From: a virus
Taxonomy: Duplodnaviria; Heunggongvirae; Uroviricota; Caudoviricetes
IMG/VR virus record: IMGVR_UViG_2744054854_000008
Location: 1-11,839 of that record
DNA length: 11,839 nucleotides
Reading direction: 5' to 3' (one strand)
Part shown: positions 1 to 11,839 of the stretch, one piece after another
How the letters are laid out: every line of letters starts with the position of its first letter
How positions within the stretch are numbered: position 1 is the first letter of the stretch
Notes under the pieces: model-generated
Seen by the model: only the letters and a program-made list of their open reading frames with translations
Databases searched by the model: none
What the model was told of the DNA's origin: nothing
Program-made: the position numbers and the translations under genes

Positions 1-585
1 CTATTCGATAATGGGTACTGTTGGCCATTCAATATCCGGTGCAGTTGTTGTATTAACACGGTTCAGCAACACCCGATATTTTTTCCAGGCTTCCAGCAAT
101 GAGGTTTCTTCCTCCGTTGCGATCTCCAGATCTACAGCATCCTGAAGTGGCGCTATATGCTCACTGGCTACCTGCATCAGGCTGTTTTTTGTTTCTTCCG
201 CCTCCCGGATCCGGAACAGTTTTTCTGCTTCCGTATCCTTCACCCAGGCTGTGCCGTTCCACTTCTGATATTCCCCTTCCGGCGATAACCAGGTGACATT
301 TTCCGGTAATGAGCCGAGTTCAGAAATAAATAACGCGTCGCCGGAAGCCACGTCATAAACCGTTTTACCCCGATGATCTTCAACGAGATGCCACGATGAC
401 TCATCACTGTTGAAAACAGCCACGAAGCCAGCTGGAATATCTGGCGGTGCAATGTCGGTACTGTTTGCTGGCAGACCTGTATGAGGCGGAATATATGCGT
501 CACCTTCACCAATAAATTCATTAGTTCCGGCCAGCAGATTATAAATTTTTATGGTCCGTGGTTGTTCACTCATTCTGAATGCCAT
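1..585 (-). CDS. tfa: Tail fiber assembly protein (lambda Tfa-like chaperone), 194 aa, complete
   Basis: Full ORF with ATG at 583-585 and stop at 1-3. Translation ([24 protein letters not shown]...EWPTVPIIE) is collinear with lambda Tfa as I recall it. Its start overlaps the stf stop (TAATG on the minus strand), the classic stf-tfa coupling. Confidence 0.9.
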
Positions 586-3500
586 TATGCAAGCCTCACA
601 ATATAGTTAAATGCGATGTTTTTGACGGTGTTTTCCGCGTTACCAGCAGCGTTAACGGTGATGGTGTGTCCATGTGAGCCAATCGCAACCGAGTGCGTAT
701 GAGCACCAATACCGACAGTATGTGCGTGTGCACCTGCGCTTGCAGCAGTACCCGATACAGAGTGCGTATGAGCGCCTGCAGAAGAAGTGTTAACACTGTA
801 TTTAGAATAATCAGGTGATCCACTTCCCGGAGCACCACTGGAACCACCTGAAACAAATGTCATCGAATGGGTATGTGCACCGGCTGAAGCAGCCGTACCG
901 CTAACACTATGGGTATGCGCACCAGTGTTATTCGTGGATTTAGTGCCGTAATCAAACGACGATGTGGTTTTCGTCCCCAAATCAGTACTGGATGCGCTGG
1001 CGCTGTGGGTATGCGATTTTATGCCGTCCTGTTCCTGAGACAATACGGCACGACCACTGGCGGGCTTGCCCTTAATCGTCCAGCCACGCATATCAGGGAT
1101 CACGCCTGACGGATAAGCGGCTGCAAGTTTCGGGTAGGCAGATTTGTCAAAAGTCTGCCCCTGCATCAGGGCATAACCAGACGGAACGGTATCTGATGGC
1201 CACGGGATTGGTGCGCCGACTGGGTAGCTTTCTGGTGGAAGATTTTTCGAGGTATAAACTTCTGCCCAGTCTTCCTCAAAACCATAACCGTCTCTTGAAG
1301 AACGGTAGAACAGACCACCATTTCTGTAATGCGCCTTCATCTGCAGGGTCCGGCAACTTCCGACTCCGGTATAGAAGTTAACCAGAATATAGCTGTCGCC
1401 AGAGCGGGTGACATTATAAGCGCCTGATTCGGCATTCCAGGGAACGCCACCATCCGCATCGGCATATGTATCCGTTGCCCTTCTGGCAAAAGCAGCCACA
1501 TGCGCGGCGGTTAAAGTGATATCAGTAGAACCATCAAATGGAACACCGGATATTTTTCTTGCAGTCTGGAGTTTTGTAGCAGTTGCAGCATTACCAGTAG
1601 TGTTCTGATTACCCGTAGTGTTTACACCTGGAAGGTTAATATTTGCAGAACCGTCGAAAACAACTCCACCGATAGATCTTGCCGTCTGCAATTTCGTGGC
1701 TGTACTTGCATTACCATTCAATGAACCAGTTAATCCACCTGTAACAGACAACGGACCTGAAACTGTTCCTCCGGTTGTTGGCAGTGCTCCAATATCTGAT
1801 GGTGTAGGTTTCTGATGTGAGCTATACATCGTATAAACAACACCATAGGTAACGCTGGAAGGCTTACTCGCTGAATATGTTGGCGAGGTATAAACAGAAA
1901 CTGACGCATTTGCAGTACAATCCCAATGGATATTTACACTCGTCGCATAATTGCCAATCTCAACGTAAATATCATATGTATCGCCGGATGTGTTGATCCA
2001 GGCGAAATTCGTTAATCCGACGGCTGTACGCTTCCACAAAGCCCCGGTAATTCCTTTGGGGTTTCCATTGCCTGCTCGTAGAACCAGTTCTGAAATGCCT
2101 GCCTGATGTGGGGAACCGACGTTGTAACCAGCGCCACCAATCAATGCGATGTAAACGATGGAACTCGTTTGTGGCATGGTAACCGTAGCCAGTTTGAACC
2201 ACCCAGCCCCGCCAGAGAAAGACATCGTTACTGAATTTAAAGTACCAATATCTTTCGGCGTTAATGTTATATCCGCAGTCAGTGCTTTTCCGTTAACTTT
2301 TCGGTTAGATGGCACCCTGCTATTCGCATTGTCATTGGCTGCTTTAACTGCTTTTGGCGTTGCGGCCAGCGATTCACTGGTGCTATCAACAGCACTGCTA
2401 AGTTTCACAACACCTTTAGTTGTAAGGCTTGCGTCTTCCATCGCAACTGCACCGGCAATCTCTTCAGCACGATCAGCAGCAGCTTCCGCACGGGTCGCAG
2501 CGGATTCAGCAGTAGTTTTGCTCTGAGATGCCGCCGTCGCACTGCCAGCAGCCTCTGTTGCCTTCGTGGATGCCGTCGTGGCGCTGCCCTTCGCTGCTGA
2601 CGCTTGTCTGGTCGCCTCATCTTTTGAAGCAGACGCCGATGAGGCCGATGACGCCGCCGAACTGGCGGACGATGCGGCAGCCGTTTTTGAGGATTCTGCG
2701 CTGGTTTCCGACGCTTTCGCGTTCGTTTCGGATGTCTTCGCTGCGGAAGCTGACCTCGCTGCTGCGCTGGCCTGTTCAGTGGCTTCGCCAGCCTTCGTTG
2801 TGGCTGTTGAAGCGGACGATGCGGCGCTTTCTGCCGATTTTCCGGCGGCGCTAGCACTGGCTGAGGCCTGCCCGGCACTTGTTGACGCTGCACTGGCAGA
2901 CGACGCAGCCGCTGTTTTTGAGCCTGCCGCAGCCGAGGCGCTCTGTCCCGCTGCCGTTTCAGAAGACCTGGCGTTTGTCTCGGACGTCTTTGCCGCCTTC
3001 GCGGAATTGCCTGCTGCCGTTGCCGAGGAAGCGGCACTACTGGCGCTTGATGATGCGTTCGTTTCTGATGATTTCGCTGCCTCTTTTGAGGCCGCCGCAT
3101 CCCGGGCTGAGGTGGCTGCTTCTGACGCCTTCGTGGTCGCGGCGGATGCAGAAGTGGCTGCTGATTGTTGTGACGCTGCCGCATTCGTTTCTGACGTTTT
3201 CGCCGTAGCGGCACTGGTAGCTGCCGCGCTTTTTGAGGACTCTGCAGCAGCAGCACTTTTCGATGCTTCACTGGCCTTTGTTGATGCCGTTCCTGCGCTG
3301 GAAGATGCTGACTGAGCCGACGACGCGGCCTGTCCGGCTGACGTGCTGGCTGCGCGTGCTGAGCCTGCAGCATCAGTCGCATGGGTTGCCGCCTCACGGG
3401 CTGATGTGCTGGCATCGCTGGCTGACTTCTTCGCGGCTGCCGTGTTCTGTGCCACCGCGGACGCGTTACGCGCCACCTCTTCCACCATCAGTTCAAAACG

Positions 3501-3812
3501 GCGCAGTGCCTCAGGACGGGCATCATCCTCCGTCATGGCACCGAGAAAATCATTCAGCGTACCGGGTCGGGAATCTTCATACACGGTGATGGTCCCGGCA
3601 TGTGACGGCGGGAATCCCTCCACCAACAGAATAACGCTGTACTGCCCGTACTCAACGTCCATGCTGTAACGCCCGGCTTCATCCGGATTTTCTGAGGCCA
3701 GCGTGTTCACCACCACCGTGGTGCTGTTACGTTTTGCTTTCAGCTGGATTGTGCAGTTCTGTACCGGTTTTCCTGTGCCGTCTTTCAGTACACCTGAAAT
3801 CTTTACTGCCAT
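585..3812 (-). CDS. stf: Side tail fiber protein (lambda Stf-like), about 1075 aa
   Basis: N-terminus [26 protein letters not shown] and C-terminus ...GAHTHSV...[15 protein letters not shown] match lambda-type Stf. Long Ala/Ser/Thr-rich central region and C-terminal GAHTH (HxH) repeats. Likely start is the ATG at 3810-3812 with GGGGTG upstream; the ORF track's start at 3818 is an upstream in-frame GTG. Stop TAA at 585-587. Confidence 0.9.
2400..3480 (-). repeat. GC-rich low-complexity repeat region inside stf, encoding reiterated Ala/Ser/Thr-rich motifs ([26 protein letters not shown])
   Basis: The translation shows many imperfect repeats of short A/S/T motifs. The DNA is dominated by GCN/TCN/ACN codons, which is why long spurious ORFs open in other frames and on the opposite strand here. 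Confidence 0.5.
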
Positions 3813-3823
3813 ATTCACCCCAC

Positions 3824-3850
3824 AAAAAAGCCCGCCTGAACCGGCGGGCT
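3824..3850 (-). terminator. Rho-independent terminator downstream of lom
   Basis: Plus-strand gcccgcc(3830-3836)/ggcgggc(3843-3849) inverted repeat with a 6-nt loop, preceded on plus by A6 (3824-3829). On the minus strand this is a GC stem followed by a T6 run, 27 nt after the lom stop. Confidence 0.6.
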
Positions 3851-3876
3851 GTCATAACACTGTGTTACCTGGCTAA

Positions 3877-4476
3877 TCAGAATTTATAACCGACACCCAC
3901 GATGAAACCGTCAGTGCGCCAGTCACCACTGCCGGAGCCTTCATAAGCAATATCAATGGCCACGGATTCGGTCGGGTTAAACTGCACGCCAGCCCCCCAC
4001 GCCAGAGACGTGTTGCTGTGGCGACCGTCATCACTTCCGGTCAGCACATCGTGCTTTTTCCCCTTGTTGTCAGTTACGCGAAGATAATCCCCGGAGAAAG
4101 TCGACACACGGCTGTAAGCCACACCCGCCATCGCATACGCGCTGAACCATTCATTCACGCGCACAGACGGCCCCGCCATTACGCTGAACCAGCGGTTACG
4201 CACGGAATCTTCATGCCAGCGGGTATCGCTGTAACGGGTAAGCTGGCGATTCTTGTCTCCTGCATAGCTGAATGACGTCACCATTCCCAGCGTGTCCGTA
4301 AACTCATAACGGTATTTCACGTTAATCCCGTTCAGATCATCGCTGCCGGAAACGTTCGTCGAGGCATGAAGATAGCCCGCGCTCAGCGTGGACTGATGTT
4401 CAGACGCCCATGCAGGCGCACCGGATACGGCCAGACAGATGGCTGCGGACAAAATGGCGGCATAAAGTTTACGCAT
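3877..4476 (-). CDS. lom: Outer membrane beta-barrel protein Lom (Ail/Lom/PagC family), 199 aa, intact
   Basis: ATG at 4474-4476 with GAGAGG Shine-Dalgarno upstream. Signal peptide [24 protein letters not shown], alternating amphipathic beta-strand pattern, C-terminal aromatic residue (…GVGYKF). Sits between J and stf as in lambda. Confidence 0.9.
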
Positions 4477-4497
4477 AATTACCTCTCGCTTTTCTGC

Positions 4498-4524
4498 AAT
4501 AAAAAAGGCGTCATTTCTGACGCC
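4498..4524 (-). terminator. Rho-independent terminator downstream of the J fragment
   Basis: ggcgtca(4507-4513)/tgacgcc(4518-4524) 7-bp stem with tttc loop. On the minus strand the hairpin is followed by TTTTTTATT (plus 4498-4506 aataaaaaa). Confidence 0.6.
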
Positions 4525-4542
4525 CGTTCTGGGTTATAAAAT

Positions 4543-5910
<1,368 letters not shown>

Positions 5911-5920
5911 TTATGCCCTC

Positions 5921-5944
5921 CATTAAAAATGGGGCCGAAGCCCC
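5921..5944 (-). terminator. Rho-independent terminator downstream of the 461-aa gene
   Basis: Minus strand reads GGGGC-TTCG-GCCCC (plus 5931-5944) followed by ATTTTTAAT (plus 5921-5929), starting 10 nt after the TAA stop at 5955-5957. Confidence 0.55.
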
Positions 5945-5954
5945 GTTTGAATGT

Positions 5955-7340
5955 TTAACCAAGAATCAGACAACCATGTGCCGGCTTCACTGATGAAACA
6001 CCCCATGCCAGTCCAACTTCATAGCGCACCTGGCGATACTGACGATACAGTGCAATCTGGAACGTAATCCCTGAAATCGGGTCCGTAACATTCATTACAT
6101 CATCAGCATTATCGCCACCTTCCGGCATTGCCGGAGTACGGGATGCCAGCAGAAACGCGTTGCGATCAAACGCCATATTTGCCGTAAAGGCCCCAACAAC
6201 TGTGATGGCAGTATCATCGGCCAGATCCTGACGCAGTCCGGGCGCTGCAAGAGTAATCAGATTGCTGGTCGCTGCTGCCACAACATACTGATTCGGATCA
6301 CCAGCGAACGTAACAATCTGACCTGCAGAAATACTCCCCGAACCAGTATCAATGGAAATAAGAACATCGCCTTCTTTTTTCTCTCCATTCACGAGATAAC
6401 CAGTTGCAGCAACCTTTGGCGCTCGTTTCACACCTGCCGAACTGTGAATATTGAATCCCTCCAGACGCCCCAACACGCCCTCACGCAGTAGCTGTTCAGT
6501 GCCGGATTCATTCACTTTAAACAATACAGACTGTTTTCCGCGCAAATTAGCAATGGCAGTGGAGCCAAGCACCATCTGCAGATCGGTTGTCGGTGCGCCG
6601 TTATCCTCCAGAACCTGACGAGCCAGAGCAGCATCAGAAAGATCATCTTTAACACCAAACGGCGTTGTCCCTGCGGTTCCCACGGCGCGGGAAGCACCGA
6701 AATACAACGCACCAAGATCAGCCTCAACCTCGTTTGCAAGGGCGCGAAAAGCCTGCTTGAACTGATCAGCCAGAATGGTGTTGTAAGTCCCTGAAGGGCC
6801 AAGAGCCAGTTGTTCTTCACCATTCCATTTAACCGGTGCCATTTTGGATTTAGTAATTTTTACATCAACAGTGCCAATATTTTGATCACCGGTAAACATG
6901 CTGTTAATAGCAGTGCGGTTACCGGGCAAAACATCCGTCAACAGTTCATCAATTTCTGTCGGGATGAAGCCTGTCAGGGAGACATCAAAATCAGCATTGA
7001 TTAGGTCCGACAGCTCCATCCGCAACAGATCTTCATCCCAGCCAGCATTCATCGGCAGGCGATTATCTGCCAGGCGGTACGCCTTTTTCTGCTCATCCGT
7101 CAGGCCAGACAGAACAATGACCGGAACAGAATCCATTTTGAGCATTTCAGCCGCCATAACACGACCGTGACCCGCAATAATTTCGCCCTTTTCGTCAATC
7201 AGCACCGGATTAGTCCAGCCGAATTGCTTAATACTTTCTACCAGTTGTGCCACCTGCTCAGGGCTGTGCGTCCTGGCGTTGTGCGCATACGGTGACAATT
7301 CTTGTAATGGGCGATAGACTATCTTTAATTTCTCGCTCAT
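5955..7340 (-). CDS. ParB-like nuclease (ParB/Srx fold) N-terminal domain protein with an unassigned ~320-aa C-terminal region, 461 aa
   Basis: ATG at 7338-7340 with AAGG upstream. Residues ~8-95 (IVYRPLQELSPYAHNARTH...IIAGHGRVMAA...VPVIVLSGLTDEQKKAYRLADNRL) carry the ParB N-terminal domain pattern, with GHGR in place of the canonical GERR. The Gly/Ala/Thr/Val-rich C-terminal part has no motif I can assign. Followed by a terminator. Confidence 0.75.
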   Translation of the reverse strand: MSEKLKIVYRPLQELSPYAHNARTHSPEQVAQLVESIKQFGWTNPVLIDEKGEIIAGHGRVMAAEMLKMDSVPVIVLSGLTDEQKKAYRLADNRLPMNAGWDEDLLRMELSDLINADFDVSLTGFIPTEIDELLTDVLPGNRTAINSMFTGDQNIGTVDVKITKSKMAPVKWNGEEQLALGPSGTYNTILADQFKQAFRALANEVEADLGALYFGASRAVGTAGTTPFGVKDDLSDAALARQVLEDNGAPTTDLQMVLGSTAIANLRGKQSVLFKVNESGTEQLLREGVLGRLEGFNIHSSAGVKRAPKVAATGYLVNGEKKEGDVLISIDTGSGSISAGQIVTFAGDPNQYVVAAATSNLITLAAPGLRQDLADDTAITVVGAFTANMAFDRNAFLLASRTPAMPEGGDNADDVMNVTDPISGITFQIALYRQYRQVRYEVGLAWGVSSVKPAHGCLILG

Positions 7341-7477
7341 ACAGCCTTGCTTTATGAATAAAACGCCCCCCAGCAGCCAGTGCTACTGGGGACGGAGGGG
7401 TTGCTGGTAAAGTTAGGTATTGGATCAATGAGTGAGTCAACATAATATTAAACTCACAATTATAAATCAGCCATATA

Positions 7478-8935
7478 TTAGGAGCGCCAAAAAAAACCTG
7501 AAAACAATATAATAACAGGATAAATTTCAAGGCGACCAAGAATCATAGCTATGCACATTAAACATTTTGCAATGTCATTAAGCACTCCGAATGACGATGC
7601 AGTAGCCCCAAAACCTAATCCCATATTATTAATACATGCAGCCACTGTTGCAAATGATGTAAGAAAATCATATCCCATACCATTTAATACCAGTATAAAA
7701 AACACCGTGAAGAGAGTATAAAGAAAAAAGAAACTCCATACAGACCTCATTACACGATCTGTAACTATCTTCCCTCCTACATTTACACTCAACAACGCTC
7801 TGGGATGAGAAAGCTGATTTATCTCGTGTTTGCTTTGTTTGAAAAGTATAAGAAATCGAAGTGACTTAATTCCACCACAAGTTGAACCTATACATCCCCC
7901 AAAGAAACTTGACAACAGCAAAAACACTATCGTGTGCGTGGGCCAACTTGCATAATCCTGCGTAGCTAAACCATTATCAGTGAGCATGGAACTGGCAAGA
8001 AAAAACGAATGAATAAAACTTCCATGCAAGTCATACATACCTATATGCCAGACCTGGAAAGAGGTAACAATGATCACCCCTAAGGCTATTAACAGAAAGA
8101 AACGAAGTTCAATATCTCTGATTAAAGGTTTTATCGTTTTCCTGCTAATAACAATATACCAAAGAGTGAAGTTGAAAGCCGATAGCAGGGAAAAAGAACC
8201 AGCCACCAGCTCAACCAAATAGTTATTAAAATATCCGATACTCTCGCTATGAGTTGAGAAACCACCAAGCGAAACTGTGGAAATCCCGTGACAAATAGCA
8301 TCAAACAAAGGCATTCCTGCAAGTCTATAACAGACAATACAAGCAATACCTAATAAAGAATAAGTTATCCACAGTGTCCGTGACGTATCGGCCAGGCGGG
8401 GAGTGAGTTTGTCATCCTTAAATGGCCCCGGCATTTCTGACTGATAAAGCTTTGCACCACCAATACCCAATAATGGCAATACAGCAACCGCCAGAACAAT
8501 AACTCCTAAACCACCTATAAAATTTAACTGTGACCGATAGTACAAATATGCCCGAGGTAATGAACTAACATCATCAATTACAGTTGCTCCTGTTGTTGTT
8601 ATTCCAGAAACCCCTTCAAACAGAGCATCAATGAACGTTAAATTAAGTTCTGAGTCAATCCATAAAGGGAATGCACTAATAACAGAAAACAAAATCCAAA
8701 ACATTACAATTATAATAAACCCATCACGGGTACGTAATTGAATGCCAGATTTCTTAGTTGTATACCACGCTCCGCCACCAATGCAAAAAAATATAACGAA
8801 AGTTATAAAGAAAACGAACAGGCTTTTTTCTTTATAAAACAATGCTACAACCATTGGTGGCAACATTGAAAGACTATAGAGCCAAACCAGGAACCCACAC
8901 ATATGAGTAACAACTCTTACATGAGATGTATTCAT
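7478..8935 (-). CDS. trkG: TrkH/TrkG-family K+ uptake transporter (Rac-prophage TrkG-like), about 485 aa
   Basis: Multi-pass membrane protein. N-terminus MNTSHVRVVTHMCGFLVWLYSLSMLPP is as I recall TrkG, and the reiterated pore-loop GG(L/F)G-type motifs fit the TrkH family. Coding DNA is visibly AT-rich compared with its flanks. Start taken as the ATG at 8933-8935; an in-frame TTG at 8951-8953 with AGGTGG 6 nt upstream is an alternative (491 aa). Confidence 0.9.
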   Translation of the reverse strand: MNTSHVRVVTHMCGFLVWLYSLSMLPPMVVALFYKEKSLFVFFITFVIFFCIGGGAWYTTKKSGIQLRTRDGFIIIVMFWILFSVISAFPLWIDSELNLTFIDALFEGVSGITTTGATVIDDVSSLPRAYLYYRSQLNFIGGLGVIVLAVAVLPLLGIGGAKLYQSEMPGPFKDDKLTPRLADTSRTLWITYSLLGIACIVCYRLAGMPLFDAICHGISTVSLGGFSTHSESIGYFNNYLVELVAGSFSLLSAFNFTLWYIVISRKTIKPLIRDIELRFFLLIALGVIIVTSFQVWHIGMYDLHGSFIHSFFLASSMLTDNGLATQDYASWPTHTIVFLLLSSFFGGCIGSTCGGIKSLRFLILFKQSKHEINQLSHPRALLSVNVGGKIVTDRVMRSVWSFFFLYTLFTVFFILVLNGMGYDFLTSFATVAACINNMGLGFGATASSFGVLNDIAKCLMCIAMILGRLEIYPVIILFSGFFWRS

Positions 8936-8939
8936 ATCT

Positions 8940-9010
8940 AAATATTCTTTCAATTATAACCACCTTGCTGCAATATTATGATTATACTGTATAAAATTTA
9001 ACTCCTCTTA
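8940..9010 (-). promoter_or_regulatory. Candidate trkG promoter in an AT-rich intergenic region
   Basis: Two minus-strand TATAAT hexamers (plus attata at 8953-8958 and 8981-8986) in a 137-bp AT-rich spacer between the Rz stop and trkG. Neither has a good -35 element, so this is weakly supported. Confidence 0.2.
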
Positions 9011-9072
9011 GATCTTACTTCACTGTTCCTTATGAAACAATCATCAAAATGAATCATATTGTAGTTAAGATT

Positions 9073-9363
9073 TTACTTTAAACACTGCTCGGTTATGTAT
9101 TGCTGAGCACCTTCAAGTTGGGCCTGCATCATTACCAGTCGTTCCCGGAGGGTGAAATAATCCCGTTCAGCGGTGTCTGCCAGTCGGGGGGAGGCTGCAT
9201 TATCCACGCCGGAGGCGGTGGTGGCTTCACGCACTGACTGACAGACTGCTTTGATGTGCAACCGACGACGACCAGCGGCAACATCATCACGCAGAACATC
9301 ATTTTCAGCTTTCGCATCAGCTAACTCCTTCGTGTATTTTGCATCGAGCGCAGCAACATCACG
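9073..9363 (-). pseudogene. rzpR: N-terminally truncated Rz (i-spanin) remnant, C-terminal ~97 codons
   Basis: Hand translation gives RDVAALDAKYTKELADAKAENDVLRDDVAAGRRRLHIKAVCQSVREATTASGVDNAASPRLADTAERDYFTLRERL..., collinear with the lambda Rz C-terminal two thirds. Similarity stops abruptly upstream of codon R at 9361-9363; the signal-anchor N-terminus and a start codon are missing. Confidence 0.7.
9132..9317 (-). CDS. rzoR: Rz1-type o-spanin outer membrane lipoprotein, 61 aa, embedded in the +1 frame of the Rz remnant
   Basis: ATG at 9315-9317. MRKLKMMFCVMMLPLVVVGCTSKQ... has a lipobox (VVGC), and the Pro-rich mature part (KPPPPPAWIMQPPPDWQ) matches lambda Rz1 nearly residue for residue. 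Confidence 0.8.
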   Translation of the reverse strand: MRKLKMMFCVMMLPLVVVGCTSKQSVSQCVKPPPPPAWIMQPPPDWQTPLNGIISPSGNDW

Positions 9364-9422
9364 CGGACTTGTGCAAGTTGCCAGGAGGATCTGGAGCTTA
9401 TCAGTAAACAGAGAGGTTCGAA

Positions 9423-9830
9423 GTGAGCGAAATTAACTCTCAGGCACTGCGTGAAGCGGCAGAGAAAGCCGGTGAAGATAAGTGGCAGGCTAAAAAAATA
9501 AATGGTGATTTTTTCGTTATTCGTCACGGTAGTTATACAAGACAGCATGGCTACACATCGTATCAACCCATTGCGGAGATTGATTGTAAGCCAGTCCGGG
9601 ATTTTGTTGCCAAGGCTAATCCGGCTACCGTGCTGGAATTACTGGATGAACTGGAAGCAGCAAAAAAGCGCATTGCAGAACTGGAAGCGCGGGAAATACT
9701 GCTCCCGGAACGTAGCAGCATGCTTCATCGAACAGATTTTCACGATGATTACCAAACGGTAATGGCATACAAAGTTTCTGAAGTCATCGATGCAATCCGC
9801 GCTACTGGCATTCGCATCAAAGGAGAGTGA
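9423..9830 (+). CDS. Phage Ead/Ea22-like family protein (function unknown), 135 aa
   Basis: GTG start at 9423 with GAGAGG upstream; stop TGA at 9828-9830. Motifs QALREAAEKA and ANPATVLELLDELEAAKKRIAELE are what I associate with Ead/Ea22-like proteins of lambdoid prophages. The family assignment is from memory. Confidence 0.55.
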   Translation: MSEINSQALREAAEKAGEDKWQAKKINGDFFVIRHGSYTRQHGYTSYQPIAEIDCKPVRDFVAKANPATVLELLDELEAAKKRIAELEAREILLPERSSMLHRTDFHDDYQTVMAYKVSEVIDAIRATGIRIKGE

Positions 9831-9831
9831 G

Positions 9832-10587
9832 ATGATTCACTACCACGGTGGGCCTATTACTCCTGATACGTGCGCAATGAGAGCATGGAAAGGGCGACAT
9901 GCGTTTATCAGTTTTGCGCATTCAGGCCAGATCAATCTCGCGGCTGAATACTGTCAGTCGTTCGCGCTGGACAACGGTGCATTCACCGCCTGGAAAGCAG
10001 CTGGCAAAAACAAAATCGACTGGAGCGATTACTACGAGTTTGTTGCTCGCTGGAAGAATCACCCAGGATTCGATTTTGCCATTATCCCGGATATTATTGA
10101 TGGCGGAGAGGAGGAAAATGATGCGCTTCTGAATGAGTGGCCTCACGGAAAACTAGCTGGCGTTCCAGTGTGGCACATGAATGAAAGTGACGCGCGATTT
10201 ATTCATTTGTGCAATGAGTTTCCGCGAGTGGCTATCGGTAGTTGTGGCGACTATGACGTAAAGCGCCCAACTCTTGCGGTAGCCAGAATGAAAGACCTGA
10301 TTCGTCACATTGTTGATGGGCATGGTCAGCCGGTTACGAAACTACATGGATTGCGCATGTTAAATCCGCTGATATTCACAAAATTACCCTTAGCCAGCGC
10401 AGATAGTACGAACGTCGCTCGAAACATCGGTATTGATAAAGCCTGGTCTGGGGCTTATGCACCTGCAAGTAAAGAGACACGCGCAGCATTAATGGTAGAA
10501 CGGATTGAGGCACACAATAGCCCTGGTTCTCTTGCGTATTGTGAACAACGCGACCGCTTTGAAATGCAATTGCAACTAGCAGTTTAA
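9832..10587 (+). CDS. Hypothetical protein with TGT-like (tRNA-guanine transglycosylase fold) motifs; candidate DpdA-type 7-deazaguanine transglycosylase, 251 aa
   Basis: ATG at 9832 with AGGAG 6 nt upstream, 1 nt after the upstream stop; the track's start at 9790 is an upstream in-frame ATG. Motifs in TGT order: FALDNGAF (cf. TGT LTDSGGFQ), GFDFAIIPDI (cf. GSDIVMIFDE), HLCNEFPRVAIGSCG (cf. HVCPQIPADKPRYLMGVG), ADSTNVARN (cf. FDCVMPTRNARN, nucleophile Asp). No CxCxxC...H zinc motif. The gene call is solid; the functional call is a hypothesis. Confidence 0.6.
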   Translation: MIHYHGGPITPDTCAMRAWKGRHAFISFAHSGQINLAAEYCQSFALDNGAFTAWKAAGKNKIDWSDYYEFVARWKNHPGFDFAIIPDIIDGGEEENDALLNEWPHGKLAGVPVWHMNESDARFIHLCNEFPRVAIGSCGDYDVKRPTLAVARMKDLIRHIVDGHGQPVTKLHGLRMLNPLIFTKLPLASADSTNVARNIGIDKAWSGAYAPASKETRAALMVERIEAHNSPGSLAYCEQRDRFEMQLQLAV

Positions 10588-10597
10588 GGACTAACAA

Positions 10598-11839
10598 ATG
10601 ACCACTATTACCAAAGAACGTATTGAATTGTTCATTAAAAATCCGCTTGAAAACGGGCTTACTCGTGGCGAACAAATGGAACTGGCACGAATTGCACTGG
10701 CATCACTGGAACGCGAACTGATTCGCCACGAGCATGCCAAATGGTCTGACTCCACATTTGGCTGCGTTGGCCCCATTGGTCCACTGAAACACCTCTCAAA
10801 AGAGGCTCTGGAAGCCGCAGCCGAACCAGACGATCTCAGCGAGTGGGCTGATATGCATTTCCTGTTGTGGGATGCACAGCGCCGTGCTGGCATCAGCGAT
10901 GCTGAAATTACCGCTGCTATGGAAGATAAATTGAAGATCAACATGGAGCGCCAGTGGCCTGAACCAAAAGATGGTGAGCCTCGCTTGCACATTAAAGAAC
11001 CCGGCAACTCTCCGGTAATTCCGGATGGTTTATCCACGGTATGCGCTGAGGCTTATCAGGTTGTAGGAGTTATGGCAGATGCGCTTGGTGTATTCGGTGA
11101 TGCAGCAGTACAGAAAGTTCTGGATAACCTGTCACAGCAAAAACTTGTTCACAGAGATGTGCTGCCGTTCTCGCTTCCGGTGACTCCGGATGGTTGGATA
11201 AGCTGTAGTGAGCGAATGCCGAAAGAGGCAATAGCTGAAGGCCATATAACAACAAACCCTGTCGCTGCCACTCGCGCAGCAAAATCAGAGGTAAGGAGAT
11301 CAAGACTTACGGCTGACGAATACCTGAAAATTTATCAAGCAGCAGAATCATCACCATGTTGGCTCAGACTTGCAATGGAACTGGCTGTTGTTACCGGGCA
11401 GCGAGTTGGTGATTTATGCGAAATGAAGTGGTCTGATATCGTAGATGGATATCTTTATGTCGAGCAAAGCAAAACAGGCGTAAAAATTGCCATCCCAACA
11501 ACATTGCATGTTGATGCTCTCGGGATATCAATGAAGGAAACACTTGATAAATGCAAAAAGATTCTTGGCGGAGAAACCATAATTGCATCTACTCGTCGTG
11601 AACCGCTTTCATCCGGCACAGTATCAAGGTATTTTATGCGCGCACGAAAAGCATCAGGTCTCTCCTTCGAAGGGGATCCGCCAACCTTTCACGAGTTGCG
11701 CAGTTTGTCTGCAAGACTCTATGAGAAGCAGATAAGCGATAAATTTGCTCAACATCTTCTCGGGCATAAGTCGGACACCATGGCATCACAGTATCGTGAT
11801 GACAGAGGCAGGGAGTGGGACAAAATTGAAATCAAATAA
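10598..11839 (+). CDS. Chimeric tyrosine recombinase: non-integrase N-terminal ~209 aa fused in frame to a lambda-type Int catalytic domain (~203 aa), 413 aa
   Basis: ATG at 10598 with TAAGGA 7 nt upstream; stop TAA at 11837-11839. From residue ~210 (EAIAEGHITTN...TGQRVGDL...FHELRSLSARLY...HLLGHKSDTMASQYRDDRGREWDKIEIK) it is near-identical to the lambda Int C-terminal catalytic domain, including the R...HxxR...H...Y residues. Residues 1-209 do not resemble the Int arm-binding or core-binding domains. Confidence 0.8.
   Translation: MTTITKERIELFIKNPLENGLTRGEQMELARIALASLERELIRHEHAKWSDSTFGCVGPIGPLKHLSKEALEAAAEPDDLSEWADMHFLLWDAQRRAGISDAEITAAMEDKLKINMERQWPEPKDGEPRLHIKEPGNSPVIPDGLSTVCAEAYQVVGVMADALGVFGDAAVQKVLDNLSQQKLVHRDVLPFSLPVTPDGWISCSERMPKEAIAEGHITTNPVAATRAAKSEVRRSRLTADEYLKIYQAAESSPCWLRLAMELAVVTGQRVGDLCEMKWSDIVDGYLYVEQSKTGVKIAIPTTLHVDALGISMKETLDKCKKILGGETIIASTRREPLSSGTVSRYFMRARKASGLSFEGDPPTFHELRSLSARLYEKQISDKFAQHLLGHKSDTMASQYRDDRGREWDKIEIK

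Follow-up and report, generated by a model that had tools for sequence, protein, structure and literature searches.

Deletion junctions in the remnant of a mosaic lambdoid prophage at attλ of one Escherichia coli clone

The window, by which we mean the whole 11,839-nt stretch of viral DNA analyzed here, is crossed by six junctions (A, B, C1, C2, D1, and D2; Table 1) that are deletion scars and not ancestral module boundaries. Very probably, the window covers the greater part of a 13.99-kb remnant left by a mosaic lambda-like (lambdoid) prophage of about 46 kb, carried by one E. coli clone. That degree of confidence applies jointly to a remnant at attλ, to its origin through several illegitimate-recombination events, to an order of events that is partly readable, and to a deletion B that was favored as the removal of a danger. 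The scars reflect prophage decay of an ordinary kind and do not demonstrate long-term domestication. Excision, replication, lysis, and particle building are all beyond the prophage; the survivors are whatever lay outside the deletions, and apart from the cargo the rest is dead fragments. The cargo genes trkG, lom, and dgcX, each self-contained, are probably still expressed.

Make-up of the element

The lambda att cores are intact on both sides of the element, with ybhC and ybhB as neighbors, and its parts are mosaic: a lambda-type int, ea genes of the Stx-phage type, a Rac-type late arm with trkG, and a dgcX end. Its carriers are a single clone, with 0 to 1 SNP across 3.8 kb of chromosomal flank, so that nothing points to long-term vertical conservation.

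Table 1. Positions of genes, fragments, signals, and junctions in the window
Feature	Position	Strand	Basis or detail
tfa, tail fiber assembly (chaperone) gene, intact, 194 aa	1..585	-	Pfam Caudo_TAP; PGAP
stf, side tail fiber gene, uninterrupted ORF, 1075-1077 aa	585..3818	-	phage_tail_N, Collar domains
Terminator-like hairpin between lom and stf	3829..3850	-	8-bp stem, 7 GC pairs, T run
lom, Ail/Lom outer-membrane beta-barrel cargo gene, intact	3877..4476	-	Pfam Ail_Lom
J', C-terminal 449 codons of tail-tip protein J, from codon 685/1132, dead fragment	4543..5889	-	
Junction D2, island 2 to mid-J	5889-5887		common CTG
Island 2 with D1 and D2, 28 nt	5887..5914	-	tail-tube gene 3' end
Junction D1, capsid 3' flank to island 2	5914-5912		common ATA
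461-aa fusion ORF	5955..7340	-	Pfam ParB_N, P22_CoatProtein; PHROG 620, 283
Island 1 with C1 and C2, 34 nt	6888..6921	-	minor-head (SPP1 gp7-like) gene, L005 7826-7859
Junction C2, island 1 to capsid'	6894-6891		common TACC
Junction C1, ParB' to island 1	6921-6920		common TA
Recurrent deletion take-off point, ynaK nt 421	6920..6926	-	minus strand '...CCCGGTA' before the break
Strong terminator-like hairpin downstream of trkG	7367..7392	-	11-bp stem, 7 GC pairs
trkG, TrkH-family K+ transporter, intact cargo gene	7478..8935	-	Pfam TrkH, E = 5e-145
Rz', C-terminal 96-97 codons of i-spanin	9073..9364	-	Pfam Phage_lysis positions 31-125 of 126
Rz1 ORF, complete, embedded in Rz'	9132-9317		Rz1 also called in sister contigs
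Junction B	9364		Rz' and DksA' head to head, each cut at its 5' end
DksA/TraR-like zinc-finger gene, final 21 codons only	9364..9426	+	
ea22-like gene, intact, 135 aa	9423..9830	+	Pfam Ead_Ea22; 100% identical to L006
Candidate DpdA/TGT-like transglycosylase, intact ORF, 251-265 aa	9790..10587	+	PHROG 887
413-aa fusion ORF	10598..11839	+	Pfam dATP-dGTP_PPHyd, DUF551, Phage_integrase
Junction A	11224-11226		microhomology AGA

Three cargo genes are clear and all are intact; trkG and lom lie within the window, and dgcX immediately beyond it. The product of lom spans positions 1-199 of 199 in Pfam Ail_Lom (E = 3e-119), and trkG is low in GC (about 38-40%). The end gene is a candidate dgcX, named purely by position and predicted domain architecture (MASE4 + GGDEF). 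The tfa gene is 98.5% identical to that of other dgcX-linked attλ prophages (compared with L008), and stf is mosaic in its middle part (about 1595-2326) when set against the references. The candidate transglycosylase matches PHROG 887, 'queuine tRNA-ribosyltransferase' (E = 6e-102), with zero matches in Pfam, NCBIfam, or PDB sequences.

The right arm of the cryptic K-12 prophage Rac (rzpR'-trkG-ynaK-ydaY-ynaA-lomR-stfR-tfaR) resembles the window in its order, here Rz'-trkG-ynaK'-...-lom-stf-tfa, and in the truncation of both Rz and ynaK. The alignment to Rac suggested in the initial annotation found the trkG/ynaK segment (window 7087-9368) 99.6% identical and every breakpoint different, K-12 ynaK being broken at nt 254 and followed by ydaY and a tape-measure fragment. 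Rac sits at ttcA with intR, whereas the window element is at attλ with a lambda-type int and lacks recET, kilR, racR, and pinR; its lom is intact where K-12 lomR carries IS5, and its tfa and dgcX end belong to the attλ family. A diguanylate cyclase gene flanked directly by the att core and tfa, at lambda attB, is shared with the dgcX-associated lambdoid remnants, whose prophage DNA is variously decayed (Richter et al. 2014, PMC4287979). The window element differs from these in its Rac-type trkG late arm and, at 14 kb, is far smaller than the 29.9-kb remnant of E24377A (PMC4287979).

Junctions and the ynaK hot spot

The junction positions are fixed to within about 25 nt, and all six (6/6) carry microhomology of 1-4 nt. 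The initial annotation had counted at least three breakpoints and possibly four. All of these exist, but the total is six: the one placed at about 11225 between an accessory gene and Int is A, the one at 9364-9420 between the Ea22 region and mid-Rz is B, and the one at 5900-5920 leading into mid-J is also real, the capsid 3' flank ending at 5912 and J beginning at 5889. The gene upstream of this last site, which had been called ParB-like, is actually the capsid part of a ParB::capsid fusion, and the suspected break inside the 461-aa gene is real and double (ParB codon 140, a 34-nt piece, capsid codon 68). The description of the scars as in-frame holds for A, C1, and C2, where native frames are kept (chance (1/3)^3 = 0.04), and fails for B, which is head to head, and for D, which follows a stop codon.

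An alternative origin, in which some lambdoid phage naturally has these gene pairs side by side and the junctions are mosaic joints, deserves almost no credence. Lambdoid phages are mosaic, this element does combine modules of different origin, and ParB residue ~140 is a domain boundary where many PHROG families diverge. However, genes are cut mid-domain at every junction (Int at ~152, Rz at ~58, capsid at 68, J at 685), and both flanks of each run on uninterrupted in intact references (L005, L006, L003, L011). The same pairs are adjacent nowhere outside the clone, which makes up 2 of the 5426 complete E. coli genomes searched, or in phage records, none of which covers 80% or more of the window; for B, module boundaries are refuted by sister isolates that still hold the 11.4 kb in question. 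The deletion reading, for which the initial annotation had named a reference with naturally adjacent pairs as the refutation, stands.

At junction A, residues 1-209 of the 413-aa ORF come from a 262-aa dATP/dGTP-pyrophosphohydrolase + DUF551 protein, and the remainder is lambda-type Int from residue ~152 (the catalytic domain), fused in frame. The DUF551-ORF side is 100% identical to other genomes up to 11226, the int side begins at 11224, and the stretch from 9364 to 11220 is contiguous in Stx1a phage EH2115. In the late region, the 461-aa ORF joins ParB/YnaK residues 1-140, 11 residues of a minor head protein, and capsid residues 68-379, all in their native frames as judged from coordinates. 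Losses amount to 5.47 kb and 2.03 kb at C1/C2, and at D to ~2.65 kb on the capsid side and ~8.7 kb on the J side. Island 2 matches L011 12606-12633 exactly over 28 nt, co-linear with the remaining late region, and the 22 nt between 5912 and 5889 belong to this island and are not filler. J' is identified by alignment of window 5889-2331 with L005 22243-25801 and by Pfam Ig_J_second, Phage_Tail_Tip, and Ig_GpJ_C; PGAP notes it as 'missing N-terminus'. 'Salmonella phage SPF_0923' (ON032529) and its IMG/VR relatives hold an intact Rac-type late region, co-linear with the window (Rz-trkG-ParB-...-capsid-...-J-lom-stf-tfa) and with 99.4-100% identity to it in the trkG, ParB, and capsid pieces, but it is intact across the four late-region junctions, lies beside sitABCD, and lacks the attλ context.

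The C1 endpoint in ynaK is common, to the exact nucleotide, to at least nine other deletion alleles. All of these head away from trkG, 558 nt downstream of which the hot spot lies, and all land on TA (chance about (1/16)^9). A polar hot spot running away from trkG makes survival of this gene explicable without selection, and that survival may be a product of mutational bias. The late-region deletion starts from this site. It would have proceeded by serial template switching, with 2-4 nt as the primer each time, and the four late-region junctions are probably a single event; L089 is a second compound deletion allele of the same region, with a 938-nt island. The motif CGGTA is also present at C2 and at the junction of a deletion described below (B'), which hints at a sequence-specific cut outside the proposed model.

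Replication-arrest deletion hot spots were reportedly described at terB by Bierne, Ehrlich and Michel in 1991. These hot spots and MMBIR/FoSTeS complex rearrangements resemble the ynaK site in having one endpoint fixed at a specific site and one variable endpoint, short microhomology, and compound junctions with short templated islands. At ttcA and attλ alike, the polarity would agree with the direction in which chromosomal forks move. The ynaK site differs from those systems in that no Ter site, hairpin, or known barrier is present at nt 421 and in its strict landing on TA, which is not described there; the likeness would thus be one of mechanism only.

Junction B and the order of deletions

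Junction B has 1 nt in common (C), or 4 of 5 in the imperfect match C[T/G]GAC. Relative to sister contig SRR22302940_17, which lacks this deletion, 11,434 nt have been lost, comprising exo, bet, gam, kil, cIII, N, cI, cro, cII, O, P, Q, the holin and lysozyme genes, and the N terminus of Rz. A, C1, C2, D1, and D2 are all present in sister contigs of the same clone, which lack B and retain the 11.4-kb stretch with the immunity, replication, and lysis genes. Compared with the window, these contigs show 4 SNPs across 8184 nt and 0 across 2476 nt. Because these sisters already have A, C, and D, B is the last deletion. Ordering by related genomes, as the initial annotation had proposed, succeeded to this extent, but no isolate was found with only A or with only C and D.

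In the sequence of events that we propose, A would have come earliest, removing the end of an ea gene, xis, and the N-terminal domains of Int, and the prophage could therefore no longer be excised. C1, C2, D1, and D2 would also have been early, taking away packaging, head, and tail genes and leaving two co-linear islands of ~30 nt and a 983-nt capsid piece, and B would later have removed the 11.4-kb immunity/replication/lysis block. A locked-in prophage with cI, O, P, Q, and the lysis genes would kill its host on induction, and the danger of this form suggests that B was favored; B fits selection to remove dangerous genes better than selection to retain useful ones. A single parallel case is consistent with this, an independent deletion (B', progenitor 8514-19800) that overlaps B in one isolate of the clone, together with an IS21 insertion in the same block, between cro and cII, also in this clone.

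Selection, chance, and Rac as alternatives

The initial annotation had proposed selective retention, in which selection to keep trkG, lom, the DpdA-like gene, and stf/tfa shaped the deletions into a minimal beneficial element. We find this possible but doubtful. The intact survival of all three clear cargo genes does stand, and a random-placement null spares them in 0.5-1.9% of trials, though this null is post hoc and ignores hot spots and selection against lethal genes. Also in its favor, of the 1551 genomes with any trkG, 1542 have it at full length, the trkG of the window is 99.7% identical to the K-12 gene with 0 non-synonymous differences, and dgcX adjoins tfa in 632 of 5426 complete genomes, beside prophages of varied decay (PMC4287979). 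Of the signals said to be intact, the terminators flanking trkG and lom are so, but a consensus promoter scan did no better than chance (13 sites vs 15 expected). The element is hardly minimal, with ~37% of the window in dead fragments (J', capsid', ParB', Rz', DksA', the DUF551-ORF fragment, and int'). dN/dS, put forward as a test of retention, is as low in dead pieces (J' 0.12, int' 0.07-0.20) as in lom (0.10-0.12) and stf (0.13-0.17), and has no power here because the deletions are too recent; capsid', ParB', and Rz' are 100% identical to intact copies elsewhere. Retention is further opposed by restriction of the element to one clone, by the polar ynaK hot spot, which already predicts survival of trkG, and by the fate of stf, tfa, and lom, whose retention varies among other remnants of this late arm (lomR::IS5 in K-12, no J or lom in ECCWS199, and nothing from the tail genes through tfa in CP66-6). 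Even L031, a sister isolate of the same clone, has lost lom and most of stf.

Neutral decay through independent, unselected, randomly placed deletions over a long time is very unlikely, although short microhomologies are typical of spontaneous RecA-independent deletions and other Rac-type remnants present many deletion alleles with 49 distinct junctions. Two co-linear ~30-nt islands between large deletions would hardly arise from independent events, the exact ynaK endpoint recurs, B and B' are parallel within one clone, and the time elapsed must be short, given the 99.4-100% identity of the fragments to intact copies. We also think it unlikely that the strain's own Rac recombined with a resident attλ prophage, giving the late arm and emptying ttcA. 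Rac in K-12 and in ECCWS199 matches the trkG arm at 99.6-99.8% identity, ttcA is unoccupied in the source strain, and site swaps of dgcX-bearing ends and Rac arms are known (strain SE11, PMC4287979). However, no recombination joint was identified, an empty ttcA is unremarkable because 72% of E. coli genomes lack trkG, and the same late arm occurs with other neighbors, as in L005, where it adjoins sitABCD.

An attλ prophage remnant with a Rac-type late arm

The window is 99.9% identical to DNA of E. coli 2018-10-1CC (NZ_AP021894.1, 3152906-3164744), and a second record, equal in length, matches it identically. In 2018-10-1CC its host neighbors are ybhB/bioA on one side and ybhC on the other. 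The lambda att core, GCTTTTTTATACTAA, occurs as two exact direct repeats, at 9941-9955 and 23913-23927 of the host locus holding the remnant (L001; chance expectation 0.09). One copy precedes the window by 2,060 nt and the other follows it by 74 nt, so the whole remnant measures 13,987 bp and occupies the lambda attachment site. The remnant has the orientation of a natural prophage (ybhC-int ... J-lom-stf-tfa-bio), its genes follow the lambdoid order int-ea...Rz...J-lom-stf-tfa on matching strands, and a lambda-family int lies beside attL. The int fragment (int'; primes mark dead gene fragments) matches Pfam Phage_integrase and shares 98.4-99.2% identity with its counterparts in phage Chlobot and the TOK-001 attλ prophage. 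The element is both a lambdoid prophage and one integrated at attλ by a lambda-type integrase.

The late arm resembles that of Rac. In K-12, the right arm of Rac runs rzpR'-trkG-ynaK-...-lomR-stfR-tfaR, the same order as in the window, and window positions 7087-9368 are 99.6% identical to the K-12 Rac late arm, in which trkG lies between Rz and the ParB-like gene ynaK. Rac, however, sits in ttcA with intR/xisR, whereas the window element occupies attλ with a lambda-type int. Because the ttcA site of the host strain is empty (uspF directly adjoins ttcA), the int is of lambda type, and the ea region (9364-11220) is 99.7% identical to that of Stx1a phage EH2115, the element is a lambdoid prophage of mosaic make-up whose late arm is Rac-type, and is not Rac itself. 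An intact late arm exists in "Salmonella phage SPF_0923" (L005, our reference) and in IMG/VR contigs, with the order Rz-trkG-ParB(263 aa)-...-terS-terL-portal-minor head-scaffold-capsid-...-tube-...-tape measure-...-J-lom-stf-tfa. K-12 ynaA (18455-19483 of the K-12 Rac locus, L002), immediately before lomR, is a piece of the tape-measure gene matching L005 13749-15508 and differs from the J fragment of the window (4543-5889), so the tail-side junction is not common to both remnants. An identical Rz breakpoint in K-12 and the window was likewise rejected, as the K-12 Rz' runs beyond 9364; the apparent coincidence was the end of the BLAST match to the window. The trkG-bearing prophage at ~0.8 Mb in PK5074 was considered as an intact attλ parent and rejected, since it proved to be Rac, nearly complete and carrying recET.

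In the 2 kb outside window position 1, a low-GC gene for a MASE4-GGDEF diguanylate cyclase separates the att core from tfa. Its position suggests that it is dgcX, which Richter et al. 2014 (PMC4287979) described on lambdoid prophage remnants at attB. The att-proximal end adjoining tfa is found in 632 of 5,426 complete genomes, beside prophages in differing decay states.

Deletion junctions and their order within one clone

Junctions were placed by alignment to intact references. The initial annotation had proposed at least three breakpoints joining unrelated segments, with a possible fourth; these are real and were accurately placed, and the actual picture is one of six junctions, two of them compound (see table). 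Reference records in which the joined gene pairs are naturally adjacent, which would have made the boundaries ancestral, are absent from 50,697 phage records and from the 5,426 complete E. coli genomes outside the clone. The product of junction A is a 413-aa ORF, and the ParB, island, and capsid pieces joined by C1 and C2 all keep their native frames, giving a 461-aa ORF. The DNA lost amounts to an estimated ~1.5 kb at A, 11.43 kb at B, 5.47 kb at C1, 2.03 kb at C2, 2.65 kb at D1, and ~8.7 kb at D2, and the summed losses imply a parent prophage of ~46 kb. What is left is defective for excision, as Int is without residues 1 to ~151 and xis is lost (A); it is also without immunity, replication, and lysis genes (B) and without terminase, portal, and tail genes (C and D).

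Coordinates of junctions, genes, and deletion alleles (window positions unless a locus is named; L005 is the intact late-arm reference)
Feature	Position	Strand	Shared sequence or match	Description
Junction A	11224-11226		AGA	Residue 209 of a 262-aa dATP/dGTP-pyrophosphohydrolase + DUF551 ORF, in frame with Int ~152
Junction B	9364		1 nt (C)	3' 97 codons of Rz head to head with last 21 codons of a DksA-like gene
Junction C1	6921-6920		TA	ParB codon 140 to 34 nt of minor-head gene
Junction C2	6894-6891		TACC	34-nt minor-head island to capsid codon 68
Junction D1	5914-5912		ATA	43 nt beyond capsid stop to 28 nt of tail-tube gene end
Junction D2	5889-5887		CTG	28-nt tail-tube island to J codon 685
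Candidate DpdA/TGT-like gene	9790-10587		PHROG 887, E = 6e-102	
Rz1 (o-spanin lipoprotein)	9132-9317	-		61 aa, complete, embedded in truncated Rz
Diguanylate cyclase gene	L001 10596-11927		MASE4-GGDEF	Low GC, outside window position 1
Allele from ynaK nt 421	L005 9726			CP66-6-type Rac
Allele from ynaK nt 421	L005 26437			LR-64-1 Rac
Allele from ynaK nt 421	L005 26838			L031 (GCA_003293125.1) and L134
Allele from ynaK nt 421	L005 8899			IMG/VR contig L066
Allele from ynaK nt 421	L005 4223			IMG/VR contig L117
Alleles from ynaK nt 421				IMG/VR contigs L075, L108, L052
Allele joined to mid IS5 transposase gene	At or ≤1 nt from the ynaK point			Junction reads GGTAC up to the break

All six junctions share 1-4 nt of sequence and have no long repeats, which fits microhomology-mediated deletion, and the compound junctions carry short co-linear templated islands of 34 and 28 nt, as in template switching. 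Twenty-two nucleotides at junction D were considered as untemplated filler or a snap-back copy; both were rejected, since these bases belong to the 28-nt tail-tube island. Microhomologies this short are a mark of illegitimate recombination independent of RecA. That two co-linear islands of ~30 nt between large deletions came from independent events is very unlikely, and serial template switching in one event, on an MMBIR-type model, probably produced them; the unrelated allele L089 has a like pattern with a 938-nt island.

The junctions occur in 2 of the 5,426 complete genomes, from which they appeared to be private to one isolate, a reading overturned by exact fusion-protein look-up in draft and Logan assemblies. 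Exact look-up of two fusion proteins found all six junctions in at least six further NCBI assemblies; searches for C1 and B in metagenome contigs and for D in species-representative genomes returned no matches. Five samples carry the A fusion with the early region still intact (Logan SRR22302940, SRR17276612, and SRR33598516; assemblies GCA_958334095.1 and GCA_019370505.1), with C1, C2, D1, and D2 also present in the three Logan contigs. As rebuilt, the SRR22302940 contig differs from the window by 4 SNPs over 1185-9368 and by none over 9364-11839, and between these matching stretches it holds 11,434 nt encoding exo, bet, gam, kil, cIII, N, a cI-like repressor, cro, cII, O, P, Q, a holin, a lysozyme, and full-length Rz. 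Because sister samples with the other junctions keep the block that B deleted, B is the latest event.

Other members show separate losses. GCA_003293125.1 carries A together with B', a deletion from mid-lysozyme to mid-ea22 (progenitor 8514-19800) that overlaps the block lost at B. An extra deletion in the same isolate (L031 1-260 joined to 259-400) connects window position 1092, in the C-terminal part of stf, to 6920 in ParB'; it starts at ynaK nt 421 and takes out most of stf together with lom, J', capsid', and the two islands. In SRR17276612, an IS21-family element (istA/istB) lies between cro and cII (L024 1269-3070, L033 275-2076), and this insertion is a third independent event in the immunity-replication block of the clone. 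Carriers differ by 0-1 SNP over the 3.8-kb ybhC-ybhJ flank, compared with 32 of 2,366 sites for another dgcX strain, and such near-identical flanks make them stages within a single clone.

Inducing a prophage that can neither excise nor form particles, while it retains its repressor, replication, and lysis genes, kills the cell and yields no phage. The stage with A, C, and D is of this kind, with no excision or particles yet with repressor, replication, and lysis genes kept. Selection may have favored loss of the immunity-replication-lysis block, because B and B' overlap independently and an IS insertion lies in the same block, all in one clone. Taken alone, the element is another decayed prophage, and its value lies in the successive stages kept in public assemblies of that clone: a prophage locked in, headless and tailless, still with immunity, replication, and lysis genes, whose block was later lost twice independently. 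The series is a natural ordered example of prophage disarming and, together with the ynaK endpoint, is worth following up.

A recurrent deletion endpoint in ynaK

The left end of C1 (window 6920; ynaK nt 421; L005 2355), where the sequence up to the break reads ...TTTTGCCCGGTA, is common to the nucleotide with at least nine other deletion alleles that have differing right-hand partners (see table). All of the listed deletions extend rightwards, away from trkG, and in the 107 contigs that include sequence rightward of the site, no different left partner occurs. In intact sequence, TA precedes the partner site in nine of nine alleles (chance, ~(1/16)^9), and Rac-type late arms gave 49 distinct deletion junctions, of which 13 include TA in the microhomology against 1.5 expected. 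Landing sites recur among independent alleles at L005 4220, 7826, 13749, 20356, ~24260, ~24515, and ~26437 in IMG/VR loci (L036-L158) and genomes; both K-12 Rac and L077 land at 13749, and L097 lands at the start of the first island of the window. The ynaK site is intact in ~991 complete genomes and broken within 100 nt in ~108, and 108 of 116 IMG/VR contigs are uninterrupted there.

Several causes of a fixed endpoint were considered. A hairpin was rejected (z = -0.6), as was an IS or transposon end, since no inverted copy of the end was found; a transposon boundary was also ruled out because intact ParB reads through the site, with a PHROG 620 match over residues 1-250. By eye, no Chi site was seen near it, and no likeness to Hin/Gin/Pin crossover sites was seen at the site or its partners. 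A terminase cut is unsupported: the related phage HK639 seems to start near terS, judged roughly from its capsid position. We tentatively suggest, as a real possibility that falls somewhat short of probable, that ynaK nt 421 is a site-specific, one-directional deletion origin whose fixed 3' end ('...CCCGGTA') re-primes on downstream TAs, eroding packaging, head, and tail genes and sparing trkG. Re-priming could take place on any downstream TA, sometimes in several hops, and the pattern would be that of a fixed 3' end needing two paired bases. Such an origin could result from a replication barrier, or from a nick that the ParB-like protein may introduce within its own gene. By analogy, the pattern resembles replication-arrest deletion hot spots, for which terB is a precedent, and the polarity of the deletions appears to fit fork direction at both ttcA and attλ.

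If confirmed, the ynaK endpoint and its TA rule would be a deletion hot spot open to experimental testing, in a family of E. coli prophages so widespread that 28% of complete genomes contain a trkG arm, and part of the apparent "domestication" of Rac-type prophages would be a mutational bias built into them. At C2 (6891-6896) and B' (L031 3030-3037), the 3' end of one joined segment also reads CGGTA or CCGGTA; the pentamer is the one found at the ynaK hot spot, and its recurrence may mean that the cut is sequence-specific. The landing site of CP66-6 Rac (L007 ~14259) reads CTATTTATACCG; TTTATAC within it is also the 7-bp overlap of the lambda att core, perhaps by coincidence.

Retained genes and domestication

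The initial annotation had interpreted the element as a minimal domesticated prophage whose host-useful genes were selectively retained. The scars are indeed deletions and cargo genes do survive, but the label overstates the evidence. Selective retention is partly supported: trkG, lom, and dgcX are all intact (an outcome reached in just 0.5-1.9% of trials under a uniform-placement null), trkG and lom have flanking terminators, and trkG is full length in 1,542 of the 1,551 genomes carrying any trkG. However, dead fragments make up ~37% of the window, lom, stf, and tfa have been lost or broken in other remnants, lom and most of stf are gone from a sister isolate of the clone, and the element has no deep vertical history. 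The dN/dS comparison that had been proposed as a check cannot show retention, as values are equally low in dead fragments (J', 0.12; int', 0.07-0.20) and intact genes (lom, 0.10-0.12; stf, 0.13-0.17; range for intact genes, 0.04-0.2). Since dead fragments are as conserved as intact genes, the low dN/dS signal predates the deletions; the capsid', ParB', and Rz' pieces show 0 differences from intact copies, so that there is no post-deletion divergence to gauge. The ynaK hot spot offers a selection-free explanation for the survival of trkG, and "retained useful genes" can mirror the points at which deletions start and not selection.

In the sense of Bobay et al. 2014, as cited in PMC6379469, the remnant is defective like a domesticated prophage, having lost excision, replication, and particle formation. 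Vertical inheritance across diverged lineages was not found, with carriers being 2 of 5,426 complete genomes and drafts within 0-1 SNP over 3.8 kb. The remnant is a new, clone-restricted member of the cryptic lambdoid prophages, a well-known kind.

Among the retained genes, trkG may be a moron, an autonomous cargo transcription unit of the kind known from lambdoid phages, with deviant composition and its own promoter and terminator: its GC content is 38-40%, and there are terminators downstream of trkG, J, and lom. One promoter-like site was seen at 9082-9053; in a consensus promoter scan, such sites are no commoner than chance. The candidate gene for a DpdA/tRNA-guanine transglycosylase (TGT)-like DNA-modifying enzyme has no match in Pfam, NCBIfam, or PDB sequences, differs from the Stx1a-phage copy by 4 non-synonymous and 0 synonymous changes, has no neighboring preQ0 synthesis genes, and has had its pL promoter deleted; pR and pR' have also been lost from the remnant. 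Elsewhere in the host genome there are signs of continuing gene loss (L001 27935-30090, L009 27007-29280): the anion-permease gene next to ybhJ carries two IS1 insertions, and tynA has an internal stop.

What the first reader, a model, noticed from the sequence alone, without database searches (positions are those of the whole stretch)
5955..7340. ParB-like nuclease domain protein with a large unassigned C-terminal domain, sitting between trkG and the J remnant
The N-terminal ~100 residues are a clear ParB/Srx-type domain with GHGR replacing the canonical GERR. The following ~360 residues are Gly/Ala/Thr/Val-rich and match nothing I can name. The gene sits where the head/packaging module of a lambdoid phage would begin, so it may be an in-frame deletion fusion (ParB-like N-terminus joined to the tail of a structural gene; parts of the C-terminus loosely recall P22-type coat proteins, which is speculative) or a moron cargo gene. 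It keeps its own ribosome-binding site and a UUCG-loop terminator.
Basis: partly seen in the sequence, partly recalled or inferred. Interest (0 to 1): 0.55.

Follow-up and report, generated by a model that had tools for sequence, protein, structure and literature searches.

The report
Deletion-made ParB–capsid fusion pseudogene
The 461-codon gene is a leftover of a decayed prophage: deletions welded the front of a phage ParB-like gene, in frame, to the back of the phage's major capsid gene, so it is an ordinary relic and not a new two-domain protein.

Summary
The ORF at 5955-7340 (minus strand, 461 aa) is real. It has three pieces, each in its native reading frame:
- residues 1-140 of a 263-aa phage ParB/Srx-like protein;
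- nine residues (NRTAINSMF) from a Mu-F-like head-morphogenesis gene;
- residues 68-379 of a P22-type major capsid protein.

In an intact Rac-like phage (vB_EcoS-683R6) these genes are separate. Between them lie a TAGT-family gene, a small ORF, terS, terL, portal and scaffold. About 7.5 kb has been lost at two junctions.

The capsid family consists of stand-alone proteins of about 380 aa (1,808 clusters). The fusion lacks the family's N-arm and the first E-loop strand. The exact junction occurs in only two complete E. coli genome records, apparently one strain, plus one small read-assembly protein cluster. Other genomes carry different ParB-capsid joins.

The moron alternative has no support. 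The ORF is most likely non-functional.

One side observation is unexplained. Of 29 mapped deletion junctions in such prophages, 12 cross at a TA dinucleotide, and three sites are re-used with different partners. Two of the three are in the capsid and Mu-F-like genes; the third, ParB nt 420, is used six times.

The parts
5955..7340 (-). Chimeric ORF, 461 codons plus stop
   Evidence: ORF list; translation and piece map
6920..7340 (-). Piece 1: ParB/Srx-like gene nt 1-421 (residues 1-140, ends ...TDVLPG). This is the complete N-terminal module, including the GHGR motif.
   Evidence: 99.8% identical to L002 19833-20253 in a block that runs on through trkG. Pfam, PHROG and PADLOC matches cover residues about 1-143. 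Spo0J alignment.
6888..6921 (-). Piece 2: 34-nt relic of the Mu-F-like head-morphogenesis gene (nt 216-249). It encodes NRTAINSMF in that gene's own frame. It overlaps piece 1 by TA and piece 3 by TACC.
   Evidence: blastn 33/34, E 2e-9, to L002 14329-14362. Frames and junction alignments. Pfam Phage_Mu_F on the intact gene.
5955..6894 (-). Piece 3: major capsid gene nt 201-1140 (coat residues 68-379 plus stop). The first 67 residues are missing (N-arm helix, first E-loop strand).
   Evidence: 99.7% identical to L002 11315-12297. AF2 pLDDT above 90 over this part, and Foldseek top hits are P22, CUS-3 and Sf6 coats, E 2e-18. Intact-coat model.
5931..5944 (-). Native capsid-gene terminator hairpin GGGGC-TTCG-GCCCC followed by ATTTTTAAT
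   Evidence: Terminator scan; identical in the intact phage
5887..5914 (-). 28-nt relic of the tail-tube gene (nt 898-925). It lies between the ATG of the gene after coat (5912-5914) and the J remnant.
   Evidence: 28/28 match to L002 8636-8663; junction alignment
4543..5889 (-). C-terminal remnant of tail-tip protein J
   Evidence: Pfam Phage_Tail_Tip and Ig_GpJ_C. PGAP calls it a pseudogene missing its N-terminus in the near-identical locus. J matches reach 5889.
7367..7392 (-). Strong terminator-like hairpin (11 pairs plus T-run) between the trkG stop and the ORF start
   Evidence: Terminator scan
7478..8953 (-). trkG, the intact upstream moron gene
   Evidence: Pfam TrkH, E 5e-145; PGAP annotation

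Best explanation
The ORF is a chimeric pseudogene in an 11.8-kb remnant of a lambdoid prophage with a Rac-type late region.

Shown: the ancestral late operon ran trkG - ParB-like gene - TAGT-family gene - small ORF - terS - terL - portal - Mu-F-like head protein - scaffold - coat - head-tail and tail genes.

Shown: two illegitimate joins removed about 7.5 kb.
- The first joins ParB nt 420 to Mu-F gene nt 216, crossing at a shared TA.
- The second joins Mu-F gene nt about 246 to coat nt about 201, crossing at a shared TACC.
Only 34 nt of the Mu-F-like gene remain. All three pieces stayed in their native frames. The result is one ORF that uses the ParB gene's ribosome-binding site and the coat gene's terminator.

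Shown: two further joins downstream removed the head-completion and tail genes up to the 3' end of J.

Inferred: the product, if made, is a complete ParB/Srx N-terminal module tethered to a capsid protein that lacks its N-arm and half of its E-loop. It cannot build a capsid. Portal, scaffold, terminase and most tail genes are also gone.

Inferred: the late promoter and antiterminator region is deleted and a strong terminator precedes the ORF, so expression is probably low. The in-frame state is most likely an accident.
For: - Piece map against intact phage ON470595: window 6920-9368 = ParB + trkG; 6888-6921 = Mu-F-like gene; 5912-6894 = coat plus downstream; 5887-5914 = tube gene.
- Family assignments of the halves and of the intact genes.
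- Fold: the coat part is modelled at pLDDT above 90 and best matches P22, CUS-3 and Sf6 coat, E 2e-18 to 6e-16, TM about 0.6.
- The intact coat model places helix 6-19 and strand 45-50, which pairs with strand 74-79 as the E-loop, inside the lost 67 residues. The near-invariant E23 and G26 are lost as well.
- The family architecture is stand-alone: 1,808 clusters at 50% identity, nearly all about 375-390 aa and aligned from residue about 3 to 379.
- Of 7,783 hits, the only proteins that cover both halves are a few E. coli variants whose shared parts are near-identical to the query and whose junctions differ: 507, 431, 416 and 349 aa.
- Other N-termini (terS, portal, TAGT) are also found fused to the same coat tail.
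- RefSeq annotates the near-identical locus as a ynaK pseudogene plus a capsid-family protein.
- Chance of being in frame: TA sites in these genes share codon phase with probability 0.42, so two in-frame TA joins have a chance of about 0.17.
- Terminator before the ORF, and no promoter-like site after it.
- The late control region is replaced: an Rz remnant is joined directly to early-left genes at 9364-9368.
Against: - Open frames across two junctions and 461 codons are somewhat unlikely by chance (about 0.17 on phase alone).
- A related 507-aa ParB-coat fusion persists in 15 complete genomes from varied hosts. Some use of such fusions is therefore not excluded.
- No expression data were available.
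- No genome carrying only one of the two junctions was found. The order of the two deletions, or a single complex event, is unresolved.
- The ParB part of the structure model is low confidence.
Confidence: 0.93

Rival explanations
1. The fusion is a domesticated, functional gene. One version: the N-arm-less coat tethered to a ParB module poisons capsid assembly of superinfecting relatives, giving exclusion. Another version: the ParB module alone keeps a DNA- or nucleotide-binding role.
For: - The ORF is open, with an RBS and a terminator.
- The ParB module is complete to its usual boundary at residue about 143.
- An independent 507-aa in-frame ParB-coat fusion is present in 15 complete genomes from pig, chicken, human, dog, sheep and water.
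Against: - The exact fusion is confined to two complete-genome records, apparently one strain, and one small read-assembly protein cluster.
- An out-of-frame ParB-coat join also exists (L004, 169-aa product).
- In-frame variants were found through a protein search, which can only detect in-frame cases.
- There is no defence-family hit apart from the N-terminal module it shares with methyltransferases.
- A terminator lies directly upstream and there is no promoter-like site.
- Sequence identity is too high (99.7-100%) to test for purifying selection.
Confidence: 0.05
2. It is a natural two-domain phage protein (ParB-N plus a capsid-like domain), and the 'intact' phages carry a split version.
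For: There is a single uninterrupted ORF. Protein clusters with both halves exist.
Against: - Every both-halves protein is an E. coli sequence whose shared parts are near-identical to the query, and each has a different junction.
- The family at large is stand-alone and its conserved N-terminus is missing here.
- A 9-residue in-frame relic of a third gene sits at the joint.
- 748 of 791 E. coli genomes that have this coat gene carry at least 80% of it.
- No phage record covers more than 58% of the locus.
Confidence: 0.01
3. The junction is an assembly artefact.
For: None specific.
Against: - The same junction is present at 100% identity in two complete-genome records.
- It is also present in an independent read-assembly protein cluster, P0003.
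- The window is 99.93% identical over all 11,839 bases to NZ_AP021894.
- The microhomologies are 2-4 nt, too short to mislead an assembler.
Confidence: 0.01

Closest known systems
ynaK / ydaY remnant of the Rac prophage in E. coli K-12
   Same: It has the same ParB-like gene directly downstream of trkG, truncated by a deletion into the late operon. It is the same kind of prophage-decay relic.
   Different: K-12 breaks at ParB nt 254 and joins to ydaY nt 99, crossing at AA. The join is out of frame, giving 87-aa YnaK and a separate YdaY, and no capsid DNA is left. Here the break is at nt 420, the whole ParB module survives, and it is fused in frame to coat. The K-12 locus is at the Rac site; this one is at att-lambda.
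P22 gp5-type major capsid proteins (Pfam PF11651; HK97 fold with inserted domain; P22, CUS-3, Sf6)
   Same: The Pfam hit is above the cut-off. The predicted fold matches solved P22, CUS-3 and Sf6 coats with probability 1.00. In the intact relative the gene sits after portal, Mu-F-like protein and scaffold.
   Different: Sequence identity to P22 gp5 is only 12-16%. The natural protein of this subfamily has 379 aa. The copy here lacks residues 1-67 and carries a foreign N-terminus.
Phage ParB/Srx N-terminal modules (PHROG 620; the same module heads ParB-methyltransferase fusions, PHROG 498 / PADLOC MTase_II)
   Same: Residues 1-143 match these profiles end to end. The motif aligned to ParB box II (GERR) is GHGR.
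   Different: It is not a canonical partition ParB. TIGR00180 scores 37 bits against a cut-off of 58, and no HTH or dimerisation part is detected. The natural C-terminal 123 residues are deleted here. In the intact phage the gene overlaps a TAGT-family glycosyltransferase gene.
Intact Rac-like siphophage vB_EcoS-683R6 (ON470595) and its prophage relatives
   Same: DNA identity is 99.7-99.8% over every retained piece, with the same gene order trkG - ParB - ... - coat.
   Different: The phage has all genes between ParB and coat and between coat and J. The window has lost them at four junctions.

Membership tests
ParB/Srx N-terminal domain (PF02195) | Profile match above the curated cut-off | tested here: met
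   27.6 bits against 26.3 for residues 23-90. PHROG 620 gives E 1e-70 over residues 1-143.
ParB/Srx N-terminal domain (PF02195) | Arginine-containing box II motif (GERR in chromosomal ParB) at the aligned position | tested here: met
   GHGR lies over GERR in the alignments to Spo0J 1vz0 and ParB 4umk. The final Arg is kept; the E-R pair is replaced by H-G.
ParB/Srx N-terminal domain (PF02195) | ParB/Srx fold | tested here: inconclusive
   The alignment used for prediction had no ParB homologues. pLDDT is 30-80 over residues 1-140.
Canonical ParB/Spo0J partition protein (TIGR00180) | Full-length match including the HTH and C-terminal dimerisation parts | tested here: not met
   37.2 bits against a cut-off of 58.45, over N-terminal residues 11-94 only. 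The same holds for the intact 263-aa protein.
P22-type major capsid protein (PF11651, HK97 fold) | Profile match above the curated cut-off | tested here: met
   47.9 bits against 24. PHROG 283 gives E 9e-113.
P22-type major capsid protein (PF11651, HK97 fold) | Fold match to solved coat proteins | tested here: met
   Foldseek top 17 hits are P22, CUS-3 and Sf6 coat, E 2e-18 to 7e-16, probability 1.00.
P22-type major capsid protein (PF11651, HK97 fold) | Complete polypeptide with N-arm and E-loop, as needed for capsomer contacts | tested here: not met
   Coat residues 1-67 are absent. In the intact model they hold helix 6-19 and strand 45-50, and the near-invariant E23 and G26.
P22-type major capsid protein (PF11651, HK97 fold) | Encoded with portal, scaffold and terminase in a head module | tested here: not met
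   None of these genes is in the window. All are present in the intact relative.
Natural two-domain ParB-capsid protein family (hypothetical) | Same architecture in diverged homologues from unrelated phages | tested here: not met
   The only both-halves proteins are E. coli variants near-identical in their shared parts, each with a different junction. Across 1,808 clusters the coat is stand-alone. No phage record covers more than 58% of the locus.

The most novel reading that the evidence does not exclude
The joins that created this ORF may belong to a distinct, site-preferring deletion process in Rac-type late regions.

Of 29 mapped junctions, 12 cross at a TA dinucleotide. In 10 of those 12, a retained end reads 5'-TA(A)CC away from the join, which is formally a cut 3' of GGT(T)A on one strand.

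Three sites are re-used with different partners:
- ParB nt 420, six partners;
- Mu-F gene nt 216, three or four partners;
- coat nt 201, three partners.

This could reflect a specific nuclease, transposase-like or recombinase activity that repeatedly disarms these prophages, and not generic microhomology joining.
Probability: 0.3. Interest if true: 0.55.

Novelty: already known. Interest (0 to 1): 0.17.

Why it matters
For the finding itself, very little. It removes a candidate 'novel two-domain protein' and shows how a long, clean ORF with its own RBS and terminator can be a pure product of prophage decay. That is a useful caution for annotation: RefSeq splits it into a pseudogene and a 'capsid family protein'.

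The locus gives a well-resolved example of stepwise or complex erosion of a late operon. Relics of 34 nt and 28 nt mark genes that have otherwise vanished.

The only part with wider potential is the side observation of recurrent TA breakpoints. If these reflect a specific mechanism, it would bear on how prophages are inactivated and domesticated.

Tried and rejected
- Natural two-domain protein: rejected.
- Defence-gene reading: PADLOC gave only the N-terminal module shared with type II methyltransferases. NCBIfam gave only sub-threshold ParB models.
- Single-junction intermediates: synthetic queries for ParB420|Mu-F216 with intact downstream, and for Mu-F246|coat201 with intact upstream, were run against 5,426 complete genomes. 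Neither was found. The hits were other junctions at the same Mu-F site.
- Hairpin or cruciform explanation for the breakpoint hot spots: folding energies of 62-mers centred on the used TA sites (-2.0 to -9.4 kcal/mol) lie within the background of all 552 TA sites (mean -5.2, sd 2.2).
- Pin invertase crossover sites as partner of the ParB nt 420 break: no matching inverted repeats were found around the tail-fibre joins. My recalled resemblance to gix/hix half-sites did not place the crossover correctly and was dropped.
- Restriction-site, RusA (cut 5' of CC), integron GTT and IS608 TTAC readings of the motif each failed on one or more junctions. This was checked by inspection.
- Literature: searches for ynaK + Rac and for TA-dinucleotide illegitimate recombination in E. 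coli returned nothing relevant.
- Purifying selection on the fusion was not testable, because carriers are 99.7-100% identical.

Full report
**Observation**

The window has an ATG-initiated ORF of 461 codons at 5955..7340 on the minus strand. Pfam finds two domains above their curated cut-offs:
- ParB_N, residues 23-90, 27.6 bits against 26.3;
- P22_CoatProtein, 47.9 bits against 24.

PHROGs is much clearer. Residues 1-143 match 'ParB-like partition protein' (phrog_620, E 1e-70, profile positions 3-144 of 217). Residues 146-461 match 'major head protein' (phrog_283, E 9e-113, profile positions 64-383 of 385). The head-protein match therefore begins about 60 positions into the profile.

In a phmmer alignment to Thermus Spo0J (1vz0), IIAGHGR lies over LVAGERR.

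The neighbours are as described: trkG at 7478-8953 and a C-terminal J remnant at 4543-5889. The UUCG-loop terminator is at 5944-5931. An AAGG element lies 4 nt before the ATG. A stronger terminator-like hairpin (7392-7367) lies between trkG and the ORF, and no promoter-like site follows it.

**What it is**

Megablast against phage records split the locus. Window 5912-6894 matches 'coat protein' plus the downstream spacer of ten phage records at 99.7-100%. No record covers more than 58% of the query.

One of those records, Escherichia phage vB_EcoS-683R6 (ON470595), carries the whole late region (Pfam assignments). Its gene order is:
- lysis genes, then trkG;
- a 263-aa ParB-like gene;
- a 310-aa gene that overlaps it (Pfam TAGT);
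- a small ORF, terS, terL and portal;
- a Mu-F-like head protein and a scaffold (DUF6651);
- a coat gene, whose true start gives 379 aa;
- head-completion and tail genes.

A sensitive blastn of the window against this locus gave four colinear blocks:

| Window | Phage locus L002 | Content |
|---|---|---|
| 6920-9368 | 19833-22281 | ParB nt 1-421 plus trkG |
| 6888-6921 | 14329-14362 | 34 nt inside the Mu-F-like gene, 33/34 |
| 5912-6894 | 11315-12297 | coat nt 201 to stop, spacer, ATG of the next gene |
| 5887-5914 | 8636-8663 | 28 nt inside the tail-tube gene |

Translation shows the fusion is ParB 1-140 (…TDVLPG), then NRTAINSMF (Mu-F-like protein residues 73-81, in its own frame), then coat 68-379 (TGDQNIG…). 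The crossover at the first junction is a shared TA. The crossover at the second is a shared TACC. About 7.5 kb has been lost inside the ORF: the TAGT gene, the small ORF, terS, terL, portal, most of the Mu-F-like gene, scaffold and the coat 5' end.

**Is the architecture natural?**

No.
- A search of the 5.8-billion-protein collection with the whole fusion returned 7,783 hits. The normal form is a 378-379-aa stand-alone coat in Escherichia, Citrobacter, Salmonella, Klebsiella and Serratia.
- Only a handful of E. coli proteins cover both halves. Each has its own junction: 507 aa (ParB140 | coat from residue 13), 431 aa (ParB140 | coat from residue 89), 416 aa (the window's type called from an internal start) and 349 aa.
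- The same coat tail is also found fused to the N-termini of terS, portal and the TAGT protein.
- An exhaustive HMMER scan of 1.84 billion cluster representatives found 1,808 family members. Nearly all are about 375-390 aa and align from residue about 3 to 379.
- The family's N-terminus is conserved, with E23 and G26 at 90% or more. It is missing here.

**Structure**

With 120 coat homologues in the alignment, AlphaFold2 models the coat part of the fusion at pLDDT above 90. The ParB part had no homologues in the alignment and is modelled poorly. Foldseek against the PDB puts P22, CUS-3 and Sf6 coat proteins first (E 2e-18 to 7e-16, probability 1.00, TM about 0.6).

A model of the intact 379-aa coat (pLDDT 93) places the following in order: an N-terminal helix (6-19), two short helices, strand 45-50, a long loop and strand 74-79 (together the E-loop hairpin), then the 30-residue spine helix at 104-133. 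The fusion starts at residue 68, so it lacks the N-arm and the first E-loop strand. In HK97-fold capsids these elements make the inter-subunit and scaffold contacts; that is established knowledge of the fold and was not tested here. The product should therefore be unable to assemble.

**Context and distribution**

- The whole 11,839-base window is 99.93% identical (8 mismatches, no gaps) to E. coli 2018-10-1CC (NZ_AP021894).
- There the remnant lies between ybhB plus a diguanylate-cyclase gene and ybhC, that is at att-lambda. RefSeq annotates the ORF as a ynaK pseudogene plus a 365-aa 'P22 major capsid protein family protein'.
- The uninterrupted junction occurs in only two of 20,395 records. 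They have identical length and are evidently one strain.
- Fifteen complete genomes carry the different 507-aa fusion. In the example examined (L003), the head-completion and tail-terminator genes downstream are still present as far as the locus was read. One genome carries an out-of-frame ParB nt 471 | coat nt 24 join.
- 791 of 5,426 genomes have this coat gene, 748 of them at 80% length or more.
- K-12 has ParB nt 254 joined to ydaY nt 99. E. coli B has ParB nt 231 joined to Mu-F nt 911.

**Likely expression and function**

Upstream of trkG the window has only an Rz/Rz1 remnant, joined at 9364-9368 to early-left genes. The late promoter and antiterminator are therefore gone. This, together with the terminator in front of the ORF, makes strong transcription unlikely; that is an inference.

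The open frame does not call for selection. In these genes 56% of TA dinucleotides straddle codon positions 3|1. Two random TA sites share phase with probability 0.42, which gives about 0.17 for two in-frame TA joins. I conclude, at about 0.93, that this is a non-functional decay product. A functional reading, such as dominant-negative coat or a retained ParB-module activity, gets about 0.05.

**Side observation: recurrent TA breakpoints**

I mapped 29 deletion or inversion junctions whose two parental sequences are both known. They come from the window, 14 complete genomes and 4 read-assembly contigs.

Twelve of the 29 have TA inside the microhomology. The expectation from the region's composition is 0.9% for random joins and 5.6% for joins with 2 nt or more of microhomology. 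For an interim tally of 9 of the 13 junctions mapped at that point, P was about 3e-9 under the 5.6% null. That test was not repeated for the final 12 of 29.

Breakpoints recur:
- ParB nt 420 (…CCCGGTA|CAGG) is joined to six different partners: Mu-F nt 216, coat nt 36, coat nt 262, terS nt 935, a tail-fibre site and one unknown sequence.
- Mu-F nt 216 (GGTTA|ACCGC) is joined to ParB nt 420, 704 and 785. An 11-nt relic of it also appears in a further locus.
- Coat nt 201 (GAATA|CCGG) is joined to Mu-F nt 244, portal nt 472 and the tail-fibre start.

Six of 16 ParB left ends fell at one position. That never happened in 200,000 simulations.

In 10 of the 12 TA joins, at least one retained end reads 5'-TA(A)CC from the join, against an expectation of 17% (P about 8e-7). 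Counting each site only once, P is about 0.002.

The other 17 junctions show ordinary microhomologies of 0-4 nt (AA, TG, TT, GAGC, TGGA, GGAA and others).

Caveats:
- Five junctions were found through a protein search. That biases towards in-frame joins, though not towards TA.
- In the frame-blind sample of 12, only 3 are TA joins, and all three involve the hot spots.
- Events are not phylogenetically de-duplicated.
- Local hairpins do not explain the sites. I could not match the motif to any enzyme I know. This remains unexplained.

**Verdict**

The object is an ordinary prophage relic already covered by existing annotation categories.

Noticed in passing
window 6920-6921, 6888-6894, 5912-5914; loci L003, L005, L006, L008, L011, L012, L019, L022, L023, L024: Deletion junctions in Rac-type late regions cross at TA far more often than expected (12 of 29). 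They re-use three sites with different partners: ParB nt 420 (six partners), Mu-F-like gene nt 216 (three or four) and coat nt 201 (three). The retained end usually reads 5'-TA(A)CC from the join. No mechanism was identified.
   Followed up: partly
L002 18537-20253 (intact phage ON470595); absent from the window: In intact relatives the ParB-like gene overlaps by 8 nt a 310-aa gene with a TET-associated glycosyltransferase domain (Pfam TAGT, E 8e-35; PGAP calls it 'GREB1-related protein'). This places a possible DNA-modification pair between trkG and terS. ParB plus TAGT occurs in 1,580 of 5,426 E. coli genomes.
   Followed up: partly
window 10598-11839 (+): This is a second chimeric open frame. 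It contains a dATP/dGTP pyrophosphohydrolase domain (residues 42-137), the first 14 residues of a DUF551 domain, and then the catalytic C-terminal part of a lambda-type integrase (residues 236-402). The join is at about 11221-11224. PGAP calls all the parts pseudogenes.
   Followed up: partly
window 1-11839 as a whole; L001, L015: The window is essentially the entire prophage remnant, running from the tfa gene to the integrase 3' end. It sits at att-lambda between ybhB plus a sensor diguanylate-cyclase gene and ybhC, not at the K-12 Rac site. It is 99.93% identical to E. coli 2018-10-1CC from Viet Nam.
   Followed up: yes
window 5881-5898 (+): A terminator-like hairpin on the plus strand (GTTCCCC-AGTC-GGGGAGC followed by T7) spans the join between the J remnant and the 28-nt tube-gene relic. 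It appears to have been created by the deletion itself.
   Followed up: no
window 9364-9368: An Rz/Rz1 lysis-gene remnant is joined directly, with 1 nt of microhomology, to early-left genes (TraR/DksA fragment, ead/Ea22-like). These genes are contiguous in Stx1a phage EH2115. The Q/late-promoter, replication and immunity regions are therefore absent.
   Followed up: partly
window 9790-10587 (+): A 265-aa ORF that RefSeq calls 'hypothetical protein' (WP_000582229). It has no hit in Pfam, NCBIfam or PADLOC. The DNA is conserved in the early-left region of a Stx1a-converting phage (LC744180).
   Followed up: partly
protein P0008: A 663-aa protein named 'Plastid ribosomal protein L11 [Trichuris trichiura]' is 97% identical to this phage coat over 71% of the query. 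It also carries the scaffold domain DUF6651. It looks like E. coli prophage contamination and a wrong name in a helminth assembly.
   Followed up: no
L016 (E. coli EC24) 2976-4132: A 1.16-kb inversion of the terS region, with loss of 328 nt, lies next to the TAGT gene. This is a rearrangement of a different type in the same late region.
   Followed up: no
many loci (for example L017-L025): PGAP labels the first 258 nt of every copy of the ParB-like gene as a 'ynaK' pseudogene 'missing C-terminus', even where the 263-aa gene is intact. The cause appears to be that the K-12 truncated 87-aa YnaK serves as the reference.
   Followed up: no

Follow-up and report, generated by a model that had tools for sequence, protein, structure and literature searches.

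The trkG cassette as probable cargo of lambdoid prophages: a potassium transporter gene in a prophage remnant at the lambda attachment region

The trkG gene of Escherichia coli K-12 is located in the rac prophage and has a low GC content (38% vs 53%), and its product mediates Na+-dependent K+ uptake in a manner that depends on TrkA (PMC9898762). TrkG supports growth and complements the loss of TrkH (PMC9898762). In K-12 W3110, mutation of hns, alone or together with stpA, raises the level of trkG mRNA, which accords with ChIP-chip data, and the gene is not silenced (PMC9898762). A genomic SELEX study assigned a constitutive sigma-70 promoter to trkG in K-12 (PMC5811629).

Here the trkG-containing region of a prophage remnant was analysed and compared with these systems. 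The window, by which is meant the whole stretch of 11,839 nt, contains at 7341-9072 what is very probably a trkG cassette carried as cargo by lambdoid prophages. A previous sequence-only reading of the same DNA had recognized trkG. That reading is correct but ordinary, as the gene, its prophage site, low GC, promoter, transport activity and H-NS repression have all been published; the context added here is that the cassette is not restricted to Rac.

The transporter gene and its prophage neighbours

The protein encoded by trkG matches the Pfam family TrkH (PF02386) with E = 5e-145 and 484 bits (cut-off 27), the alignment extending over profile positions 3-500 of 502, and it also passes the threshold of the TIGR00933 subfamily (415 bits vs 331). 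Residues 7-485 align end to end with residues 4-485 of the Vibrio parahaemolyticus TrkH structures 4j9u and 3pjz (E = 1e-120), and the pore-loop (selectivity filter) glycine segments TTTGAT, GGLG, LGGFS and GSTCGG pair with their TrkH counterparts. These data agree with the earlier assignment of the protein to the TrkH family of K+ transporters and, as predicted from sequence, trkG is the membrane subunit of a Trk K+ uptake system. Within the family the protein is assigned as the TrkG paralogue and not as TrkH proper. It scores below the cut-off of the TrkH equivalog NF008020 (450 bits vs 866) and displays 41% identity to K-12 TrkH, while the GC content of the host paralogue trkH is 53.1% vs 37.9% for trkG. 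The RefSeq gene name is trkG (protein WP_001097895.1), and the window copy differs from K-12 trkG by four synonymous and zero nonsynonymous substitutions.

These comparisons bear on the view, suggested in passing in PMC5811629, that trkG is a duplicate of the host trkH that was captured by a phage together with its promoter. In favour of this view, TrkG and TrkH are members of one protein family, each functions with TrkA, and trkG has been termed ‘closely related' to trkH (PMC5811629). The protein identity, equivalog score and GC difference given above nevertheless make such a capture scarcely credible, as do closer homologues (61-79% identical) that form a separate TrkG-type group in the Enterobacterales.

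The features of the locus are listed in Table 1. The Rz remnant upstream of trkG is 91% identical to lambda Rz and, from 9368 downwards, 99.7% identical to K-12 rzpR; its homology to all relatives ends at 9368/9369, which marks a deletion junction. Downstream of trkG lies the 5' part of ynaK, the counterpart of which opens the packaging/head module in complete relatives. This fragment is fused in frame to the coat gene remnant, such that a single ORF of 461 aa (5955-7340) contains both the Pfam ParB_N and P22_CoatProtein domains. The fusion reflects a deletion of ∼7.5 kb, placed between positions 22153 and 29689 of locus L004 in the comparison with enterotoxigenic E. coli (ETEC) H10407. The identity of trkG and of its flanking genes fits the proposal that a non-phage cargo gene occupies the boundary between lysis and morphogenesis functions, following Rz/Rz1 and preceding the head region. 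The right-hand limit of 9131 proposed for the block requires correction, as a block of this extent would include the final 59 nt of Rz, which ends with a stop codon at 9073; the real spacer is 8936-9072.

Table 1. Features of the trkG locus and its surroundings (window coordinates)
Feature	Position	Strand	Evidence or remark
P22-type major capsid (coat) gene remnant	5955..7052	-	RefSeq; 99.8% identity (983 nt) with the coat gene of H10407
ynaK' (5' part of ParB/Srx-like gene)	7083..7340	-	Pfam ParB_N; downstream of trkG
Intrinsic-terminator-like hairpin	7364..7394	-	3' of trkG; terminator scan
trkG CDS	7478..8935	-	ATG start, 485 aa; Pfam TrkH, RefSeq name trkG
Upstream spacer	8936..9072	-	25.5% GC; candidate -10, Shine-Dalgarno, possible TTG start
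Possible TTG start	8953	-	18 nt 5' of the ATG at 8935; would give 491 aa
Shine-Dalgarno AAGGTGG	8966-8960	-	Upstream spacer
Candidate -10 TATAAT	8986-8981	-	Hexamer search of upstream spacer
Rz' (i-spanin 3' part, N-terminus missing)	9073..9363	-	RefSeq ‘lysis protein, incomplete'; end of lysis cassette, directly upstream of trkG
Rz1 (o-spanin lipoprotein), nested in Rz'	9132..9317	-	Pfam Rz1 PF06085, E = 2e-19
Lambda-type integrase 3' part, abuts ybhC	11222..11839	+	RefSeq context bioA-ybhB ... ybhC; 99.2% to H10407 integrase

Beyond the Rz junction, positions 9369-11839 contain a TraR/DksA fragment, an ea22-like gene, a hypothetical gene and fragments of a dATP/dGTP pyrophosphohydrolase gene and of the lambda-type integrase gene. 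On the chromosome the element is flanked by bioA-ybhB, plus a diguanylate cyclase gene, on one side and by ybhC on the other, which is the lambda attachment region, and, because the 3' part of the integrase gene abuts ybhC, it is positioned at the lambda attachment site and not at the Rac site. The carrier is a remnant of ∼12 kb that has lost the early region, the packaging genes and most tail genes, with trkG remaining intact. In both ETEC H10407 and the phage record ON470595 the gene order is Q-S-R-Rz-trkG-ParB-TerS-TerL-portal-coat-tail. The carriers would constitute a family of lambdoid prophages in which the cassette follows the lysis genes S-R-Rz/Rz1 and precedes those for packaging, namely ParB-like ynaK, TerS and TerL.

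BLASTN searches against K-12 Rac revealed 99.6-99.7% DNA identity over 7087-9368 (Rz-trkG-ynaK), with matches confined to this segment and to 22-4274 (in pieces). The locus shares with K-12 Rac trkG (b1363) the protein, the upstream spacer, GC content, orientation and neighbours, with trkG preceded by a truncated Rz/Rz1 and followed by ynaK. A Rac-type late module (Rz-trkG-ynaK ... lom-stf-tfa) is present, the tail-fibre and lom parts of which are 94-98% identical to K-12 Rac. In contrast, none of the Rac early genes intR, recET, racC, kilR, sieB, racR and ydaS-W was found in the window; where K-12 Rac has intR, recET and racR, the element studied here has the lambda-type integrase fragment. 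The two elements also differ in chromosomal location, K-12 Rac lying between ttcA and ttcC/uspF, and in their deletions: the window joins Rz' to the TraR/DksA fragment and ynaK' to the coat gene, while K-12 has ydaW-rzpR and ynaK-ydaY. The proposed match to trkG of Rac therefore holds for the gene, which is K-12 trkG with zero amino-acid differences, but not for the carrier, a lambdoid prophage at the lambda attachment site. On the basis of its attachment site and early genes the element was rejected as a Rac prophage. Shared descent with a degraded element at the Rac site was likewise rejected, as the end-points of the ynaK'/coat deletion differ from those in the Rac-site relative ECCWS199, indicating that the deletions were independent.

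Base composition and signals for expression

The GC content of trkG is 37.9% overall and 31.9% at third codon positions, and that of the block 7341-9072 is 37.3% compared with 50.8% in the rest of the window. The minimum-GC stretch of 1732 nt across the whole window begins at 7408, and the block lies ∼4.5 sd under stretches of equal length that do not overlap it (mean GC 0.519, sd 0.032, minimum 0.475). Synonymous codon usage also differs between trkG and the flanking genes (chi2 = 100.7, df 41, p = 6e-7), with ATA used 35 vs 6 times and TTA 33 vs 7 times per 1000 codons. Both measures are thus in accord with the earlier statement that the coding DNA is more AT-rich than its flanks. TpA steps occur at 86 per kb in the trkG block vs 40, and A/T runs of at least 7 at 13.3 vs 4.0 per kb.

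The description of trkG as flanked by AT-rich spacers with TATAAT-like hexamers was accurate only in part. Two perfect TATAAT hexamers are present and the upstream spacer is AT-rich (Table 1). The downstream spacer, 7341-7477, has a GC content of 42.3% and is only partly AT-rich because it contains the GC-rich terminator hairpin, and promoter sites are not above the level in shuffled sequence, a consensus scan of 6900-9700 returning 5 sites vs 6.2 expected. The best -10 candidate is not accompanied by a good -35 element, as the best -35 candidates match TTGACA at 2-3 of 6 positions. The second TATAAT hexamer (8958-8953) is probably not the trkG promoter, since it lies downstream of the likely Shine-Dalgarno sequence and shares one base with the likely TTG start. 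The -10 hexamer and the Shine-Dalgarno sequence are kept in the Escherichia albertii allele, and AGTATAAT is kept in Escherichia fergusonii too. The longest mechanical ORF for trkG begins at the TTG, extends to 8953 and comprises 491 aa. The conserved Shine-Dalgarno sequence together with the TTG suggests a product of this length, and the true start codon of trkG may be the TTG 18 nt upstream of the ATG, yielding a 491-aa protein.

At the 3' side of the gene, the terminator-like hairpin has a predicted RNA fold energy of -22.5 kcal/mol (z = -2.6 vs shuffles) and is directly followed by a UUUUAUU tract (7363-7357), which makes it a convincing terminator. An Rfam scan of 7200-9400 at E <= 1 returned a single chance snoRNA match at 19 bits, and no riboswitch or known sRNA was detected in the spacers. 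Collectively, the AT-rich promoter region, Shine-Dalgarno sequence, ORF and terminator hairpin would make the cassette a self-contained transcription unit.

The upstream spacer is identical between the window and K-12, and K-12-like regulation of the window copy is inferred from this identity. As in xenogeneic DNA repressed by H-NS, the region is AT-rich and abounds in TpA steps and A/T runs. The TCGATAAATT motif has near-matches at a density of 2.3 per kb in the block vs 0.9, which corresponds to only four sites, each with two mismatches. With respect to the possible H-NS silencing raised by the sequence-only reading, partial repression by H-NS/StpA has been published for K-12 but the gene is not silenced (PMC9898762). 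In light of the K-12 literature, trkG would be expressed from the repressed prophage, with H-NS/StpA bound to the AT-rich DNA damping but not abolishing expression, and its product would act as the membrane subunit of a second Trk system, which uses the host TrkA to mediate Na+-dependent K+ uptake.

The organization of the locus could also be viewed as serving mainly the phage, in which case late read-through antiterminated by Q would boost K+ uptake during the lytic cycle, or counter K+ loss upon superinfection, and any benefit to the lysogen would be secondary. In complete prophages trkG immediately follows the lysis genes S-R-Rz and shares their orientation; all of the records found with this ParB/terminase module also have trkG, and linkage to the Rz 3' end persists in the divergent E. 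albertii allele. A primarily lytic role is, however, very improbable. The gene has a candidate promoter region of its own, its expression has been published in uninduced K-12 with a defective Rac, it is retained in remnants that are incapable of lytic growth, and there is no experimental hint of such a function.

Distribution, constraint and origin of the cassette

The gene had been described as inserted. A query for the empty site, in which the Rz 3' end was joined to the 5' part of ynaK (737 nt), identified no trkG-less Rz/ynaK junction in 5426 complete E. coli genomes (megablast) or in the phage collection (blastn), a result that may reflect limited sampling. All ten records in the phage collection with a ParB gene of this type (10/10) also carry trkG and, among close relatives, a search at the protein level with the complete ParB-like gene returned only trkG-bearing records. 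As no junction without trkG was found, the boundaries of an insertion are not definable by comparison. The description as inserted thus goes beyond the data: insertion into a pre-existing phage backbone is suggested by base composition alone.

At a coverage threshold of >=80%, 1542 of the 5426 complete E. coli genomes carry the cassette, a count that is inflated by many laboratory derivatives of K-12 and B, and 1515 of the matching records are >=99% identical; ∼71% of the genomes are without it. The adjacent packaging module was found at >=80% coverage in 761 genomes, which are not necessarily a subset of the 1542 with trkG, and so the number of genomes with the cassette is ∼2x that with the neighbouring packaging genes. 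Together with one lambdoid late-gene module it is found at several chromosomal sites and, in Klebsiella, Citrobacter and Enterobacter, also on conjugative plasmids. A Shigella flexneri locus (L023) was initially considered a divergent allele (57% in the best segment); BLASTN revealed 94.8% DNA identity and a frameshift, and the locus was thus classified as a pseudogene and not as a second lineage.

Comparison of trkG with the E. albertii allele yielded a dN/dS of 0.046 at dS = 0.94 and, as judged from this ratio, trkG is under strong purifying selection. This value is pertinent to the proposal that trkG is a neutral hitch-hiker, a still-intact leftover of phage decay that serves no selected function in either the host or the phage. 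The remnant is heavily deleted and most genes neighbouring trkG are pseudogenes, the frameshifted S. flexneri copy indicates that some lineages tolerate loss of the gene, and the majority of complete E. coli genomes do not have the cassette. Neutrality is nevertheless improbable in view of the low dN/dS maintained across a dS of 0.94, and is difficult to reconcile with the absence of amino-acid changes relative to K-12 despite prophages that have different sites and deletions, with the twofold excess of the cassette over the adjacent packaging genes, and with the published capacity of TrkG to support growth and replace TrkH (PMC9898762). That trkG is commoner than the packaging genes is consistent with its surviving phage decay, and the gene would behave as lysogenic-conversion (‘moron'-type) cargo that is kept by the host once the phage has decayed.

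The origin of the gene was explored through its homologues. The nearest relatives of TrkG, identified in a contig scan and a search of 5.8 billion proteins, are 61-79% identical and occur only in Enterobacterales. Members of this TrkG-type group were found in E. fergusonii, Citrobacter, Pectobacterium, Pantoea, Enterobacter, Buttiauxella, Serratia, Xenorhabdus and Morganella, and several are in non-phage chromosomal contexts. The genes for the nearest homologues have GC contents of 42-57%. In Enterobacter (57/58%), Buttiauxella (51/52%) and Morganella (47-49%) these values are close to those of the flanks, while the Pectobacterium-like homologue has a gene GC of 43% vs 50% in its flanks. No low-GC donor was identified in either the contig scan or the protein search, and the claim that trkG was acquired from such a donor is unsupported, the closest homologues being in other Enterobacterales at 42-57% GC.

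The E. coli and E. albertii genes display near-saturated synonymous divergence, yet both have a third-position GC of ∼32%, and both alleles are linked to the Rz 3' end. It is conceivable, although doubtful, that low GC is being maintained in a gene that phages have carried for a long time, and is not the fading mark of a recent low-GC donor. If so, selection or a phage-specific mutational regime would keep the cassette AT-rich, and the AT-richness could allow H-NS to dose a transporter that also leaks Na+. More generally, trkG illustrates in textbook fashion the domestication of a prophage cargo gene, and is a possible test case for whether the AT-richness of such genes is maintained or ameliorated.

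Comparison with ETEC H10407, TrkH and morons

The prophage of ETEC H10407 encodes the same TrkG protein (WP_001097895.1), is 99.7% identical to the window across Rz-trkG-ynaK and occupies the same site beside ybhC. It is near-complete, having retained the early region, the lysis genes, a full ParB gene and the terminase, portal, head and tail genes. Two segments of H10407 are missing from the window, one of ∼14 kb that separates the TraR/DksA-like gene from Rz and one of ∼7.5 kb that separates ynaK from the coat gene, as are most tail genes. The integrase-proximal genes of the window (the ea22-like gene and the dATP/dGTP pyrophosphohydrolase fragment) differ from those of H10407. TrkH (E. coli b3849 and the V. 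parahaemolyticus protein) belongs to the same family as TrkG, with a whole-length, fold-level alignment in which all four pore-loop glycine regions align. The E. coli protein is set apart by its 41% identity to TrkG, its 53.1% vs 37.9% gene GC and the position of TrkG under the TrkH equivalog cut-off.

Lambda bor sits near the lysis/packaging boundary, as trkG does. Bor and lom are examples of lambda morons, as defined in PMC3594210, with which trkG shares the status of an extra gene that is dispensable for phage growth and has a composition unlike its neighbours, along with a candidate promoter region of its own, a terminator and expression from the prophage. No sister phage without trkG was found to supply the ‘more DNA than the relative' comparison by which morons are defined. 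The gene is also co-oriented with the late operon, and its product is a housekeeping-type ion transporter and not a surface or virulence factor.

Identity and composition of trkG

The gene at 7478-8935 is E. coli trkG, a member of the TrkH family, as a sequence-only reading of the window had correctly reasoned. Its product is a full-length TrkH-family protein (Pfam PF02386, E = 5e-145, profile positions 3-500 of 502) that scores above the TIGR00933 cut-off and well below the TrkH equivalog cut-off, and its alignment with the solved Vibrio TrkH runs over the full length (E = 1e-120) and takes in all four glycine segments of the pore loops. TrkH of K-12, its paralogue, shares 41% identity with it and is encoded by a gene of 53.1% GC. 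Between 9368 and a point below 7200, the window shares ~99.7% identity with the cryptic Rac prophage of K-12; the coding sequence differs from K-12 b1363 at 4 synonymous and 0 nonsynonymous positions, and the spacer upstream of trkG is identical.

The AT-richness reported for trkG is real and far beyond chance. The gene has a GC content of 37.9% (31.9% at third codon positions), and the block 7341-9072 one of 37.3% compared with 50.8% in the remaining window. Equal-size stretches elsewhere in the window have a mean GC of 0.519 (s.d. 0.032), and the GC minimum among all 1732-nt stretches starts at 7408. The codon-usage comparison that had been proposed also separates trkG from the pooled flanking genes (synonymous codons, chi2 = 100.7, df 41, p = 6e-7), with ATA and TTA ~5 times commoner in trkG. 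According to PMC9898762, the difference of 38% versus 53% GC and the rac location have been the accepted case for a horizontal origin since Schloesser et al. 1991. The centre of the tail-fibre gene (2400-3600; 59-63% GC, strongly negative AT skew, to -0.47) is a compositional outlier opposite in direction to trkG.

Both flanking spacers had been described as AT-rich. This holds for the upstream spacer (8936-9072, 25.5% GC), but only partly for the downstream one, where a GC-rich hairpin (7394-7364, -22.5 kcal/mol) raises the GC content to 42.3%. The hairpin, followed by UUUUAUU, looks like the trkG terminator. The right edge proposed for the AT-rich segment, 9131, lies too far out, as it takes in the final 59 nt of Rz. 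The block displays AT-rich features preferred by H-NS, with 86 TpA steps per kb versus 40 and 13.3 long A/T runs per kb versus 4.0. K-12 trkG shows derepression in hns and hns stpA mutants, yet its silencing is incomplete (PMC9898762); the suggested H-NS silencing is thus borne out for the K-12 copy as partial repression only.

Expression signals and start codon

The TATAAT-like hexamers pointed out in the sequence-only reading are present in the upstream region. A perfect TATAAT at 8986-8981 is kept in the E. albertii allele, and AGTATAAT also occurs in E. fergusonii. The second TATAAT (8958-8953) is unlikely to be a promoter because it sits between a Shine-Dalgarno sequence and a TTG codon, overlapping this likely start codon by one base. 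A consensus promoter scan revealed no excess of promoter-like sites (5 found versus 6.2 expected). Genomic SELEX identified a constitutive sigma-70 promoter at K-12 trkG, which has the same spacer (PMC5811629). In K-12, TrkG mediates Na+-dependent K+ uptake and takes up Na+ as well, TrkA is common to TrkG and TrkH, and the two genes trkG and trkH have similar expression levels (PMC9898762).

The Shine-Dalgarno sequence, AAGGTGG (8966-8960, minus strand), lies 6 nt before the TTG at 8953, and the annotated ATG follows 18 nt further downstream of that TTG. Five homologues, including those from E. albertii, E. fergusonii, a Pectobacterium-like source and Enterobacter, have TTG or GTG preceded by a Shine-Dalgarno sequence at exactly the same position; in two of them the codon aligned with the annotated ATG encodes Ile or Leu and is not a start. 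As the upstream signals are conserved and no Shine-Dalgarno sequence precedes the annotated ATG, the TrkG product may comprise 491 rather than 485 amino acids; the likely TTG start is a mildly new point.

The carrier: a lambdoid prophage remnant at the lambda attachment site

The match to Rac that had been proposed applies to the gene but not to its carrier. The full window has a 99.9% match in E. coli 2018-10-1CC (NZ_AP021894.1, 3152906-3164744), where, with a diguanylate cyclase gene, it fills the gap from bioA-ybhB to ybhC. The same position in the enterotoxigenic strain H10407 holds a near-complete lambdoid prophage with its integrase adjoining ybhC. The ttcA site, intR, recET and racR are absent from the carrier in the window. 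The carrier is not Rac but a degraded lambdoid prophage that occupies the lambda attachment site and has a late module of the Rac type; a carrier at this site is a mildly new point. The 443-aa sensor-domain diguanylate cyclase gene (13596-14927 of the retrieved locus L001) lies just beyond the left end of the window, flanked by ybhB and by the tfaR end of the remnant; it could be additional cargo of the prophage or an island specific to the strain at this site.

Features of the prophage remnant in the window
Feature	Position	Strand
tfaR	1-585	-
Tail-fibre gene	585-3812	-
lom	3877-4476	-
J fragment	4543-5889	-
P22-type coat remnant	5955-7052	-
ynaK, ParB-like, truncated	7083-7340	-
trkG	7478-8935	-
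Rz, truncated	9073-9363	-
Rz1, within Rz	9132-9317	-
TraR/DksA fragment, ea22-like gene, hypothetical gene, dATP/dGTP pyrophosphohydrolase fragment, integrase 3' part	9364 onwards	+

The H10407 prophage encodes the same TrkG protein (WP_001097895.1) in the order int-xis...Q-porin-S-R-Rz-trkG-ParB(263 aa)-hyp-hyp-TerS-TerL-portal...coat...tail...J. Phage record ON470595 has this gene order with Rac-type immunity and replication genes. These orders place trkG where the lysis cassette meets the packaging genes, as first suggested, and co-oriented with the late operon.

Deletion end-points were placed by BLAST of the window against the H10407 prophage. Window 6920-9368 corresponds to H10407 from the middle of Rz across trkG and the initial 421 nt of ParB, and 5912-6894 to the final 983 nt of the coat gene. 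Because only the ParB start and the coat end are matched, the packaging and head genes have been deleted; the ~7.5-kb loss, with its junction near 6895-6919, took out the terminase, portal and scaffold genes. It left an in-frame ynaK'-coat' fusion, a single 461-aa ORF (5955-7340, minus strand) in which the ynaK ParB-like N-terminus runs into the C-terminal portion of a coat protein of the P22 type. In ECCWS199, a relative at the Rac site, the ynaK'/coat deletion has different end-points and its decay is therefore independent. At 9364-9369 truncated Rz (minus strand) is fused to the TraR/DksA-like fragment (plus strand). As the two abut at 9368/9369, the whole early region is gone, and with it the genes for immunity and replication plus Q, S and R (~14 kb relative to H10407). 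The integrase segment (11224-11839), 99.2% identical to that of H10407, stops at the final base of the window, adjoining ybhC. A 413-aa ORF (10598-11839, plus strand) combines a dATP/dGTP pyrophosphohydrolase domain (residues 42-137) with a phage integrase catalytic domain (236-402); it is probably another deletion fusion, which RefSeq splits into separate pseudogene fragments.

Origin, spread and constraint

The homologues nearer to TrkG than TrkH form a TrkG-type group across Enterobacterales, represented, by source-given names, in E. fergusonii (79% identity), Citrobacter (77%), Pectobacterium (75%), Pantoea (73%), Enterobacter (70-72%), Buttiauxella (68%), Serratia (61-66%), and Morganella and Xenorhabdus (61-63%). 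The three homologue contexts inspected are all chromosomal and not phage-like, with parC (Enterobacter), ychF (Pectobacterium-like contig) or porin genes (E. fergusonii) as neighbours. The sampled homologues have gene GC contents of 42-57%, and the low-GC donor that had been postulated was not found among them and is not supported. The simplest source for trkG, for all its very low GC, is a different member of this order.

The E. albertii NBRC 107761 allele (locus L007, 4500-9600; 93% protein and 84% DNA identity) is located in an AT-rich islet with yebY on one side and a pphA-like gene and rsmF on the other, adjoining an NleF-like effector gene. Its homology to the window covers only 7474-9115, a segment made up of trkG, the spacer upstream of it and the 42 nt at the 3' end of Rz. 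The two alleles differ with dS = 0.94 and dN/dS = 0.046, while third-position GC is ~32% in both. Since both alleles have kept their AT-richness despite near-saturated synonymous divergence, a mildly new point, this composition may be a maintained property and not a fading inherited one.

The 1732-nt cassette was present at ≥80% coverage, nearly always in single copy, in 1542 of 5426 complete E. coli genomes, and the adjacent packaging module (ParB 3' end to TerL) in only 761 at the same coverage. Roughly half or more of the trkG carriers have therefore lost the adjoining phage genes; laboratory derivatives of K-12 and B inflate both counts. The matching records include 1515 at ≥99% identity. 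In Shigella flexneri SFBU0723 (L023, 5552-7979) Rz-trkG-ynaK is retained at 94.8% DNA identity with trkG frameshifted, an example of trkG loss in Shigella. The cassette also occurs on 15 plasmids (12 predicted to be conjugative) from E. coli, Klebsiella, Enterobacter and Citrobacter; this spread is again mildly new. In the plasmid inspected, an IncA plasmid of Klebsiella quasipneumoniae (NZ_CP055012.1, locus L032, 1586-11600; cassette 99.4% identical), a prophage remnant, int-xis...TraR followed by Rz-trkG-tfa', lies ~2.3 kb from an IS26 transposase gene, an architecture much like that in the window.

All proposals of the sequence-only reading except the low-GC donor have already been published. 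An empty Rz/ynaK junction was absent from the E. coli genome and phage collections searched, precluding the comparison with a trkG-less relative that defines a moron. With candidate transcription signals of its own, a foreign composition and, in K-12, expression from a prophage, trkG resembles a phage moron.

Follow-up and report, generated by a model that had tools for sequence, protein, structure and literature searches.

The truncated lysis region of this element is very probably the scar of one illegitimate deletion of ~15.2 kb inside a lambdoid prophage at att-lambda, which cut the i-spanin gene Rz and spared the o-spanin gene Rz1 by virtue of its position. The window, i.e. the whole stretch of 11,839 nucleotides that was analysed, carries a 3' remnant of Rz with a complete Rz1 nested in it, and directly across the break the 3' end of a TraR/DksA-family zinc-finger gene followed by an intact Ead/Ea22-like gene (Table 1).

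The Rz frame is open from 9073 upward on the minus strand (...TCTSP-RDVAALDAKYTKELADAKAENDVLRDDVAAGRRRLHIKAV...EQCLK-stop), and the translation of 9073-9450(-) in this frame reads ...TCTSP/RDVAALDAKYTKELADAKAEND...EQCLK-stop. Alignment with lambda Rz, the full-length Rz of strain MIN9 and K-12 Rac places the exact start of homology at R59 (codon 9361-9363), with unrelated sequence further upstream; the preliminary description of this DNA, which had Rz similarity beginning abruptly at ~9363, was thus exact. The remnant is 100% identical to MIN9 Rz residues 59-154 by tblastn, and it matches Pfam PF03245 (Phage_lysis) with E = 1.2e-44 over profile positions 31-125 of 126 only. Gone are the transmembrane anchor (residues 1-24) and the first 34 periplasmic residues (25-58, with much of the first coiled coil, CC1), while the remaining CC1, CC2 and C152 are retained. 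The claimed loss of the start codon and transmembrane N-terminus holds as well: Rz residues 1-58 gave no significant tblastn match in the 29 kb comprising the element and its host flanks, which rules out an N-terminus hidden in another frame or elsewhere in that region, and the first ATG/GTG/TTG of the frame past the upstream stop is a TTG at 9261, from which the product would be a 62-aa cytoplasmic fragment. PGAP annotates the remnant as a pseudogene, 'lysis protein, missing N-terminus'. Rz is a type II inner-membrane protein in which a TMD of residues 1-24 anchors two periplasmic coiled coils, and spanin function requires both subunits and a membrane-anchored Rz, a defect in either blocking lysis (PMC5295617). 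Because the start codon, the TMD and this much of the periplasmic domain are absent, the remnant is dead and unable to yield an i-spanin.

Rz1 is complete, as the preliminary description had proposed, with its own ATG at 9315-9317 and the entire ORF lying within the Rz frame 9073-9363. The protein matches Pfam PF06085 (E = 2e-19), and its parts are a signal peptide (residues 1-19), the lipobox VVG-C20 (Cys codon 9258-9260), a penta-proline stretch and Cys29. Rz1 is an outer-membrane lipoprotein whose functional features (lipobox, Cys20, penta-proline, Cys29) were defined by Cahill et al. (PMC5295617); judged by its sequence, the copy in the window appears to have the signal peptide, lipobox, lipoylated Cys and proline-rich mature part of an o-spanin. 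It is 92% identical to lambda Rz1, with LVVVG-C20, PPPPP at 32-36 and C29 unchanged, and it differs from K-12 RzoR by a single residue, L8F, in the signal peptide. One nucleotide variant accounts for both Rz A81V and Rz1 L8F; since the full-length MIN9 Rz also has it, it is a natural allele of working cassettes. Rz1 could be translated if it were transcribed. RefSeq/PGAP leaves this intact ORF unannotated in NZ_AP021894 (L001 14183-14368, equivalent to window 9132-9317), where the Rz and TraR fragments are listed as pseudogenes; the equivalent ORF in other genomes is named rzoD or Rz1-family lipoprotein.

The junction itself was resolved by a three-way comparison on the plus strand. The window reads ...CATCACGC-G-GAC-TTGTGC..., the Rz parent ...CATCACGC-T-GAC-GCATCT... 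and the TraR parent ...GGTTGTC-G-GAC-TTGTGC..., so that the break falls at 9363/9364 with C9364 as the one base common to both parents. At 9364-9368 the window and the TraR parent read CGGAC and the Rz parent CTGAC, a microhomology of 4 of 5. A join with essentially no homology (1-5 nt) points to illegitimate recombination rather than homologous exchange. The flank matches are not due to chance: identity to a full-length relative is 99.8% on the Rz side, and across the break the match is 100%.

Across the break, the TraR/DksA-family protein is 73 aa at full length, and the remnant is 100% identical to residues 54-73 of the MIN9 protein; at 20 aa it is too short for any HMM and was identified by this match to the full gene. 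Its stop overlaps the Ea22 start (GTGA), and the 59 bp from the break to the Ea22 GTG (9364-9422, with the GTG at 9423) are TraR codons and not spacer. The distance of ~60 bp between the Rz break and the Ea22-like gene given in the preliminary description therefore stands, while its statement that the junction abuts that gene does not: the junction adjoins the TraR/DksA 3' remnant. The Ea22-like protein is identical to WP_001289864.1 of the relatives. NCBIfam gave no match for the Rz fragment, Rz1, Ea22 or the TraR remnant, the first three of which were matched by Pfam. Two junction-spanning ORFs, 9251-9436 (+) and 9321-9566 (-), were taken as chance, being antisense to or out of frame with the remnants.

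Table 1. Features and junctions in the 11,839-nt window.
Feature	Position	Strand	Details
Junction J'/capsid fragment	5889/5912		~11.4 kb lost vs 2017.15.02CC
Junction capsid fragment/ynaK	6894/6920		~7.5 kb lost vs 2017.15.02CC
trkG	7478..8935	(-)	AT-rich moron immediately downstream of Rz/Rz1
Rz (i-spanin) 3' remnant	9073..9363	(-)	codons 59-154 + stop; no start codon
Rz1 (o-spanin), complete 61-aa ORF	9132..9317	(-)	+1 frame of Rz
Rz1 Shine-Dalgarno AAGGAG	9325..9330	(-)	7 nt before ATG; on the retained side of the junction; read from sequence
Deletion junction	9364..9368	(.)	three-way comparison and BLAST end-points
TraR/DksA-family zinc-finger gene, 3' remnant	9364..9426	(+)	codons 54-73 (RTCASCQEDLELISKQRGSK) + stop
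Ead/Ea22-like gene, intact, 135 aa	9423..9830	(+)	Pfam PF13935, E = 2.6e-17
Int-side junction	11224..11226		truncated dATP/dGTP pyrophosphohydrolase gene joined to Int residue 152; ~1.5 kb lost, 3-nt overlap

Strains MIN9 and QDFD216 reveal the parental arrangement, as both carry prophages at the same att-lambda site in which the early and lysis regions are intact. The gene order is int-xis-...-Ea22-TraR/DksA-...-exo-bet-gam-kil-...-S24 repressor (cI-like)-cro-like-ydaT-O-P, continuing from O-P through nin region-Q-porin-S-R-Rz/Rz1-trkG-ynaK'-...-terminase. The window matches MIN9 at 99.84% over 6920-9368 and at 100% over 9364-10210; in MIN9 and QDFD216 the two flanks lie in the same orientation with 15,158 bp between them, and this interval, which contains exo-bet-gam-kil, repressor/cro, O, P, nin, Q, porin, S and R, is absent from the window. 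Searches of the 29-kb locus by tblastn with the MIN9 R, S, Q, P, O, cro-like, cI-like, Kil, Gam, Bet, Exo and Xis proteins returned no significant match, in agreement with the earlier claim that everything from the early-left region through R had been deleted. Immunity or replication genes immediately outside the described features are likewise ruled out, since both the PGAP table and tblastn place the host genes ybhB/dgc and ybhC at its two ends.

The same relatives bear on whether the two flanks ever belonged to different phages. Recombination between Rac at ttcA and a lambda-like phage at att-lambda could place a left half that is 99.6% identical to the K-12 Rac rzpR-rzoR-trkG-ynaK stretch beside a right half and integrase that are lambda-like, but we regard this origin as highly improbable: three other strains have the Rz/Rz1-trkG-ynaK module in an att-lambda prophage, MIN9 and QDFD216 also have the TraR-Ea22-xis-int arm so that the parental configuration already existed in one element, and homology of just 1-5 nt at the join does not fit homologous exchange. 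The prophages of MIN9, QDFD216 and 2017.15.02CC are larger and have decayed less; they share the site and att core with the element and match its Ea22, TraR, int, Rz/Rz1, trkG and ynaK at 99-100%; that of 2017.15.02CC has the same tfa-stf-lom-J as well. Unlike the element, MIN9 and QDFD216 keep the 15.2-kb early/replication/lysis block, and 2017.15.02CC keeps the head and tail genes. These relatives have themselves decayed separately, the late region of MIN9 being truncated by IS1 and the early region of 2017.15.02CC having been lost in association with IS1.

When 8950-9900 was compared by megablast with 5,426 complete E. coli genomes (20,395 records), only 2 of the 20,395 records covered both sides of the junction, and both belong to a single strain, 2018-10-1CC (Thai Binh, Viet Nam); the remaining matches listed, among which the Rz-side matches do not figure, all stop at window 9364. 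An exact scan of metagenome contigs for the junction 31-mer (GCAGCAACATCACGCGGACTTGTGCAAGTTG) gave 0 matches. Between the window and strain 2018-10-1CC there are 8 scattered SNPs (2117, 2168, 4186, 5437, 6240, 7688, 7991 and 11384), none of them within 8950-9900, and the window is therefore a related, non-identical genome with the same four junctions. The junction is thus common to at least two slightly diverged genomes and not brand-new. These observations also bear on a chimeric join introduced by assembly or sequencing, which the presence of the junction in just two identical-length records of one strain might suggest; we consider it extremely unlikely, as the window has the same junction with 8 differences from that record and so is a separate sequence source, the join carries a clean microhomology signature, and proper att cores bound the element in a closed chromosome.

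The element lies between ybhB (the bioA-ybhB side, with a diguanylate cyclase gene) and ybhC, i.e. at att-lambda, and the 15-bp lambda att core GCTTTTTTATACTAA is present on both sides, 13,972 bp apart (L001 2992 and 16964); these cores and flanks identify it as a prophage at att-lambda and not Rac at ttcA. The other junctions came to light in comparisons of the window with MIN9, QDFD216 and 2017.15.02CC, the last of which has the full set of head and tail genes at this site. The J'/capsid' and capsid'/ynaK junctions each contain 22-25 nt of unmatched filler, and the latter join creates a 461-aa ParB_N::P22-coat fusion ORF (5955-7340, minus strand). The int-side deletion took xis and the first 151 Int residues, for which tblastn found no significant match in the element, and left a fused ORF of 413 aa (10598-11839, +) that consists of a DUF550 fragment, a dATP/dGTP pyrophosphohydrolase domain and the C-terminal catalytic half of Int (152-356), the last of these 98.5% identical to the att-lambda integrase of the relatives. 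A complete int with xis is accordingly lacking. Two of the three further junctions were tested for distribution, and the J'/capsid/ynaK arrangement was found only in strain 2018-10-1CC. The four deletions total ~35.6 kb and reduce an ancestor of ~49.5 kb to 14 kb. The conclusion of the preliminary description that the element cannot be an inducible prophage is supported, and with three further deletions of most head and tail genes, xis and Int 1-151 its non-inducibility is over-determined.

Two further features of the element were recorded. Rfam IS009 (RF02111) matches at full length inside tfa, at window 44-242 (-), with 225 bits against a gathering score of 117. A sensor diguanylate cyclase gene (L001 3647-4978) lies outside the window and inside the att-bounded element, between the att core and tfa, in the position of the lambda b region; since the full-length relative 2017.15.02CC also has it, it is likely prophage cargo.

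Comparison with lambda underlines which parts of the lysis region survive. As in lambda, Rz1 is nested in the +1 frame of Rz, with identical lipobox, P5 stretch and Cys29, and the retained part of Rz has ~91-92% DNA identity to lambda-group phages (Lambda_2E9, 434). Unlike lambda, the element has lost Rz 1-58 with the start codon and has no upstream S, R, Q or pR'; and whereas lambda has bor after Rz, here trkG follows. The DLP12 prophage, which in the K-12 annotation has a complete essD-rrrD-rzpD followed by borD and not trkG, also resembles the window: over its 5' two-thirds, where most of Rz1 lies, the retained Rz shows 99.5% identity to rzpD in many genomes. The coding sequences of rzoD and rzoR have been treated as nearly identical (PMC5318159).

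K-12 Rac is a close known counterpart in the Rz/Rz1-trkG-ynaK module, with 99.56% DNA identity over 2,282 nt from Rz' through ynaK (window 7087-9368), an N-terminally truncated Rz, an intact Rz1/RzoR and an adjoining trkG. The lesion in rzpR is a different one, however. Alignment shows that the Rac break lies at Rz codon 8 (L003 13201) and is fused to ydaW, whereas here it lies at codon 59 and abuts TraR/DksA'; a shared lesion is thereby ruled out, and the two breaks are independent events. Rac moreover occupies ttcA and has int, recET and racR of its own, unlike the element at att-lambda, from which all early genes have been lost. In K-12 Rac (L003 13184-13645), Rz codons 8-154 form one open frame with the transmembrane segment included; the annotated rzpR pseudogene begins only at an internal ATG, and in another frame ydaW overlaps the N-terminal region of Rz.

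Together with its upstream region (7478-9072), trkG is an AT-rich island with a GC of 0.37-0.39 vs ~0.5 elsewhere. It adjoins this Rz 3' end in ~1,520 complete E. coli genomes, in att-lambda prophages and in Rac at ttcA alike; across complete genomes, 718 have a complete Rz with rrrD upstream, others have a complete Rz with a different lysozyme, and the K-12-type genomes start at codon 8. From these arrangements trkG looks like a moron that a phage family carries directly behind its lysis cassette, rather than something peculiar to Rac, and it is probably the reason why this end of the lysis cassette was retained.

Rz1 survives here without the genes that normally accompany it. No S, R or Q homologue was detected by tblastn, while the relatives have S, R and Q immediately upstream of Rz/Rz1. 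A consensus scan of the minus strand upstream of Rz1 (9300-11839) revealed no sigma-70-like site, and the sole minus-strand promoter-like site in the two scanned stretches (8850-11839) lies downstream of Rz1 at 9082-9053, well positioned to serve trkG. Neither the promoter nor the terminator scans exceeded shuffle expectation, and no candidate driver of Rz1 emerged from them, although the missing consensus promoter argues only weakly for its silence. With pR'/Q-dependent late transcription and the Rz partner lost, Rz1 most likely goes untranscribed or, should the lipoprotein be made, sits inert in the outer membrane, i.e. it is a silent or inert passenger beside the trkG moron.

The intactness of Rz1 could also reflect selection, if it had been domesticated as an outer-membrane lipoprotein with an envelope-stress role or as a partner in trans, or a decoy, for Rz from lambdoid phages that are co-resident or superinfecting. 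We think this very improbable. Its ORF, Shine-Dalgarno sequence, signal peptide, lipobox, P5 stretch and Cys29 are all intact, yet nothing in it differs from the Rz1 copies in complete lysis cassettes, and no selection is needed for its survival, since the break lies 47 nt ahead of its ATG and only one strain lineage carries the junction. K-12 Rac, too, has an independent deletion that stops within Rz and leaves rzoR whole, but two end-points are too few to reveal avoidance of Rz1, and both can be explained by the keeping of the neighbouring trkG. Moreover, no function is known for an o-spanin that lacks its i-spanin (PMC5295617), and the scan found no promoter-like site upstream. The domestication reading can further draw on a report that eugenol induces RzoR in E. 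coli, which is one MALDI-TOF study with assignment by mass match only (PMC6115441); the Rac of that strain is likewise without an intact Rz, which makes this study the only, if weak, hint against silence, in that partnerless Rz1 copies may sometimes be expressed (PMC6115441). Our search of the literature on rzoR turned up no functional study, just this mass-match MALDI mention and the remark on the near-identity of rzoD and rzoR. The more specific proposal that Rz1 is expressed and co-opted, pairing with or titrating the near-identical Rz of resident or incoming lambdoid phages and so altering lysis, or else acting in envelope stress, is very unlikely; if true, it would account for the fact that independent deletions, in this element and in K-12 Rac, end before reaching Rz1.

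The preferred course of events, loss by one deletion with Rz1 spared by position, would have begun with a lambdoid prophage at att-lambda (ybhB/ybhC) whose late half was Rac-like, Rz/Rz1-trkG-ynaK...J-lom-stf-tfa. A single microhomology-level deletion would then have run from inside the TraR/DksA gene of the early left operon to Rz codon 58, removing the genes for recombination, immunity, replication, antitermination, holin and endolysin; several deletions nested one after another would have left an identical single scar. Rz1 would be whole only because the break fell ahead of its ATG and the event is too young for decay by point mutation. Selection may have favoured the loss of lethal and inducible functions while the morons (trkG, lom and the flanking diguanylate cyclase) were kept.

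Together, these results describe prophage decay and domestication of a well-known kind and not a new system. They fix the exact scar (9363/9364) and the size (15,158 bp) of one deletion, the significance of which is mainly one of annotation. The 14-kb att-lambda island is the remnant of a ~49.5-kb Rac-like/lambda-like hybrid prophage that has kept its trkG and lom morons, and it provides a second, independent case in which truncation of Rz beside trkG has spared Rz1.

Follow-up and report, generated by a model that had tools for sequence, protein, structure and literature searches.

Insertion of preQ0 into DNA has been shown experimentally for the DpdA1 proteins of the Queuovirinae phages CAjan and 9g, members of the phage DpdA (DNA 7-deazaguanine transglycosylase) family (PMC6884629). 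CAjan DNA carries dPreQ0 at 32% of G, and deletion of dpdA shows that this modification depends on DpdA, while the 9g enzyme by itself is enough for dPreQ0 insertion in E. coli, with precursor supplied by the host (PMC6884629). The DpdAs of 9g, nt-1 and VH7D all work alone in E. coli, and phiSM DpdA1, DpdA3 and DpdA4 are inactive in E. coli assays (PMC6884629 among the sources). Three catalytic Asp residues are invariant in the bacterial DpdA, and Ala mutants of its acid/base and nucleophile residues are dead.

Hutinet et al., 2019 (PMC6884629) described 76 phages that have a DpdA and no preQ0 pathway and proposed that they use host preQ0; a preQ0 pathway is not required in this published DpdA-only group. 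Their group 3, the DpdA-only phages of gamma-proteobacteria, includes Salmonella phages SPN3UB and 7-11, Enterobacteria phages SfI and HK106 and Salmonella virus BTP1 (PMC6884629). The DNA of 7-11 contains dADG, rather than dPreQ0, at only 0.02% of G, and that of Orion, another phage with a stand-alone DpdA, is unmodified, the Orion host having no preQ0 pathway (PMC6884629). The stand-alone DpdAs fall into separate clusters, and the authors raise functional divergence of these proteins as a possibility (Hutinet et al., 2019; PMC6884629). A literature search returned no report of an assay on any lambdoid stand-alone DpdA; the nearest tested relative of the lambdoid clade is 7-11. Near-identical copies of the gene described here were catalogued as stand-alone DpdAs in 2019, SPN3UB YP_007011024 being listed as DpdA in Supplementary Data 1 of that study (PMC6884629), and the family is thus already known and not new.

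The dpdA-like gene and its prophage

The window, by which we mean the whole 11,839-nt stretch of DNA that was analysed, represents a degraded lambda-type E. coli prophage at the lambda attachment site. The dpdA-like open reading frame in it is intact (Table 1). An earlier reading made from the letters of the DNA (the sequence-only reading) had called a 251-aa protein here, and RefSeq agrees with the frame, which it holds as WP_000582229.1 under the product name "hypothetical protein". Because homologues are 248–252 aa long and share the N-terminus MIHYHGGP, we take ATG 9832 as the start and not ATG 9790. Comparison with the SPN3UB homologue gave a dN/dS of 0.02, which points to strong purifying selection on the gene.

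The neighbours are as the sequence-only reading described them, with an Ea22-like gene upstream, the TGA of which ends one base ahead of the dpdA-like ATG, and an integrase chimera downstream. Relative to the intact prophage L002, the chimeric frame arose through a 1,510-bp deletion with its junction at 11224–11226. Upstream of the left deletion junction the window lacks the early-left operon (kil, gam, bet, exo ... TraR/DksA) that the intact prophage has there, and an opposite-strand lysis-gene fragment abuts the junction. In intact relatives the dpdA-like gene lies distally in the early-left (pL-type) operon, flanked by ea22 and xis-int; strain KKa014 (NZ_CP147105) has such an intact prophage with the identical allele. 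The window has lost the native promoter region, and a promoter scan upstream of the gene found promoter-like sites no more often than expected by chance. With the early operon upstream gone and the integrase truncated, expression is doubtful here; the gene is intact but probably a passenger in a remnant, its expression uncertain. We discarded the idea that the gene works together with the dATP/dGTP pyrophosphohydrolase encoded downstream, since conservation does not extend to this neighbour: in SPN3UB an Eaa-like gene takes its place.

Table 1. Coordinates of the dpdA-like gene, its neighbours and its candidate active-site codons within the window
Feature	Start	End	Strand	Remarks
Left deletion junction	9364	9364		From comparison with the intact prophage
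Ead/Ea22-like gene	9423	9830	+	Upstream, same operon; PF13935, E = 2.6e-17; TGA stop at 9828–9830
Shine-Dalgarno AAGGAG	9820	9825	+	6 nt 5' of the dpdA-like ATG, within the 3' end of the Ea22-like gene; read from the sequence
dpdA-like gene	9832	10587	+	251 aa plus TAA stop; predicted zinc-less minimal TIM barrel, phage DpdA family
D47 codon (LDNGAF)	9970	9972	+	57/57; paired with CAjan D63; C-terminal end of predicted strand 43–47
D87 codon (IIPDIIDG)	10090	10092	+	55/57; an Asp of Sonali DpdA aligns here
H115 codon (PVWH)	10174	10176	+	56/57; aligns with H132 of CAjan DpdA; putative role, from spacing and strand-end position
H172-G173-L174 codons (KLHGLR)	10345	10353	+	End of predicted strand 170–173; aligns with KLHAF of CAjan
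D191 codon (SADSTN)	10402	10404	+	57/57, as is S192; aligns with D206 of CAjan and TDSS of Sonali
Chimeric in-frame ORF	10598	11839	+	Hypothetical N-terminus, dATP/dGTP pyrophosphohydrolase domain (PF04447) and C-terminal catalytic half of integrase (PF00589)

Neither the window nor the intact prophage contains a gene for FolE, QueD, QueE, QueC or YhhQ, for the DpdB ATPase, DpdC or the DpdD–K restriction proteins, or for a Cap9/QueC-like protein or CD-NTase. In three unrelated phages (Phleasolo, PEAT2 and RHph_N3_2), homologues of 39–42% identity directly adjoin YhhQ/VUT/DUF165 genes, YhhQ/DUF165 being a preQ0 transporter. QueD adjoins the homologue in DMCA, and a C5 DNA methyltransferase adjoins that in a P2-like prophage. 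A fusion of a Dam methyltransferase to a DpdA-like domain has both parts truncated and is probably a deletion chimera, so we took it as evidence of adjacency only, and a homologue fused to a baseplate protein was dismissed as an informative fusion. Among 5426 complete E. coli genomes, 204 carry this gene, named "hypothetical protein" in every one because Pfam and NCBIfam miss phage DpdAs. Even validated phage DpdAs are missed by both databases, which makes this an annotation gap and not a discovery.

Relationship to phage DpdAs and to canonical TGTs

Several comparisons support the assignment of the protein to the phage DpdA family, as the sequence-only reading had proposed. It matches PHROG 887, "queuine tRNA-ribosyltransferase", with E = 2.6e-101, and this group also includes the validated CAjan DpdA (E = 8e-96) and the 7-11 homologue. 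When its family, with CAjan excluded, was compared with the CAjan family by hhalign, the two matched with a probability of 99.0% (E = 4e-18, 173 columns), and D47, H115, G136, H172 and D191 were paired with CAjan D63, H132, G153, H187 and D206, respectively. BLASTP against CAjan DpdA gave E = 7e-9. The DpdA of Arthrobacter phage Sonali (gp87; 30% identity, E = 3e-15) is encoded inside a ParB-QueC-QueD-QueE cluster. Identity is 35% to the homologue in Salmonella phage 7-11 (E = 8e-32), 67% to that in phage SfI, 92.4% to Salmonella phage SPN3UB YP_007011024 and 98% to a copy in one Stx-converting phage.

The sequence-only reading had also lined up segments of the protein with those of canonical tRNA-guanine transglycosylase (TGT), and this alignment was not reproduced by direct sequence comparison. 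Searches of Pfam, NCBIfam and PADLOC gave no match for the 251-aa protein, and the Pfam TGT profile (PF01702) matched neither this protein at E ≤ 1 nor any of 57 family members at E ≤ 10. No canonical-TGT alignment was obtained from phmmer and two profile hmmsearches against PDB sequences, and hhalign found no link to E. coli Tgt or to a 9-sequence bacterial TGT profile, which was built from TGT genes in phage-collection records. These direct tests also fail with the validated CAjan DpdA, and we therefore attribute the failed matches to shallow profiles and not to absent homology; likewise, the Pfam TGT negative is uninformative because validated phage DpdAs have no match to that profile either. 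The link to TGT rests on structure and on the intermediate phage DpdAs.

The AF2 model (pLDDT 79, pTM 0.81) has eight predicted strands and folds as a (β/α)8 barrel whose closest structural counterparts are TGT-family proteins. A Foldseek search of viral predicted structures returned 27 matches at E ≤ 1e-3, and every named one was a phage queuine tRNA-ribosyltransferase. Foldseek against the PDB returned generic TIM barrels only, with tryptophan synthase alpha, pyruvate kinase and aldolases on top, at TM-scores of 0.45–0.55 and ~10% identity. In structural alignments the identity was 14% to bacterial DpdA (7UI4) and 10% to Cap10 (9NTN), and Cap10 scored only 0.1 Z unit higher than DpdA.

Candidate active-site residues

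We counted residue conservation over 57 diverse family members. Three of the motifs picked out by the sequence-only reading are present and conserved: FALDNGAF (residues 44–51, with D47 in 57/57 members), GFDFAIIPDI (residues 79–88, with D87 in 55/57) and ADSTNVARN (residues 190–198, with D191 and S192 each in 57/57). Its third motif, H-x-C...G-x-G, is present (H125, C127, G163 and G165) but not conserved, H125 occurring in 3, C127 in 15 and G163 in 4 of the 57 members. Conserved residues between the second and fourth motifs are VWH115 (56/57), G136 (54/57) and the H172-G-L segment, with H172 in 57/57 and L174 in 52/57. D47, H172, D191 and S192 are therefore invariant across the 57 members, and conservation of D87, H115 and G136 is 90% or higher. 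FALDNGAF, GFDFAIIPDI and ADSTNVARN align with LDSGAF, HxF/HGL and CDSS/TDSS of DpdAs from preQ0 clusters, and the three conserved Asp residues stand in the same order as in TGT, matched to the motifs of CAjan and Sonali DpdA. The zinc subdomain is missing, as had been noted from the sequence: the CxCxxC...H motif is absent from the protein, no cysteine is conserved across the 57-member family, and the C-terminus lies 60 residues past D191.

By analogy with characterized enzymes, D47 would be the general acid/base, equivalent to D95 of bacterial DpdA and D102 of Z. mobilis TGT, and D191 the catalytic nucleophile, in the position of D256 in bacterial DpdA and D280 in TGT. L174 may provide the hydrophobic side chain stacked against the base, in the place of bacterial DpdA L236 and TGT M260. 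D87 is the candidate base-recognition Asp, corresponding to bacterial DpdA D130 and TGT D156. D90, found in 30/57 members, is an alternative candidate for this role because it aligns with the invariant D105 of CAjan, and the choice between D87 and D90 is ambiguous. We infer these Asp equivalences to TGT and bacterial DpdA from strand-end positions in the model.

Proposed activity and alternatives

We consider it likely that the protein is a stand-alone phage DpdA, a minimal zinc-less (β/α)8 barrel of the TGT superfamily that acts on double-stranded DNA. [quoted passage not shown] A 7-deazaguanine base, most likely preQ0 or its amide ADG, would then resolve the intermediate and leave sparse dPreQ0 or dADG in the DNA. 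The donor base would come from the FolE-QueD-QueE-QueC pathway of the host. Use of host preQ0 by a stand-alone DpdA, which the sequence-only reading suggested and which has already been published as a hypothesis for the group (PMC6884629), is feasible in this host, given that 5425 of 5426 complete E. coli genomes have queC; the remaining preQ0 pathway genes of E. coli are established knowledge and are covered by Hutinet et al., 2019 (PMC6884629). Because the gene stands at the distal end of the early-left operon in intact relatives, we would expect the enzyme to be made there after induction or infection, and replicating phage DNA might in this way be marked against restriction in the next host. 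The residue roles, DNA substrate, donor base, expression timing and protective function in this scheme are all putative.

The stand-alone clade could instead have lost or changed the exchange reaction, leaving proteins that are inactive, that act only as glycosylases or DNA-binding proteins, or that miss a partner, and in each case yield no protective modification. This would fit the unmodified DNA of Orion, the inactivity of phiSM DpdA1, DpdA3 and DpdA4 in E. coli, the requirement of bacterial DpdA for DpdB and ATP, and the separate clusters with their possible functional divergence (Hutinet et al., 2019; PMC6884629). We nevertheless think it rather unlikely. The Orion negative is explained by a host that lacks the preQ0 pathway, which E. 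coli has, and the DpdAs of 9g, nt-1 and VH7D work alone in E. coli. The putative catalytic residues are all invariant in a family that extends down to ~33% identity, the low dN/dS indicates strong purifying selection, and preQ0-transporter genes are linked to its relatives. An active TGT-superfamily enzyme with a substrate other than DNA, carrying out base exchange in a host or phage tRNA or handling a nucleobase–protein conjugate in the manner of Cap10, for example as an anti-defence factor, is a possibility to which we give little weight. While tRNA is the ancestral substrate of the superfamily, and the trace of dADG in 7-11, the one stand-alone relative tested, could reflect a side activity, the relatives of known context or function are DNA-modifying DpdAs, and DNA methyltransferases and replication genes adjoin the gene in other phages. 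A Cap10-like role is further disfavoured by the absence of a Cap9/QueC-like or CD-NTase partner from the window and the intact prophage, by the lack of a PADLOC match and by the very small Z difference between Cap10 and DpdA.

It is highly improbable that the TGT-like motifs arose by coincidence in an unrelated TIM-barrel enzyme, for example an aldolase or TrpA-like protein. The enzymes at the top of the PDB Foldseek list and the missing TGT profile match would agree with this, but those structural matches are weak in both TM-score and identity, validated phage DpdAs miss Pfam TGT too, and the protein has significant sequence homology to the DpdAs of preQ0 gene clusters.

Returning to the stand-alone DpdA that we favour, an active enzyme would mean that a low-level 7-deazaguanine mark, built wholly from a host precursor, is present in many temperate phages of E. 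coli, Salmonella and Shigella. Such a mark would bear on restriction evasion, modification-dependent defence and the interpretation of nanopore base-modification signals. The lambdoid phages of the stand-alone DpdA group, which was flagged in 2019, include Stx-converting phages. We can also imagine, as a speculation with a low chance of being right, that the lambdoid and P2-like stand-alone DpdAs are sparse, motif-specific writers that draw on the host preQ0/ADG pool to place a rare mark on phage DNA and, in lysogens or remnants, maybe on the chromosome too. If so, ~4% of E. coli strains would contain a previously unmeasured DNA modification, with effects on restriction, modification-dependent defences (GrwAB-type) or prophage–host recognition.

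Among the known systems, Cap10 of type IV CBASS (9NTN) acts on a protein–nucleobase conjugate in partnership with Cap9 and a CD-NTase, both of which are absent here. Bacterial DpdA from the S. Montevideo Dpd system (7UI4) has 413 aa, a large Ins8 insertion and a conserved structural zinc site and needs the DpdB ATPase, none of which applies to this protein. The PADLOC DpdA model does not match the 251-aa protein, and we dropped its filing as a defence-system DpdA or Cap10 because there was no PADLOC match. Compared with Tgt/ArcTGT (PF01702), it has no zinc subdomain and no N-terminal lid and is ~125 residues shorter, and it presumably acts on DNA instead of tRNA. It shares LDxGAF, xxH, IGG/IGS, KxHxx and xDSxx segments with the DpdA1 proteins of CAjan and 9g (Queuovirinae), at an identity of only ~23–25%. 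CAjan DpdA is longer (306 aa, with a C-terminal extension), has no equivalent of D87 and uses the Asp aligned with D90, and it is encoded with FolE, QueD, QueE, QueC and a preQ0 transporter in a phage with ~30% of G modified. The group 3 copies described by Hutinet et al., 2019 (PMC6884629) do not differ in substance from this one, which lies in a degraded prophage with its upstream operon lost; like them, it combines a short zinc-less architecture and a phage without preQ0 synthesis genes with a host that has the full queuosine pathway.

Family membership of the 251-aa protein

The 251-aa gene is an intact ORF of 251 codons and a TAA stop, carried in the same frame by RefSeq as a "hypothetical protein" (WP_000582229.1). 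Although an alternative in-frame ATG would add 14 residues, we place the start at 9832 because homologues are 248-252 aa long with the N-terminus MIHYHGGP, and because AAGGAG lies 6 nt 5' of that ATG. The last base of the upstream TGA falls one nucleotide short of this start, and 10 nt separate the gene's stop from the downstream ORF. ORF coordinates and Pfam matches bear out the sequence-only reading of the locus as an Ea22-like gene, the 251-aa gene and an integrase chimera.

Coordinates of the features discussed
Sequence	Feature	Position	Strand	Details
Window	Tail-fibre gene, 1077 aa	585-3818	-	
Window	461-aa ORF	5955-7340	-	
Window	Ead/Ea22-like gene	9423-9830		PF13935, E 2.6e-17
Window	Alternative in-frame ATG	9790		
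Window	251-aa gene	9832-10587	+	
Window	Downstream ORF	10598-11839		PF04447 dATP/dGTP pyrophosphohydrolase domain; PF00589 tyrosine integrase catalytic half
Window	Deletion junction	11224-11226		3-bp overlap
Stx1a_EH2115 (LC744180.1)	Copy of the gene	3227-3979		
T1-like coliphage	DpdA-like/YhhQ neighbours	5522-6825		
Pectobacterium phage PEAT2	DpdA-like/YhhQ neighbours	3531-4756		
Rhizobium phage RHph_N3_2	DpdA-like/YhhQ neighbours	5001-6205		

The protein has no match in Pfam, NCBIfam or PADLOC, and searches of all PDB sequences with phmmer and two family profiles returned nothing relevant. Residues 1-248 match PHROG 887, "queuine tRNA-ribosyltransferase" (E 2.6e-101), which also takes in the experimentally validated CAjan DpdA (E 8e-96) and the homologues of phage 7-11 and a T1-like phage. 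Pairwise BLASTP aligned the CAjan enzyme over 153 residues (25% identity, E 7e-9), and hhalign matched a profile of 56 diverse family members, CAjan left out, to the CAjan-family profile with 99.0% probability (E 4e-18, 173 columns). Further relatives are the phage 7-11 protein (35% identity, E 8e-32) and Arthrobacter phage Sonali gp87 (30% identity, E 3e-15), the latter located within a cluster of ParB-like, QueC, QueD and QueE genes. The initial proposal of a DpdA-like protein was thus right in substance, and membership in the phage DpdA family is very probable.

Pfam has no match even for CAjan DpdA or for DpdAs from QueC/D/E clusters. No Pfam, NCBIfam or PADLOC model picks up phage DpdAs, validated ones included, and this annotation gap is why PGAP calls the 251-aa gene "hypothetical protein" everywhere, the label it bears throughout the E. 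coli matches listed. The allele is carried by 204 of 5426 complete E. coli genomes, at 99% identity or more in 188 of them. Comparison with the SPN3UB allele gives a dN/dS of 0.02, synonymous sites being close to saturated, so purifying selection on the family is strong. Since the remnant's copy is identical to those of intact prophages, this ratio speaks for the family and not for the remnant.

Predicted fold and active site

AlphaFold2, given 41 homologues, produced a model (pTM 0.81, mean pLDDT 79) with eight beta-strands alternating with helices. Foldseek recovered only generic TIM barrels from the PDB (TrpA, pyruvate kinase, aldolases; TM-scores 0.45-0.55). Among predicted viral structures it found 27 matches at E <= 1e-3, and all the named ones were phage "queuine tRNA-ribosyltransferase". 

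Conservation was assessed in 57 family members, the most distant about 33% identical, together with CAjan DpdA (18%). D47, H172, D191 and S192 are invariant, and A50, D87, H115, G136 and L174 are at least 90% conserved across the 57. Three of the four motifs originally proposed (FALDNGAF, GFDFAIIPDI and ADSTNVARN) are therefore truly conserved, with D47 and D191 invariant and D87 in at least 90% of members. The remaining one, H125-x-C127...G163-x-G165, is not (H125 in 3, C127 in 15 and G163 in 4 of the 57). No cysteine is conserved across the family, confirming that the zinc subdomain is absent.

The active site of bacterial DpdA comprises D95 (acid/base), F99, D130 and H181 (base recognition), G206-G207, L236 and the nucleophile D256, and Ala at the acid/base or nucleophile Asp abolishes guanine exchange. 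In our model D47, D87, H115, G136, H172-L174 and D191 lie at or just past the C-terminal ends of consecutive predicted strands (43-47, 80-84, about 110-114, 132-135, 170-173 and 189-192, respectively), and in the second barrel half the residue spacings are similar in the two proteins. From these strand-end positions and spacings we infer by analogy that D47 may be the acid/base, F51 the gate residue, D87 and H115 the base-recognition pair and D191 the nucleophile. CAjan DpdA carries Ser where this protein has D87, and an invariant Asp at the D90 position, whereas Sonali DpdA has an Asp aligned with D87; judging from these alignments, the base-recognition Asp could occupy either position.

A decayed prophage around an intact gene

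E. coli strain 2018-10-1CC matches the window at 100% identity, flanked by bioA-ybhB and ybhC, an interval that we take to be the lambda attachment site. Its annotation shows a badly decayed prophage, in the order tfaR, tail-fibre gene, lom-like gene, tail-tip fragment, P22-type capsid-family gene, ynaK fragment, trkG, a lysis-gene fragment directly joined to a TraR/DksA fragment, ea22, the 251-aa gene, two gene fragments and an integrase fragment. An intact left arm with an identical 251-aa gene is found in strain KKa014: repressor region, kil, gam, bet, exo, small ORFs, TraR/DksA, ea22, the 251-aa gene, the dATP/dGTP pyrophosphohydrolase gene, two small ORFs, xis and int. Alignment of the two loci showed that the window lacks 1,510 bp. 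The resulting in-frame fusion links the pyrophosphohydrolase gene to the integrase's C-terminal catalytic half, and xis and the integrase N-terminus are gone, so the prophage is locked in place. Sequence upstream of 9364 is wholly replaced, and the early-left operon and promoter of the 251-aa gene are therefore lost; a consensus scan upstream of the gene found no more promoter-like sites than expected by chance.

The late region of the remnant (1-9364) looks Rac-like, although the prophage sits between bioA-ybhB and ybhC: it holds the lysis-gene fragment, trkG, ynaK fragment, capsid-family gene, tail-tip fragment, lom, stfR-like tail fibre and tfaR. In K-12, trkG lies within Rac; here it is thus at another chromosomal site. 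The 461-aa ORF runs from a ParB/Srx-like N-terminus into P22-type major-capsid-family sequence, where RefSeq has a ynaK pseudogene fragment and a separate capsid-family CDS, and looks like a further in-frame deletion chimera. The long central region of the tail-fibre gene is of low complexity and rich in Ala, Ser and Thr; several long ORFs (up to 336 aa) that overlap the gene on the opposite strand or in different frames almost certainly arise from this biased composition.

Likely activity and tested relatives

Relatives with 39-42% identity directly adjoin genes of the YhhQ/VUT/DUF165 family in three unrelated phages. YhhQ is a preQ0 transporter family (PMC6884629). The two genes abut or overlap and synthesis genes are absent; this pairing, a two-gene salvage-and-insert module, may be worth describing separately. 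In Caulobacter phage DMCA a homologue directly follows a QueD-like gene. A 66%-identical Shewanella copy lies 3' of the replication gene in a P2-like prophage and, in one variant, adjoins a C5 DNA methyltransferase. Such gene neighbours connect the subfamily with 7-deazaguanine precursors and with DNA-modification surroundings. The 421-aa metagenomic homologue P0234 joins a truncated Dam methyltransferase (D12-class N6-adenine, PF02086, residues 7-193) to a DpdA-like domain without its first ~38 residues, and probably arose when a deletion merged neighbouring genes, rather than being a real fusion.

The 251-aa protein is most likely a stand-alone DNA-guanine transglycosylase. Expressed from the early-left operon upon induction or infection, it would replace certain guanines of double-stranded DNA with preQ0 or ADG taken from the host, by way of a covalent Asp191-deoxyribose intermediate, and would so give sparse protection from restriction. 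Host queC, a suggested check, is present in 5425 of the 5426 E. coli genomes. We consider it reasonably likely that in E. coli the protein introduces 7-deazaguanine bases into DNA. A lost or altered activity, or one that needs a missing partner, seems unlikely; the low dN/dS and the invariant D47 and D191 count against this reading. Action on tRNA or on a Cap10-like protein conjugate is distinctly improbable. Despite the generic barrels found in the PDB, the profile matches make an unrelated TIM barrel highly implausible.

As a stand-alone DpdA, the protein is of a known kind. Its best phage matches (tblastn) include a 98.4% identical copy in the Stx1a-converting phage Stx1a_EH2115, and Shiga-toxin phages may therefore carry a putative DNA-modification gene. 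Salmonella lambdoid phages, SPN3UB included, match at 92.4% identity (tblastn). Hutinet et al., 2019 (PMC6884629) enter the SPN3UB homologue, YP_007011024, under DpdA in their Supplementary Data 1 and give no preQ0 genes for it; the same holds for Enterobacteria phages SfI and HK106, Salmonella virus BTP1, SEN1, PEAT2 and phage 7-11. With near-identical members already in the literature, there is little new in the feature. The practical point is the missing Pfam/NCBIfam model. We found no report after Hutinet et al., 2019 of a lambdoid stand-alone DpdA being tested.

DpdA is encoded alone in a third group of 76 phages, proposed to rely on host preQ0 or imported precursors; these DpdAs group by host clade, gamma-Proteobacteria included, and may have diverged in function (PMC6884629). 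Two stand-alone cases were tested: Mycobacterium phage Orion, whose host makes no preQ0, had no modification, and phage 7-11 had dADG at 0.02% of G (PMC6884629). CAjan DpdA is experimentally linked to dPreQ0 in DNA, at 32% of G, and the related 9g enzyme alone puts dPreQ0 into E. coli plasmid DNA from host precursor (PMC6884629).

Follow-up and report, generated by a model that had tools for sequence, protein, structure and literature searches.

An open reading frame that joins a DUF550 gene to a lambda-type integrase gene

The right-hand part of the window, by which we mean the whole 11,839-nt stretch of phage DNA analysed here, carries two genes typical of the ead region of lambdoid phages, followed by an open reading frame (ORF) of 413 codons whose last base is also the last base of the window. 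The original prediction had read this ORF as an in-frame chimera of an unrelated N-terminal module and a lambda-type integrase catalytic domain. That reading stands: the ORF is intact from its ATG to its stop codon, it gives matches to three Pfam families, and BLAST assigns its two parts to two different parent genes. The features of this region are as follows.

9423 to 10587, + strand: two co-oriented ead-region genes (one Ead/Ea22-like, the other TGT/DpdA-like and of 251–265 aa), directly upstream of the fusion and in the order found in intact prophages of this type
10586 to 10590, + strand: Shine-Dalgarno-like AAGGA, 7 nt 5' of the ATG, read from the sequence
10598 to 11839, + strand: chimeric ORF DUF550/DUF551'::'int (with lambda Int residues 153–356), 413 codons plus stop, ATG start, uninterrupted
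10721 to 11008, + strand: complete PF04447 domain (DUF550, dATP-dGTP_PPHyd), aa 42–137
11192 to 11226, + strand: DUF551 stub, aa 199–210, with about 14 of 68 profile positions left
11227 to 11293, + strand: segment between the joint and the Int catalytic domain, placed by alignment with lambda Int and by published domain limits (PMC2831311)
11294 to 11836, + strand: complete Int catalytic domain (lambda Int 176–356) with R269, K292, H365, R368, H390 and Y399

The N-terminal half had been guessed to be a DUF550 protein followed by the start of DUF551, and the profile searches agree with this guess. PF04447 is complete in the fusion (E 2.5e-41, profile positions 1–96 of 97; 140.3 bits against the Pfam cut-off of 23), and a control scan matched the same family in the unfused 265-aa parent. 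PF04448 (DUF551) leaves a sub-threshold trace at aa 199–212 (profile positions 1–14 of 68; 20.1 bits against a cut-off of 22), whereas in the intact 265-aa parent it scores 52.8 bits over positions 1–67 of 68. A PDB sequence search with residues 1–209 returned no match at E <= 0.01. The good ribosome-binding site noted in front of the intact frame is the AAGGA motif, which overlaps the TAA of the preceding ORF; it is the DUF550 gene's own ribosome-binding site and is identical in the unfused parent gene. In the RefSeq/PGAP annotation, the DNA of the fusion ORF appears as three pseudogene fragments. The preceding ORF (9790–10587, + strand; 265 aa, or 251 aa from the start chosen by PGAP) has no Pfam match and matches PHROG 887, ‘queuine tRNA-ribosyltransferase’, at E 5.8e-102. 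The position of this TGT/DpdA-like gene directly before a dATP/dGTP pyrophosphohydrolase module may point to a nucleotide- or DNA-modification pair among the ead genes.

Residues 210–413 of the chimera align without gaps to lambda Int 153–356, 200 of the 204 positions being identical, and both proteins end in EWDKIEIK. The catalytic set is kept in full, with R269, K292, H365, R368, H390 and Y399 corresponding to lambda R212, K235, H308, R311, H333 and Y342; the likeness to lambda Int had been said to run to the shared C-terminus with all catalytic residues present, and it does. PF00589 (Phage_integrase) was matched at aa 236–402 (E 4.4e-40, profile positions 2–168 of 172), with a score of 137.7 bits relative to a cut-off of 27.1. 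The lambda Int structures 5j0n, 1z1g and 1p7d match exactly the Int span of the chimera, and this span takes in the whole of the crystallised catalytic fragment 1ae9, which maps to aa 234–412. An AlphaFold2 model of the chimera, computed from a 15-row alignment of near-identical matches, had a mean pLDDT of 40.6 and a pTM of 0.28 and was unusable.

Loss of the DNA-binding domains of Int and of xis

Lambda Int is divided into an N-domain (residues 1–63), a coupler (64–74), a core-binding domain (75–175) and a catalytic domain (176–356) (PMC2831311), and arm binding is required to activate efficient core binding and cleavage by the protein (PMC2831311; PMC1807965). When intact Int was scanned as a control, Pfam returned the arm-binding family PF09003 at aa 1–69 (E 7e-33), the core-binding families PF22022/PF02899 at aa 81–171, and PF00589. 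In the chimera, PF09003 and PF22022/PF02899 gave no Pfam match, in agreement with the earlier claim that its N-terminus holds none of the arm- or core-binding sequence of Int. What remains is the last 23 core-binding residues (Int 153–175) plus the whole catalytic domain. Xis, Int 1–152 and the remainder of DUF551 were not found anywhere else in the window, and the closed genome that carries the element contains a single copy of a lambda-type int. Because the two defining domains were looked for and are absent, the Int half is, as judged by its domain content, a fragment and not a functional member of the lambda/434/HK97 integrase family. A fusion without arm binding, with almost no core binding and without Xis would not be expected to assemble an intasome or to recombine attL with attR. 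On this domain content, the prophage very probably cannot excise by itself.

In the near-identical closed genome NZ_AP021894 (L001; 99.93% identity over the whole window), the element lies between ybhB and ybhC, i.e., at attB-lambda. The 15-bp lambda att core, GCTTTTTTATACTAA, is present at both ends, one copy beside ybhB and the other 74 nt past the int stop, in the DNA just beyond the end of the window where the original prediction had proposed that a core be sought. Identity to lambda is 99.5% in the P' arm and 88.6% in the P arm. The suggestion that the element is locked in is supported indirectly, by the lack of xis and of Int 1–152 in the window, by the intact att cores at both ends and by the in situ decay seen within one clone (described below). 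In the same genome, positions 999–2330 of the locus, between the attR core (344–358) and tfa, in the place that the b region occupies in lambda, hold a gene for a sensor-domain diguanylate cyclase, which is probably prophage cargo.

A three-nucleotide joint between two co-oriented parent genes

The switch from one parent to the other had been placed at about nt 11225, residue 210, and comparison with a parent-like locus puts it there:

11224 to 11226, + strand: deletion joint, AGA microhomology (3 nt) common to both parents, located by BLAST against a parent-like locus

Across the joint the chimera has the sequence CCGAAAGAGGCAAT, where the parental DUF550/551 gene has CCGAAAGA/AACG and the parental int has TTCCGAG/AGAGGCAAT. 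The slash marks the breakpoint; codon 210 (GAG, E210) is Glu in both parents. Nucleotides 1–629 of the ORF are 100% identical to a free-standing DUF550/551 gene of E. coli APEC O78, and nucleotides 627–1242 match the 3' part of the int gene of the same strain at 98% identity. The APEC O78 prophage occupies the same att site, with the order TraR/DksA, Ead/Ea22, a 251-aa hypothetical protein, the 265-aa DUF550/DUF551 protein, IS2, a small ORF, xis, full-length int and ybhC. The two breakpoints are 2847 nt apart in APEC O78, an interval that comprises IS2, the small ORF, xis and the 5' part of int. The deleted length is thereby bracketed between about 1.5 kb (no IS2) and about 2.8 kb (with IS2). 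For the int half, a perfect match is also available: 12 complete genomes, among them HS30-1, where xis and a DUF550 gene lie upstream, have an intact int with 100% identity to the 613 nt kept in the fusion. In the APEC O78, E89 and HS30-1 loci both halves are separate, co-oriented genes in the same synteny. Given parental alleles that are 100% identical to each half, no substitution separates either half of the fusion from living alleles. The joint falls inside DUF551 and inside the core-binding domain, and not at domain borders. A sharp 3-nt joint between co-oriented, syntenic parents is the signature of one illegitimate deletion.

Several other possibilities concerning the joint and the int sequence were considered and rejected. 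K321 (lambda E264) is not a mutation acquired after the deletion, given that intact ints with the very same 613-nt sequence exist. Deletion mediated by an IS element was ruled out, the joint being free of any IS remnant, although APEC O78 has IS2 in the deleted interval. As for a deletion driven by homology, the parents resemble each other modestly around the joint (TGAGCGA...CCGA.AG; score 9; P ~0.04 relative to random 40-nt pairs), and no such similarity is seen at the joint of a second, independent deletion in the strain Tig228.

Distribution of the fusion and an independent deletion in Tig228

The joint is present in 2 of 5426 complete E. coli genomes, both of them essentially one strain; an intact xis-int pair is present in 1988. 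When contigs were looked up by exact protein sequence, the 413-aa protein turned up on at least 24 of them (55 index blocks) in NCBI and Logan assemblies. Over 10 kb of chromosomal flank the carriers differ by 0–0.3 SNP/kb, compared to 6.5 and 10.8 SNP/kb for strains with other alleles. Within the 1242-nt ORF there are 0–1 differences among carriers, and one missense change (G787A) is found in both complete genomes. Near-identical flanks in all carriers indicate one clone and one event, and this comparison of sequences points to the fusion having arisen once, in one E. coli clone. A large protein search (5.8 billion proteins) returned no full-length match among the best 120, which covered at most 61% of the query; full-length natural homologues were thus not seen there, and the N-terminus belongs to a pyrophosphohydrolase family rather than having an arm-binding fold.

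Tig228 (NZ_CM196107; L003, 6440–6480) carries an independent DUF550::int deletion in a different prophage allele and on a different chromosome background from the fusion clone. There, nt 459 of the DUF550 gene is joined to about nt 452 of int, out of frame, and a stop follows after 15 nt. The int-side endpoint of this deletion is 5–8 nt upstream of that in the window; under a purely random model, the chance of int-side endpoints so close together is about 2%. With two deletions to compare, the 5–8 nt spacing may be a coincidence or the mark of a hot spot for deletion around int nt 450; the local resemblance of the parents accounts for it poorly.

The open frame of the fusion calls for no special explanation, since one random deletion in three between co-oriented genes will leave the frame intact and the good ribosome-binding site was already in place. 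The ORF is unbroken in every copy seen in the exact-protein look-up; with 0–1 differences in 1242 nt, however, the clone is too young for intactness of the ORF to say anything about selection. Promoter-like sites in 8900–11839 number 3, compared to 4.5 expected from shuffled sequence. Expression of the fusion in the version of the prophage found in the window is doubtful, because pL has been deleted and no convincing promoter was seen. Taken together, the sequences give no evidence that the fusion is kept for a function.

Stepwise decay of the prophage within the clone

The same int lesion occurs in four contexts among members of the clone. In loci L016, L018, L020 and L021 the chimera lies beside a complete early region (O/P-like, cII, cro, cI, N, cIII, kil, gam, bet, exo). 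In the window, a truncated Rz abuts a truncated TraR gene and everything between them has been deleted, with the following joint:

9364 to 9368, no strand assigned: later deletion joint with 1-nt microhomology, between the truncated Rz (– strand) and the last 63 nt of the TraR/DksA gene (+ strand)

This second joint removes pL together with the entire early, immunity, replication and lysis region. In the third context (L019) a full-length Rz abuts the middle of the Ead gene, and neither this form nor that of the window can be derived from the other. In the fourth (L011) the chimera is accompanied by an insertion of the IS3 family. Since the same int lesion is shared by forms that followed at least three different later routes of decay, the int/xis deletion is the oldest lesion that they have in common. 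The term ‘grounded prophage’ has been used for a prophage that has lost excision and then decays stepwise by deletion and IS insertion (PMC6379469). We infer from the order of lesions that the prophage of this clone was grounded first and eroded in situ afterwards.

Origin of the fusion and alternative readings

We interpret the ORF as the scar of one microhomology-mediated deletion in a lambda-family prophage at attB-lambda, and give this reading a probability of roughly 0.93. Its basis comes directly from the analysis: both parent genes, the joint between them, the domains present, att cores that are intact, and a distribution confined to one clone. No result speaks against an origin by deletion. 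On this reading, an illegitimate deletion in the leftward operon ran from about codon 210 of the DUF550/DUF551 ead gene to about codon 152 of int. Lost with it were the remainder of DUF551, whatever small genes lay in the interval, xis together with the pI promoter, and the arm-binding domain, the coupler and about three-quarters of the core-binding domain of Int. With the two genes co-oriented and the joint in frame by chance, the DUF550 start codon and ribosome-binding site would now drive a 413-aa fusion. Such a protein, lacking arm binding, Xis and most of core binding, would leave attL and attR unrecombined and the prophage grounded, after which it would have lost further blocks, through independent deletions and an IS insertion that differ from one member of the clone to another. 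The Int and Xis of a lambda-type phage, supplied in trans, are predicted to be still able to excise the remnant. By analogy with related proteins, the DUF550 half may still hydrolyse dGTP and dATP, and the Int half may retain at most weak, poorly targeted cleavage and topoisomerase activity.

An alternative is that the fusion is a selected, functional neo-protein. It could be a dominant-negative Int catalytic domain, acting by poisoning the intasomes of lambda-family phages that superinfect the cell or by blocking rescue of the remnant, or else a dNTP pyrophosphohydrolase that the Int domain tethers to DNA. In favour of this, the two enzymatic domains are complete with intact active-site residues, the native ribosome-binding site is retained, no copy seen has a broken ORF although the prophage DNA around it suffered several deletions, and members of the clone that have decayed less retain it within an operon that begins with N and pL. 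Against this, the fusion is confined to one very young clone, with no divergence on which selection could be read, and the joint cuts through DUF551 and the core-binding domain instead of respecting their borders. The independent, equivalent deletion in Tig228 is out of frame; in the window the operon promoter is gone and promoter-like sites are not in excess; and the architecture is absent among the best 120 matches of the large protein search. We regard the neo-protein as very improbable. We would give similarly long odds to a consequential role for the lesion, whether the fusion is expressed and acts in trans, poisoning lambda/434/HK97-type intasomes or preventing their Int and Xis from rescuing the remnant, or whether, in clone members that keep immunity, replication and N/pL, the loss of int/xis leads to in situ replication that amplifies or transduces gal-bio.

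Two further readings are less probable still. The fusion could represent a natural architecture, i.e., an integrase family in which a DUF550-type N-terminal module replaces the arm- and core-binding domains; the intact frame and the presence of both att cores are all that speaks for this. The halves, however, are 100% (nt 1–629) and 98–100% (int) identical to separate genes that other E. coli carry in the same order, 1.5–2.8 kb from each other, the best 120 proteins found cover 61% of the query or less, a DUF551 stub of 14 out of 68 positions is what a truncated gene would leave, and all carriers belong to one clone, so that this reading is effectively refuted already. It could also be supposed that two prophage genes were joined by an error of assembly or sequencing, as prophage repeats often break short-read assemblies; here two closed chromosomes share the identical joint, as do at least 24 contigs drawn from independent assemblies (NCBI and Logan), and carrier contigs of 0.3–4.7 Mb run through the joint into ybhC, which leaves an artefact with next to no likelihood.

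Relation to known systems

The closest relatives of the Int half are the lambda/434/HK97 integrases (356 aa, heterobivalent tyrosine recombinases), with which it shares Int 153–356, the C-terminus, the six catalytic residues and the lambda attB locus; the attL next to the fusion is 99.5% identical to lambda in its core and P' arm. Unlike these integrases, the fusion is without Int 1–63, the coupler 64–74, residues 75–152 and xis, and has a foreign N-terminus of 209 residues instead. The isolated catalytic fragment of lambda Int (1ae9; ‘C170’) is contained whole in the chimera, which differs from it in adding 23 core-binding residues and an unrelated enzyme domain. This isolated fragment reportedly keeps topoisomerase activity and weak cleavage, binds core sites poorly and does not recombine. 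For the N-terminal half, the counterparts are the DUF550/DUF551 (EaA-type) proteins of about 265 aa encoded in the ead regions of lambdoid and P22-like phages: residues 1–209 of the chimera are identical to them, whereas the Int fragment takes the place of their last 56 residues, nearly the whole of DUF551. In Acinetobacter phage SH-Ab 15497, a protein that has DUF550 in tandem with DUF5664 converts dGTP and dATP to dGMP and dAMP plus pyrophosphate (PMC12884076).

As a whole, the element resembles grounded or cryptic prophages with damaged int/xis, such as the defective lambdoid prophages of E. coli K-12, in its loss of excision and its stepwise decay. It is unlike the usual grounded prophage in having an open, in-frame fusion gene in place of a frameshifted or missing int, and in that intermediate decay states of the clone are available. 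This is ordinary prophage decay, nothing new in kind and no new recombinase, and RefSeq already flags the gene as a pseudogene. For annotation, the ORF should be labelled a DUF550::'int fusion remnant and not an integrase, and the element a non-excisable prophage remnant. Its value is modest and lies in a natural series within one clone, in which the same int/xis lesion is combined with a complete early region, with two large deletions, or with an IS insertion. Such a series is a clean case of grounding before decay; it could be used to time prophage decay and to see whether a helper lambda-type phage excises a remnant that has intact att sites.

Other composite and truncated genes of the window

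Two stretches of the window resemble the Rac prophage of K-12. Positions 7087–9368 are 99.6% identical to K-12 Rac rzpR'-rzoR-trkG-ynaK, although the element is at att-lambda and not at ttcA, and the tail-fibre region (19–4274) is 91–98% identical to Rac stfR, tfaR and lomR. On these identities, prophages at different sites share the Rac-like module. We considered whether the truncation of Rz in the window is that of rzpR in K-12 Rac, and this was ruled out, the K-12 and L019 sequences continuing past the joint of the window. Two further ORFs on the – strand are composite or truncated. A second in-frame chimera of 461 aa at 5955–7340 combines a ParB_N domain (YnaK-like, aa 23–90) with the middle of a P22-type coat protein (aa 190–323, profile positions 101–235 of 423), and PGAP splits this ORF into a ynaK pseudogene and a coat-family CDS. 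The 341-aa ORF at 4543–5568 is the C-terminal part of the tail-tip protein J (Phage_Tail_Tip plus Ig_GpJ_C), a truncation scar that PGAP annotates as a pseudogene.
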